A DNA stretch of 57,916 bases, filler included, from Basidiobolus ranarum (lineage: Eukaryota): NCBI GenBank assembly GCA_040143965.1. It is 7 parts of 7 records of this genome, joined end to end, with 100 filler letters (N's around TTAATTAATTAA, not from the genome) between each part and the next. Parts side by side here need not be neighbours in the genome. Positions count along the whole stretch, not along the records: positions 16,615 to 24,809 come from JASJQH010001002.1; 6 more parts are not named here. One strand, 5' to 3'. The notes under the pieces are model-generated. The model did no database searches. It saw only the letters and a list, made by a program, of their open reading frames with translations, and was not told the DNA's origin. The translations under genes and the position numbers were made by a program. Below, in pieces: positions 1-57,916 of the stretch (positions are counted from its first letter, which is position 1; every line of letters starts with the position of its first letter).

Positions 1-110
1 CTACTATATAAGTCACCATATACTCTTAAGAATAAACTAACTAAAACACACTATCATAAGTTGCTTCTAATACTCAAAGTCTACCCCCATTATGTCAAGA
101 TCCTCCAACA

Positions 111-647
111 GAGAGAAAGGGATCAGAACTTATATTTATGCACAAACCTCTTGGATTATATGAAAGTTTGTATAAGTTGTTCAAATGAAGAATTTATTCA
201 ATTATGGCATAAGAGATTGGGCCATATTGGATTTGATTATTTGAGCAAGATGATCAAATATTTCCTAATATCTGGAATTCAAATTGAACTCCCAACCAAA
301 ATGGAAATTTGTGAGAGTTGTATATATGGAAAACAAGCCAGGTAACCATTCAAGTGCTCTGGTTTAATCAAATCTGTCAAAAAATTGGATCTAATTCATT
401 CAGATTTATGTGGACCTATGCAAAATTTATCTTTAGATGGAAAAAGATATTTAATCACATTTATTGATGATTATACAAGCTACACTGGGGTCTACTTTAT
501 AGAAAGAAAGAGGAAGCTCTGTCAATCTTTAGAGATTTTAAATCACATCATTGCTGATATATTAACCAAACTATTAGCTGGACAGAGATTTAAGAAATTT
601 AGACCTTCCTTGAGATTAGTTTATATCACTATTTATTCAAGGGGGAG
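111..647 (+). mobile_element. Ty1/Copia retrotransposon internal remnant: GAG-pre-integrase and integrase N-part joined by deletion to the RNase H C-terminus, then the PPT
   Basis: LWHKRLGH..CESC zinc-binding motif; DLIHSDLCGPM..YLITFIDDY integrase core; jump at about 547 to IIADILTK..RFKKFR (Copia RNase H end); in-frame stop at 343-345 and a frameshift; polypurine tract AAGGGGGAG at 639-647. Confidence 0.92.
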
Positions 648-995
648 TATTGAAATTGGCATTACCTAAACACTTATATAGTCATATATAGCTCAGTGCT
701 TAGTCATCTTATAATTCAGTAAGATATTATCAATTACTCTCAATTGGAATTTACTTCAAATATTTTTACCAACCTAGAAGTTCTCAGATATATAGATTTT
801 TCAAACTTGTGCTAGAAGCCCCAAACTTTGTACACATGTTCCTAGGACCTTCCTTAACACATTCTACATGTTAGTTAGCTTGCATCTTGACAAAACTATA
901 AATGTCAACTCTCTACCCAATAAATCAACAAGTGAAAACCACCAATTTCTCTAATACTCCAAACCACTTCCAACAGGCTCCCAAATACTTTAACA
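648..995 (+). mobile_element. 3' LTR of the Copia element
   Basis: Directly follows the PPT; begins TATTGAAATT (TGTTGAAATT in other copies), ends TTTAACA; contains TATAAAT and AATAAA; homologous copies elsewhere in the window. Confidence 0.9.
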
Positions 996-1183
996 GATAT
1001 TACCCATTATTCTCAATCAGATTTTACTTAGAATATTGACATCAACTTAGAAATTCTCAAATATATAGATTTTTCAAACTTGTGCTCGAAGCCCCAAAGT
1101 TTGCACACAGGTTCCTGGGACCCTCCTTAATACATTCTACACATTAGTTTGCTTACATCTGGACAAAAGTATAAATGTTAACT
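996..1183 (+). mobile_element. Partial second copy of the same LTR family (probable host of a nested insertion)
   Basis: Aligns with about 723-910 of the adjacent LTR and starts directly after its terminal CA. Confidence 0.85.
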
Positions 1184-1486
1184 AATTTAAATACTGCCAA
1201 GAAATTATAGTTGGCGTCAGAAAAGTTCGAAAACTGAGTGCATAATAATAGAATGCAACAAATAATTGGCGTGATGGTAAAAAATGTGGTTCCCCAGTCA
1301 ATTAGTAGTTTTTAAGCCAGCCTTATTAAAGTTCAGACTGTAAGCAGTCACTCGATTGAAACTTACTGGCTGGATTGTCATTACGATTTGAATGAAAAAA
1401 AGGCATATTTGTTCACTTGGTGTGCGATATTGAAAAATCGAAAAACATTCCAGAAAAAAAAACCATGAATCAGTTATTCTACAAAG

Positions 1487-3050
1487 ATGTTGAGTCTATC
1501 ACACACTTTCGTTCGTGCGTTCAGAACTATTCACACTATGACCAAGGTAATATTAACAACAACCATTCATACATTGAAATGTATCTAAATCTCTCATATT
1601 TAGACTATTGGAACTCATAATGGAACTTTCCATTGGTACGATCATACTCTCTCTGCGTATTTTATCCCCCTCTCATTAATATCTTCCTATTAGCGATGAA
1701 GCCCTTGGACTTTATCTGATGAAATTAACAGAAGGATTCAAAGATGCCAGTAGGTTTCTCTCCTTAGCTTTGTAAGATCCTCCCTTATTTATAAATTGAA
1801 CAATAGAAATTATTCGCACACGTGACGAGAGTAGATTGGCTGAATGCGATGCCGTTATTGATGTTGGCGGTGAATACATCCCAGAAAAGTTACGCTTTGA
1901 TCATCATCAGGTTCGTTCTCATTGTTCGTTTGTTGAGGAATTTTCAAATAACACTTTCCAATTTTAGCGTGGTTTCGGTGAATTTTTCTCGAGTGATTTC
2001 AAAACTAAATTGAGCAGTGCTGGTTTAATATACAAGTATGTCTGTGCTGTATTATTATTAGGAGAAAATCCATATTGACTCTGTTTCGACTAGGCATTTT
2101 GGAAAAGAAATCATTGCGGACCAATTATCCTTGTCAAAGGATGATTCCAACGTAGAGATTCTTTACCAAAAAATGTACAAGGTAAGTCCAGTATCATCAG
2201 CATATAGAGAGTATACGGAACAGTACTAACAGTTCTAATTAAGGATTTTGTGGAGGCTTTGGATGCTATTGATAATGGTATCTCCCAATACCCCCAAGAT
2301 ATCGAACCCAAGTATGAAGATAGAACCGATCTTGCTGCTCGTGTCGGTCGCTTGAACCCTTGGTGGAACCAGACTGATGTAGACTTGGATGTAAAGCGCT
2401 GATCTCTGTAAATGTGTTTCTTCTTGACTCCCTTTCTAACTTTTGCATGATAGTCTCGATTCGAACAAGCCATGGAACTTGCTGGCAGCGAGTTCATCGA
2501 AAGGCTTCGTTTCCTTGGCCTTGCTTGGTTACCTGCTCGTGACCTTGTTGTCAAAGCAGTTGACACTCGTCAGGAGGTTCACGAAAGTGGGCAAATATTG
2601 ATTTTTGATAGCCCATGCCCTTGGAAGGTATGTCCACGTATGAGTCTGCATTGAAACATAGTAACCTAACAATTCATTACTCTATCACTCATGTAGGAGC
2701 ATTTGTTTGAGATCGAAAAAGAGAAGAACATAGAGAACAAGCCCCTCTATGTTTTGTTCCCTGACGGCCTTAGCGGAGCTTACAGAATTCAAGCAGTTCC
2801 TTCCTCTCCCAACTCTTTCGAGTCTCGTCGCGCCCTCCCAGAAGCGTGGCGTGGATACCGTGATAGCGAACTTTCCGAGAAATCACAGATTCAGGTCAGT
2901 TTAATTATTATTTGAGCCTACATATCTTAAGTATCTTACAAATACGTGTTATTCTAGGGATGTGTGTTCGTTCATCACAGTGGATTCATTGGTGGTAACC
3001 AAACCAAGGATGGTGCTCTTATGATGGCCATCAAGGCTTTGGATATGTAA
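1487..3050 (+). CDS. MYG1: MYG1 family exonuclease (UPF0160), multi-exon
   Basis: Spliced exons give [65 protein letters not shown] introns; stop TAA at 3048-3050. Confidence 0.95.
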
Positions 3051-3180
3051 ACTGTTTGGTGTTTATTTCAGCCTAGTTAGATTTTATTCTTATCTTTTCT
3101 TCCCAATAAAGACAATAAATACTAGCCCACAGTGCATCGCAAATTTTATGTTTTGGTGGAGATGACTATAGTAGATGGCT

Positions 3181-4058
3181 TTATTTCCATAATCCGTCTT
3201 TAATGGGCGTTTTCTGGCACTTGCCTATAGTTTCTATGGAACTTTTAACTATTTCTGAGTGAAGATCTTCAATAGATTTTCGGGCATCCAGTACCTATAG
3301 GAATACGTTAACTAAATGTACTGGAGAAACAAATAGTGACTGTCTTACTTTCCAGGAAGGCTCTTGCATCTTCAGAAAGAGTTCTCGTACTTTTTCTTGC
3401 ATACTCCTTTTCTCATATCGTTCCTCTCCAAAGCCATCTCGCTCAGAAGTACCTTCAATAGGCATATCCAAGAGGAATACGATGTCAGGTTGTACAAGGC
3501 CAACATCAGGATTTTGACACCATTTAAGATCCAAGCCCTACAAACATTGATATAATCACTTTGGATTTAAGGATGTATTGGCTTGAACCAACCTACCTTG
3601 GCGACAGAGAAAGCAACTCCGGAGAAAGCATAGCGATCGACAACAATAGTTATTCCACTGATGAGTTTTTCTCTTACATCATTCCTGACAAAATAAGTAA
3701 GTTTTAGTTGGTGTAATTGGCGAATATTTCGAGATCTTAACTGACATTGCTTCCCAACGATTAGCGGAAAACAGTAAATGGATAGTTTGATCATCAAGAT
3801 CTTGACCGCTTTTCAGATACTGATCAATCATTTTACCAATGGTAGTATCTCGATCTAATACCAAATTGTTAGAACACCTTCGAAATATATAAATTACTTG
3901 AAGTAAATACTAGGAAATTTCATAAGCTCAGAGGCAATCCCAGTAGCACGCAAATGTTCAACGAGTTTTGAACTTTGTGTCGTTTTTCCACAACGATCAC
4001 ACCCCTCAAATAAAATAAACGCGCCACGTTTGGCAGCCGAGCGTCCAAATGTTGCCAT
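3181..4058 (-). CDS. CDC8: Thymidylate kinase (dTMP kinase), multi-exon
   Basis: [19 protein letters not shown]-loop, [31 protein letters not shown]; ends DGLWK-stop; convergent with MYG1. Confidence 0.95.
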
Positions 4059-4787
4059 CTCAATAGGTGCGAATGGGTGAATGTAGCCAAGTTTGAGTCC
4101 TCATTCCCAGAGTAAATTGTGGCTTTAGTTTAGCTTGTAAATTTATTTGAACCAATCAAAAGTCAATTATTGACACTGATTGTTTTTGATAACTTCATGA
4201 TTTGCCTTTGTAAATAGAGTAGCAATAATTCAGTATTCAATCAAGCAATGCGCTAATATTTCAACTCTATCAGAATAGTATTCATCTCACGTAAGATAAA
4301 TCGTATTATACAAGCAACAATTTTCCCAAACAAAGCCCCTTTTACCTCTGTCAACCTCTTGGAGTTTACAAGATTTAAGGTGGCTTGTCAAATCAAGTTT
4401 ATTCTATTTTTACGCTTTACTGATACCAACGGTTCAGGGAGAGTAACACTGAAAGCCATGAATATTTTATGTAAAACCTAGATCAAACATTCAGACTCAT
4501 TGCTTATTCTGACTTTCCCCTTTGTTATTTATTAGTCTCTATTTTTGACGCTCACTTATTACTTTGCAGTTAGTTCTACTCTTGGCGGATTTGTAGAGCG
4601 TCTTATTCCTCCCCACAGCTCAATACAGAGCTACTGATATTCAGAGAGTAAACGCTTTAACATCTTTGTGTATTATCTTTGTTAGTATTCCTGCTTGGTT
4701 TAGGAACGTCATTACTTGGAGCTCTTTAAATCGTGCATATCTTAAATTGCCAGTGGTAATATTTAGCGTATCTTAACATACGCAATA

Positions 4788-7747
4788 ATGTCCAACACCG
4801 ACTCGAATACAGGAATTGCTGGGAGAGAGGGAAGTAATTTAATTACTTCACCTTTAACCTATTTCCTGTCAAAAGAAACTGATAAGCATCCCTTATCTGA
4901 ATCTGATACCGAGAGTGACCTACCTTTATACCTTGAATCCGTAAGCGAAACTTGTAGTTACAACAGTTCTGTAGATATTAAGAGTCAAAAAATCGGGCAT
5001 ACTTTCTCAGTAGACACTCCAGAAACTAGCTCTCCATGTTTGGAAGACGCTTCGAATTTAAACTTTCAGCACTCTTTATCGAACATCCATCTACTTTCGG
5101 ATGCAGCGCTTACTAAACTAATAGCCTCAAGTTCACCTGCTCTTATTCATCGGATTATCAGCTCCTATTGCTCCGATATACGCCGAGCTCATACTATCCT
5201 TGCCGAAAAAGATATTGAGATAAAGAGTATCCGTGAACAGTGGTCAAGATTAAATCATTCCACTAGTGATTCACATCTTAATCAGAATATTCACAAACAC
5301 TCATTCAATGTCACCATAGATAAACAACTTGAAGTTGAGACTGATACAGACTCTGGATGGTTTCTTGAATCTCGCTCTTCGGATTATTCTATGGAAACTG
5401 ATCAACCACGAACCTCTTCTTCGTCAGTTCCTAGCACACCTTTTCGTACGCCTAGTCCATTATCCTCATCTTCTACCTGGCCTAAGCACTCACGATCTCT
5501 CAGTCTCTCTTCTCCAATTCCGTCTATTAACTCTCATAGCCCTGTACGAACATCCATTGAAAATCCGACAGTAGACCTGCTTCAAGCGAATTCGAAACAA
5601 AGTCAGTGCGAGGATCCAACGGAGAACAAACTCAACGACGAGGTAGATCATAGTACAACCAACCCCAATGGATACCAACCGTCCTTGGCTAGGGAGCACA
5701 ACTTGCACACCACTGATGATATCATCTCGGTATGTTCATCTAAAGTAGAGGTCAATCCATGTTCAATGGAGTATATGGATGGTCGAGAGGAAACCCCAAC
5801 ACCAAATTATCTACTACCCACAAAGCTCACATCAAGTGAACCTAGATCCCGACCTCTTCATTTCAAAGCCATTGCTCTTGCCATTAAATTGCTAAATCCC
5901 GATGGCAGTGCCCCTGCTAAGCTCTATATCAATTCCAAGAGAATGTCCACTCTCTTATCCGGATGGACTATAGATCTTTTAAATGGTGAGAAGACACGAA
6001 CACCCAGCATCATCAACACATGCTCAACCGAAGAAGCTACTCTTTGTCAAGAATTGTCCGAGAAATCCCGAAAATCCATTTACCTTGATAATTTCAAACT
6101 TAATGGACGTACAAACGTGTCCAAATTACCAGTAGGAATAGATAATCCAAGGACTAAGGAAAGCAGATGTCCATCCAGCACTACAAACAATCTTGCAGCG
6201 AATATTAAAATTCCCTCAAATAAAACTACCCCGCTAGAGCCCAAATCTATTCCTCGATACTCCCACTTGTCTCTAGTTAAACCCGAAATACTTTACCCTA
6301 TTGACTGTCATGGTTTCTATTCCAACACCACATTACTTGCTTCCACAGGAAATCCTACTCATGCTTTATATTCACCCCCTAACTCACCAACCATCACTCC
6401 AGCCACAATCACCGTGACTAAGGATACTTCTCAAAATCCCTCTGTTCACCAATTACTGGCAGAGCTGATGGATATGCACGATGTACCTCAAGTGTCACAA
6501 AAAGAGAAATGGGATGCATTCGTTGAGCGAAGAAGGGCCGCATTAGCCAAAGAAATCAACGGTGGTGATGGAACCATCGTAGCTGAACAGGGGATAAGCT
6601 TAATTGGGATGGGTGAAGCTGAGTATAAAGAATTCAAGAAGTTAGTACGTGCGGGTATTCCAGCTATATATCGAGCCAAGGTATGGGAAGAATGCGCCGG
6701 TGCTTACGATCGGAAGAAAGTAGGCTATTACTCGGGACTTTTAGCTAGACACGAAGATCGGAAGTCGATATTTTTGAACCAAATAGAATTGGTATGCTTT
6801 ATAAAGATTATTGAGATTTTATGTTGTTTCGAACATTCACTGGATGTGAGTGTATTGCACTCTCACTCCTTGTAGTATTTAGTGAACTTGGATTGAGGAG
6901 TGATAATATGATCAAGTCGAATAACCTCCTCCAAAACTAGGATTTACCTCGAACCTTCCCTAATAATCATTTTTTTGGGAGAAATGGAGATGGCATCAAA
7001 AAACTACGAAGAATCCTGGTGGCTTACAGTTGGTGAGGACTAACGATTACAACCTTCATTCAAACTACTCTTAATCGATTCCTTTATTACCAGGCATAAT
7101 CCGTCGATTGGTTATTGCCAAGGAATGAACCTAATTGCCGCCACACTACTATTGACGGAATCCAACGAAGAAGATGCATTCTGGACACTTCTTTGTTTAA
7201 TAGAGCATATCCTTCCATCTGAATATTATGCTGGTCAACATTTAGTGTTTCAAGCTGACCAGCGAGTACTCGAGGAACTGGTAAAAGAGACTTTGCCAAG
7301 TTTAGACAGTCACTTTGGCAAACTAGGCGTAGATCTTGGTGCGGTGACTTCCAGCTGGTTCTTAACCATCTACGCCAACTGTTTCCCACCAGAAACGCTG
7401 TTTCGTGTGTGGGATATTTTTTTCACTCAGGGGATGATTACTCTCTTCCGAGTGGCAGTTGCCCTGCTTAAAATTCATGAAAAGAGGCTGCTAAGATGCC
7501 AGAACAGCGATGGCGTGTATGATTTTCTTAACTCCATGACTGCGTGCCCAGTAGAACAACTCATAGAGGTATGCCACTTTTATCTGGCTCATCGATAGTC
7601 ACATACTAATATTTCCACTTGTGGCCGTAGGTTGCATTTGTCTCCTTGAAGCCTTCCATCAAACGTTCTGTAGTCCAGTCGAAACGGGATCGGCATACGC
7701 GTCCGATTAAGAAAGAATTCGACATGCTGAAAGATGTAGCTAGTTAG
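4788..7747 (+). CDS. TBC-domain Rab GTPase-activating protein with a long Ser/Thr-rich N-terminus
   Basis: LVRAGIPAIYRAKVW, QIEL|DLPRTFP (spliced), GYCQGMNLIAA, LFRVWDIFF; last exon 7631-7747; start codon not certain. Confidence 0.92.
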
Positions 7748-8211
7748 CTAGTACCAAACCCACTTATGCATAAAGCTGGTCCTTTCCTACCAATCCACCA
7801 ATCACTGAAGGCTGGCTGCTTTAAGACATTTTGTGATCATGCTATGAGTTTTTTATTAGTAAACCAGAATAAAGCAATATTCTTTCTCTATGTGGGTGGA
7901 GTAGGTGATACTGTGTTTGATTCGAGCTGGCGGTATATATATCTGCTGGCCAATAAAAATCCACCAAAGTTGTGATCAGGGTGAATCGATTGATCTCAGA
8001 CATGTAGGATCCTTTGTTCGTCTCGCGAATGAGACTTACCTCATTGGATACTTCTATTCCGAGTTAGCATGAACGGAGCACCAACTGTCAAGACGTTCAT
8101 GCTAGGAGAGACAGTTCGGCATAAATCAGCTGAACCAATGAAAAAAAGCCGAGTAAAGGTAGAACAACAGAGATACCACAATATGGATATGGAGCGACTT
8201 CGATCTCTCAT

Positions 8212-8311
8212 NNNNNNNNNNNNNNNNNNNNNNNNNNNNNNNNNNNNNNNNNNNNTTAATTAATTAANNNNNNNNNNNNNNNNNNNNNNNNNNNNNNNNN
8301 NNNNNNNNNNN
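8212..8311. other. Artificial contig linker
   Basis: N44-TTAATTAATTAA-N44, stops in all six frames. Confidence 0.99.
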
Positions 8312-8975
8312 TGAAAACCTGGAGTTTGAAAGAAGTCACAATTCCGTATGAACCCTGACCACCACCACGTAAAGCCCAGAAAAGATCAGCATTTGATTTC
8401 TTGTTAGCGACCAAAAGTTTACCATTTGCGTTGACAATCTCAATTTCTAATACATTGTCTGAAACCATTCCATGTTTTCTGGAATATGGCCCAAAGCCAC
8501 CTCCCAAAGCGTGACCGCCGATTCCAACCAAGGGACAGGTTCCAGCGGGTATACCAAAACCTCCGTTTTTGAATAACGTGTAATATACTGAACCGAGCAA
8601 ACTTCCTGCGCCAACAACTGCCGATTTAGACTTGCTATCAACATTGATCGTATTCAATTTGGATAGATCAACAATGACGTCTCCATTACGTCCTCCTTGA
8701 GAGTAACCTTCATATGAGTGGCCACCACTTCTTGCTGAGATGGTATTGTTATTTTGAACTGCACACTTGACAGCATTTTGCACGTCTTTAGTATTTCTAG
8801 CAACGACATATAATAGCGGCTTGAAGTTCAGACGATTGTTAAAGTTGAAGTTGACTTTAGCGAAACCACCATTGGATTGATTTATAATAGGGGTACCAGA
8901 TTTCTTGAAGCAATTTTCAATACTGCTACCGAAGGCCAACGATGGCAAAATGGCAAGCAAAAAGAGTGACTTCAT
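8312..8975 (-). CDS. Secreted FAD-linked oxidase (berberine-bridge-enzyme/AA7-like), 3' end cut by the contig break
   Basis: Signal peptide MKSLFLLAILPSLAFG; RSGGHSYEG and AGTCPLVGIGGHALGGG (His and Cys for covalent FAD); DLFWALRGGG; no introns in the visible part. Confidence 0.92.
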
Positions 8976-10490
8976 TGCCAAACGAGCTAGTTCTGATTTC
9001 TACATCTTCACCGCGAGTGATATTTATAGCAAAGAGTACAAACTTTTCAAATTGATGGCGCACCCTCATGGTGTACAGTATGCAGGATACCGTCCTGGAA
9101 TAGCAAACAGTGAACATGTATTTACCAACCGATAAGAATAATTAATTTGTACCACCCTCGAGACTTGTGCTTCCTTTAGTAAATTCTCTCGTCAGAATAG
9201 AATCATGGAAGTGAAGCACACTTGTGGATTGGTGATTATTCTGGTCCAGCTGAATCCAAAAGCTATATTTGGTGAACATGCGTCAAAAGATGAGTAAAAG
9301 CCCCACCCGATCATACTTAGGGCACCAAAATTTAGTCATCTCTATTTGGAATGACCTATAATTGTAGATTGGATGGGCTTGGACTAATAGGGCATATTGA
9401 ATACGAACTCAGCACGGTTGATCTGAGCCACAATTACATGCTGTAAATATTTTGCGCTTATGTTGTTCAAAGGCTGGCCAAACTATCTCAGTCGGTAAGA
9501 TCCAATCCTTGTATTCAAATCTGCATCTCACAGAATCCGGGAGATCTGTTGGCTGGCAGTGGCACTAACACGCTTGAGCTGAAATTGACGGTAGGCCAAG
9601 TGTAATACCACTTGTACTAATTATCGGTTCGCTTTTATAACCCCAGCATGATACTACTAATATCATAATCCCTTAAAGCGAATATAAATACTCCATTTAA
9701 ACAGAAGAATCAAGTTTAGGAAAGAGAAGTCGATTATTCAGATTTAGTCCTAACCAAAGCATATTCTCATCACTTCAAGGTGCTGGTAACAAATAAATTC
9801 ATGCATATACAAGAAAGCGCCGAGATCGATTATGCGTGAAGTATTGGATTCTACACACATAGCTACGTTACATTGGAAAATAATGAAGCACTTGGATAAA
9901 GCTAGTTGTGTTCAGATAGTACGATCTTATCTTACGGATATCAACAACTAGGTAACTGTGAATCGAGACCTTGCCCCATATTGAGATTTGAACTTGTCCC
10001 TGCTCCTACATAACTACATAGTAACAAAATCAGCGCAGCACTGTGGTTTAATCAATCACCCAGCCTAAATCTACTTTGATCCCTTAGCATCGAAGATTTC
10101 CAAATTACTGCTATATTGAGAATGGTTCGGGATGCAGTGCTTTCATAGTGAAGGATTTGGAGCTAAGGAATTGGACAAGAAAATGATTTTTCATAAGGTT
10201 TCCATCGCATAAGAGTTACTCGCATTACAACATCATCTGTAGACAACACAGTTGGAGTTCTAATCATTCACATTAAGGTAAAGCCTAGGTGTGTAGTTCA
10301 TTACTATGCGCGCTCAACTTCATGGCAGATTCTTAAACTGTATCCATGTATATCACTATGGTCTGAATACATATTCCATGAATGCATTGGAATTAAGAAT
10401 ATGAGGATATATTTAATGGCAACAATGAAAGAATCCTCGATAAAACATAATTTGGATATTCTCTTGATGATACCACATATATTGCTGCTC

Positions 10491-10586
10491 ATAACTGATT
10501 CTCTTTTTTTGCAAACATTGTTGAAATAATGATATTTTTGCACCCACGAAATGATTTACTTTTATATTTAACACGCAGCTTAATCA
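10491..10586. repeat. Left arm (core) of an inverted repeat pairing with 12720-12812
   Basis: Reverse complement shares TAAATATAAAAGTAAATCATT and GCAAAAAAAGAGAATCAGTTAT with the right arm; weaker similarity extends outward. Confidence 0.85.
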
Positions 10587-12029
10587 GAGCCTGAATAACA
10601 GTCTTTGGCAGTATGAAGGTGAATCCACTATTCTTTATGATATTACACATATGGATATTCAATATAGTCTGTGATTCGAATTACCGAGTATGATTAAGAG
10701 CCTTTTTGATAACATGGTCTATATTATTGTCTTTGGCTATTTTATTTAAGTCTAGTTTGTTAACACTAATCACTTATATCAGATTTAGTTAATGATCAAT
10801 GTGAATCTTGGAAACTGACAATACAGCAATACAATAAATATTTATGTACTGAAAAGTACTACATATTTCAAGGTGCAAATAGATTGTGGTAAGCAGTTCA
10901 AGCACTAACATCGAGTATCAAGCAGTGTCTTGTAAACCTTTATCTACTCCTGTGCATACATGGGGATTTGCTTACTTTTTTGCCTTGTTTATATACCTGT
11001 CAAAATAAAGTAGCCTTGCCTTAACTACCTCCCCTGTTTTCTTATCTTCCCGAGGTTTTATACCTTTTTATACTAGCATTCTTGTTTTGATGCTTGTTTT
11101 AAAACTTAGCCTTAATTTGTGGCAATCTTGGATATCTGGTCCCCCTTACCCTAATTTTTCCTTTAATTTTCATAGGTATTGTTAACATAACAAGCCACAA
11201 ACGCCTCTTGAGATGGTACTGCACTGTAACAGCCAGGTGGACCATTAGCACTCCTACAGACTGGTACTGTTCTTTATCATTGTTTCAACAATCTTGGCCT
11301 ATGTTATCATCATCCGCTCAATAAGAATTGTTGCATGTTCTATATTGAGCACAAACTAAAGTTGCAATCAACATTCATGAACTAATGGTACAGATTATTC
11401 TGATGATAAAATAGCCTTAATAAGAAATTTGACCCTAACCCTAATATGTCAACCTTTTACTTGAGCTATAAGTATGTTTTGTCACCAAAATTTGGACCTT
11501 ATCAAACAGTTAATTTTTAACCTAAATTTGTTGACAACAATTACTCATACAACAAATGTTAAAAGCAACAATGTTTGATCCTTTGATGATATAATAATTA
11601 TAAACAAAATTATCTTTATATACTGCCTCTTTATCATGGTCACAACATTTGTTAGTGACTTTGTCATCATTGGGTTGGTAGCAGCCCCCTCCATTCAACC
11701 TTAGGGTTAGGGCATGAATAATACACCATAAATGAGCTTCAGACAGTCAACAAAATGAGGGCCTGAGCACCAGCAGTTACAGTATATAATGGGTTACATA
11801 TTGGCCATGTTGACAAGTTGAATGAAGCTCTGGGTTCTTTACTAGCAGGTATGGGAAAATTGATTGCTGTCTCTGAAGAGATCTGTGAAGGTAGCAAGAA
11901 ATGTTACATACATATCTACTTTAGAGCTAACTATTACCCCAAGCCTACATCACTAGCCAATTGGGGAAGTAATATCAAAGCTATAGAGTTAATTGAGTGG
12001 TGATAGTGATAGGTTATGTGGCAAAAATA

Positions 12030-12663
12030 GCAATGTTACCAAAATAGAATATATTATGGATAAAGTTACACCTGATGTATGCATTGTTAAACCTTGATGT
12101 GTAATAAATATTGACAGTGTTAGAGACTATAGCAATCTAGTGGTAGAGCTAGATAGTCCTGTAATCTCAGTACTATGAATAGATGTTGATGTTGTGTATT
12201 TTCTGTACTTTAATGAACATATAGGCTTGTTAATATACTGCAAGGGACAAAAGTGGTCAATGAACCAAGCTTGGTCCAGACCTTTAATGAAATATCCTAA
12301 AGCCAAAAAAGGTACTATGTCCTTTCATATTGAATGCTTTCTTAACCCTGATTTTGACCAAAAGTATGTTTTATTTCTGCTAACATTCCAGGTAATGTTG
12401 TGGAGTTTAAAGACAAAAACTTTGTGGCATAGATGCTAGACTATTCTGTAGATGCTGTGAATGATTTTAATCTTGAACATATACAGGTAATAGCACATAA
12501 TGGAGGTGGTTGTGACTTCCATCACTTGCTAACTTCTATGCACCATCCAAGAATACTTAAGAGTATTCCAATAAGAAACAATCACTTTATCGGCTTTGCC
12601 TTAAAGCGTAAGAAAATCCAGTGTAAGAATAAGGATTCACTTAATTTCGTATTATGCTCATAG
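12030..12663 (+). pseudogene. Decayed protein-primed family B DNA polymerase (exonuclease region), Polinton/Maverick-, virus- or linear-plasmid-like
   Basis: Motifs in the expected order: SF(H)IECF (ExoI-like), VVEF, IAHNGGGCDFHHLL (ExoII HNxxxFD-like), RNNHFI, KDSLNFVLCS; broken by stops and a frameshift. Confidence 0.75.
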
Positions 12664-12719
12664 AACCACATGCTTCAAAATATATATATATAATATAATT
12701 GGAATTGAAAGAAAAGTTA

Positions 12720-12812
12720 TGATCAAGCGGTGCTAAATATAAAAGTAAATCATTCATGGGTACAGAGATAACGTCATTTCAAAAATACTGGCAAAAAAAG
12801 AGAATCAGTTAT
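12720..12812. repeat. Right arm (core) of an inverted repeat pairing with 10491-10586
   Basis: Aligns to the reverse complement of the left arm, roughly 80% identity by eye. Confidence 0.85.
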
Positions 12813-13172
12813 TGGCCATAATGTAATTGTAATCAATCAAATCTATAAATTGATAGCTTTGATAGTACTACAGAAAAATTATAAAAGAAGTTACCACTTC
12901 TCTGAGTGCTCATTAAACTACATTATGAGCATGAATAGATACACCGTCATGCGGAGCAAAGAAATTTGCTTGAGCACAATGTATGAATATTAGAGTGAGT
13001 TAGAGAATATTTCAATACTGCATCGGAATATAGGTTGCCAAATACTAATCGCAAAGAGAGTACAAATAATACAAATTTTATTATGATTTATTTGATGAGT
13101 ATTTTACAATACTCTGTATAAGCCCAAGGTACAAAAACCTTCCTCAACTGCTGTCACATCTTTCTTACATAT

Positions 13173-14477
13173 TTAAACAGCTATTTCAGGTTTACTCGAT
13201 TCTTCATCATTACATGTCTCTTTGACATCCTTGGCAACGAAGTAGGTAAAGGGAATGGAGATAGTAAATAGTGCCCATGAGATAATGAGCTGAGTAAGGA
13301 ATGCTGTCTCAACTGCATCGATTCTCCAGGCAATGGCCCCACCAGCGGATTGGATTCCTTTGTAATATCCTGCATATCTGGCAAGAACAGTGGAATCATT
13401 TGACAACGCTCCCATGATCCAGTAGGCATAGGTCTGTAGGGCAGCATCACAAAGACCATAGCACACATAGAGCAACCATTTGGGCCAGAATGAGCCTGGG
13501 TGAGTAATGAAATCGATATCTTTGGGATGATTCTCCCGAGTATATTGCAGTTGAAGGGCAAGACCTCCAGCCCAGGTAGCTGTGAACAAGATTCCGATGC
13601 CAGCAAGACCGTACATGGCTCTAGCACGTCTTCCGAATCGAGGACTATCAAGGAAGGCTCCAAGAAGGTAGGCTCCAAGCATTTGCGATCCCCAGTAGAA
13701 GGCGTTGTTGAATGATCTGGTACGAAGACTGAACAAAACTCCATTCACCGCACCGAATTGATATGAGTAGAACCAGTTGGAGGCAAGGCAGAGTGGGGTC
13801 AATAAGAGCATGTATTTGTTGGTGAAGAGCTTCAAGATTTGAAGGATCTCTGCCCAGATATTGCTGAACTTCTCAACATGAACTCGACTGCCATCATCAC
13901 GGACAACTTTCTCAGGTGGAAGTAAGGCAAGACCAACGATAGCACCTACAACCATGATCACTAAGAATGCTAGGTAAGTCGAGTTGCTCACAGCTCCAGA
14001 ATCGGAGTGGAAATTTAAGCCGAATGGAATGAAGGCTCCCATGACACCGCCAAGGTTGAAAATGATCCAGAACAGACCCACGCATCTGCCCTTCTGATTC
14101 TCAGCTGGATATGCCATCATCACCACACCCTGTGTAGTCCATAGGATACCAGCACCAATACCAAGTATTGCACTAGCAGCAATCACGAAAGCAGCATTTC
14201 CAGTATTGTTGTAGTTGAGAAGAGAGCCAGAATAGAGAGCATAGGAGAGACCACCGATCAACAAGCAGAGTCGACCTCCAAGAATATTATAAAATCCACC
14301 ACCAAAGTAGCCAAACACGGCAAAGCAAGCATACAGGGCAACATTACCATTCTTGGCAGTATTGTCGTCCATTTGGCCACCGGCACCCATACCGTTGATT
14401 ACATTGAACATACCGGGGCAGCAGAAGCAGACAAGGCCTACAAGAAGAACTTGGGCGAGAGGACTATTGTATCTCAT
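13173..14477 (-). CDS. UNC-93-like (DUF895) MFS transporter, intronless
   Basis: MRYNSPLAQVLLVGLVCFCCPGMFN..G.GAGG, LWTTQG..MMAYP, ASNWFYSYQF, ARYAGYYKGIQSAGGA; multiple TM segments; ATG at 14477 preferred over 14543. Confidence 0.93.
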   Translation of the reverse strand: MRYNSPLAQVLLVGLVCFCCPGMFNVINGMGAGGQMDDNTAKNGNVALYACFAVFGYFGGGFYNILGGRLCLLIGGLSYALYSGSLLNYNNTGNAAFVIAASAILGIGAGILWTTQGVVMMAYPAENQKGRCVGLFWIIFNLGGVMGAFIPFGLNFHSDSGAVSNSTYLAFLVIMVVGAIVGLALLPPEKVVRDDGSRVHVEKFSNIWAEILQILKLFTNKYMLLLTPLCLASNWFYSYQFGAVNGVLFSLRTRSFNNAFYWGSQMLGAYLLGAFLDSPRFGRRARAMYGLAGIGILFTATWAGGLALQLQYTRENHPKDIDFITHPGSFWPKWLLYVCYGLCDAALQTYAYWIMGALSNDSTVLARYAGYYKGIQSAGGAIAWRIDAVETAFLTQLIISWALFTISIPFTYFVAKDVKETCNDEESSKPEIAV

Positions 14478-16514
14478 TGTATTTGTGGAAGTAAATTGTA
14501 TATTCCATTGTAATGTTTCTTCTTCTTTTATACTACAAATCATATGGACTTGAATTCATATCAACGAGTTATTGAACTAAATTTGTGATTACATTTTAGG
14601 GATCACCTGATGCCACGAGGTCTTCCTTGCTCTGGAGGCTTCAAATTCTCATCTTCGGCCATCCTAGTTCGATCTACATTTAGATAATGGCTCTGGGGTA
14701 TCTTGTAATTTTATTTGGCACTTTACCCCGATGTGTGGCACCAGTATGTATTGTGTTCGATAGTATCGCAGTAAATGGGCAAGCGTTCTCGTCGCCATGT
14801 AAGATTATCACAATAGCATTTCCTTTTGAAGCATTTAAGTTACACCACGATTCCAAGATCCTAGATATATTAAAATTCGATTTAGCACTGGCTCCGTTTT
14901 TATCACTGTGCTACGTATATGCAAGCGAGATGTCAATGGCCAAGAACGATTATGGTCGACAATTTGTGGAAGAATACTACGTAGTCAGCTGCCGCACAAC
15001 TTCGGATTTCTTGGATTCTTCTCGCATTGCTTTTTCTACAGGTGATACGAGCTCTGGATGCGATTAGGAATACTAAATTAATATTGGAGAGTCATAAGTT
15101 CTCGGCGTACAAGCAAGATACCTTGCTCACGATATGTACTTTAGTATCGATAATGTGATCAAATAGGCCAACATAATATGGAGCACTTAGATCACTCCGA
15201 TCCCCAATTTGGTTATAGCAATCAGTTGGAGACAAACGGAATACAGCATAAACATCAGTATCATTTGATATACAATAGAATAAGAGTGATACTAAAATAT
15301 CATTGATGATCTTTCTCCTGTATTTTTTTACAGATTGGGCCTAGACTAAGCTCCTGAAATTAGTAATCGCCTGAGTGCACGTCAACCAGCAGAGTACCCC
15401 AGATTCTGCTAAGCAATATATCCCTACCTTTTTATCCTATCTCCACAGTCAATCATGGTAGGATTCAAACCCGATTGGGTCTTTGTAGCCAAAAGAGCAC
15501 AGTAATACACATCACGAGTGTTTATCCGCAAGCTTTGAGTGAGGAGTTGTATTGTCGGAATAACAAAATACTTATACTCAGAGAGCAGTAACGAATTCAT
15601 TGCAACTCTTTAGATTAAAACATTACGTAGGAATTGACCGTACTGCTTGATATGGCTATATACCAAGTAGTCTTTACATCAACAGTTTGTCACTCTTTAC
15701 TGCTCGAAAGGAGACGTGTGGACTAGTGGTACTTCCTTGTACTCATCGAGTTTCTCTTGCTAATGTCCAAACATAGATGCAGTAAGCCATTTATCGAAGC
15801 CTCTTCTCGGAGGGCCAATGGATTTTATTTGTCTATTTCGAGTGTCGCTTAGTAAATATAGTATTAATCTCCTTGTCTGGAATCAACTGAGTATCTGCAC
15901 CAGTTGACGGAAAGTTTTGTTGCTTATTACAAATTACATTTTGGTCCAATGATATCTCCTATATAGGCTCTATATATTCTCAAATCGAAGTAGTAATTTC
16001 AGTGGCTCTGGTCCCTGAGTGGACTAATCAAGAGCCTGTCAAGTCGGACTCTAGCCACTCCGATGATCATTTGGACAGTCCTACGCTTCGAAATAGAAAT
16101 CATTAGAGGGAGTCGTCTTGTATAGCTACGAGGCTACATTGTTAGCCACCCTGAGGATGCAACTAGGGAAACAAGTTGTTGCTGAAACAAGACCCAAACG
16201 CATTGATCAGCCAGGTAACATTTAAAAATATAGTCCGTCAGATTCAACTTCAAATAGACATTAGGATGTTGATAGTTTGTTTCGGGTGAAAACTGGGTGT
16301 TTACTTGATATCTAGTAATTGAAAGCATTCACGGGGGAATGGACGTATTGTCTTTCATCATTGTTGGGGCATGTGATTGGTATCATGCTGAGCCTGGTTG
16401 TACTTTTGATATATAGTGCACAGTAGTAAGATCACATGATGGTCTGACTCCTTTTTCAATAGCCATTCATGCAAGCTAGTGTTTTCTCAACTGCCTTCGA
16501 CTCATCCTCACTTA

Positions 16515-16614
16515 NNNNNNNNNNNNNNNNNNNNNNNNNNNNNNNNNNNNNNNNNNNNTTAATTAATTAANNNNNNNNNNNNNNNNNNNNNNNNNNNNNN
16601 NNNNNNNNNNNNNN
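16515..16614. other. Artificial contig linker
   Basis: N44-TTAATTAATTAA-N44. Confidence 0.99.
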
Positions 16615-17004
16615 CATGCCTTGTGGAATATTACTAATTCCGGCTGACCCCAACTCTTCAACTTCTCCTTGCTCAGATTTTACGCCACTACCCTCCACTT
16701 CAAAGCTAGGGCTGGACTGAAACTGTACGTCAGAATTTCCTTGGTCATGGATATTGGCATTGTTCAAATTATCGTGCTTTCTGGTAACGGTGGTGAACAC
16801 TTGCTTGAGTAGTGGAACCGACTCGGATTCGGTTTGAACACTTGCTGGCTGCTGAGCGGAAGAAGTTTGATCTTGGCTATAGTCGGTTGATTCCTCTGGT
16901 TACATTGCACTTTCATAATGATCAAAATATCTACCTGAAGGAACAGCACCTGATACTTTAACCAGTAAAACCAAAGTGAAGAGTAAGCTAAGTTTAGGAT
17001 GCAT
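16615..17004 (-). CDS. Putative secreted low-complexity (Ser/Gln/Glu-rich) protein, 3' truncated; needs a 39-nt intron or has a premature stop
   Basis: ATG at 17004 gives MHPKLSLLFTLVLLVKVSGA signal-like peptide; TATA-like sequence upstream; in-frame TAA lies inside a possible GTAGAT..TAACCAG mini-intron; frame then open to contig end. Confidence 0.5.
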
Positions 17005-18478
17005 AGTTGCGATGTTCTTCCATGTATATACTCATTCGTATATATATTAGCAAAGGCGGTTATATCAAACTTACAACATTGAGTTATTGATCAATGTGTT
17101 ATAATGTATTAATATATTAGCATATAGACTGATCTTATACTAATCTACCGAGTACTTGGTTTTCATAAATATCAGTACGAGACTGACGGTAGTATTGATG
17201 GTAGCATTGAAAAAATGACTCATGTTACGCTTATTCAAGTATATAATTCAAAGAATGCACACAAGAATGTCACAACTTCATGCAGAGACTATCTTCATTG
17301 TTGGTAGTAAATGCATGTCTGGATACAGATGGAGAGTGGAGCTGCTTGATGCTTGAAATTATGATCAGGTAACGCTTGTTGAGGTAAAGATTGACCAAGA
17401 GTATTTGCTAACTCTAAGGGTAGATCAATGGGTATAGCATTCGACGAACCTGTACCAGCTATTCTCTGTACATCATCACTCGCGTTATTGAACCCTGAAT
17501 CTGATGCTTCAGATAGTAGAGGGTCTTCAGCCTAGCTATGGGATGCATGCTGTGACAATATAAACTCAAGTAGTAAGGATATTTACTAATTGTGAGTATG
17601 AAATATCTAATGTATTATAATTAGTAAGTTATTAACTGAGTGCTGTCTATATCACCTCGCTATGAAAAATATAGGTGAGGCCAAGTAAATCTTTTGGTTT
17701 GGTACAGATTGTAACAAACATTATGCACATTGTGTAGATAACAGTCTTTGATATTTAGAAAGTGATTCCACCACTCCTTATGATACTAGCATCTGTCCTT
17801 GGCACTGTCAATGAATTAGCTTTGAGCTCACATTTTTTAAATTATGCTTTGGCTAGTAATGATTTCTGGCTCTCTTCATAAGTGAATATATGAGAAGAAT
17901 CGACTGGAGATAAAATCGTTAATATAAAAAGCAAGAAGAAATGGCAGTTATCAGGTCAAAAAAGTATATTACCCATTGCTATATTATTGATCTCTTTATG
18001 TGGCGCTTATCTCAATACATATGATAGTTTGCAACGTTACAATAGTAGTTTTACTACCATCTGACTTTTTGTTGTACTGCAAACTGAGATAACACTCTGG
18101 GATGCGGAAGTTGAACTGTAGGGAATTTGAGCTCTTTTATACACCAAAAAGGCTAACTACAAGGAGAAAATCATGGTTTTCTGATAGATGTCGATGGTAG
18201 GTTGAATATATGCTTATTTATTTCAATATAAAAATCCAAATTCACAATGGAGCCATTGAATACTTAATAACGGCTTAGTTATGGCTTCGACTGTACTGGT
18301 GATATATCTTCGAATGCTCATAATTCCAATTGATTTTGTTGAGAATTGAAAAAGTACTTGATAAAAATCTGTATTCAAGTAAACGATATTTATATCTTTT
18401 TGACTCGGAAAAATAACCCAATTGGGGTCATTTGTAGTTGTTGAAATTGAGCCCAATAGTATGCATAATTAATCCTTA

Positions 18479-18648
18479 TCATCTTGACAAAACTATAAAT
18501 GTCAATTTTCTACTCGATGAATCAATAAGTGAAAACCACCAATTCTTATTGAAAACCACCAATTCTTAGTGAAAACCACCAATTCTTATTGAAAACCACC
18601 AATTCTTTTAGTTCGAAAAATTACTTCCAACAAACCCCCAAAATACAG
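18479..18648 (+). mobile_element. Partial Copia-family LTR with an internal 20-bp tandem repeat x4 (18530-18607)
   Basis: CATCTTGACAAAACTATAAATGTCAA..AAGTGAAAACCACCAATT matches 883-950; unit TGAAAACCACCAATTCTTA(T/G). Confidence 0.88.
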
Positions 18649-18812
18649 GATGCTCTATACCATTATTGCTAAGTACGTTAAGAGTGAGTATAATCCTATT
18701 CAGTCAGAATATGTTGGGAAAATATTGTCCTAAATGTCACTCTCTATAGACTAATGCATAAATTAAATAAAGTGCTTTTCATCCCCCTATCAATGATCTG
18801 TAACAATTTTAA

Positions 18813-18995
18813 TTTCTAGCAAATTAATATTGAGCCCTGGTCGCAGCAATATGATTTGTAGTAATACAGATTTTCTAGCAAATTAGTGAAGTATGAAATC
18901 TAGATGCAGTAGCGATGATTTGCAGTGATCTTGCTATCCAGCAAATCAACCAAGTATGAAATCCTGATGCGTGGTGCAATATTGAAGATTTGCCA
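18813..18995. repeat. Degenerate tandem repeat of about 60 bp, about 3 copies
   Basis: Recurring (T/C)AGCAAAT..AAGTATGAAATC..GATGC..ATGATTTG blocks. Confidence 0.6.
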
Positions 18996-19322
18996 TGCTC
19001 CATGTGGGAAAAATTCCAAACTGCTAAAGCGTTTCATTGACTAATAATCTGAAGCACATATTGGTCAAGGCACGCTATGGCATAATGGAGATTGAAGGGC
19101 AAAATCTACTAGAGCTTGAATATAATGATTTGTTGAATGACGTCTTGAGTGCATATGTACATGAGATTGTTAAAAATCACACTTGTATTCCAAATAAACA
19201 AGTTAGATCCATGCAAGCAGTTTTAAAACGACTGAGTTTCGTAAGATGCTTCGTTGGATATATAAGAGTGGAAAAATACTAATCTCCGCAACCAACAACA
19301 TTTTAGTAAGCCTCAAAAGAAT

Positions 19323-20265
19323 ATGGTACTGATCAAAGTAGCTACACTTACTCTCCTGCTCTCCACAAGCTCGGCCATATTCTTGGCGTATGCTTCTCCA
19401 ATGGCCAATCAGCGCCATCAAAGTGGTAATAAGCCTAAAGCAACGCCAATCAAAATTTACTCTTTCAAAGATGCACTCTGGCCAGGCCCAGTTCGTCTCA
19501 CTCTAGCCGAGAAGAATATCAAAGAAGTCGAAGTGATCGAAGTGAACTTGGCTGTTGCTGAAAACTTTTCCCCAGAGTACCTCAAGTAAGATAGTGACGC
19601 AGTATTTATCTCAGTAATGATTATAACCATTCGTTCTAGGATCAACCAGCACGGCACTGTGCCTGCCTTAGTAATCGCGAAAACAACCAAGATTCTAGAC
19701 GACTCTACTACCATTACCAAGTATCTTGACCAAAATTACCCAGGAACAGAGTTGTACCCCGTCAAGGAGCAATCAATTGTTGACCACTGGATCAAGCAAG
19801 CGCACAATGTTGATGGAAATCTCTTGGCTATCTCTTCAGCCAATCTTGATGAACTAAAGCAGAAAAAAGCCTTTGTTGAAAAATTTTTGGGGGGGTCGTT
19901 TAAAGGCTTTGGCAAAATTCATGCAGAAGCAAGATACTGCATTCTACCGTCAGAAACAAAAGGAAATGCAATCGACCCTGAGTGCTTACCAACATCCTGA
20001 ACAAGCGCAGCCGTTGTATGATAGTCACAATAACGAATGGAAAAAGGCAGGAGCGTTTCTGAATCGGTTAGATTCCCAGTTAGCAATTGGCCCTTATATT
20101 GTGGGAAAGAAGTATACAGCAGCTGATGTTCATGTCATCCCATTGCTAGTGCGGTTAAAGTCAGTCAAAGGAGATGCAGTGTTGAAGGGAAGACATAACC
20201 TACAGCGGTATCTGAACAAGGTGGCGTCTAGGGCGAATTTCAAGGCAGTGTATGGCACACTGTAA
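19323..20265 (+). CDS. Glutathione S-transferase-like protein with an N-terminal signal peptide; intron 19586-19639; frameshift in the G7 run at 19889-19895
   Basis: VRLTLAEK..VNLAVAENFSPEYLK|INQHGTVPALV..DSTTITKYLD (GST N domain); GPYIVGKKYTAADVHVIPLLVRL (GST C domain) lies in another frame; removing one G joins them. Confidence 0.88.
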
Positions 20266-21068
20266 TGGAATAAATACGGGTGATGCGACAGCCTAAGCTT
20301 ACTTATCCAACTGGCCGAGATAGCTAGAATTAGACAACCAGCACATAAGTGGGATAATGAATGTTGAAAATGCATATTTCATTTTAAAAGCCATAATAAA
20401 AAATGGCTCTCATACTTGATTTTCAGAACTATTGAACTCCTACAATTTTCGAAGCCCTCAAGTTGACCCCAGTCCTAACCCTTACTTGGATATAAGCAGC
20501 AAGAGCAGCATCTGCATGTATATGTATAGTGCATATTGACTCTGCCTAGAACCTCACTGGATGCATTTACTAATAATATTGGGTATCACATTGACCATCT
20601 GTCAAGAGGATCATGTACTTCATAAGATCATACACCATCAGGATTATTTTACTCATGATTCCTCAAATTTGAAGCTAAGCTACCCGTCTGTTCTCTTCTT
20701 TGATGGCAAGAATGCATTTGAGGGTATTACAACTACTAATCCTTAAGAATATTTGTTCTAAAGTCTTCTCTCAAGCAGAAGTTCTAATAACAAATTCGCC
20801 AACCATAGTTACTCAACAGCAACCCACTTCTATAACTGCTTTACCAGAGAGATTTTCTTATTTGATTAGGAATAGTACAATATAAGCAAAAGTAAGCTAA
20901 CCCTAACCCTAAGTGATGTTCTTGACGACCAATGAAGTTATACAAAGAAAATGTGATTTTATTAATTCGCAGTTGATTTGAAGTGAATTTTTAATCCTAT
21001 CTGTCACCGTTCAACATTTACGCGAAGTTTGTCTTTGTATTTCTCGCTTAAAAATAACAGTGTCGTGA

Positions 21069-21743
21069 TTATCCAAACCAATCTTGGTTTTCGTGTTCCC
21101 TTGCTAATATCGAATTCTGTCTCTTACTTAATTTCTTGCTCTCCACTAATCGCGCATGATTCGCAACGTCGCCTCCTTTCTTCATATGGAGTACTCGTCG
21201 ATTATCTCCATAATAATCAATCGCCACAACTTTCCGTATCTTCGGACTGGCAATTAAGGTTGGAAGCTCGGTGTTCGCCCAAATCCCCTCGTTTGGCAGC
21301 AGACTCGTGTCATCGGTCATGACAAATCCCTCTCCGCTACATAACTTCGCGTACGCCTCGCTCATGTTACTGAAGTAAGTATCCTTCTGTCCACTCTTTT
21401 GGATACATCTCAGCCAGCCTTTCTCGTCGTTCATGGAATAAAAGTCTTCATTTAGTCGGCCAGGTTGAGCTGGATGCTCAACGGACGGCCATATGGACCA
21501 GATGGTTGTTAGGTCGTGCTGACCAGCATATTCCTGCGCATGTTTGGATAAACCGCTGGTGGCGTTTTTTGCTGTGCGACGAGTGTAGAAGAGACACTTA
21601 TTTTCAGGGATCGCCGCAAGCTTGTTGTCTAAGAAGAACTCAACGGTGGCATTACCGATGGGTAGACAAGGGACCTCAATCGGTGCGGTTGATACGGCTG
21701 AGGCCAGTAGAGAGACAGCGAAGAATAGTGAATACATCATGAT
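21069..21743 (-). CDS. Secreted protein with CD38/ADP-ribosyl cyclase-like (NAD+ glycohydrolase) motifs, intronless
   Basis: Signal peptide MMYSLFFAVSLLASAVSTA; PENKCLFYTR, FSNMSEAYAKLCSGEGFVM and IWANTELPTL..KIRKV parallel CD38 [29 protein letters not shown] and TFGSVEVHNL..KVQ; ORF could also start at 21779. Confidence 0.7.
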   Translation of the reverse strand: MMMYSLFFAVSLLASAVSTAPIEVPCLPIGNATVEFFLDNKLAAIPENKCLFYTRRTAKNATSGLSKHAQEYAGQHDLTTIWSIWPSVEHPAQPGRLNEDFYSMNDEKGWLRCIQKSGQKDTYFSNMSEAYAKLCSGEGFVMTDDTSLLPNEGIWANTELPTLIASPKIRKVVAIDYYGDNRRVLHMKKGGDVANHARLVESKKLSKRQNSILAREHENQDWFG

Positions 21744-22199
21744 GGCAGAATGGATCTGAGACGAAGGCTTTGCTAACATTCACTCGCCTCTTATATATTT
21801 CTTGATTGCTTCAAAAATTTTCATAAAGAATCGGAAATGTTATGGAAGATTTGTCTTTGGTGATGCATCATATTGATCTATCCCAAATAGTAAAGGCAAT
21901 ATCTGAGACGAATAGTCAAAGCAATCTCTAAAAAGATTAAATGGAAGACGGGCGTTTAGCTAGTCACTTTTTGTGAGGCTTGTGTTCCCCAGCTGTCAGT
22001 AATACCCTGAAAGTTGCATATTTTTTTATAATTCCAATTTATTTGGAATCTTTTTTGTAATTCCATTTGATTACCTAGTTTGGTTCTTTTTTATAATTAC
22101 CTACATGTGATGGCATCTATCGTGCGACTAAATACTTGATTCTCACATAATTTGCCATGTCGAATTCCAAACCTTCGCTTTTCTATCCTCTTCGAGGTG

Positions 22200-22249
22200 G
22201 TTTGCATAATAAATGTTATGTTTGCATAATAAATGTTTGCATAATAAAT
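22200..22249. repeat. Short tandem repeat, GTTTGCATAATAAAT x3
   Basis: Seen directly in sequence. Confidence 0.85.
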
Positions 22250-24191
22250 ACTTCCAGGTAAGTCTTTCTCCTCTCCGGTCCACCTGAGCCGCAGATTTTG
22301 TTCTAGGTCTGATAGTTAGTTAGAATGAAAAACTCGATCGAAGCGAAACATTGAAAGAAAAAACATACCTGAATATCCCCATCTACCATCCTCACCGTCT
22401 CCATCCGCATATTTCTGGGTCACCTCTCTTTACTGTTGAATTGATTTTTTCAATCGTTACGGATTCTCTCTTTAATGGCCTCAACTGGGTAGATGTTGAA
22501 CGTGTGTATAGTTACTAGAAATAGAGAATCGATATACGATTTGATAACTATGACACTGTACTGGTAGAAGTATATGAATAATGAAGTAATTCATGTCCAG
22601 CTAGTTGACATTGTTTTTAGTACTAGCCGTGGACGGTATTCCCAAAGACCAGCACCATTCACTTCATTGTCAGCATCAGCGCCTTACTAGCATTTTAACT
22701 CATCCCAATAGTGGATGATGATTCTTTTATCATATTACCATTGCCTTTGTTGCATCAGCAATGGTAATACTTGTCGTGGAAGATGTTAAGGCCACACAGG
22801 CTCATTAGTATTCGGATGTTATGAACTCCTGATAAATCACACAGTTTACTTGCTACAAATATTATATCTGAGCACAATTACTATACACAGTTAAATTTGA
22901 GTTCTCTAGTAAAAAATCGATGTCTAAGGTTAGGGTTAGGGCTATATATATTAATTTTGTGTTGTTTTTGCTTCATATTCACTTTGCTGGCTTTATCGCT
23001 AGTTTTATGTACTGCTTCTATAATTGTGAGTAGTATATTTACGAATCGTTTGTATCCATATAATGGCCAAAATATTGACAGAAAATTACTTGCCTCTCAT
23101 TAAATAAGTTTGTATTTTAATCAAACTTATTAAAAACTTCTAAATCTTAAATAGAACTACAAGTTCTCTACTTGTCGCTTTCCGGCTTCATAAGTGCCTG
23201 CATTATTACTGCTATTGTCACCACTATTACCAACTCTTTATTTCAGTGATATGTATGCACAGGGCAAGTGCTATATTAAAGCAGCTATTCTCCTCTCATC
23301 CCATACTACTCCACTATTCATCTGGTTTTTTGTTAAGGTAAATATACCGCATTAGTTAAGGATTTGCTTCGTATTTGATTGGATATAGAGTTCATATGTT
23401 AATGCCAATATACTGTATACAGTAACGAATGAAGGGACTTTAGTTCACAAATTAAATTCAACACTGATATCGCCCAAGTGCAGTGGCTTATTGATTCGGT
23501 TGTATATTAACTTCTGTTACTGAGGCAAAGGCTGTGGCAATGTTTAGGGTTAAGTACTTCGATGGTAAGTACTTATTGCTATATATATTCACTTCACAAC
23601 TTGTCATATTATTTTATAATTATAATTATAGCATTATAACAATTAGTATTGTAGAAGGCTTCTCTACTTATTATAACATTGTAACAACTGGGGCTTCCCT
23701 ACTTGCTATTATAATTATATCATGCTAAACATGTGGGCACTATACGTATATATATCGAGTGACAATATAGCAGGTAATATCAACATAAGGATTATCTGAA
23801 GACTGAGCAGAGCATAAGTGAGCACCAGTCTGAACCTCATATACATACATGATTAAAGGCTTATTTGCAGCTGATTCTAAGACTCGTACAACCGTATTGA
23901 AGATAGATTCTAGTACAAGGACTGATTGAAACCTTCCAAATCAATTCGAAATACAAGTACTGTGGTAATACTCTAGTATACTTCTCAATAGAAATATTTA
24001 TACAAATATGAAACAACTGAACACTATGACTATATAACAACTGAACACTATGGCTTGATGATCCGTCTGACTGAGTGTTATTTTATAACTTTACTCCACT
24101 ATAGCTGATTAGGACTACGTCATCTCAATCTATCTCCATAAATACTCGGAGTCACTACATCCTAAATACCCACCTACATTTCCGCTTTCTC

Positions 24192-24662
24192 ATGAATACA
24201 CAAGAAGCCAAGAAGCGTTTTAATCAATTAAGAACTCAAGATGGAGTCATAGAAGACAAGGCGCTAGATGATGTGTACGACGCCCTAGAGCCTGTTAGCT
24301 GTGAAAGCCTTTTTGGTGAATGGAAAGGGGGAGACTTCAATACCGGTCACCCTTGCTCGAATATGTTGACCGAGATGCGTTGGTATGGAAAAACCTTTAA
24401 CGCACTCTGGGATGCTAAACCTCTCATTTGCCGAGATGAGCATGGTAAGCTCTACTCCAATACAGAGGCGATGGGTGGTGAAGCAAGTTTGTGGATGATT
24501 GAATTTCGTGGCAAGGTTTCTGCTACCATGGTGTATGATGCGCGCCCAGTTTTTGACCATTTTAGAAAAGTAGACGATAACACCATCATGGGAATCATGA
24601 ACGGTCAAGGTTTATTTGATATCTCACCACGATACTACTACTTTTTTATAGAACGAGTATAG
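24192..24662 (+). CDS. GXWXG + DUF4334 domain protein, intronless
   Basis: GEWKGGDFNTGHP, WYGKTF, ASLWMIEFRGKVSATMVYDARPVFDHFRKVDDNTIMGIM; TATA-like CATAAATA upstream. Confidence 0.9.
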   Translation: MNTQEAKKRFNQLRTQDGVIEDKALDDVYDALEPVSCESLFGEWKGGDFNTGHPCSNMLTEMRWYGKTFNALWDAKPLICRDEHGKLYSNTEAMGGEASLWMIEFRGKVSATMVYDARPVFDHFRKVDDNTIMGIMNGQGLFDISPRYYYFFIERV

Positions 24663-24809
24663 CTACTTTTAGGTGGATGACTTGAAAATCCTCCTCACTT
24701 TATTGTTTATTACATACATAATAGTGGCTAATAAATAGTTTTTCATTCAACTGCGTTCTCTTTGGTTTTCATTCGTTTATCGCAGTCTGGATCGACACTT
24801 CCACCATTG

Positions 24810-24909
24810 NNNNNNNNNNNNNNNNNNNNNNNNNNNNNNNNNNNNNNNNNNNNTTAATTAATTAANNNNNNNNNNNNNNNNNNNNNNNNNNNNNNNNNNN
24901 NNNNNNNNN
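24810..24909. other. Artificial contig linker
   Basis: N44-TTAATTAATTAA-N44. Confidence 0.99.
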
Positions 24910-25413
24910 AATTGTTGCTATAGACTTCCAGCTAGACCTTTGGAAGCAATACCTTGCCTCCAAGACACCTTTCTTAATTCCCATTATTCCAGGTTTTTGT
25001 CCTATTGTCCATCTGGTTTGTACTGAGTACCTTCCTTTCTGCTTACCACCTTTACCCCTTAACACTATATTTACATCCTCTGAACTTGATTACATTGGTC
25101 ATCAGGTTAAGTATGGATATGATCAAGTATTGTCACAATATCTTAAAAGATTGATGTCTTGATTGTCACTTTGTTTAGATTAGTATTTAAGCTCAATAAA
25201 GTCCACACCATCTGGTGCTTTTCATCCCCCCTAACCCTAATAGGTGTGGCAATGCTTCTTAAATTCCATATATAAATCTTTAAGCCCATTGGCCTTACTT
25301 TATTATCTGTGACTTTTGTCATGCATTGATTGCATCATCAATGCTAGATACTGAACGGTTCTTATTTGTTGGAAATGTAAGAAAAACAAGTAGCGAAACT
25401 ACTTTACTTTCAT

Positions 25414-26526
25414 TTAAGCTTCAAAAGTGATTTCCGGGAATTTACTATCAGGTCGTTGCAGGATAGGATCATTGGTGTGCCCTAATATACGACCTAGAAA
25501 AGCGGTAATATAAGTGCGTTGTATTAACAATGACCTGAGTCCATTGATAGTTCCAATTACTGGCACTTGTACAGGATCTCTAATATCTAATAAGTCAGTT
25601 AGAACTGGTATATCGGAATATGTAAGATGACCAGAGTTGGCTAGTTGGAGTTGTAATCGCCATGATCGCAAGTTAGGCCAAAATTTTGCCCAACTGGCGG
25701 CGTTACTCCTGTTATGTTGGGTAAGACCCATTATGAGAAATGGCCGGTCCAAGCCTTTCTCTACCACTGGGCCCCAGAGTGCACCATCAAGATTAGCGCC
25801 TCCTATAATGCGAGTATCGTTCAGCATGGCGGTAGCTGCAGTTGCACCACCCAAAGAATGACCAAACATAGCAACCCTGCGAACATCCAGTTTCTTGCGC
25901 AGAGCTGGTATTTTCTTACTTATTTTTAAAGTGTTCAGCTGGTCTAATACAAAACTGACATCATCAGAACGAACGTTTACCGCCTGAATAATCTGTTCAA
26001 TAGTCCATTCCTTTCCAGGAATATCTGCAATTAGTTTTCCGTTGGGAAACTCCACAACATGTGCGTCATAGGGATGGTCAATAGATACTACAAGATAGCC
26101 ACGGCTTGCAATATCTGTCAACAGAGTTGTATGCATAAAGCGAGACATTCCTAAGCCATGGGAAAATAGAACAATCGGTAAGTCGGATTGAGCAATAGGG
26201 GCACCTAGATGAGTGTGGGTCTGAAAGCTTTGCAATGTATTATTGGGCAGTCCAAACATTTTGTTCATATATTGGGCAGTAAGCTCAGGCATATATGGCG
26301 AAGTAGGGTAACGGTGAGTATGCTTCGCAGGATAGAAAACTTGAATCATCAAAGCGCGTTTTTGTGAACCTGGGGCGTTTGGGTCAATCCGCTTGTGATC
26401 AACCAGCATTATATTGACAGTCCCAACTTTGAACTTTCCTGTCGCATCAGGCAAAGATAGTTTGGAAGATACAAAAGCAAGGGAAGCAGCAAGCAAAGCT
26501 ACCACAGTGAAAGATTTAATGATCAT
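25414..26526 (-). CDS. Secreted PAF-acetylhydrolase-like alpha/beta hydrolase, intronless
   Basis: Signal peptide; LFSHGLG, SIDHPYDA, nucleophile GHSLGG, NLDG, GHLTYSD. Confidence 0.92.
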   Translation of the reverse strand: MIIKSFTVVALLAASLAFVSSKLSLPDATGKFKVGTVNIMLVDHKRIDPNAPGSQKRALMIQVFYPAKHTHRYPTSPYMPELTAQYMNKMFGLPNNTLQSFQTHTHLGAPIAQSDLPIVLFSHGLGMSRFMHTTLLTDIASRGYLVVSIDHPYDAHVVEFPNGKLIADIPGKEWTIEQIIQAVNVRSDDVSFVLDQLNTLKISKKIPALRKKLDVRRVAMFGHSLGGATAATAMLNDTRIIGGANLDGALWGPVVEKGLDRPFLIMGLTQHNRSNAASWAKFWPNLRSWRLQLQLANSGHLTYSDIPVLTDLLDIRDPVQVPVIGTINGLRSLLIQRTYITAFLGRILGHTNDPILQRPDSKFPEITFEA

Positions 26527-29500
26527 CGTTGAATTTAAAGCTTGTACCAGTATCCAATCTATATATATACCCGAGAGAAGACTTACTGGTTGAATCCATA
26601 TTTACATCTTCCCTTGGCAGTCAACACACGGATAGCCTAATTCAAGCTCATGGAGTGTATGATTATATTGTGTATTGTAGTATACAGAAATGGCATAATA
26701 CAAGTGCTTTCCTAAGAATAAACAGGATATTGATTTGCAAGTTATGTTATAAAAAAGTTCTGTGATTGGTAATGATGACTACCGTGAGTGATGTATGTGT
26801 ATGGTGTAACGTGGATATAAGGCTATATTGCACATAGTGCACAACCTCGAAGTACTACACTTATTCTACTTCTGCTGATTCCAGTGTGGATCCAAGGCAT
26901 TGAATTACACCAATCTCAAGTAGTAACTTCAACTAGTTATTACTTGGATAAAGTGAATGAGAAGTATTTACGCTGCACATCGTTTATCTACTAGTATTTA
27001 TATTTATGATCCCGTCTTCTTTACGTAATGTCAGCTTTCCTCTCTTCTCGTATGAGTTGGATTCTTCAGTAGCGGTAACTAGAAGGTAGCCAACTCCAAT
27101 CAAATTATATTCGTTACACTTGGTTATATCAAGCGATGTAGAACCAGTCGGATACAGTGATATAGCGTTGGCGCGAATAAAACGGAACTGTGCCATCTAT
27201 TTATCTTGTTTTGTAGCACTAACCGCAATACTAACAGATGTGACGATAGTTATGGATTTAATATGAACTTTTTGATGTTAGTGTATTGTATTACAACCAA
27301 TCAAAGTAAGTACTATTTAAACAGATATTGAGGCTACTACTTTGTATTACCCAAGACTCAGCTTGATCTATTTAGCCAACATTTAACGCTACCAATAAGC
27401 CCAACATTCTAATAGGACGACGGGATCCCAACTAACGGAATATTGATGATTGAAGGGATATGGTATTTCGTCAAGTTCGGCATTGTGATAATGATCTGGC
27501 TTTGAAAAGCCCCTCGCAAGAGTTCTGTAGCGATTAAATGTTGTGGTAACTCACTAAATTCTTCAGCAATAAAGCCTTTCAGAAGACTACTTCCAGTAAG
27601 CTGTAAATGCGAAAAAAATACCTGAACTAAACAGTTGCTCAGAATGAACAGTCGCTCCACTCATTTTATTTGTTGTTTGAATGAATTGTAATTGAACCTG
27701 TTAACCAAACTCAGCTTGCTTTGACTCGTCTGAAAAAGCACTCTTTTGAGTCCTACTTGCATCTTTCCACAATAAGGCTCCTGCTCAACTTATCTTTAGC
27801 GACAGAGCAGAAAGCATGATACAGCTTCTGTGCTTCAAAGCAATGCCAACTATTGCCTTCTATTGATGAAATTCAAGTTTACCGAGCAATTTGAGATGGC
27901 CAACAATCACATTTGGTAGCAACTTTTCCTCATCCATCAACAGATTTATGTTCCTTGAACTTCCTAACATTATGGTTAAAAGAGAAGCTGTATCAATAGT
28001 TTGCATGATTTGAGAATTCTTCTTGTGAATTTTGGCTTGGACTGGTACACATTTTGAGAAACTCTTCCACAACATCCACCACCATCGTAGTCGTAGTAGA
28101 ATTCAATTTTCTTTTTTTCTAACTTGGTGTTTGCCTGGTATTTCGTTTGGATATCACTTCTTTATTTGGCTGGATACCTCTTTTTCGCTTTCTGGAGTTA
28201 ATCAGGGTCTTTGTGGAGATATCTGAGCTTCCACAGAAACGAACCACCCCCTTCCTTATCAAAGAATTTCGCCTAGCTAAACCTTCCGTAGCTTATTAGC
28301 AGCAATCGGTTTCTTGTTCAAGCTCAGAATTTCTTGATTTTGCCCCTCCTTCTCAAGGTACAATTCATTAATGATTTCTAAGCTTTCTTCTTTTTCTCGT
28401 TTAGCTTTTATGAATAATTGCTTCTCGATTTCTGTGAAATATTCTTTGGCTCAAGTATGGATATCAATATTTGGGTCTTCTTGCGAGTCAACGAGAAAGG
28501 AAATGTAGGCCCGATTCACTGAATCCTGTAGTATGTTGTTTATATCTAAATTGTTCTATCTGTTAATAGCGAGGAAAGTAATATCATATGTACCATTGGT
28601 AACTACATAAACGGTTGGTCTTTAATGCCATTCTTATTCGATAAATGGTTTGTGTTGGAATGATTGCTTAAATACCAGTATTAAATATACACTGGCGCAC
28701 ACAATGAATTCACTTTTTCGGTATGTAGTTTTGAAATGACCACATTTCTATATTCACTCCATTATTCAATAGGATATTGCTAGTACAGCTTAAACAGAAC
28801 TCAAACAACACTCTCTAACGTTATGAGAGGGATTCTATTGAGACTGACAGCGATACTTTCATTTGTGCATATTGTAGTCAAAGGGTTAATATTGAGCTAG
28901 ACATGTTTTTTACAATCTACTTAGATATTTTTGGGCATTTGTTAAGTACCGGCTCGACCATCACCAAACTTTTGACAAAATGGTTTTGGCCATCAGCATT
29001 GCATATTTCATCGGAATATGATATACTTGCATCCATTGTATCACTTGGGGTGAAGGTTAACAACAATGCACTTATAGCAAGTCATGAGAACTTCACCCTA
29101 GCTAAATACTCAATATTGACAATGTTAAGCATTTCATTAATATAAAGAGTAATCCTTGCTTCAAACATGACTTTTCAAGTAATTTCTTCAACTCAATTTT
29201 TGGTATTCTACAATTCATACATCTAAACAGCTGTCATATTCAGAAATAAAGGTTACTGAAAGCTTGATTAGTTTCTCTGGTGGTCACAAACATATACATC
29301 AAAACAGGGTCTATTCTAGGAAATATCTCTGCAGCCAGACTGACTATACTCAGTGTGGTGGGATTTAAGATCATTGAAATCACAATCAAAAGTTAGTGGA
29401 ACCAACTCTTAATACTCACATATGTCAGAAGAATGAAACGTATGAGAGATACTCATAAATATATAGAGATATTGAGTAATCTTCTTGAACTAACGAGTAC

Positions 29501-29772
29501 GTTCTTAATGCTATTACATTTGCGGTTTGATAATGGGCAATATATCTTAGAGTATTTAACTTATCCTGCTTTACATGCCACATGCTCAACACCCTAACTG
29601 CTGTACCTAGACTTCCAGATGCTAAGTGTTAGTGTGACTAACATTGGCAGTATCATGACTGTGGTGAGTTATGGTCAAGGTTTAAGTTAAACCATCCCAT
29701 CGATACAAGAGTGCCTGCCATTGCCAATCTCCTCTGACTGGATTAGTGCATTTCCATAACTATAGCTATATA

Positions 29773-30102
29773 TGTTAAAGTATTTGGGAGCCTGTTGGAA
29801 GTGGTTTGGAGAATTAGAGAAATTGGTGGTTTTCACTTGTTGATTTATTTGGTAGAAACTTGACATTTATAGTTTTGTCAAGATGTGAGCAAACTAACAT
29901 GTAGAATGTGCTAAGGAAGGTCCCAGGAACATGTGTGCAAAATTTGGGGCTTTTAGCATAAGTTTGAAAAAAATTATATATTTGAGAACTTCTAAGAAAA
30001 TTCCTCATGAGAATAATGGGCAATATCTTAGTTCAATATAAGATAACTAAATACTAAGCTATATATGACTATATAGGTGTTTAGGCAATGCTAATTTCAA
30101 CA
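29773..30102 (-). mobile_element. Solo Copia-family LTR
   Basis: Reverse complement of the 648-995 LTR; TG..CA ends; flanks ATATA/ATATG (5-bp TSD with one mismatch). Confidence 0.92.
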
Positions 30103-30307
30103 ATATGATGTGGCTTAACAATTTGCGGATCACTACTACATTTGGGAAATTGTATATTTTGAATAGTTTGGAAATAACTCTTCATTCTTGGCATCAGCAT
30201 GTGACTAATTGATGGAATCCCAGGAATGTTTTCACTTTAAAGTTTATTAGTTTATTTGTGGTGGATCAATTAAGTATAGAATGTTAATTCTAAATCTGGG
30301 CTGCTTC

Positions 30308-31758
30308 TCATAGCCTGATTCGATCACTCTCATTTGGACAATAGACCTCCATGTGGGGATTAAAAGACCATGTCTTACGACGTTGTTCAAAGGGAATCCA
30401 GAAATTATTCCACAACCCTTTAGCAATGTAGGCATGAGCTTTACGACTATTAAAAAAAGTTAAATGTTAGCTCGAATAGACATTGCGTAGATAAAAGCTC
30501 ATTGTAGGAACCTTGGGTGGAAACAATCGATGTTGGATAAATAGTCGATGGGGAGACTGGCAAGGTCTATGTCGAGGGGGTGAAGTGTCAAGGCAAAGGT
30601 GTCACTTTGTTGACTCTTATAATCTTGATAGATCTTATAAAGTCTCTCGTTAAAGGCAGCGGCACGATTATCCATGTCCTTACGAGACTCCTCACCGAGT
30701 TTACCTCCAAGTAATGCACATGGGCATTCGATGTTAAGATGAGGTAGTCCCTGGATCTTTTGACTGTAAATAGATGGTTTAATGGTTAATCAACTAACCA
30801 TAATAATAGTGGGACTTTACCAGTAAGGATCGCTCTTAGTTTTAGCCCAAGTTTGACTAACATTAAAGACTCCACCTAAGAGAGAAGCAAGAGGGTTAAG
30901 TAAGTGGAGAAAGGTGAATTTGTCAGTATGTACACCTACCAAGACTGATGATGACTTTAGGAATGTCTTTACGAACGCGATCTATAGCTGTACGGATGTT
31001 CTTCTCATAAGCGTCAGGGCCTGAGTATTGAAAAGCATCCAAACATGCCTGGCACATATCATTACTACCCAATTGTAGAGTGAGCAATTTCCAGTCATTC
31101 TGAAGATCAATTCCCGGATAATTTTTGATACGACTCAGTAGATAATCTACTTCAGAACCCAGATTGGTTGACAAAGCGCCCGATTGTGCGGCATTGAGAT
31201 TATCTTTGGCGGGTCTGTATTGGAATGGTGGGCAGAGTGGACCTGCAACCAAATACCAATTTTGTGAGTTCCTCTTCAAAGTGAGACTATGGTCTAGTGT
31301 AATTTAAAGGTTTACCGTAACATAGTTCTACCAAGTGATCCCCAACAGAAGGTCCCCTGGCTGTAGTATTATAATGACTAAATAGATTTGGTATAGTAGT
31401 CTCACCTGGATCCTGAGATTATCAAAGTGGATTAGCCTAGAGAACCATCTGCATTAAACAAACATAACCGTACCCCTCCAGCGGCGTAGCTGACTCCACG
31501 ATTTTCGTACAAGGATTTGATGCTTATGAGTTGGTTATTTTGGATGCCTTTAGCAGCAAATCCTGCGGTAATACTGTCTCCTAATGCCATGAAAACCTTG
31601 ATATCATCTGCACGAAGGTCTTTAATGCTGGTAGGGGAGGTAAGTCTTGGGGTCAGGCGGGGACATTGCGAGATATCGTTAGCAGCATAGATCTCTCTTG
31701 CATTGAATAGGCCGGTTATCAATACAACGCTTCCAACTAACTTAGTCAATACGCCCAT
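30308..31758 (-). CDS. Secreted phospholipase B1-like SGNH/GDSL lipase, multi-exon
   Basis: Signal peptide; LRADDIKVFMALGDSITAG, DWKLLTLQLGSNDMC, YLSNIDCFHP (block V), LWNNFW..VYCPNESDRIRL-stop. Confidence 0.93.
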
Positions 31759-32982
31759 TTCAAGAGTCTATACCCGAGGAGTAGATTCTTATTGAGAGAA
31801 ATATTGTGCAAGTCTATTTTATAGCAAAAAGCGACTTGTTTTCTTTAAAAGCCACAACGACATCCGATCGGGTTATATTTCTCTGTACTGCTTACCAGGA
31901 TTTCTGGGTTACGTTAATATGAAACTGTGGTTAAGATGCTTATTACTCTATCAATGTATAATTGGTGGATAGTTGGTAAGCAGAAATATCGGCAAACATG
32001 TAAAGTGACAACCATTTATCAGTTGAACCAAGCAATCGTGCCTACTAGACTGGTACATTGGGAAAGCGTAGTTGATATTCCCCCCTATTGGTTGCCAAAC
32101 CTGTTATGAAGGAATGTTGTAGAACTAATTGATTGCTTTGGAAATTGATCAGCTATCTTTGACACAGATTATAGTAATTAATTCAGGTGAGATCGCTCGA
32201 ATTGGTTTGGAACATATTGCTTGAAAAGTTGATTCTTCACGCATATTCTTGAGAAACTTAGACAACTCTAACCACTGTACTTGGTATGAATAGTGGGACC
32301 AACTTGAGAAGTTGAAGATCCCAATATAAGGTTAAATGAAACATAAATTAGTTGGTTAGAAGACAATACTCTCTTAGGTAACTCTCACCATCAATACACA
32401 TTCGGATTCATCAATTTGCATTCCCAGTAGCATTCCAATAAGTCTGCTAGTTCCAGGCCATAAAAAAGACACTTGATTTACAGATTACATGATTCTCTTG
32501 CTGAGTAAATTTGAATTGAGTTCAGAGTAATATATTTACAAACCCCACCGCGCGACTCTGGGTACAATGGCCCTACGAGTGCAACCAGATGGATAGCGTT
32601 TAGCAATTAGATATACGCATTACCTTTCAATTACATCTAATAATCCCATTTACTGCTTGAATATTACTCAGCGACCTCTGATGATGGTAACACCAATCAA
32701 ATTCAGGCTGAGCTAGGCTCTAGTCAAATAAAGAAAATGTTGAATAAAACTAGCTACAGTATGAGTAAATAGGTACAACTTTCTATATTTTTAGCGTATT
32801 TCTTATTGAATAAGCTCAAAATTCAAAAACATTATAGAAGAGTGGCATATTGATAACCCTATTCCTTCTTCACTGATCTCTGTTTCTAACTCTTGCTTCA
32901 GGAATCTATGCTTGTATTTTCAATTGGTTACTTTTCTATTTTTCTATCTTACCAATAATGCTATTCATGCAACCAGTGTTTA

Positions 32983-33093
32983 TGTTGAAATTAGCATTGC
33001 CTAAACACCTATATAGTCATATATAGCTTAGTACTTAGTTATCTTATAATTCACTAAGATATTATCAATTATTCTCAATCGGAATTTACTTAG
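32983..33093 (+). mobile_element. 5' part of a Copia-family LTR, cut by the contig end
   Basis: TGTTGAAATTAGCATTGCCTAAACACCTATATAGTC.. matches about 648-757. Confidence 0.92.
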
Positions 33094-33193
33094 NNNNNNN
33101 NNNNNNNNNNNNNNNNNNNNNNNNNNNNNNNNNNNNNTTAATTAATTAANNNNNNNNNNNNNNNNNNNNNNNNNNNNNNNNNNNNNNNNNNNN
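33094..33193. other. Artificial contig linker
   Basis: N44-TTAATTAATTAA-N44. Confidence 0.99.
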
Positions 33194-33898
33194 GATCACT
33201 TGGAAAAATTCATGTAAATTAATTTTGAGCTATCTTTTGGATGTGAATGAAGCCGAGGATGTTACAAAATACTGGGCTGAATTCGAAGCAATACTCTGTT
33301 CAATTTCATGAGGTACTTTTCCATATGTACAGGCAGTATGTTGTCGATAAGCAATTGTTATTTTATGAAGATTATGATCCGAAATAAGATTCCACAATAC
33401 AGTTTAACCAGCATGCCTTAATTTACTTGCATATTGTTGGCTTGAGAAATGTTGAGTTTTGTGACAAAAACTGGAAGAATTTTGGGAGTCCTGGTTATAT
33501 GCCGCTTTATATATTGCAAGATTAGTGTGCAGTGGCAATTTCGAATAAATGAATGCATATATGTGTTTCCCATTTGAGCTCATGATACACATAAATAAAG
33601 CAGCAGTGCTTGTATATGATCTATAAAATAGATTTTCTATCAATACTCCAATATGTATTACACCACCCTGTTAGGTCTGATAAATATTTGGCATGAGAGT
33701 ACCCAGGCAATGTAGGCAACTTGAGCTTCAGAGCTAATATGTATATGTTGCGGTCTGATCATTAATGCAAGATGCCATTACCACTATGCTGCACTCATTT
33801 TCATGTCTCATTGAAGTTATATGCCCAATATGGGAAAAAGAATTACTAGTGAGTTAAATGCTTAAAGGTGCACTAAATATTAAAGAATTAGAAACGAG

Positions 33899-34151
33899 TG
33901 TTGAAGTATTTTGGGAGTTGTTGAAAGTGATTTGGAGAACTAGAAGAATTGGTGGTTTTTCACTTACTAATTATTGAGTGCAAGTTGACATTGATGATTT
34001 TGTCAAGAAGTAGATAAACTAATGTGTAAAGGACAGTGTGAGGTTTTTTGGAAAAGTTGGCGAAAATCATATAATTTAAGAACCAAGTGAATTCCTCATG
34101 AAAATGTTGAATAATAACAGTGAAATTTAGGTAGCTATGCTATTGTCAACA
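33899..34151 (-). mobile_element. Diverged, internally deleted solo LTR of the same family
   Basis: TGTTGAAGTATTTTGGGAG..GAATTGGTGGTTTTTCAC..GTCAACA; flanks ACGAG/AGGAG (TSD with one mismatch). Confidence 0.8.
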
Positions 34152-34953
34152 AGGAGGTGTTTGCTATTTACAAGTAGCTCAAATTAATCATCAAGTAAAA
34201 GTGCAGTCTCTCACAAGTTTTGAAAGATATTCTATTTTTTCTATTGTATCTTTAAAAGTTTGACCCCTTTTTTTCTGGTCAATAGCGAAGAATTTTTCAA
34301 GATGACCATTACTCTCTTAAAAGCTCTGCCACAGAGTCCAGATGTTAATAGTATTTTTCAGACTTTGCTGCACTAACACTCGATTCATACTTCTATATCC
34401 CAAGTAATCCGTTCATCCACCTTCAATCGCCTGAGCCAGCATTTGCTAAACCTAGTAGAACTTCACCAATTCAAATGAGAATAGTCAGAGTTTGACTTAA
34501 TGAGATGCCGAGCGGGGGTCTTAAGTGCAATGTTGAAACATGAAACGATAACCACGCCTTCATTTGCCATTTTTTGGTTAGGTTGAGCTAATATGCAAGC
34601 GAAATGCTGAATCCTAAGAAAAATCTCCGAAATCAGAAGTACTCTTTCTAAAATCCAAGTTTAGTATTTGCTATCAAGAATTGCGGATCTGAGCCATCCG
34701 CAAATACTTGGTGCCATTAATGGACCAATTCCCTAGCGTATTTTCTAATTGAAGCAATCTTATTACAAATATTTCAGGGCCCGAAATAGATCTATTAAGG
34801 AGCACTTGCCAGATATGACCAACGCTACTGATTAGTGGATTGACATAAACCTAGCATTGAAACGAATACTACCCCCATCTTCCTTTTTAAGAAGTTTCTC
34901 TTTAACTCTCTCCCTAGTTCTTACATAGCACAAGAAAAGCTCTTCTACTCAAC

Positions 34954-36909
34954 ATGACAAGTCCTGTCAATTCCGATCCAGTGGATTCTTATGTACTATA
35001 TCCAGTCAATTCCCCAGAGCCTATGTTGGATTACCCATCGTCTTGTGTCTCCGGTAAGGTTTAGCCTCTGATAATATTGGCGAATGCTCTAAATTGATAT
35101 TTTATCTTTTAGTTAAACGCAACAGAGAAGGATATGAGTCATCTCTGACATCAGGTTAGTGTTTTCAACTATTTAAATTATTGAATAGTTGACGTAGCTT
35201 AACTGTGTCTGAAATTCAGATAATCTTGGTAAAAAGCCTGGTCGCAAACCTGTAGCTACGGTGCCTATATCGGTATTTTAAATGCCATAGTTTTCCTTTC
35301 CTTAAGCTTCAACCGTCTTAACTAGCTCTAATAGAAAAGACAGATGCAGAATCGTGAAGCCCAACGGCTCTTTCGTGAGCGTAAAATGAAACAGCAACAG
35401 CATTTATATGATCGAATCAAAGAGTTAGAGGATATACGAAACAACACACAGCGAGAGAATCATCATTTAAAATTAATGGCGCATGAACTTAAAGTCCAGA
35501 ATGAAAGGCTTCAGACTACAATAGAATCTATGTACATGGAAGAAGGCAAACCATCTTGCCCAAGTAGCTTAGAAGAAAGAGATTACAAGCCGGGTCCCCT
35601 CTCTTCACAAATGTCCCCTCAACTACAAGGATCTTTCCGCTATACCAATATTAGACCTCCACTTAACAATGTTTCAACGGATCTTCCGCTTCTAACCCCT
35701 GAACCAGGTATGGATAACCGATTGAAGGATATTTACTAAAGTTTGATTTGATGTTTATATGCACCTATAGTATACAGTACTGCCCCAAAAGCTTCGAAAG
35801 AGGATTTTCGATATCTCACTTATGTGACCACCCCTTCAAACCGGCCCCAGACCCACTTTACACATATTGAAAGCCCACAGGAGGATGTGAATCGCATTTC
35901 TTCAAGCCGAAGGAATTCAACTTTACCAGAAGCATTGATTTTGGAACGTCCCCTCGAGTCACTAAATAGACCTCACAAGGTCTTCGTGACCTCAGATTGT
36001 GAATTCATTACAAATCATGAGAATACATTTCAGATTCACAGCCCTAAAAGTGAGAGCAGTTCAAATGCGCAGTGTTCACTCCCTCTTACTCCAACAAAGT
36101 CATCAAGTTCACTGTATGATGAGAACCTTGCTTTACATAGCAAGCCCATTGCGCAGCCATTCGAAAGTATGAAGGAGAATAATTCGTTTCAATTCGTATC
36201 CTCGACGAACCGTTCGAATGTGAATGATACTTCAATTAGTTTAGTAAGTGATAACCAGTCAACGTTCAAATCAACACCAATACCAGATTCCAAAAGAGCC
36301 TTATCCCTCAATATCTTCTCCGAGAAACTTGGAACTACCTTATCGAGTTGTTCCAGTGTCTCACGGCACGCAGATCTCCCAATCTGTGAACAAACATCTA
36401 AGCCCTTTACCAATACCACCATTCACATACCTCATACATCTTCTTACGAGCAACCATCACATGTGTCTTTAACGCCTAAGCCTATTTCGAGTAAAAAGGA
36501 GACGATTTTAGTGGCCAAGGGGTTCGTAGCGGAAAGCAATAAAGTGGTTTACTCAACTTGTACGAGCCCCAACTCACAGTCAGATAAAAGCCATATACCT
36601 CTCAGCACGCAGAAAACTCCTGACAGTGGATCACATTACAGTGATCACCAGGATCTTCCAACGACGAACACTCATGACACTCGGCATCCAAATTGTTCTA
36701 ATGGCCCGGGCCCCATTCCAGAGTGTAGTGAAACTAACCTTGAAGAGGATCTATCGGTAGAATATCTGGACCAGCTAGTGATAGAGCTTCATGACTTGTG
36801 TAGAGAAATGAAGGAAAAGGCTGCCTTATCGTCGGAGCCATTCGAGTTTGAGTGGCCTTGTGAAGAGATAGATAGTAAACTTGATAAAATGAATACGTTC
36901 AAGCTCTAA
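34954..36909 (+). CDS. Yap/AP-1-like bZIP transcription factor, multi-exon
   Basis: KKPGRKP..|KRQMQNREAQRLFRERK basic region plus leucine zipper; C-terminal LHDLCREMKEKAALS resembles the Yap1 C-terminal Cys-rich domain. Confidence 0.85.
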
Positions 36910-38509
36910 GTCAACTGGGTCATTTATTTTCGGACATTAGATATGCCAGGAAATGATATGAAATGTAATATTCTGAGCTATTGTTAATATAGGTAATTGA
37001 TCGTGAATATTATGTATCTGCAAAGGCTGTACTAGTAGCTTAAGCCATCACCACTCTCGATCGGAATGTTATATTGCTTAGTAGTCTGATGTAGAATAGG
37101 TTACAGAATGGTGCACTTGATTTGTATAATGAATGCTTTTCATTCTTCACTCCGCCCTACTTCAGTAGCGATGGGTTTTTGTTCTTAATATGCCTCTGGT
37201 TCCCCTGACTGATTTACAGTCAAACTCAGCAACTCAGGGAGCTTCCACATTAAAAATCCAATCATTATTAGCGATAGTGACCATGCCAAACGTTGGCTCC
37301 GAAGTAGCCTATCACCACATAAAGTCCTTCAGTGTAAGGATGTTCGTTTGCCATTCGGCATTTTGTGTAGAAATGTCTCCATAGTGTTAGACGGACCATA
37401 GAGCCTTGGATCAACCGAAAAGAAGGAATTTACGGACCATGAAGATCTCGAAGTCGACCGCTTCTTAAGCTTGGTAAGATCGGCGGTTTGAATGATTTCT
37501 CGATCTAGCTGGGGAAGCTTGATTCTTTCAGCACAATATAGGACCATGGCGTAGATTCCTTAGCCAGCTGATGGATCAAGTGCACTCTGACTCCTGCAGG
37601 CGCTAGGGTGTTTGGAGTGGATTTGCCTTAATCTACCAAGTAAAGAGACTAGTTTCATTTGTAAGGACGTCTCCTCCATCCATAGTTTGGAATGGGAATC
37701 AATATAATTGGGAAGCTCTCGGATCCCATAGGAAAATACATACCAGGAAGCACCAAACTTTGTGTGGCATATTCCACCAATACCAAGACTCTTTTTGGTC
37801 ATTTTGATCCGAAACACAATCGCCATCTCTCTCCCTCCCCCACAAGCACCGATTTGTCTACCACCGAGTCTGTACACTTCCTAAATCGATTCTGATAATC
37901 ACAATGTCTTATCAGCGCCATGATATTTCGGATCCGCATTCCTTTTCTGCTGAAACGATTGATGGAGCGGCGATCCTGATTAATTGAATCGAATGATTGG
38001 ACCATGTAGTTCATTCGTTCATTCATCTATGGAGATGGCATTAATACCCATTGATTCCTGAGTAGATAGAGGGCAGGAATCGTGACCATTGAAGGCCAAT
38101 AACATTGCGATAGCAGGCAATAAGAGGGAATCTAAATAATGCCATTGCTTCACCGAGCACAAATGCCAATCCTTTGGTAAACGCCATATTTCATTTTAAT
38201 TCCAATTTCTTCCGAATACAAAGCTTAGGAGATTATATGTAAAAAAATATGAATCTGAGTAAAGTAAGTTCATAAAGGTTCTCCAGATTCAAAAAAGCGA
38301 AGGCTATTCAACATGAAGATAAAAAATGAAAAGAGACTCAAAAGGATTTAGAACAATGGGTTAATAGTCAAGGATTAAAGTGACAATGGACCATAATAAG
38401 AGAAAGCAATAGGTGGAAGTGAGGAAAAATCAAGCAAAATAATAAAAAGTTGCCATCTTGCATTGTATTCCTTGGGAAATAATGCTTGTTTGACCTCCTA
38501 ATTCTCTTC

Positions 38510-39498
38510 TTAATGGAAGGGCTTCCTGGGAGCGGTACAAGCGAAGAACTCATAGATGAACCCACCAATGACTGCTCCTACAAACGGCGCAGTCCATATT
38601 ACCCAGAAGAAGTGTTGAGTTCCAGTAAATGCTGTCGATCCCCATCCGGCCATAGCAGTAAATATGCGTGGACCTGCATCACGGGCAGGATTCATAGAGT
38701 AGCCAGATAGTCCACCAAAACTGAACCCGATTCCAGTTATCATCAAGCCTAAGGCGACAGGGGCGAAATAAATCGCACCAGCATTCAGTTTATCAGTAAT
38801 GGCAAAGATTCCACCCACGAAGAAGGCAGTAGCAATTAACTCCGCTACCCATGCATTGCCAAGAGTCATGTAATCGGGGAGGAATGCAGCATACAACCCG
38901 CAAGATTTGAGGTCTCGATGCCCGCCATCATAAACGTCAATCTGTGCCTTGAACAGAGTGTAGTTCCAGACGGCCGCGAAGAAAGCACCAAGAAGTTGGG
39001 CAAACATGTACCCGGGGACTTTTCTCCAGGGAAACCCACGATTAACGGCCATGGAGAGAGTCACAGCTGGATTGATATGGCCACCCTATGAAGCAAGATA
39101 ATGTCAGAATGAATAGCGAGGAGATATGATGAAAGTTAGAAACTTACAGAAATACCGGCAGACATGAAAAGACCCATCATGAATCCAAATCCCACTCCCC
39201 ATACAATTGTGTTACCAGTATCGCTGTACCCACCAATTGCCATCTTGACTTGGTGAACAACACCCAAGATAAAACTAACAAACACCATCGTTCCCAAGAA
39301 CTCCGCGAGATATTCCCGGAAGTTGGAGCGAAAGGCCCCTAAGGCACCTCTATTCAACAAGGTTTGGAGTCCCGAAAGCTGCATTAATGGAGGGTCGGCC
39401 ACTTCCACCACTGGCCCGTGGTTCGATTTGACAGCGTTATTTCGCCCGTTGGTTTCAACATTTGTATTAGGTGGAATGTCAACTGCTTGATGACTCAT
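38510..39498 (-). CDS. Aquaglyceroporin (MIP family); intron 39086-39147
   Basis: REYLAEFLGT, GIS|GGHINPAVT, MNPARD (glyceroporin-type Asp after the second NPA); 308 aa spliced. Confidence 0.95.
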
Positions 39499-41372
39499 AT
39501 TGTAAAAGCAAGCTGAGGAGATTTTGCTGATCTTCTTCAGAAATCTCCATCGGTTTATATATCCGCTCAACTCGCTGTGATGAGAGAGGATTCTAAAGAT
39601 GATGTAACTACCAATACTCCATAAATATCGAGAGTCATGAAAATACTAGTCTTCTATGAATCTAAGCTTATTACTTGAGATTGTTTAATTGGAAACAAAA
39701 TACCGTCATTCCAAGAGGTTGCACTTGAACAACTATCTACTACACAGGGTGTGTAATGCGTATGAGATCGGTCTTTGGCCTTTAGTTTTCTTCGAACTCA
39801 ACTGTTCCAATCCCTTTCATGTTTCAAAGTTTTTTCATTAAGCGATTACCAGTGATTACCAGGTTGCCTCGATATATATCCGGTTCCAGAATGATATGAG
39901 CCATATGGCCACGAGAACGTACGGTCAAATCAGTACAAGCCAGCATCATGAAAGTGCCATGGTGTTAGGAGCGCGTATTGGTTCATGGTATTACACGAAT
40001 TGAGATATTCATCAAGAGCATGAATCACAGTCCTTCTATGATGGTAGTAATTTGAGAAACTCGTAATGGAATAGGCCAAGAGTGACAATGTACAGTGTAC
40101 CAACCAAGTTTGCTCACTAACAAATGGTCATTACCAAAGAGCGGCTCACCCTAGGAATTGGCCACGGGATTGCTTGGTAACAAGGTGAAGTATACTTTAT
40201 TACCGGTGGTCTTTAGAAATAGCTTATTTTAGGTGATCTATATATCACCATGTATGACTTGAGTGTAACAACTTGAGGTTTAATTTGTTTCACTCCTCAT
40301 TATGCTACTTTATTATAGAACTAGTTTAGATAATTGAATCTATACTGCTGGATTTTCTAAATCTTTGGGCTCCCTGTGCTGGCCATGTTAGACACCACGG
40401 TAAACGGTATTTTGGAGAGAAGGCTTATTGCACGCATTGTTTTCAGCGCAGGATTATCCTACTGTGTGCATGTACTAATCAAGTAGTGAATCTTGTAATC
40501 TCTAAAGAATCTGCATTACTGATAACAAACTGCACTATTGATCGGGATGTGATAGAGTAAGCACAAGCGCGTGAATCTCTAAAGGAGCCCCATTTGAATG
40601 TCCACCAGCGCACTTATACCGAATAGTCCCCATAATTGCAAAGCATGTTTCAACTGAGCTAAACATCCAAGTCTCATTGAATAGGATGTAGTAATTCAAT
40701 GTTCTACAGTGACTTTCCACGTACTTGACTACTTCACTTGTTTCCATAGTTGAAAGGTAACGTGACCTTCAAGCTCCTTTTTCAACAATCGATTTTGTAA
40801 TTAGCACACAACACTACTGCTACATATGATATCACGACCAACCTATTAGTACACTATACTTTCTGCAGCTCATGGCAAATCTAATTGACTATACCTGGGT
40901 GACCCTGCACCAATGGGTGAGTGTCTGCCCTGCTGGAAATCCATTTCTGAAACATGGTAGAGAGGCTCGCGAGCTAAGACCATCGCCTACCAAATCACGT
41001 AACATGAAGTTAGCTACCAGTACAACAAGTTCTTACCATTCAGGGTATTTTCCGAAATGGGCTCTCCAACCCCATTAGCAGAATCCTGCAAAGACCTCAA
41101 TCTGATATGGTTAGTCGGTAAGTTCCATGAATCATGCTGATTGGGCCGACTAAGCACAAATAGGACACCGGCAGTAACGAGTACTCTGACGGACTTTAAA
41201 ATTGAATCCAAGCCCTAAGTGCAGTGCCTTTAGAAGTCAGATATTTCGTATGGCAGTGCCCACTGGAATAGCCCTTGCTTGGTCGAGGTTAAGCCTTATT
41301 CTAATCGAAAACTATGCTAGTATCATAGATGCAGATACGAACGTCTGGTAGGTAGCCAGAGGCTGAACTAGA

Positions 41373-41472
41373 NNNNNNNNNNNNNNNNNNNNNNNNNNNN
41401 NNNNNNNNNNNNNNNNTTAATTAATTAANNNNNNNNNNNNNNNNNNNNNNNNNNNNNNNNNNNNNNNNNNNN
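41373..41472. other. Artificial contig linker
   Basis: N44-TTAATTAATTAA-N44. Confidence 0.99.
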
Positions 41473-41744
41473 AATTTACACATATAATAAAATAATAGTA
41501 GGGAATTATGTATATAAAGTGTGCTAATGCTTTGGGATGTAGTTCTGGAGGTATTCACACTTTTATAACAGTTTCGGTGACTGTGGGGCGTGTACGGAAG
41601 GTTCAAACATTAAACTTGGTAAAGGCTAAGGTTTGGTTATAGGCTATATGATTGCAAACTATTAGAGTGGTTGAGAGAATATATTGACTCCGAAATTGCC
41701 ATCGTTGTTTGTTCAATAATCTAATTTCGTAACAAGCGTAACCA

Positions 41745-41810
41745 GGCCCTGTAGCTCAGTCGAAAGAGTGTCTCTCTCTGAAGTCGTGGGTTTGACCCCC
41801 ATCCGAGTAG
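41745..41810 (+). pseudogene. Degenerate tRNA (Met/Lys-like) or tRNA-derived SINE head
   Basis: A-box TAGCTCAGTCG, B-box-like GGTTTGACCC, T-stem TGGG/CCCA, followed by TTTT; anticodon loop deleted and acceptor stem mispaired. Confidence 0.7.
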
Positions 41811-42596
41811 TTTTGTTTCCATATATCTGGTTGAATTTTTTAAACTTAGAAATCTATACATCTTATAATCATGAAGCGTCGTATATTTTCATTCATTTTA
41901 TACTATTATATCGTTATGGAGTGGTCAGGAGTAATCAAAGATCCCATTAATCATGCATTGTTCAATGGACTTGCTAGGAAAATTGTAAAAAGAGCCTGAC
42001 AGCCATAAGTATAATAGCAATATGACTCACCAGATACTATACCAATAAGATATACAGCTTCAATAGAGTAGAAGTGCTTGTAAGCTTGAAATTTAATGAT
42101 TACTGTTGATTGGCAACGTATTCTATACTAGTTTGTTGGAGAAGTCCTGAGGATATCGCTTCATTCCAGTACATTAAATTCTGAATCAAATGGATATTTG
42201 ATAGTGTTAGGGTTAGGAGGCACATTTAGTGAATCAGTTCAGAGCTCACTATTTATACTGCATTAAGATCAGGTACTGTGTGGTATATTTGTAAAAGCTG
42301 AGCTATATGGGGTACTTCTTTATGTCATTATGTTTTTGGATGTTAATATTAATAAATGAGTTGCTTGCCCGCACAATTAAATTATATATATTAGTAATGG
42401 ATGTCGGCTAAATAAAAAGTTAAAACTTCAATAAAGCTGTCTTATCTGAATTGATTACTTTTGCATACATAGGGCAATATTACTCTTAACTTATATATAC
42501 AGAATAACAGATTGAGTGTGATAGATGATGCTCCGAAATGTTGAAAGTTGGTGAAAATATTATAGTCATCCTAAAGCTCCCAAACCTTGTGCATAA

Positions 42597-42929
42597 TGTT
42601 GAAGTACTTTGGGGGTTTGGTGGAAGTGGTTTGGAGGGCTAGAAGAATTGATGATTTTCACATTTTGATTTATTGAGTAAAAGGTCACATTTATAGTTTT
42701 TCTAAGTATGTAGCATATGTTAGGGAAAGCCCCAGAAACATGTGTGCAAAGTTTGGGGCCTCTTGGAAAACTACTGAACAGGATTATATCTGAAAACCAC
42801 TAGGTTGGTAAAAATATTCCAAGTAAATTCTGATTGAGAATAGTCAAGGATATCCTAGTGGAATATGGAATAACTGAGTACCAAGCTAAATAGGGCTATA
42901 TAGGTATTTATGCTATGCTAGTTTCAAAA
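42597..42929 (-). mobile_element. Solo Copia-family LTR with perfect TSD, nested in an older opposite-orientation LTR (about 42570-43040)
   Basis: CATAA on both sides (42592-42596, 42930-42934); the flanks rejoin into LTR sequence AAGCTCCCAAACCTTGTGCA..TAATAAATCAACAAGTGAAAACC. Confidence 0.88.
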
Positions 42930-43617
42930 CATAATATCCGGATAAGGTTCACACCTTAATTTCATTGTTAAGTTTTGATTTTTAGACAAGATTATATGTA
43001 TCAAAGTGTCTAATAATAAATCAACAAGTGAAAACCTCACTCTCTTATGACAATCAATTTCACTTCCCATCTGAGCAACAATTCCCGATATGCATACGAA
43101 TGCATAAGAACCTCTGTAATTGATGGACAAGTGAGCAGCTTAATAAAAATTTTGTTTTGTTAATATGCAACTTATGTTATTGTATTGCTACCAGACTACT
43201 AGAACAGTATTTAGTTAGAATAGGTACTATAGTGGTTGTTTTGAATAGAGGTAGTAGTGTAAAGTTCCATTAGGGATTCATTAAACTTGTGATATGGAGC
43301 TTGGATAATGTATATAGGAGTAGATAGAAGCATAATTAGTAATTAATAAGTAGTAAAAGATGAATTTGTTTTTTCAAATATTTGTTGATTCTGAGTTTAG
43401 TAAGATTGTAGCTAAATATGAAAGCCTATTCTGTGAAATCCAAAGATCCCAATCTGCTGGCTGTAATAATTGGTTAAATTTTTAAAAAAAAAACCTGATA
43501 ATTTTATAACTAAATTTCAATGGAAAATGAAAAAAAGTTGAAATTATGTTGGCATTTCAAAGGCCCTCAAACTCCAATTTTGCCTAGGGCATATTAGGAG
43601 ATTGTTGCCCCAACTTT

Positions 43618-43938
43618 TGTTGAAATTAGCATAGTCTAAAAATCAATATAGTCATATACAACTTAGTATTTAGTGATTTAATATTTCACCTATACATCAC
43701 TCACTATTCGCAAGAGGAGTTTAGTTAAAAGTTTGAAGATACTTGGGGTTTTCAAACTTGTGATACAAGCTCCTAGCTTTGTACATATGCTTCTGTTACC
43801 TTCCTTAATAAATATTCATGTTTTTTTGTTTACATGTTGATAGAACTATAAATGTCAACATTCCACCCTGCTTTTCTAAGCCCACAAATATGTCTAACTC
43901 TCCAAACCACTTCTGAAAACTCCCAAAATTCTTCAAAA
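43618..43938 (+). mobile_element. Diverged solo LTR of the same family
   Basis: TGTTGAAATTAGC..TTTTCAAACTTGTG..AACTATAAATGTCAAC..CTCCAAACCACTTC; no clear TSD. Confidence 0.82.
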
Positions 43939-44499
43939 GTAACTACTTCAAAGTCTCATTTGGCTATACCAAGCCCTATAACTAGCCAAAACATTGCTTA
44001 GCCATACTATACCCTGCCACTACCCAATAGTATTATTTGACCATATGAAACTATGCTACCACTGGCAAATACATATTCTTCCTTTGATATATATTGTAAG
44101 AGGCGCACTAATTTGGACCCTCAGTAGGAGGGTGCAAAAGGTCAATTTTTCAATTACATAAAAATTGCTTATAAGAAAGGAAGCATTCACCAGAGGTTAT
44201 AATTCTAGGTGTACATGGATCAGAAGCTCTTACCATTTATTTTGTCTTGCAAATCAAAACATTGTCAAATATCCCTGCTTTCCCTTTCCAACTAAATTTG
44301 GAATGACCAATAAAAAACTGCAAGACCTAACTCTTGCTACGATTTAGTAGAGGGCATATACATATGCTTATTTGATGATTCCTGTAAACACTTGGCTAAG
44401 TGGCATTATATACATGATGTTATCGCCTTATTTGAACTAGTAACCAGTTGGGCCAGTAATATGTTCAACTTTGATATGAATACCAGACACAAAACCCAC

Positions 44500-45586
44500 C
44501 ATTAACCAGTCACTCATACATAGTGCCACTTAATTGATGTAAGCTGCTGAATTGAACCTTCAAAAGATCATCTGTAAAGGTGGAGGTACGTTTCCCCAGT
44601 CGGAAACTCTAACCATCTAAGAATTCCAGACATCCGACCCATCTTTTAAGCTTTCACAGTCCAAGTTGTGGGGAATCTCCTGTAGAGGAAATATGAAGAG
44701 GAATTCTTGACTCCAAAATATTACCTTGGTCCAGAAAAGATAGTCTATCACGTTAAAAAGACCGGCTTCGATGCAATCCTCGCGAGCTTAGCCCGATATG
44801 CGCACAAGAAAATCAGTTACACTCCAATCCACTCCCTTGTGCTCTCGAATTCCTTCTTCAATAAAGACCTGACCAAACGTAGCACTTTCTGAAGTTACGC
44901 TTAGTAGCACGAAAACGACCGGCTACTTCGAAGAATTCTGTGGATGTTGAAGTACTCTCAGGGTTTAAGTGTAGTACTCGAAGTACCCCAGAGCGAATGC
45001 TACTCCAGCCAGAGATCGTTCATTTATCTAAAATATGTGTTATATCAGAATTTTTGCTGTCTTTAGCTAATAAAAGTGCATATTCCGTAGGTAAATAATA
45101 GGGCTTAATCCAACTCAGCTGAAGAACTACTGGGGCTTGGAGCTGAATTGAAGTTGGTTGAGTTTGCTTATCTTCGGGGTTAATCACTTTCCGGTCAGCT
45201 TGAAACCTGCAAACACGTTGAAATGCCTCTATGGATTGTAACTGAAGCTCATCAAGTTATAAGTGAAATTGAAGTTGATACAGTTTGCTTGAATTTGACA
45301 CAACGGATGGGATATTAGGGAACTTCGACTTTAAAACTTCCGAGGTCGTATCTAGTTCAAACACATAGCAATATCCCTCATGTATAACCTGTTTAACCTT
45401 TGAAATAGAAGTTGGTAATAATGTATGGAATGTACGTCTCAGCAAAGTCTCTTGGTTTGCTAAATATAATTCAAACTCTTTCTCGGTTTATGAAAGACTA
45501 AGGATCTCATATAGCTCGAGATAGCAAATAACTTGACCCCAGGTTTCCGATGGTAATAGCTGTAACAAGTTGTCTAATGCTAACAT
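44500..45586 (-). pseudogene. F-box protein pseudogene (3' limit uncertain)
   Basis: MLALDNLLQLLPSETWGQVICYLELYEILSLS*TEK resembles an F-box motif; frame continues with several in-frame stops. Confidence 0.5.
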
Positions 45587-46432
45587 GGTCAAACTTCTAC
45601 AGTATCTTGCTGGGTAAAGGGGTTACCTGATTATTCTTGACTCTCCCTTTTTTCCCCTAAAATCAATGGCTGAAGATTTACAGATATAGATGGACATCAA
45701 CATTAAATTACCTGATATCGAAATAAGGTTGAATTTTAATTCAATTTTAATGTGTATTTCAATTTCAAGATCTCCCATGTAAAAATTCAAATCTGGATTA
45801 CCCCCACCCTCAATACGCATTCTAATAATATATGTAGAAACGAAGGCTGCGTTGCGCAAATTTCACCATATTTTAAGCACCGATAACATGATTTGTTGCG
45901 CACATGTAATATACGTTAAAAACCTTCTAAGAACGTCTAGTTTCAGATACTAGAAATGTTTAATAACCCTCAGATTTAACTAAATGTAGATCGAAAAAGC
46001 TTACTTCGATTGTAGTTGGGATATTAATGGTTTCCTAGATCGTGAATACCGCGTGGTAGTTACGTACAAGCTCTAACACATTTGATTTACATGCCTAGAA
46101 TGTAACTATGATGACCTATCTCCTATGTAATAGTCAATTGAAACGGATTTTATTAGCAGCCAACACTCCTGGAAGCCTAACAATATCAAATCCTATCCAG
46201 TATCCAAGCATTCCATAATCGTGAGAAAATTATTACATCATACTGACGATTCTCCCAATGCACGGATTGTACCACTACCAAATAAGGCAATAAAATTTAG
46301 AATTTCGTAGGATTGACGTTTACCTAATACTAACAAGCAACAAATTAGACCGATTAGGATGACAGACGAGACTCTATAAAAGCTCAATAGCTGCACTTCC
46401 TCTACTCAGAAAACAAACAAACGAACTTTATC

Positions 46433-47199
46433 ATGGCTTATAACACACAATCAACTAGAGATCAAACCGCTCAACCACAATCAGAGCTTTCTACTGACCA
46501 TAAACGTGCTGCCGAATGTCTGATTCAAGCTTTTAAAAGCGGTATGTATCATCAAAATCTGATGTCCATTTTCAACATAGTTTTAACACATTCTAGATCC
46601 TCTTATGTCTAGAATCATAGACTCAGCTAAAACTGAAGAATTACGCCAAGAACTTTGGTGTCGTTACTTTGAAGAAATGACTAAAGCTTCCATTGAGGAA
46701 GGAAAGGTCTACCAAGTTGACGATCACAAAGCTGTTTCAATCTGGTATGTAATCGCTCAACAGAATAGATATATGTATGCTTGTTAACTGACTCCTTTGG
46801 TATATCAGGTTTGCTCCGGGTCAAGAATTAACTTCTTTTGATAAGTCACAATTTAGTCGACATCTTGGTAGCGAAGGAATGGAAAAGATTCGAGCACTTG
46901 GCAAGATGATGCATGAGATGTCGGATAAACTTGTTGGTGATAAACCAATGTGGTATTGCTACATGGTTGGAGTAGATCCATCAGAGCAAGGTAATGGATA
47001 TGCTTCCAAGGTGGTTCGCAACATTACGAAATTGGCTGATGAACAACAAGTAATATGTTATCTTGAATCATCCAAACCCGACAACGTTCCCATATACAAG
47101 CATTATGGTTTTCATGTAGTCGAAGTACAACATTTTGACGGCGATATTCCTGTATATTTTATGATTCGTAAGCCTGAAACCCAGAAGAGCCATTTGTAA
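46433..47199 (+). CDS. GNAT N-acetyltransferase (puromycin N-acetyltransferase-like), two introns
   Basis: AAECLIQAFKS|DP, WYCYMVGVDPSEQGNGYAS (acetyl-CoA motif), YLESSKPDNVPIYKHYGF; TATAAA upstream. Confidence 0.92.
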
Positions 47200-48977
47200 A
47201 TAAAATTCTAGTAGTTTAATCGAAGTTACAAAAGTATGGGTCTTTACTTTACTAGTCGTTATTTTTCTAAGGCACTGCTGAAAGAATTGGAACACGAAGA
47301 CCTTTGTTTGCAGTTATATCTAGATCCAGTAGTGTGTGGCTAACCCTAAGTGGCTTCTCGGCAATTCGTATGTATATTCACTAAAACTTAACGCTGATGT
47401 GCAAAGTAGATTTAGAACAGTTGGTGGAACGGTGATAGCATAAAACTTACTTAAGAAAAATAATTCATAAAAAAGATTCTGTTCTTATAATAAAATAGTA
47501 TGGACTTCGGTACAGTTTAAATATAGAGAATATTGGGATATAATCTGGGAATTTGGCATAGGAAGAATGAACCAAGTTAACTTACATAATTCAAGTAGAT
47601 TACATGATTGTCAGAGAAATGTATTGCCAAGTGCATTAGCGAAAAAGTTCCATTATTATTAACTAAAGGATAGTGAGTAAATTTATTTCCTATCGACGTA
47701 TCCTAGATCATGCCAAAGCCTTGGGAATTTTCGATGGCAGTTAGTAGTCTCTTCCTACTATATTCACCATAGTAAGAGGGCATTGGACCACGTATGGGAT
47801 GCTGGTAAATTGTGAGAGTAAAGTTGATAAATAGGAACCCCATCAACTTTCTAAAATGATGCTCTTACCGATTAAAGTCATCGACATTTTTAGCGATTAT
47901 GAATTGTAGTTTACAGAGGCTACCAATAGGAACACGATCACTTCCAGTAGCAAAAAAAGCACTTTTGCTCCTGTAAATCTATGAACGATCTCCCAAAAAT
48001 TCCTAGAAAAATACACAGGTTAAAAAGAATTATCAAGGTGATTTCTCAATTGGCACACACTTGGTAACCGGTGAATCTTTTGAAAACCTGATGTCACACA
48101 TAGGGACCCCTTACGTTTTCCAAAGCTCGCAAAAGTTGTTGAGCTCCTTTTCTTCTAATCCTACTATTTACCTTTTCTTAAAAAGTTCTAAAGAGCTATA
48201 CCAACATCACCCCTTCAAAACATTTCCAATCTAGCTATGTTTTAATAACAAAAGTACTCGTTTTAATATCAACTTTTTTAAGCCTAATTATCACCCGATC
48301 TTTTATATAAAATCTGAAAAAACTCTATAAAATAAATGAATGAATATATATTCGACAAATCATTAGACAAATACAATGTAGACACAAAGACGAAAGCGTG
48401 ATCCTGGTGTGCCTTGATTATGACGAACAAGCTAGTAGACCCCCTAGACTAATTGATGGAATTGTGATCGAAAGTGTTAAATACTATATTTTGGCTGGTA
48501 AAAAGGGAGATACAGTCGAAATATATGGTTGTTTTAAATATAAAGGTGACGCTACAGCATCTAAATATGGTTCTATGGATACTTGGATGCTCAATTTTCC
48601 ATAAATTACATACATATATCCATGTCTTCTACCTTTCTGAGATAATTAATATAAACTTTGTCATACAAATCTTTGGAAAACCCTTGGCAGTTATCATACT
48701 GGGTCACCCATTCTAAAGCCTCAAAATCAAGTTCAGAACTATCACTTTTGCCAAAATTAATGGCGATAATATGCCTTAAAATTAAACCCATCAAAGATAA
48801 TGTTAGTTTCTGTTCAAGGATTTGCATAGTGAGTGCCAATGAGCTAAGCTGAGGATTCCTACCTTTCAGAATAAAAATATTAAGGCATAGCAGGATACTT
48901 TACCGAGTACAGAATAGACGTTTATTATTGTTCAATTTAGAAAACAATATATTGTACAACTCGAAATTCTCAACAAT

Positions 48978-49650
48978 TTAATCGTATTGACGACCAGAAT
49001 GGGAACGAGAATGATTCTGTTGACCATTTCTGTGGGAGATTCCACGTTCGTATTCGTTATCATACTCGTCTTGTTCGTATTGACGACCATAACGAGAACG
49101 AGGATAGTTCTGCTGACCATTTCTGCCATATACACCACGTTTGTACTTGTTATCGTACTCGTCTTGTTCGTATTGACGACCATAGCGAGAGCGGGGATAG
49201 TTCTGCTGACCATTTCTGCCAGACACACCACGTTCGTACTCATTATCGTACTCGTCCTGTTCATATTGACGACCATAGCGAGAGCGAGGATAGTTTTGTT
49301 GACCATTTCTGCGAGAAATATCACGTTCATACTCGTTATCGTACTCGTCTTGTTCATACTGACGGCCATAGCGAGAGTGGGGATAGTTTTGTTGACCATT
49401 TCTGCGAGAAATATCACGTTCATACTCGTTATCGTACTCGTCCTGTTCATATTGACGGCCATAGCGAGAGCGGGGATAGTCTTGTTGACCATTTCTGCGA
49501 GAAATACCACGTTCATACTCGTTATCGTACTCATCTTGTTCATATTGACGGCCATAGCGAGATCGGGGATAGTTTTGTTGACCATTTCTGCGAGAGACAC
49601 CACGTTCGTACTCGTTATCATACTAATCTTGCTCATACTGGCGCCCATAA
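48978..49650 (-). CDS. C-terminal part of a Tyr/Arg/Glu-rich tandem-repeat protein (93-bp, 31-aa unit, about 7 copies); 5' end lost at the contig break
   Basis: Unit YGRQYEQDEYDNEYERGISRRNGQQNYPRSR; differences between repeats are mostly synonymous in this frame; AATAAA downstream of the stop; one GAG>TAG near the contig end. Confidence 0.7.
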
Positions 49651-49750
49651 NNNNNNNNNNNNNNNNNNNNNNNNNNNNNNNNNNNNNNNNNNNNTTAATT
49701 AATTAANNNNNNNNNNNNNNNNNNNNNNNNNNNNNNNNNNNNNNNNNNNN
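49651..49750. other. Artificial contig linker
   Basis: N44-TTAATTAATTAA-N44. Confidence 0.99.
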
Positions 49751-51459
49751 TACCAAGGGATGTAGTTTCTGGCGCATTTGCGCGGGGTGGTTGGGGCTGC
49801 CTTATTCAGTATGTATTATTGGTTTTCTGGATAGGTTAGATAAAAGATGTTGTCCAAAAAAGGCATAGATTGGTATTGTGGGTTAATACAATGTAGTAGC
49901 CCATGCATCAGTAAGTCAGTAAATCAGGGTTTGTAGAACGAGTGGTGGCGGCTATTTAGGCCATTGCTTTGAGTGGCCGATGATGACGAATAAAGGTCAA
50001 ATTGAAGTTCTTCTTTGCTCATGTTTACTGAAATTAAAGGCCGCTATTTCTTGTTTACTCACTCGATGTGCAGTAACATATTTGTTTAGGTATCATGGTT
50101 ACAGCAAGAGGCAGTAAATTTATTATTATTCCGTCCCAGCCGCTGGCTTGACTGGGAGTTAATAGGCGATGATGGTGGTAGCTGCAGAGTATGTGGACGC
50201 GTTGGTTCTAATTGGTTCTAGAATCCAGTGCAAAATTGATGGTATGCAACAGTGTAACATAAGGATCGCAACATCTTTAAATATTAGTGGACCGGGATCT
50301 TCAGATTCTAGACCTTTCAGTTATGTAATGGGAATTAATGTCTTGAACAATGGAATCTGAGCTGAGGACAATGCCTATTTTGATTAGATTCATAATGCTT
50401 TTTTGGGAGCTAAGGTCACTTACAATATCAGTATATCTACGCTCCCTGCTAATCAGCACATCGCAAAGCTTGTCATATTCCAAGCAGCACCCCTCGCAGT
50501 AGGATCCAGCTCTTTCATGCCATAGAGGTTTGATGGATGCCTCTGAGACCAGGCTTCACAGTTTTCTAAGTCATAAACTGCGGCGAGTTGCCAGAGCGAA
50601 TCTTGACTTGTCAGGTGCCTTGGACGTATCTATCTTGCTGTAAATTGGTGCCCGAACAAGCAAAATGAAACATTCAAAACCTCGCCCAAATGTGAGAAAA
50701 TAATCGCGCTGTTTCTCTGACATGCTTGCAAATCATCACAAGCTTGATTGATGGGTTGTGTGTTGTGACTATATTTTGGATTGCTGACAACTACCTGGTG
50801 CCGTAGTATTGTGGTTGGGGCTTCTCTTAACATGACTGGTTTTGGGTAATAAAGCAGAAGAGATCAATTATACGTAATCTTATTTTGTTCAGATCCAAAC
50901 GCGTCCACAAGTTAATTGTATTGATATATTACAAAGAACAGGCAGGGTTTTATCGGATTTGGTATTCTATCCACTGCATTCTATTTATATTATTGATCTT
51001 CACCTCTGATATCTGTTTATGTGTTCTTCTTTGTGACCACTTTGAGTGTGACCATCATACTACGATTTCCATATCATTATTATTCAACTGGTTGATTTCG
51101 TGAAGCTTCATACCGAAAGTTTCAAGTTTCCAAAAAATCATTTGCCCTTTCTTTTGTCATTAAGCGGAAAGTAAATTCGTCACCTAGAGTAAAAACATTT
51201 CCCTAGTCAATTACACTTATCATTGTTATCTCTCATATACTTGAGTAATTGTCTCGTTTTAGAGCGTGTTGATAGACCAACTAATCTGGTCTGCATTACT
51301 TCATAGTTTGTTTATAAGTTGGCTACATACATTCACTAGTCTATAGAGTACCTCGGTTGCTCTATATATTGCCATATCATTCACTCTTGCAGATACGTAA
51401 TCTATCAAAGGAGTAATAGAGACTATAGCATTTCCAGTGACACTTGAGGCGATAGTGAG

Positions 51460-54400
51460 ATGACGTCAAAAAATTCTACACTCCGGAAACCGGAGCGAGC
51501 TAGTTCTTTTGAAGTTCGTAAACAAGATACTATGAGCAGTTCAATTAGAACAGGGAATATGGATAAGGATATGATTGGTTTATTTAACCCGAATTTACGT
51601 CGAAATGCTTCGTTCACCAATGGCACCCAAGCCGCCATTCTTTATGGAGACTCAAATACGCAAAGCGATGGACTGTCCAGAAACAGTCAAAATTCAAAGC
51701 TCAATGGAGGTATATGTTCAAGTTACGAGTATCCTAAACACAGTTATCAAAATGGCTTTGGTGGTAAACGAGAAGGATTATTTGGTTCGGATATTTTTGA
51801 TACAGAGATGAACGAATATTATAACGCCGTTAATGTAAGCTCAATTTCAAGCATAGGAATATGACCATAATTGAGTATGTATTTAATAGAGTTTTCATTA
51901 TCTAGCATGATGAGGATACATCGTTTGGCCGGGGGAGTGGTTCAGCTAAGGTAATATTAATTGTTAGTGACTTGATTTGAAGATTATTGACATTTATATC
52001 GCATATCAGAGCGGAGACTTCGAAGACTTTAGACACCACCTTAATAAACTGAGCCTAAACTCTACAAGTTCATCAACAGTATATCACTTTGATGGAGATC
52101 AACAGACTCGTACTAGGATGAGATCGAACACAATATCTGTTACTCGTTCAACATCCTTGGCACATTTTTCCATGAATGGGCATCCTAAAAACTTTGGTTT
52201 TATTCACCAGAATGCCAGTAGTCATGGGCAGCGAAATCACCAACGCCCGGATGATACCATTCCCTCGCTTCGATCAGTTCCAGTTTCCAGGAGGAACTCC
52301 TACGATAGATCAAGTGTATGGGAAGGCCGGGAACATCATACTCCGTTTGGTTCAAGAATGCCCATTAATGAGTATGTTTTCACGCATTCTACGTAGCAAT
52401 TCTTGGATACTTACACCCACTCATTTATTCACGCGCATACATAAAATTCTCCCATTGCAGTACTCGGATGTCTCTGTATAGCGATTTTCTAGGAAGTCAC
52501 CACTCACAATCGGTACTTTATGAACCAATCCCTGATTTACCCCGTTTCTCTGAGATACCTATCTTTGAAAAAGATGGTGCTAATTCGAGTGAGTTTTCGC
52601 CACTAATGTGATCAAGTCATTTATACTCTAACATGTGCCGGCTCTTGAACTGTAGATTTGGAACACATGAACTCTAAAAACCCAAGGCCCCCTGTTATTA
52701 CTAACAGAAGTTGGTATTCAGATTTGGTAAGTGAGGCTATGCTGTGGAGTTTTCGTTTTCTAACATTCCTAATCGGTTTGTCAACGCAGTCTACTTCTGC
52801 TGCATTGGATTTGGCACATTCCTCACAAAGGACACGTCCAGATAATTTTAGAATGAGAAATGATGAGTGGGAATGGCCTCCCGCAAACCAAATAAATGAT
52901 CATAGTCAGGCTAGACCGACGTTGAGACACACTGCATCCATGTATACTACTAGCAGAGAGGTGCACGCATTTCCTGTCAAGAATGGAATGTATGCTAACG
53001 GAGCGCCCAAGCAGGTGCTGTTCTCTTCGGATAATGGAATTTCACCGTTTGGCGCAGTTGATGCCGTATATATCGGAGCTCAGCAACATTCCATGGGGCC
53101 TCATGACAGACCAACATCCCCTTCAAGAAATATTTGCCGGTTCTTTCAACAAGGTCACTGCTCTCGTGGAGATACATGCGGTTTTATACATGGGCTGACC
53201 CCTCCCGACTCGGCTCGCTCAATATTATGCTCAGTTGGCCCGTCAAGTTCAAGCTATAATCATATGGGTAGCAACGGGTCCTCTTCATGCAGCCATCCGA
53301 CATCTACGCATAGTTATAACAGTATAGGGACGACCAACGGCAAGCCTTCACCATCCAAGTCTACAAACAGTAGACACGCGCCAAGAAAGTCATCAAGTGA
53401 TATTGATGGGTGTAGCCAGTTTTCTGAGACGCACATTGAAGAGATGGTCGGGAAAATCTATTCGCTGTGTAAAGATCAGCACGGTTGTAGATATCTACAA
53501 AAGCAACTCGAGGAGCAAAAGCCGAAGTCAGTTGATATCATCTTCAATGAAATATCCAGTCACTTTGCAACGCTGATGATCGATCCATTCGGCAATTATC
53601 TCTGCCAAAAACTTCTTGAATACTGTACCGATGGCCAGAGAGCGGTTATAATGGAGTCAGTTTCCTCCGAGCTTGTCAATATCTCACTCAATACGCATGG
53701 CACTCGGGCTGTGCAAAAAATGATTGAATTTTTATCCAACTCTGAACAGGTACCTGCTATAGCCACCATTTTCATACATTGTTTGCCAAACAATTGATGC
53801 ATTCCACTAGATTCAAATAATAATTGCTGCGCTCGGCCCCGATGTAGTCGCCCTGATCAAGGTATATCTCATCATTTGTCTGAGATCCACAAAGCTGTCT
53901 AAGTCCATATTATAGGATTTGAACGGAAATCATGTCATTCAAAGATGCCTTCATTGTTTAAATGCAGCAGACAATCAGGTTCTTGTTCCATCTTATTGCA
54001 CATTCAATTTCATCTGTCATTGAACTCTATTTTTCGTTGATCGGACCGTAGTTCGTGTACAATGCCGTCAGTGAGAATATCGTGGAAGTAGCGTCACACC
54101 GTCATGGTTGCTGTGTTCTTCAGCGTTGTATTGATTATTCATCTGAATCTCAAAAGGTGTCTATCTTGTATTTGCCCAAGTATTTCGTCGTGGCCAGTGA
54201 TTGATGAGACTTCAATTTAGATTCAACTTGTCACAAGAATTACCCATCAAGCACTTGACCTTGTTCAGGTACTCTCCCGTCATCTTCTAGTATACCATAA
54301 TCCTCTAATCCCTTTTGTAGGATCCATTCGGGAATTATGTTGTACAGTATGTATTGGACCTTGATCGAGGTCGCTTTTCTGATTCATTAATTCGCCGTTT

Positions 54401-54906
54401 CCTTGGCAATGTTGATATTTTGTCGGTGCAAAAGTTTAGCTCCAACGTGATGGAAAAGGTATACTTCTTTCGTTTAGCATCATGGTTCACTAACGCCTAA
54501 TGAGTAATTTGTTCTGTTAGTGTATTCGTGTCTCCACTCCCGAAACACGCAAGGGACTTGTTGAAGAGCTGCTCATTCGCGAGACACTTGATAAGTTACT
54601 AAGAGACTCTTTCGGTAACTATGTGGTGCAGACAGCACTTGATTACGCCGAGTTCAATCAACGTGTCATGGTTGGTTTAGTCAATTGATCATTGTTAGAA
54701 TTTAAAGTAGAGTATTAATCACTTGTGTCATTTATCAGCTGGTCGATGCGATCCGACCTCTTCTTCCCGCCATTCGTAACTCACCTTATGGAAAGCGTAT
54801 TCAAGGTAAACTTCAACGCGAGCGTATATACACTCAACATCCAAACATGCTGAATCTTGGCTATAATGGTGTGGCATCCTCTAACCACGGAGCACTTGAG
54901 AATTAG
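51460..54906 (+). CDS. Pumilio/PUF RNA-binding protein (Puf4/Puf5-like) with a CCCH zinc finger, multi-exon
   Basis: CRFFQQGHCSRGDTCGFIH; PUF repeats CKDQHGCRYLQK, DPFGNYLCQK, NTHGTRAVQK, DLNGNHVIQR, HRHGCCVLQR, DPFGNYVVQY, QKFSSNVMEK, DSFGNYVVQT; ends SPYGKRIQGKL..EN-stop; N-terminal exons less certain. Confidence 0.93.
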
Positions 54907-56109
54907 ATTGACACGAGCGATATTAGTTATTCCCATTTGTAGAAGCACATGCTCGATAATGTTTGTATTTTCTACCTAGGGTGGCCACTCAAATATCTTG
55001 AGTCTCTCCACCTAGGTCCTTCACTTTTCTGACAGACCATTGCTAGATACTGAGATTGATTTACGTTACGTTACGTTTCGGTTCAATTGTTCTTTATTGG
55101 ATATTCCCAAATTTAAGGACTTTGGAAGCAATTATCTGAGACTGTGCTCACATTGGATTTTCGGTTCCTGTATATTCGTATAAAATTATTTGTTTATTGC
55201 TATCTAACACCTTCCTATAGTTATAATGTTGCGGAAACTTAACTCAGAACTGAGCAAATCTTGATCACACTTTTGTTTCTTGTACTATTTTATTGATCTT
55301 TACACATTCCTCGAAGATGTCTTGATTTTTATAATATAACGCACAGTTTAGTTCCATTTATTCCGATCAGGAGTCTAGTCTATAAACAACATTCTTTTCA
55401 TCAGTAAAATCATAGTATTTCTATGGATATCTAGTCCTCTGTATTAATAATTCTAAACCAATATCAAAATATCTTCAATTGCTCTTGGATAGACTTTTTT
55501 AACTTGGTCACTCATTTCTAATAGTTATATATCGTTTTCGTTACCTAAAAGAATATCCAAATTAAATGGCTCCATTTCGATTCTTATTCTCCTCATAAGA
55601 GTAGCATAAAGCTTACTCGCATCAATATTTTCAAATCCCACGCTAATTTTGTGGTCTATGGAAGGAATCAACTTCTTCGCTCGAACGTAGTCAAGTTGAT
55701 CCACTAATAGATGACAATCCAACTCTTTAGAGTAAATCTCTCTCTTTTATGATACTTGTTTAGTAATTACTATTGAAAACCTCTTTCTCCTAATCCGCGA
55801 TTGTTTGCTTTGTTTTGACGGACAAAAGAGAAATTTCGATGACGGAAAAGGGTTTGGGTGAATTCTCAAAAATATACTATCAAGATGAAAACAAAAAATT
55901 CTTGGAAAATTTCAGTGACTTTCTCTTTGCTATGTTGTACACATTTAATGTGATTTGCATAACAAGGTCCCTCACCGTCCATGATAATGATGAATGTTCA
56001 AGTGAAAAAAAATACGACTTGGTGACTCTTTAAATATTAGAATGAAGTTGAAATCAATCAAATAGAAATTTCTTGGTTTCGTGTCGTAAAGCCCTCATAA
56101 TACTGGTGA

Positions 56110-57916
56110 TCACCTAGGTCCAAAACGATCTCGCCAAGTCTATATAGGAGGGTTATATATATTCCATTGGTAGAAATAGATTAGTAAAATGGAGTGGTAA
56201 TTGTTAAGTAAAATAAAGCCAATATTACCGGACGTATATCAAATAATTCGACTCCACGCGGATTCTTCAAGCCTATCCGATCATGATTCGTGCACCGGTC
56301 CGCTTTTGTGTACCATTTTTGCATAGTGGACTTATGTTCGATCTCGGCTTTGAACATTCCACGTAGCTCGTGAGGACTCAACTGGAACTCAGTACCAACA
56401 ATGAATTCTTCGACTGGATCTTCGGAAGTACCTTGTGCATTCAATGAAAACACCGAGTCTTCTTCGTCAGAAGAAAAATTCGCAAATGGATCATCCTCTC
56501 CGTTTACCTCCTCACTATTACCATCATTGCCTACACTATTCCAGCACATTTTCACTGGGTCAAATTGCATATTTCCAACAATATGAGCCTTCTTTTTCTC
56601 TCTGAACGGGTATGGGATCAACCCAGGTCGAGTAGGAGATAATAAGCCACTGAGGCGGGATTTGGTAACGCCTTCATTGTTGACAATGTTTTTGTTCGAT
56701 CTCTCAGATGTACCTTCAAGGCCTGTTTTAACTTTGAGATCAATTGGATGGTTCACGCCAGACCGGGTTATAACTAAAAGTAGAATATGAATAACCTAAT
56801 CTAAATCCTATTATACGTGGATTCTTACCTTTCAGGTGCTGGGGGGTTGAGGCTAGAGTTGGCTTTGGGCCGGAGTTTTTTCTGGGTGTATTGTTGACAG
56901 ACCCAGTACTTTTATTATTGATCACATCTGGATAACGCCTTTTAACGACATCCGGTTTTGGGCTTGGTGAAAATGGTTGACTTGGTGTACGACTCTTGTT
57001 AGAGATAGTAGCTGAGTTTTTCCTCAAGAAAGGGTGAGGATTTGATGAGTCTATATCGAAAATGGTTAATAGATGTAAACATCACTCAGATAATCTTTGC
57101 TCAAATACTCTTGAGTATCAAAAATTTCCGCATTACAATGGATTAAATATCACTTACTAGGTTTAGTCTCGACCGTACAGGTTCGCGGACCAACAGCTGA
57201 GGAAGGAGGGGTAGAGGAGTTCTTGGTGGTTGAAAGATGGTTTTGTAGGCGGGTTGAGTGTGTATTTTTAGAATCGTATCTTAAACTCTCACGTACTGGT
57301 TGATATCCATCTCTGGCCTGAGGCGGAGAAGTACTACTTCTACGTGATTGTGTAGCTGTCTTCAGGGATGCTGGACTCTTGATTGAGTCTACAACCCGAC
57401 GAAGACGAGGCTCAGACTTGGAACTTTTGTTATCGGTATTTTGAGAATGTTTTAAGGTAGGCGGTGAGGCGAATTGAGTCGTATTTCTCGTATTAGCTAT
57501 AGTTTTTGGGACAATAGGGCGTATATCCCTTGGCCTTGTACGACTCAGAGGTAGAGGTGGTGGTGGAAGAGATTTCTCTTCATCAAAAGAAGAAAACCGT
57601 ACATTCTGATGGTAGTTAGATTTGGTCATACATGTGCTAATCCATTCATCATTAGCACCGAAATCCAGTCCGTCAACTAATTCATTATACCAATCTGAAT
57701 CACTGGATGAAGTAGAGTGCACTACTTTAACTGCCCCAGTAGTTCGTTGAGAAGAGCCTTTTGACTGAAAATCCTTTCTGTCATTGGAGGCTTTTACATC
57801 GTGTAAAAATACATCTTTTAAAGTATTAACTTTTCTAGAGTCATGTACATTTTAGTAGGGACCCTTTTTAGGATTTGGGCAGGTGGCCCGTGAAATATCA
57901 AGTCTGGAGATGGGAG
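56110..57916 (-). CDS. byr4: Byr4/Bfa1-like spindle-pole-body GAP scaffold, 5' truncated, multi-exon
   Basis: Ser/Thr/Pro-rich body with C-terminal GNMQFDPVKMCW..GN, DPFANF and FIVGTEFQLS..AEIEHK..KW resembling the Byr4/Bfa1 C-terminus; exact last exon uncertain. Confidence 0.65.

Follow-up and report, generated by a model that had tools for sequence, protein, structure and literature searches.

A broken polymerase gene of linear-plasmid type between the ends of a dispersed transposon in Basidiobolus ranarum

A broken protein-primed DNA polymerase (pPolB) gene and an inverted repeat lie together on one contig of Basidiobolus ranarum, which raises the question of whether the two are remains of a single element or have come together from separate sources. 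The window (the whole stretch of DNA that was analysed, 57,916 nucleotides) is a string of short contigs from a 65-Mb fungal assembly of 13,754 contigs (G000), and one of these contigs, C1001, carries the polymerase relic together with the repeat arms, with host genes flanking both sides. The left nuclear neighbour is an open reading frame for a FAD-binding oxidase which runs off the contig (8315–8975, minus strand; Pfam FAD_binding_4, E 3.6e-30), while the right nuclear neighbour is a UNC-93/MFS transporter gene (13173–14477, minus strand) whose product shares 87% identity with a protein of Basidiobolus ranarum. A preliminary description of this DNA regarded the region as an internally deleted copy of a Polinton, a virus or a linear plasmid. 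The broken pPolB and the inverted repeat are both real, yet they are not parts of one Polinton, and the locus is best read as a fossil of former plasmid carriage, not a shrunken Polinton virus.

The polymerase homology, previously placed at about 12030–12663, is strong and extends further than was claimed. A broken pPolB fragment of the type found on cytosolic linear plasmids (VLEs) occupies 11758–12669 on the plus strand (tblastn to residues 171–502 of the reference polymerase P0021, E 2.8e-57), and the profile match fades in from 11713. The fragment is read in three frame segments (11758–12000, 12005–12379 and 12364–12669; HMM i-E 6.6e-11, 8.1e-25 and 2.1e-37) which together cover residues ~171–502 of the 1011-aa P0021 at 38–49% identity, and it is interrupted by five stops (11764, 12095, 12176, 12430 and 12661) and two frame changes. 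What has been retained is the hind part of the N-terminal (terminal-protein) region and the 3'-5' exonuclease motifs; the fragment ends before the polymerase domain. The four pPolB motifs reported earlier were recovered where they had been placed, at 12320–12340 in one frame and at 12490–12531, 12574–12591 and 12631–12660 in another. At the other extremity the relic is without the 5' end of the polymerase gene, and a profile search for the polymerase N-terminus in 11269–11712 gave no match. Taken alone, the 97-aa exonuclease piece reaches 15.4 bits (E 0.009), short of the Pfam cut-off of 25.8; among 1.84 billion representative proteins it has 17 matches (best E 1.2e-26, 56% identity), 14 of which pass the cut-off for DNA_pol_B_2. 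A word-index search of this piece against longer proteins returned 21 candidates, none of them significant, a PDB sequence search with P0021 found no match, and a scan of IMG/VR with P0003 produced four pattern matches among which no relative was confirmed. The unit as a whole, arms included, encodes nothing functional and is incapable of replicating itself, and no sign of movement since the capture was seen.

The closest relatives of the relic are cytosolic VLE polymerases, so that the linear plasmid, one of the sources considered in the preliminary description, stands as a candidate. P0021 has 45 homologues, 20 of which carry organism names (Coemansia, 13; Saccharomycopsis, 5; Umbelopsis, 1; Babjeviella, 1), and no virus or Polinton is named among these 20; one match of the 97-aa piece is labelled Corynebacterium amycolatum but groups with a Komagataella polymerase. 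Cytosolic VLEs are known in these genera (Heneghan, Salzberg and Wolfe, 2026, PMC13348850). P0021 itself comes from a U. nana contig of 8613 bp, the same size as the 8.6-kb TIR-bearing VLE shown in Fig S2 of that study, and the contigs that carry P0006 and P0008 measure 7735 and 6885 bp, sizes equal to those of nodes 288 and 460, which are labelled group III in its figures (PMC13348850). Group III is described there as the non-Dikarya sister of the yeast killer-plasmid polymerases (PMC13348850). When two relic pieces were placed one by one in FastTree trees, each fell inside the Umbelopsis/Coemansia clade, the exact sister being weakly supported (0.58–0.64). The trees comprised 55 references, with neither authentic Polintons or adenoviruses nor VLE groups 1, 2, 4 and 5, and omitted P0017–P0019 as well as other short or unrelated matches (P0009, P0011, P0012, P0022 and P0032). 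These relationships identify a cytosolic linear plasmid lineage as the evident source of the relic. Its assignment to VLE Group 3 / Supergroup K (the killer clade) is likely, though not firm on the set of references used; the link to Group 3 comes from the nesting of the relic with P0006 and P0008, themselves tied to group III by the match of their sizes to figure labels. An 8-kb VLE of U. isabellina in the same clade is described without a toxin (PMC13348850), and a Group 3 placement therefore does not imply a toxin-making donor.

The core of the inverted repeat (10491–10586 against 12720–12812) was confirmed at 82% identity over 96 bp, with an alignment score of 121 vs a shuffle mean of 23 and none of 500 shuffles reaching as high. 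The repeat as a whole, 10478–10586 against ~12720–12825, is shorter than claimed: the weaker outward extension to about 10290 and 12990 is at chance level (229/500 shuffles as high), as is any inward extension (272/500). It had further been stated that no terminal motif or target-site duplication (TSD) could be identified; other copies in the genome set the ends at 10480 and 12823, with a TA outside each and a decayed CACTA terminus. The left TA (10478–10479, plus strand) stands in the register of the TA that precedes CACTA in other family ends, and the right TA lies at 12824–12825 (plus strand). Family sequence is kept over ~400 bp in the left end (10480–10878, plus strand; nhmmer E 3.3e-42; long-arm profile 10485–10878, E 9e-46), where the arm profile covers 10478–10679 and family similarity runs on to ~10878, and over ~105 bp in the truncated right end (12720–12823, minus strand; nhmmer E 2.2e-12). 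The two arms are mutually 80% identical and group as sisters within a set of 66 ends (support 0.91), and one further end, L138, equals the right arm in its similarity to the left arm (0.80). Rejoined, the target reads CACA-TA-ATTG and agrees with 8/10 positions of the Tc1 preference CAYATATRTG (preference from PMC9635669).

Comparison across the assembly identifies the arms as a cognate pair of ends that belong to a dispersed, non-autonomous TIR family with CACTA termini preceded by TA and a TA duplication. A genome search with the left arm gives 31 matches, two of which are the window's own arms, and the terminal motif has 62 vs 0 for its reversed control. Where ends were found without TA in the query, 22 of 31 could be anchored and nine could not; TA was present in 11 of the 22 and CACTA with at most one change in 16. 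Among 54 family ends, a set chosen partly with TA, the target dinucleotide has T in 45 and A in 49. Another 22 inward-facing arm pairs span 0.13–1.75 kb, and their interiors are unlike one another and often hold other repeats. No cognate transposase was found: none of the 10 DDE_3 places in the genome has a convincing arm (one piece at E 0.006), and Pfam gave no match on the six frames of one family copy, L114. The superfamily is consequently judged from ends and target only, and the family is probably Tc1/mariner-like, the TA target and AYA-TA flank fitting Tc1/mariner (CAYATATRTG; PMC9635669); a CACTA/CMC-type family is the alternative. Shared with non-autonomous, MITE-like Tc1/mariner elements are the TA duplication, the AYA-TA flank preference, the paired TIRs in dispersed copies and the many short non-coding copies, whereas the want of a found transposase, the heterogeneous interiors and the length of the arms (up to ~700 bp in L114) set the family apart.

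Arms and polymerase are linked at the window locus only. The VLE-pPolB profile found no match at 99 arm loci, some of them overlapping (best i-E 2.2), no full arm was found at 23 loci including all other pPolB places found, and within 1.5 kb of polymerase scraps on nine other contigs no arm was present save one weak 50-bp inner-arm piece. The arms thus belong to a dispersed TA/CACTA family with no pPolB at any of the 99 loci, an arrangement which the preliminary description had itself set against its own reading, that of a Polinton, virus or linear plasmid which has lost part of its interior and ends in the arms as its terminal inverted repeats. Polintons/Mavericks do combine a pPolB family enzyme with terminal inverted repeats, both features are present together here, and VLE integrations which retain a TIR have been reported. 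The pPolB of the window is of the VLE lineage, however, and its arms are not linked to pPolB in other copies or near the other relics. Mavericks are described with a 6-bp TSD, and vertebrate Mavericks with 5'-(AG)3 or (AGT)2 terminal motifs (PMC8097293), whereas the window flanks share the 2-bp TA only and the ends are a decayed CACTA with no (AG)n or (AGT)n; the interior, moreover, is a mosaic of unrelated DNA. For integrase, ATPase, capsid and protease, no open frame of at least 100 aa lies wholly inside 10480–12823, reading all six frames by eye found none, and a Pfam scan covered 11993–12660. That the arms are the polymerase element's own termini is accordingly very improbable; of the earlier reading the pPolB relic stands, and the termini do not belong to it.

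The preliminary description also expected that fuller copies might occur elsewhere in the genome. No fuller copy of the relic polymerase lineage was found in the assembly, and the relic DNA, searched against all of it, matches only itself and is single-copy. P0021 has 14 genomic matches, which comprise three in this relic, one distant gene on contig C1296 and 10 short broken scraps. These 10 scraps of the relic lineage are spread over nine contigs, mostly amid host genes and other repeats, and appear to show repeated capture of that lineage. The only one to overlap the relic, on C7084, has 62% DNA identity to it over 411 aligned bases and therefore suggests separate captures. Another VLE scrap lies in a 1.2-kb unit duplicated on C591 and C1541, for which no TIR or LTR ends were found. 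A search of the assembly with PF03175 gave six places, the four longest frames being 21–32% identical to the relic lineage and therefore not parents of the relic. In two scraps with a 5' end (C10786 and C3491) ATNTGA stands ~20–45 nt before the ATG, and the UCS promoter is described as ATNTGA 20–40 nt before the start codon (PMC6211774); the pair is 80% alike and therefore not independent with respect to this motif. Contig C1296, for its part, carries an open, CpG-rich pPolB beside two kinases, one of which has an MLKL-like N-terminus, and it may merit more attention than the relic locus.

From left to right, the element is made up of the transposon end, a second repeat, filler, the relic, a (TA)6 run and the short right end. 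The second repeat is a fragment of low copy number (10958–11268) with no similarity to pPolB, also present on C140 and C68 at 74–79% identity. It is followed by single-copy filler (11269–11712; 1 CpG vs 11 expected) that contains inverted CCCTAACCCTAA dimers at 11433–11444 and 11701–11712, and the (TA)6 run, as read from the sequence, occupies 12681–12692, within the ~50 bp that separate the relic from the right arm. The interior had been called CpG-poor, and the depletion is confirmed (13 CpG vs 66 expected; 3 vs 29 in the relic), although it is not specific to the element, other repeats in the window being equally poor; the count is 34 of 71 expected CpG in one flanking gene and 23 of 28 in the other. 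The telomere-repeat dimers, likewise, are located as reported but are not specific, since three of the window's five fall beyond the limits of the element and the genome has 706. Two dimers in 2.35 kb exceed the genome average (706 per 65 Mb), a density noticed after the fact. The dimers were rejected both as the termini of some small element and as a scar left at a junction, since their flanks on eight other stretches and in the window share nothing with those of the 11433/11701 pair. The end of the second dimer (11712) directly abuts the start of the profile match (11713).

Given a fragmented assembly of short contigs, a chimera of plasmid-like and nuclear reads might be suspected. The relic is, however, decayed and CpG-depleted like nuclear repeats and unlike the open, CpG-rich C1296, and it is bracketed by cognate arms and TA flanks, which makes such an artefact hardly credible.

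The favoured explanation, which we consider probable, is that a NUPAV-type plasmid fragment was patched into an internal break of an old resident transposon and is now inert. From the identities of the parts, the pairing of the arms, the single copy and the decay observed here, we infer the following order of events. The starting point would be the transposon itself, non-autonomous and CACTA-ended, which lies at a TA site with a host gene on either side. Within it a double-strand break, or a gap left by excision, would then have been repaired with foreign filler, a repair which may have removed the inner part of the right transposon end. The filler would have left ~0.9 kb of a VLE polymerase gene, probably of the Group 3/killer clade, and, beside the plasmid piece, stretches of a different repeat (0.3 kb) and of other DNA (0.4 kb). 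Thereafter CpG was lost as in nearby repeats, presumably through methylation and deamination, and stops and frameshifts gathered. Repair of this kind has been proposed for single-copy Pack-TIRs of animals (PMC8277862), and plasmid DNA as the inserted material is known from the NUPAVs of yeasts (PMC4431711; PMC11848437; bioRxiv 2023.07.20.549855).

The two cognate ends, the TA on each side and the resemblance of the rejoined target to the Tc1 preference are what would be expected if the plasmid fragment had been picked up elsewhere and the 2.35-kb composite had then jumped in as a unit, as a mobilised Pack-TIR. The composite is single-copy, though, with no pPolB at the 99 arm loci, and single-copy Pack-TIRs of animals are reported to reflect mostly gap filling without transposition (PMC8277862); mobilisation as a unit is thus unlikely. 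Capture may instead have taken two steps, an ordinary NUPAV having formed elsewhere before its chromosomal copy entered the gap, or before a deletion joined neighbouring pieces. The mosaic interior includes a fragment of a chromosomal repeat, nearby templates are reported as the commonest Pack-TIR fillers (PMC8277862), and the unit on C591 and C1541 is a case of a VLE scrap duplicated in the genome. Against this, the assembly has no parent copy and the overlapping C7084 relic is too divergent at 62%; with 13,754 contigs a parent copy could be missing, and such a detour is doubtful at best. A bolder reading has a non-autonomous Tc1/mariner-type transposon taking up DNA straight from a cytosolic plasmid of the killer clade and bearing it as Pack-TIR cargo, the ~10 nuclear scraps in Basidiobolus recording a Group 3 VLE no longer seen in the assembly. 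As a whole this is unlikely; if true, a Pack-TIR with plasmid cargo would be a route for cytosolic VLE genes to move within the fungal nucleus.

Repair of a resident transposon with plasmid DNA, the favoured explanation, combines features of systems each of which has already been described, namely NUPAVs, non-Dikarya VLEs and Pack-TIRs. Like the NUPAVs of yeasts, the relic is nuclear, lies amid host genes and preserves part of a cytosolic VLE gene in decayed form; its closest homologues are VLE genes, and it is one of several scraps in its genome. NUPAVs are described from budding yeasts (and, as toxin clusters, from filamentous ascomycetes), whereas the present case comes from a non-Dikarya fungus and lies inside a TIR transposon. 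Its identity of 38–49% to the polymerase of the 8.6-kb U. nana VLE places it beside the non-Dikarya VLE polymerases, which are described as open genes on free, high-copy linear plasmids (PMC13348850). In contrast, the relic is a single-copy, broken 0.9-kb pseudogene piece inside a chromosomal contig and has no polymerase domain, no plasmid ends and neither toxin nor chitinase. With the single-copy Pack-TIRs (Tan et al., 2021, PMC8277862) it shares a foreign interior between cognate TIRs with a TSD and the single copy itself; those were described in animals with mostly nearby chromosomal host templates, whereas the cargo here is plasmid-derived and no parent was seen.

No title found in the literature deals with relics of VLEs in Basidiobolus or with a TIR element that contains a NUPAV, and the words "Basidiobolus" and "NUPAV" are absent from the main text of PMC13348850. 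Its Table S2 counts contigs with DNAP hits in two assemblies of Basidiobolus, 11 in one and 2 in the other, and the genus is therefore already on record. Because plasmid DNA can land within unrelated TIR elements, pPolB together with an inverted repeat is insufficient for calling a Polinton. The finding is not a new virus, and its value is that of a fossil. Killer and helper VLEs have been argued to date to the terrestrial fungal ancestor on the basis of free plasmids from Coemansia, Cunninghamella, Umbelopsis and Podila (PMC13348850). Nuclear relics are hard to put down to culture contamination, and the nuclear scraps of an apparently killer-clade polymerase indicate that the Basidiobolus lineage, too, once carried such plasmids.

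Scraps of the polymerase gene of VLEs (cytosolic linear plasmids) occur at further places in the Basidiobolus ranarum assembly. A 1.2-kb unit containing a scrap of VLE polymerase motif A is present twice, at L058:1031–2194 (contig C591) and L059:879–2104 (contig C1541), with 85% identity between the copies; both TIRs and LTRs were looked for at this unit and neither was found. The 5′ ends of VLE polymerase genes were identified at L063 ~650–870 (C10786) and L064 ~760–940 (C3491), two scraps that are 80% alike and hence not independent, and here ATNTGA precedes the ATG as it does in VLE promoters (PMC6211774). Outside this genome, the polymerases P0021 and P0061 from 8-kb Umbelopsis VLEs group in the tree with sequences from Coemansia that are linked to group III, whereas PMC13348850 gives groups 1, 4 and 5 for Mucoromycota.

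An LTR-like dispersed repeat family of ~340 bp, located in the window at 650–1183, 18480–18646, 29768–30122, 32980–33093, 33899–34028 and 42596–43936, also adjoins two other VLE scraps. By its appearance, the stretch at 346–669 may be a piece of a copia-type integrase. The window further contains a tandem repeat with a 93-bp period (6.8 copies, 49018–49649) that is open on both strands, as well as a secreted-looking ORF of 223 aa on the minus strand (21069–21740), which is enclosed by an inverted pair of telomere-repeat dimers (20901–22941). The flanks of this pair were compared with those of other pairs and have nothing in common with them.

Three more decayed pieces of the TIR transposon family that supplies the arms around the polymerase relic lie at window positions 17737–17851, 28664–29187 and 42221–42504. 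Many copies of this family (L043, L003, L042, L079, L103) harbor a second repeat of ~350 bp, which weakly resembles the arm. Two intact Tc1-like transposase ORFs of 336–339 aa, 73% identical to each other, were detected in L066 (C1558) and L070 (C280); no arms are found at either, and the transposases are possibly domesticated.

Additional pPolB genes of other lineages, with few breaks, reside on AT-rich contigs of 2.5–4.3 kb, namely C2703 (L050), C9640 (L047), C8912 (L049), which also carries an AIG1-like GTPase ORF, and C10080 (L051). The 6553-bp contig C1296 (L048) is a candidate for a free VLE. Its open pPolB frame comprises the C-terminal half (430 aa; GC 27%, CpG not depleted), leaves the contig edge and adjoins two intronless kinase ORFs of 858 and 437 aa, a layout reminiscent of kinase-bearing Coemansia VLEs. 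ATNTGA is absent from the 60 bases upstream of both kinase start regions, with one ATTTGA farther upstream. In the 437-aa kinase (L048:2957–4270), the N-terminal 150 aa resemble the four-helix bundles of MLKL_N/MCAfunc (Atlas score 0.88–0.89, TM 0.77), a likeness to be taken as a lead only; this kinase may possibly represent an MLKL-like cell-death protein carried on a pPolB element.

Follow-up and report, generated by a model that had tools for sequence, protein, structure and literature searches.

The window analysed here, 57,916 nucleotides (filler included) of the Basidiobolus ranarum assembly GCA_040143965.1, comprises seven contigs of 8166–8211 bp joined by artificial spacers (44 N + ttaattaattaa + 44 N). 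On the contig at positions 16615–24809 (8195 bp), the longest ORF at the locus lies on the minus strand and needs no intron, reproducing the intronless frame of the first-pass annotation. No second copy of the gene was found by tblastn across the whole window. The same contig bears a multi-exon GST gene, and the neighbouring next gene encodes a GXWXG/DUF4334 protein; a functional link to either was dropped, as adjacency is the sole evidence for it. The ten neighbouring ORFs on the contig yielded GST domains, one weak chance-level match and nothing else. Repeats on this contig amount to three short tandem-repeat rows and a handful of short families, and the window is made of separate ~8.2-kb contigs, so the earlier description of a repeat-rich accessory contig is unsupported. 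The features at the 5′ end of the gene are as follows.

21069–21779, minus strand: longest ORF, 236 codons plus stop, same extent as in the first-pass annotation
21072–21740, minus strand: probable coding sequence from Met14 (223 aa), placed by tblastn of an identical 223-aa protein on record
21790–21797, minus strand: TATA-like 'tatataag', a putative element read in the sequence
21684–21740, minus strand: predicted signal peptide, residues 1–19 of the 223-aa form, MMYSLFFAVSLLASAVSTA, from hydrophobicity and homologues

Translation probably starts at Met14, giving a protein of 223 aa. Public protein collections contain this form, identical to the window protein, and tblastn of the window maps it to 21740–21072. 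Upstream of the first ATG, at a distance of 11 nt, lies the TATA-like sequence; its distance to the Met14 ATG is 50 nt, a spacing that weakly favours the latter start. The N-terminus of the 223-aa form is hydrophobic (Kyte-Doolittle 11-mer mean about 2.0), as it is in 58 of the 68 homologues that have at least 180 aa and start with Met. Judged by this hydrophobicity, the protein is predicted to carry a signal peptide and to be secreted. There are four cysteines in the 223-aa form (C25, C49, C112 and C134), in keeping with the signal peptide and several Cys reported at first pass.

Fold and family

Profile search, fold prediction and three fold searches agree that the protein, as modelled, has the CD38/ADP-ribosyl cyclase (ARC) fold. 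A single-sequence AlphaFold2 model (pLDDT 37.6) was replaced by an alignment-based one with a pLDDT of 83.6 and a pTM of 0.78, the core being mostly above 90. The predicted structure comprises a beta-sheet lobe and a helical cap with a cleft between them, and its core maps to the following interval.

21180–21668, minus strand: ARC (ADP-ribosyl cyclase/Tox-ARC) core, residues about 25–187 of the 223-aa form, from the model aligned to ARC structures

Foldseek gave 64 matches at E ≤ 0.001, and all of those listed (ranks 1–50) are ARC proteins. With VIA-align the model superimposes on chain A of the Pantoea ananatis toxin ARCtox (9ro8_A) with a Z of 14.3 and an rmsd of 2.7 over 127/127 residues, on Streptococcus parasanguinis Tac1 (9ouf) with a Z of 13.2, and on Aplysia cyclase, CD38 and CD157 with Z of about 9; superposition on the CD38 catalytic domain had been named at first pass as a test of the assignment. 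In an unbiased scan of 48,161 chains, the top four matches were all ARC proteins (Z 12.6, 8.9, 8.5 and 7.7), followed by a drop to 5.7; 2′-deoxyribosyltransferase and TIR structures appear among ranks 5–20, at Z of 5.7 or less. TNT structures are absent from the matches listed in the three fold searches, and the window protein matches no TNT-family Pfam model at E ≤ 10.

By sequence, the single protein matches the Pfam ARC family PF02267 at E 0.11 and 12.3 bits (cut-off 25), residues 120–184 aligning in register with profile positions 120–183, and it matches 9ro8, also in register, at E 0.0024. An exhaustive search of representative proteins returned 105 relatives, where a word-index search returned the protein itself alone. 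A profile built from 62 family members matches the Pantoea toxin 9ro8 at E 1.1e-6, Aplysia ADP-ribosyl cyclase at E 2.4e-6 over the whole core (profile 48–175, chain 57–194) and Tac1 (9ouf) at E 6.6e-6; CD38 chains match it weakly (E 0.06–0.4). PF02267 is matched at E ≤ 0.01 by 9 of the 62 members and no other Pfam family by any of them at that threshold, and an NCBIfam search gave nothing meaningful. ESM Atlas feature matches fell under the 0.9 mark and served as leads alone. The ARC assignment leaves a 35-residue C-terminal tail as the sole stretch outside an explained domain.

The homologues with names include Magnaporthiopsis, Gaeumannomyces, Didymella, Stachybotrys and Orbilia, which are plant-associated and nematode-trapping ascomycetes; no Basidiobolus-labelled homologue was present among the matches whose names were looked up. 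Homologues align with the window protein from the signal peptide through to the terminal DWFG, with the frame intact throughout. In Orbiliaceae, the ARC domain sits at the C-terminus of proteins of 1100–1480 aa with two PF12708 (pectate-lyase-like) domains. In an unrooted tree of the 62 fungal-type rows, the window protein pairs with one metagenome protein alone (SH-aLRT 86) on a deep branch, a placement that we do not read as a sign of transfer. A Peltaster homologue is labelled "Ecp2 effector protein domain-containing" in UniRef; we set this label aside, as 0/62 members match an Ecp2/Hce2 Pfam model at E ≤ 0.01.

Active site, tail and predicted activity

Residue equivalences were taken from an HMM alignment of the 62-member profile to Aplysia ADP-ribosyl cyclase. 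This sets CLFYT against Aplysia VMFWSG at the Trp site, TIW against TLE(D), YFxNMS against SFWGMAS and IWxxxELP against FFGKYELP, recovering the three motif blocks and the TLEDT-to-TIWSI equivalence proposed at first pass. The Aplysia Glu179Ala entry, 1r0s, served as an internal control: it scores 23.7 bits, 6.8 below the 30.5 of the wild type.

21585–21590, minus strand: Phe51-Tyr52 (CLFYT), the Tyr at the position of Aplysia Trp77 and CD38 Trp125, by alignment; F and Y in 62/62
21498–21500, minus strand: Trp81 (TIW), in the column of the second active-site Glu, which is E98 of the Aplysia TLEDT and E146 of CD38
21360–21374, minus strand: Phe123 to Ser127 (YFSNMS), by alignment to Aplysia
21279–21284, minus strand: Ile153-Trp154 (GIW), aligned to Aplysia Phe174-Phe175; Ile in 56/62, then Trp in 57/62 or Phe in 5/62
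21267–21269, minus strand: predicted catalytic Glu (E158 in 223-aa numbering, E171 in that of the 236-aa ORF), by alignment

Glu158 aligns with Aplysia E179 and CD38 E226 (Tac1 E573 and ARCtox E356 in the toxins). Its codon, "gag", reads directly at 21269–21267, where the first-pass annotation had placed it, and the residue is Glu in 60 of 62 rows, the remaining two being gapped (60/60 ungapped). Conservation of this Glu in homologues was another check proposed at first pass, and its outcome likewise favours the assignment. Ser127, at the position of Aplysia Ser144 and CD38 Ser193, is Ser in 61/62. Both substrate-stacking tryptophans (CD38 W125 and W189) are replaced with retention of aromatic character, the first by Tyr52 and the second, equivalent to Aplysia Trp140, by Phe123 (Phe in 51/62, Tyr in 10/62). 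The second active-site acidic residue (CD38 E146, Aplysia E98, Tac1 E516, ARCtox E299) is missing, so the change reported at this position holds and extends to the family: the Trp81 column is Trp in 60/62 with one Phe and one Ala, and holds Glu or Asp in no row. The residue that follows is Ser in the window protein and Asp or Glu in 29/62 across the family. By analogy, this second acidic residue is not strictly required for ARC membership, because the characterised member Nac1 also lacks it. Profile, fold and column counts together support the central first-pass claim of a secreted fungal protein of CD38/ARC fold that keeps the catalytic Glu and has lost the E146 equivalent.

The tail beyond the core has two features of its own.

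21120–21125, minus strand: Lys206-Arg207 in LSKR/Q, a Kex2-type dibasic site in the sequence, putatively cleaved ahead of the C-terminal tail
21072–21119, minus strand: C-terminal 16-residue tail ending DWFG (DWFG at 21072–21083), by motif count

Among 83 fairly complete homologues, a dibasic pair occurs in the tail of 47, and the motif [DENGQ][WFY]F[GAENDT] lies within the last 14 aa of 23, compared with 1.3% of internal windows and a mean of 0.34/83 in shuffled tails. Kex2 may cleave off the DWFG tail, judging by these motifs. AlphaFold2 models the tail poorly (pLDDT 44–58), and a complex prediction of core (21–190) with tail (191–223), run without the family alignment, scored 0.02 against a mark of 0.34 and is uninformative on docking.

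We consider the gene product likely to be a small secreted enzyme with one domain, of the ARC superfamily, belonging to an uncharacterised family present in many fungi and working as follows. Removal of the signal peptide would leave a protein of roughly 23 kDa. NAD+ or NADP+ would bind in the cleft that separates the beta-sheet from the helical cap, lined by Phe51/Tyr52, Trp81/Trp84, Phe123/Ser127 and Ile153/Trp154; nicotinamide would leave, and Glu158 would stabilise the ribosyl intermediate. A substantial share of the product would be freed as cyclic ADP-ribose (cADPR), beside linear ADP-ribose, because the second Glu that promotes hydrolysis is Trp family-wide. Most likely, then, the protein cleaves NAD outside the cell, and it may release cADPR. 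Aplysia cyclase is a strong cyclase despite keeping its second Glu, so this residue alone does not set the product. In the account of the Pantoea toxin, all four of W273, E299, W323 and E356 are needed for toxicity (PMC12605009); three of these differ in the window protein (Tyr, Trp, Phe), which may therefore have low activity or act on another substrate.

Precedent for the second position comes from three ARC proteins. In CD38 and the bacterial ARC toxins, the second Glu promotes hydrolysis of the cyclic intermediate. CD38 E146A is reported to have raised cADPR synthesis (PMC7734206) and Tac1 E516A to release cADPR, while Nac1, a natural secreted bacterial ARC protein with Ala at this position, is described as yielding cADPR and ADP-ribose in about equal amounts (PMC12356396). 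As loss of the second Glu releases cADPR in all three, the fungal protein would by analogy be a secreted NAD(P)+-cleaving enzyme, possibly with a bias to cyclase activity. We infer NAD(P)+ as the substrate, along with a product spectrum, secretion and a biological role. It may act as an effector; candidate roles are the alteration of extracellular NAD+ or cADPR around the fungus as it interacts with a host or with microbes, and the scavenging of NAD. A more far-reaching version, which we hold to be doubtful, would make the secreted ARC enzymes, with Trp in place of the Glu that promotes hydrolysis, natural extracellular cADPR synthases across fungi and not plain NADases, each a pro-enzyme gated by a DWFG-type peptide that Kex2 frees, rewriting NAD+/cADPR signals where the fungus meets hosts or competitors, with the Basidiobolus-like copy a lateral arrival outside Dikarya.

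The protein could instead be a toxin that purely depletes NAD(P)+ in the manner of ARCtox and Tac1, with a pro-protein tail that keeps it harmless until Kex2 cleavage and a target inside competitor or host cells. Its top structural matches are these two bacterial toxins, reported to deplete NAD(P)+ (PMC12605009, PMC12356396), the conserved dibasic site together with the terminal motif points to processing, and the Orbiliaceae architecture recalls polymorphic toxins. Against this, there is no known route by which a secreted fungal protein of 23 kDa would enter a target cell, and the protein lacks the second Glu, on which full hydrolysis and the toxicity of ARCtox depend. The ten neighbouring ORFs on the contig yielded no candidate for an immunity gene, Imm74-like or otherwise, and AlphaFold2 places the tail without confidence. 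We regard a toxin as unlikely.

A diverged ARC-fold protein that does not use NAD+ as CD38 does, acting as an N-glycosidase or in base exchange on another nucleotide, or binding without turnover, seems to us quite unlikely. In its favour, three of the four canonical cleft residues are replaced family-wide. The Pfam ARC model also fails to recognise 53/62 members at E ≤ 0.01, and the related 2′-deoxyribosyltransferase and TIR folds act on other N-glycosidic substrates. However, the catalytic Glu and Ser are effectively invariant, which argues for catalysis, both Trp positions exchange aromatic for aromatic, and the ARC matches (Z 12.6–7.7) stand by a wide margin above the deoxyribosyltransferase and TIR structures. 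That the locus is no functional gene of the source fungus, whether the ORF is due to chance, is a pseudogene or lies on a contaminating contig, is highly improbable: the contig is short, its taxonomic placement comes through a gene on another contig, no match with a looked-up name is from Basidiobolus and the GC3 of the ORF (0.51) is the highest among nine ORFs compared (range 0.36–0.48), but the homologues align end to end with an intact frame, every conserved position is kept, the multi-exon GST gene marks the contig as eukaryotic, and its tetranucleotide profile correlates at 0.90–0.94 with the other six contigs, including 0.94 with the one bearing a Basidiobolus-like transporter.

Novelty and relation to known systems

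In bacteria, plants and animals alike, NAD+ and the cyclic compounds derived from it have a central place in immunity and conflict. Characterisation of the bacterial ARC toxins dates only from 2025 (PMC12605009, PMC12356396). Fungal members had been noticed earlier: Zhang et al. 2012 (PMC3482391) record Tox-ARC for ascomycetes and basidiomycetes and propose its acquisition from bacteria independently of animals. Given that listing, and one homologue that already carries an automatic ARC name, the first-pass wording of a type not known to be characterised in fungi overstated the novelty. The table entry and two sentences on fungi in that paper hold no active-site analysis, tail motif, early-diverging fungi or experiments. 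We found no paper characterising a fungal ARC enzyme among open-access papers and bioRxiv, and it seems that fungal members have so far had no bench testing. New here are the family-wide Trp, the conserved C-terminal dibasic site with its DWFG-type tail, and the occurrence outside Dikarya.

The characterised secreted or surface fungal NADases that we found in the same literature have the TNT fold alone. A secreted fungal ARC enzyme would add a second, mechanistically different route beside these, one that might make cADPR or perform base exchange as well. A defined activity would be directly useful to effector biology, because ascomycetes that are plant-associated or trap nematodes are the source of the homologues with names, and the family-wide Glu-to-Trp change offers a natural experiment on the balance between cyclase and hydrolase.

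The Aspergillus fumigatus surface NADase is described as a member of the TNT family (PMC11187862), as the first-pass annotation had stated. Like the enzyme proposed here, TNT NADases are secreted or surface fungal proteins that cleave NAD+, but in that description their fold is unrelated and they act purely as hydrolases, with no cyclic product and no base exchange (PMC11187862). The animal enzymes of PF02267 (Aplysia cyclase, CD38 and CD157/BST-1) have the fold (Z 8.5–9.2) in common with the window protein, as well as its catalytic Glu, active-site Ser and motif order. They differ in having about 250 residues with extra elements, of which about 130 align with the window protein, and in keeping the second Glu and both Trp, whereas the window protein falls below the Pfam cut-off.

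ARCtox and Tac1 are the best matches in both sequence and structure. They share with the window protein a compact ~130-residue core and the catalytic Glu, within IWxNxELPxL in the toxins and GIWANTELPTL in the window protein. As described, they are C-terminal domains of T6SS and T7SS proteins, paired with immunity proteins and bearing a Trp/Glu/Trp/Glu tetrad (PMC12605009, PMC12356396). The fungal protein, in contrast, has Tyr/Trp/Phe/Glu and is predicted to use Sec-type secretion; its domain stands alone after a signal-like peptide, with no trafficking domain (PAAR, LXG, Rhs or CdiA) and no immunity gene among the ten neighbouring ORFs.

Nac1 of Actinophytocola oryzae, a "nontoxic ADP-ribosyl cyclase" (Colautti et al. 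2025, PMC12356396), offers a further parallel, drawn from its published description and not from its sequence. Like the window protein, Nac1 is described as an ARC core that stands alone, carries an N-terminal signal for secretion, lacks an immunity partner and is naturally devoid of the second active-site Glu (PMC12356396). It differs in being bacterial and in having Ala where the fungal protein has Trp, and its description includes no DWFG-type tail (PMC12356396). Trp is bulkier than the Ala found in Nac1, CD38 E146A and Tac1 E516A. The output reported for Nac1, about equal in cADPR and ADP-ribose, depends wholly on its catalytic Glu (PMC12356396).

The gene and its genomic setting

The open reading frame put forward by the first-pass annotation as encoding a secreted CD38-like protein exists (21069–21779, minus strand, 236 codons), as does its putative catalytic Glu codon (gag, 21269–21267). 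A protein identical to the 223-residue form starting at Met14 is present in public protein collections. By tblastn this form maps to 21740–21072, with no second copy found within the window. A TATA-like element (tatataag), read from the sequence on the minus strand, precedes the first ATG by 11 nt and that of Met14 by 50 nt, a spacing that would mildly favour Met14 as the likelier start. The 223-residue form, used for numbering here, has a hydrophobic N-terminus (MMYSLFFAVSLLASAVSTA; Kyte-Doolittle 11-mer mean ~2.0), three N-x-S/T sequons and four Cys residues, where "several" had been noted, and ends in ...LSKRQNSILAREHENQDWFG.

Runs of N recur every ~8.3 kb, each consisting of 44 N, "ttaattaattaa" and a further 44 N. 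These are artificial spacers, and the window therefore consists of seven contigs placed end to end, in descending length (8211, 8203, 8195, 8184, 8179, 8178 and 8166 bp); genes separated by a spacer are not neighbours.

Features of the window
8212–8311, 16515–16614, 24810–24909, 33094–33193, 41373–41472 and 49651–49750: artificial spacers, with different contigs on both sides
16615–24809: contig of the ADP-ribosyl cyclase (ARC) gene, 8195 bp, equal to the longest contig recorded for the protein
18530–18607: tandem array of the 20-bp unit TGAAAACCACCAATTCTTAT (3.9 copies), upstream of the GST gene
~19266–20265, plus: multi-exon glutathione S-transferase (GST) gene, Pfam matches over 19590–20265
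20897–20912, read on minus: telomere-like run ttagggttagggttag, 2.5 units, internal to the contig
24192–24662, plus: intronless GXWXG/DUF4334 gene, Pfam E 7e-29 and 5e-26
8256–8975, minus: FAD_binding_4 oxidoreductase, signal-like N-terminus, truncated by the contig end
25414–26526, minus: PAF-acetylhydrolase-like alpha/beta hydrolase, signal-like N-terminus
48932–49706, opposite strands: two overlapping ORFs, 235–238 aa, ~23-residue repeated unit (e.g. ...NKTSTITSMNVIFLAEMVNKTIP...)

The repeats on the ARC contig are few and short, so its description as a repeat-rich accessory contig is not supported; what was observed of the protein is real, and it is the genomic setting that falls. The stop codon of the ARC gene is followed ~160 bp downstream by the telomere-like run. 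The seven contigs have a GC content of 0.36–0.40 and tetranucleotide correlations of 0.88–0.94 (0.94 between the ARC contig and an adjoining one, whose transporter is 82–87% identical to Basidiobolus meristosporus and B. ranarum proteins). NCBI places Basidiobolus in the phylum Basidiobolomycota. On the strength of this transporter and the shared composition, we regard the source as Basidiobolus-like. The GXWXG/DUF4334 gene stands head to head with the ARC gene at a distance of 2.4 kb, and the closest ESM Atlas clusters of its product are nearly all bacterial, mainly Actinomycetota (scores 0.97–0.98). A gene of bacterial type is one possibility, the source fungus being known for carrying such genes, but the Atlas itself cautions against reading transfer from its taxon labels. 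The FAD_binding_4 and PAF-acetylhydrolase-like proteins are encoded on contigs other than that of the ARC gene. The overlapping repeat ORFs reach a contig end and are probably a coding or non-coding minisatellite.

Homology and predicted fold

Searched singly, the protein gave weak matches to PF02267 (E 0.11, residues 120–184 on profile positions 120–183) and to two bacterial toxins, PDB 9ro8 ("ADP-ribosylcyclase toxin", Pantoea ananatis ARCtox; E 0.0024) and 9ouf (Streptococcus parasanguinis Tac1; 0.0068), all standing in register. Exhaustive HMMER searching of 1.84 billion representatives yielded 105 relatives with E ≤ 1e-3, including 17 with E ≤ 1e-10. We aligned 62 of these (rows of ~186–387 aa), excluding four long fusion proteins, short fragments, and P0069 and P0082, which match in the C-terminal half only. 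The resulting profile matched the Pantoea toxin (E 1.1e-6), Aplysia ADP-ribosyl cyclase (2.4e-6; positions 48–175 on chain residues 57–194) and Tac1 (6.6e-6), and CD38 chains weakly (0.06–0.4). The Aplysia Glu179Ala entry scored 23.7 bits against 30.5 for wild type, and the invariant Glu of the profile therefore sits on the catalytic Glu. PF02267 was reached at E ≤ 0.01 by nine of the 62 members, none of which matched any other Pfam family. The nearest relative, a metagenome protein with 44% identity, pairs with the window protein on a deep branch of an unrooted tree.

A single-sequence model had a pLDDT of 37.6, and we used instead a model based on the 62-member alignment (pLDDT 83.6, pTM 0.78), in which residues 197–216 alone fall below 50. 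Among the Foldseek matches to the PDB listed (best 50 of 64) all were ARC proteins, led by 9ro8 (1.4e-8) and 9ouf (1.8e-8) and followed by Aplysia cyclase, CD157 and CD38. VIA-align superimposed the model on 9ro8 chain A with a Z of 14.3 (127/127 residues, rmsd 2.7), with Z-scores of 13.2 for 9ouf and 8.3–9.2 for the animal enzymes. In a Foldseek-independent scan of 48,161 representative chains, the top four were ARC entries (Z 12.6, 8.9, 8.5 and 7.7), followed by deoxyribosyltransferases, TIR domains and others at Z ≤ 5.7. The structural comparison suggested by the first-pass annotation thus bears out its assignment, and the protein is almost certainly a member of the ARC fold; by these scores it resembles the compact bacterial core more closely than the animal enzymes of ~250 residues.

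Active site and predicted activity

Residue equivalences, from HMM alignment to Aplysia cyclase, were counted over the 62 rows.

Active-site positions of the window protein, Aplysia equivalents and conservation
Tyr52 (CLFYT): Trp of MFWSG; Phe51 and Tyr52 62/62
Trp81 (TIW): Glu of TLEDT; Trp 60, Phe 1, Ala 1 of 62, never Glu/Asp
Phe123 and Ser127 (YFSNMS): Trp and Ser of FWGMAS; Phe 51, Tyr 10; Ser 61/62
Ile153-Trp154: FF; Ile 56/62; Trp 57, Phe 5
Glu158: Glu179; Glu 60/62, two gaps

We take Tyr52, Trp81, Phe123 and Ser127 to occupy the positions of Aplysia W77, E98, W140 and S144 and, together with Glu158, those of CD38 W125, E146, W189, S193 and E226. By alignment, there is strict conservation of the nucleophile-side Glu and of the Ser, with aromatic residues at both Trp positions; conservation of the Glu had been proposed as a check on the first reading. 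The change already noted at the CD38 E146 equivalent proves to be a Glu-to-Trp replacement across the whole fungal family. The next position is Asp or Glu in 29/62 members and Ser in the window protein. CD38 W125, E146 and E226 have been named as catalytically important (PMC11266601). The conserved NMS (N125-M126-S127; 21360–21368, minus; Asn in 37/62), with its Ser at the active-site Ser position, doubles as an N-glycosylation sequon; a glycan, if added, would sit at the cleft.

Experimental precedents exist for loss of this second Glu. PMC7734206 describes CD38 E226 as essential, and E146A and T221F as increasing cADPR synthesis. As described in PMC12356396, Tac1 E573A is dead and cADPr is released by E516A, not by wild type; in Nac1 of Actinophytocola oryzae, a protein with a Sec signal peptide that is not accompanied by an immunity gene, the second Glu is replaced by Ala, and cADPr and ADPr are made in about equal amounts, each requiring the catalytic Glu. 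The window protein shares the signal peptide (here predicted), the absence of a partner and the missing second Glu, which makes Nac1 its nearest functional analogue. It is expected to be a secreted NAD(P)+-cleaving enzyme with a good share of cyclic product. That it is an NAD(P)+ enzyme dependent on Glu158 is probable; that the product is cyclase-rich, predicted by analogy, is a more tentative proposition, to which we give somewhat less than an even chance. Against this reading, the window protein has Trp where the precedents, Nac1 included, have Ala, and Aplysia cyclase cyclises well while keeping its second Glu. PMC12605009 also reports that Ala at any of W273, E299, W323 or E356 abolishes ARCtox toxicity. 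Within the reach of computation the first interpretation is supported, and the predicted activity is clear-cut and inexpensive to test, in a currently active field.

C-terminal tail, relatives and known systems

Beyond the core lie the poorly modelled stretch, LSKR|Q and a 16-residue end, ...DWFG. We sampled tails from 118 proteins (the 105 from the HMMER scan and 13 further), of which 83 had a Met start and both C-half motifs. The motif [DENGQ][WFY]F[GAENDT] occurs in the last 14 residues of 23/83 (exact ends DWFG in seven, DFFG in three), an acidic residue followed by Trp/Phe at the end in 15/83 and a dibasic pair in the tail in 47/83. The motif was present in 1.3% of internal 14-residue windows and in a mean of 0.34/83 shuffled tails (maximum 3, 500 shuffles). 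Because the sequences are related, this enrichment reflects conservation, not independent events. The motif is found on distant branches and in Orbiliaceae fusions, there ~150 residues from the core. The tail may serve as a pro-peptide of the Kex2 type, or it may be regulatory.

Source names were obtained for 20 representatives and for the 21 rows of the search that supplied the 13 further proteins, a subset of the relatives and not a survey. All 20 organism-named proteins, among which the label Basidiobolus was absent (a minority of the 105 was looked up), come from ascomycete genera: Trichoglossum, Paramyrothecium, Didymella, Hypoxylon, Peltaster, Whalleya, Pleomassaria, Cudoniella, Podospora, Parathielavia, Magnaporthiopsis, Stachybotrys, Gaeumannomyces, Staphylotrichum, Aspergillus, Orbilia and Arthrobotrys. 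Three proteins of 1100–1480 aa from nematode-trapping Orbiliaceae (P0013, P0034 and P0050; Orbilia/Arthrobotrys) carry the ARC domain near the C-terminus with pectate-lyase-like PF12708 domains and still end in DFFG, an architecture that recalls polymorphic toxins. An Aspergillus granulosus homologue (P0247) combines ARC with a glycosyl-hydrolase-2 sugar-binding domain in one fusion protein.

Zhang et al. 2012 (PMC3482391) had already recorded Tox-ARC from "fungi (ascomycota, basidiomycota)" and proposed that fungi obtained it from bacteria, independently of animals; PMC3417536 repeats this. The words "fungi" and "fungal" are absent from both 2025 bacterial ARC toxin papers (PMC12605009, PMC12356396), and our search of open-access papers and bioRxiv found none characterising a fungal ARC; characterised fungal NADases are described in PMC11187862 as TNT-fold enzymes. 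The ARC gene is not a new kind of system: it comes from an early-diverging fungus and adds a member to a known superfamily, in a fungal branch recognised from annotation. To that branch we add the family-wide Glu-to-Trp replacement with its experimental precedents, a conserved, processed-looking tail, and the fusion of ARC to pectate-lyase-like modules in nematode-trapping fungi.
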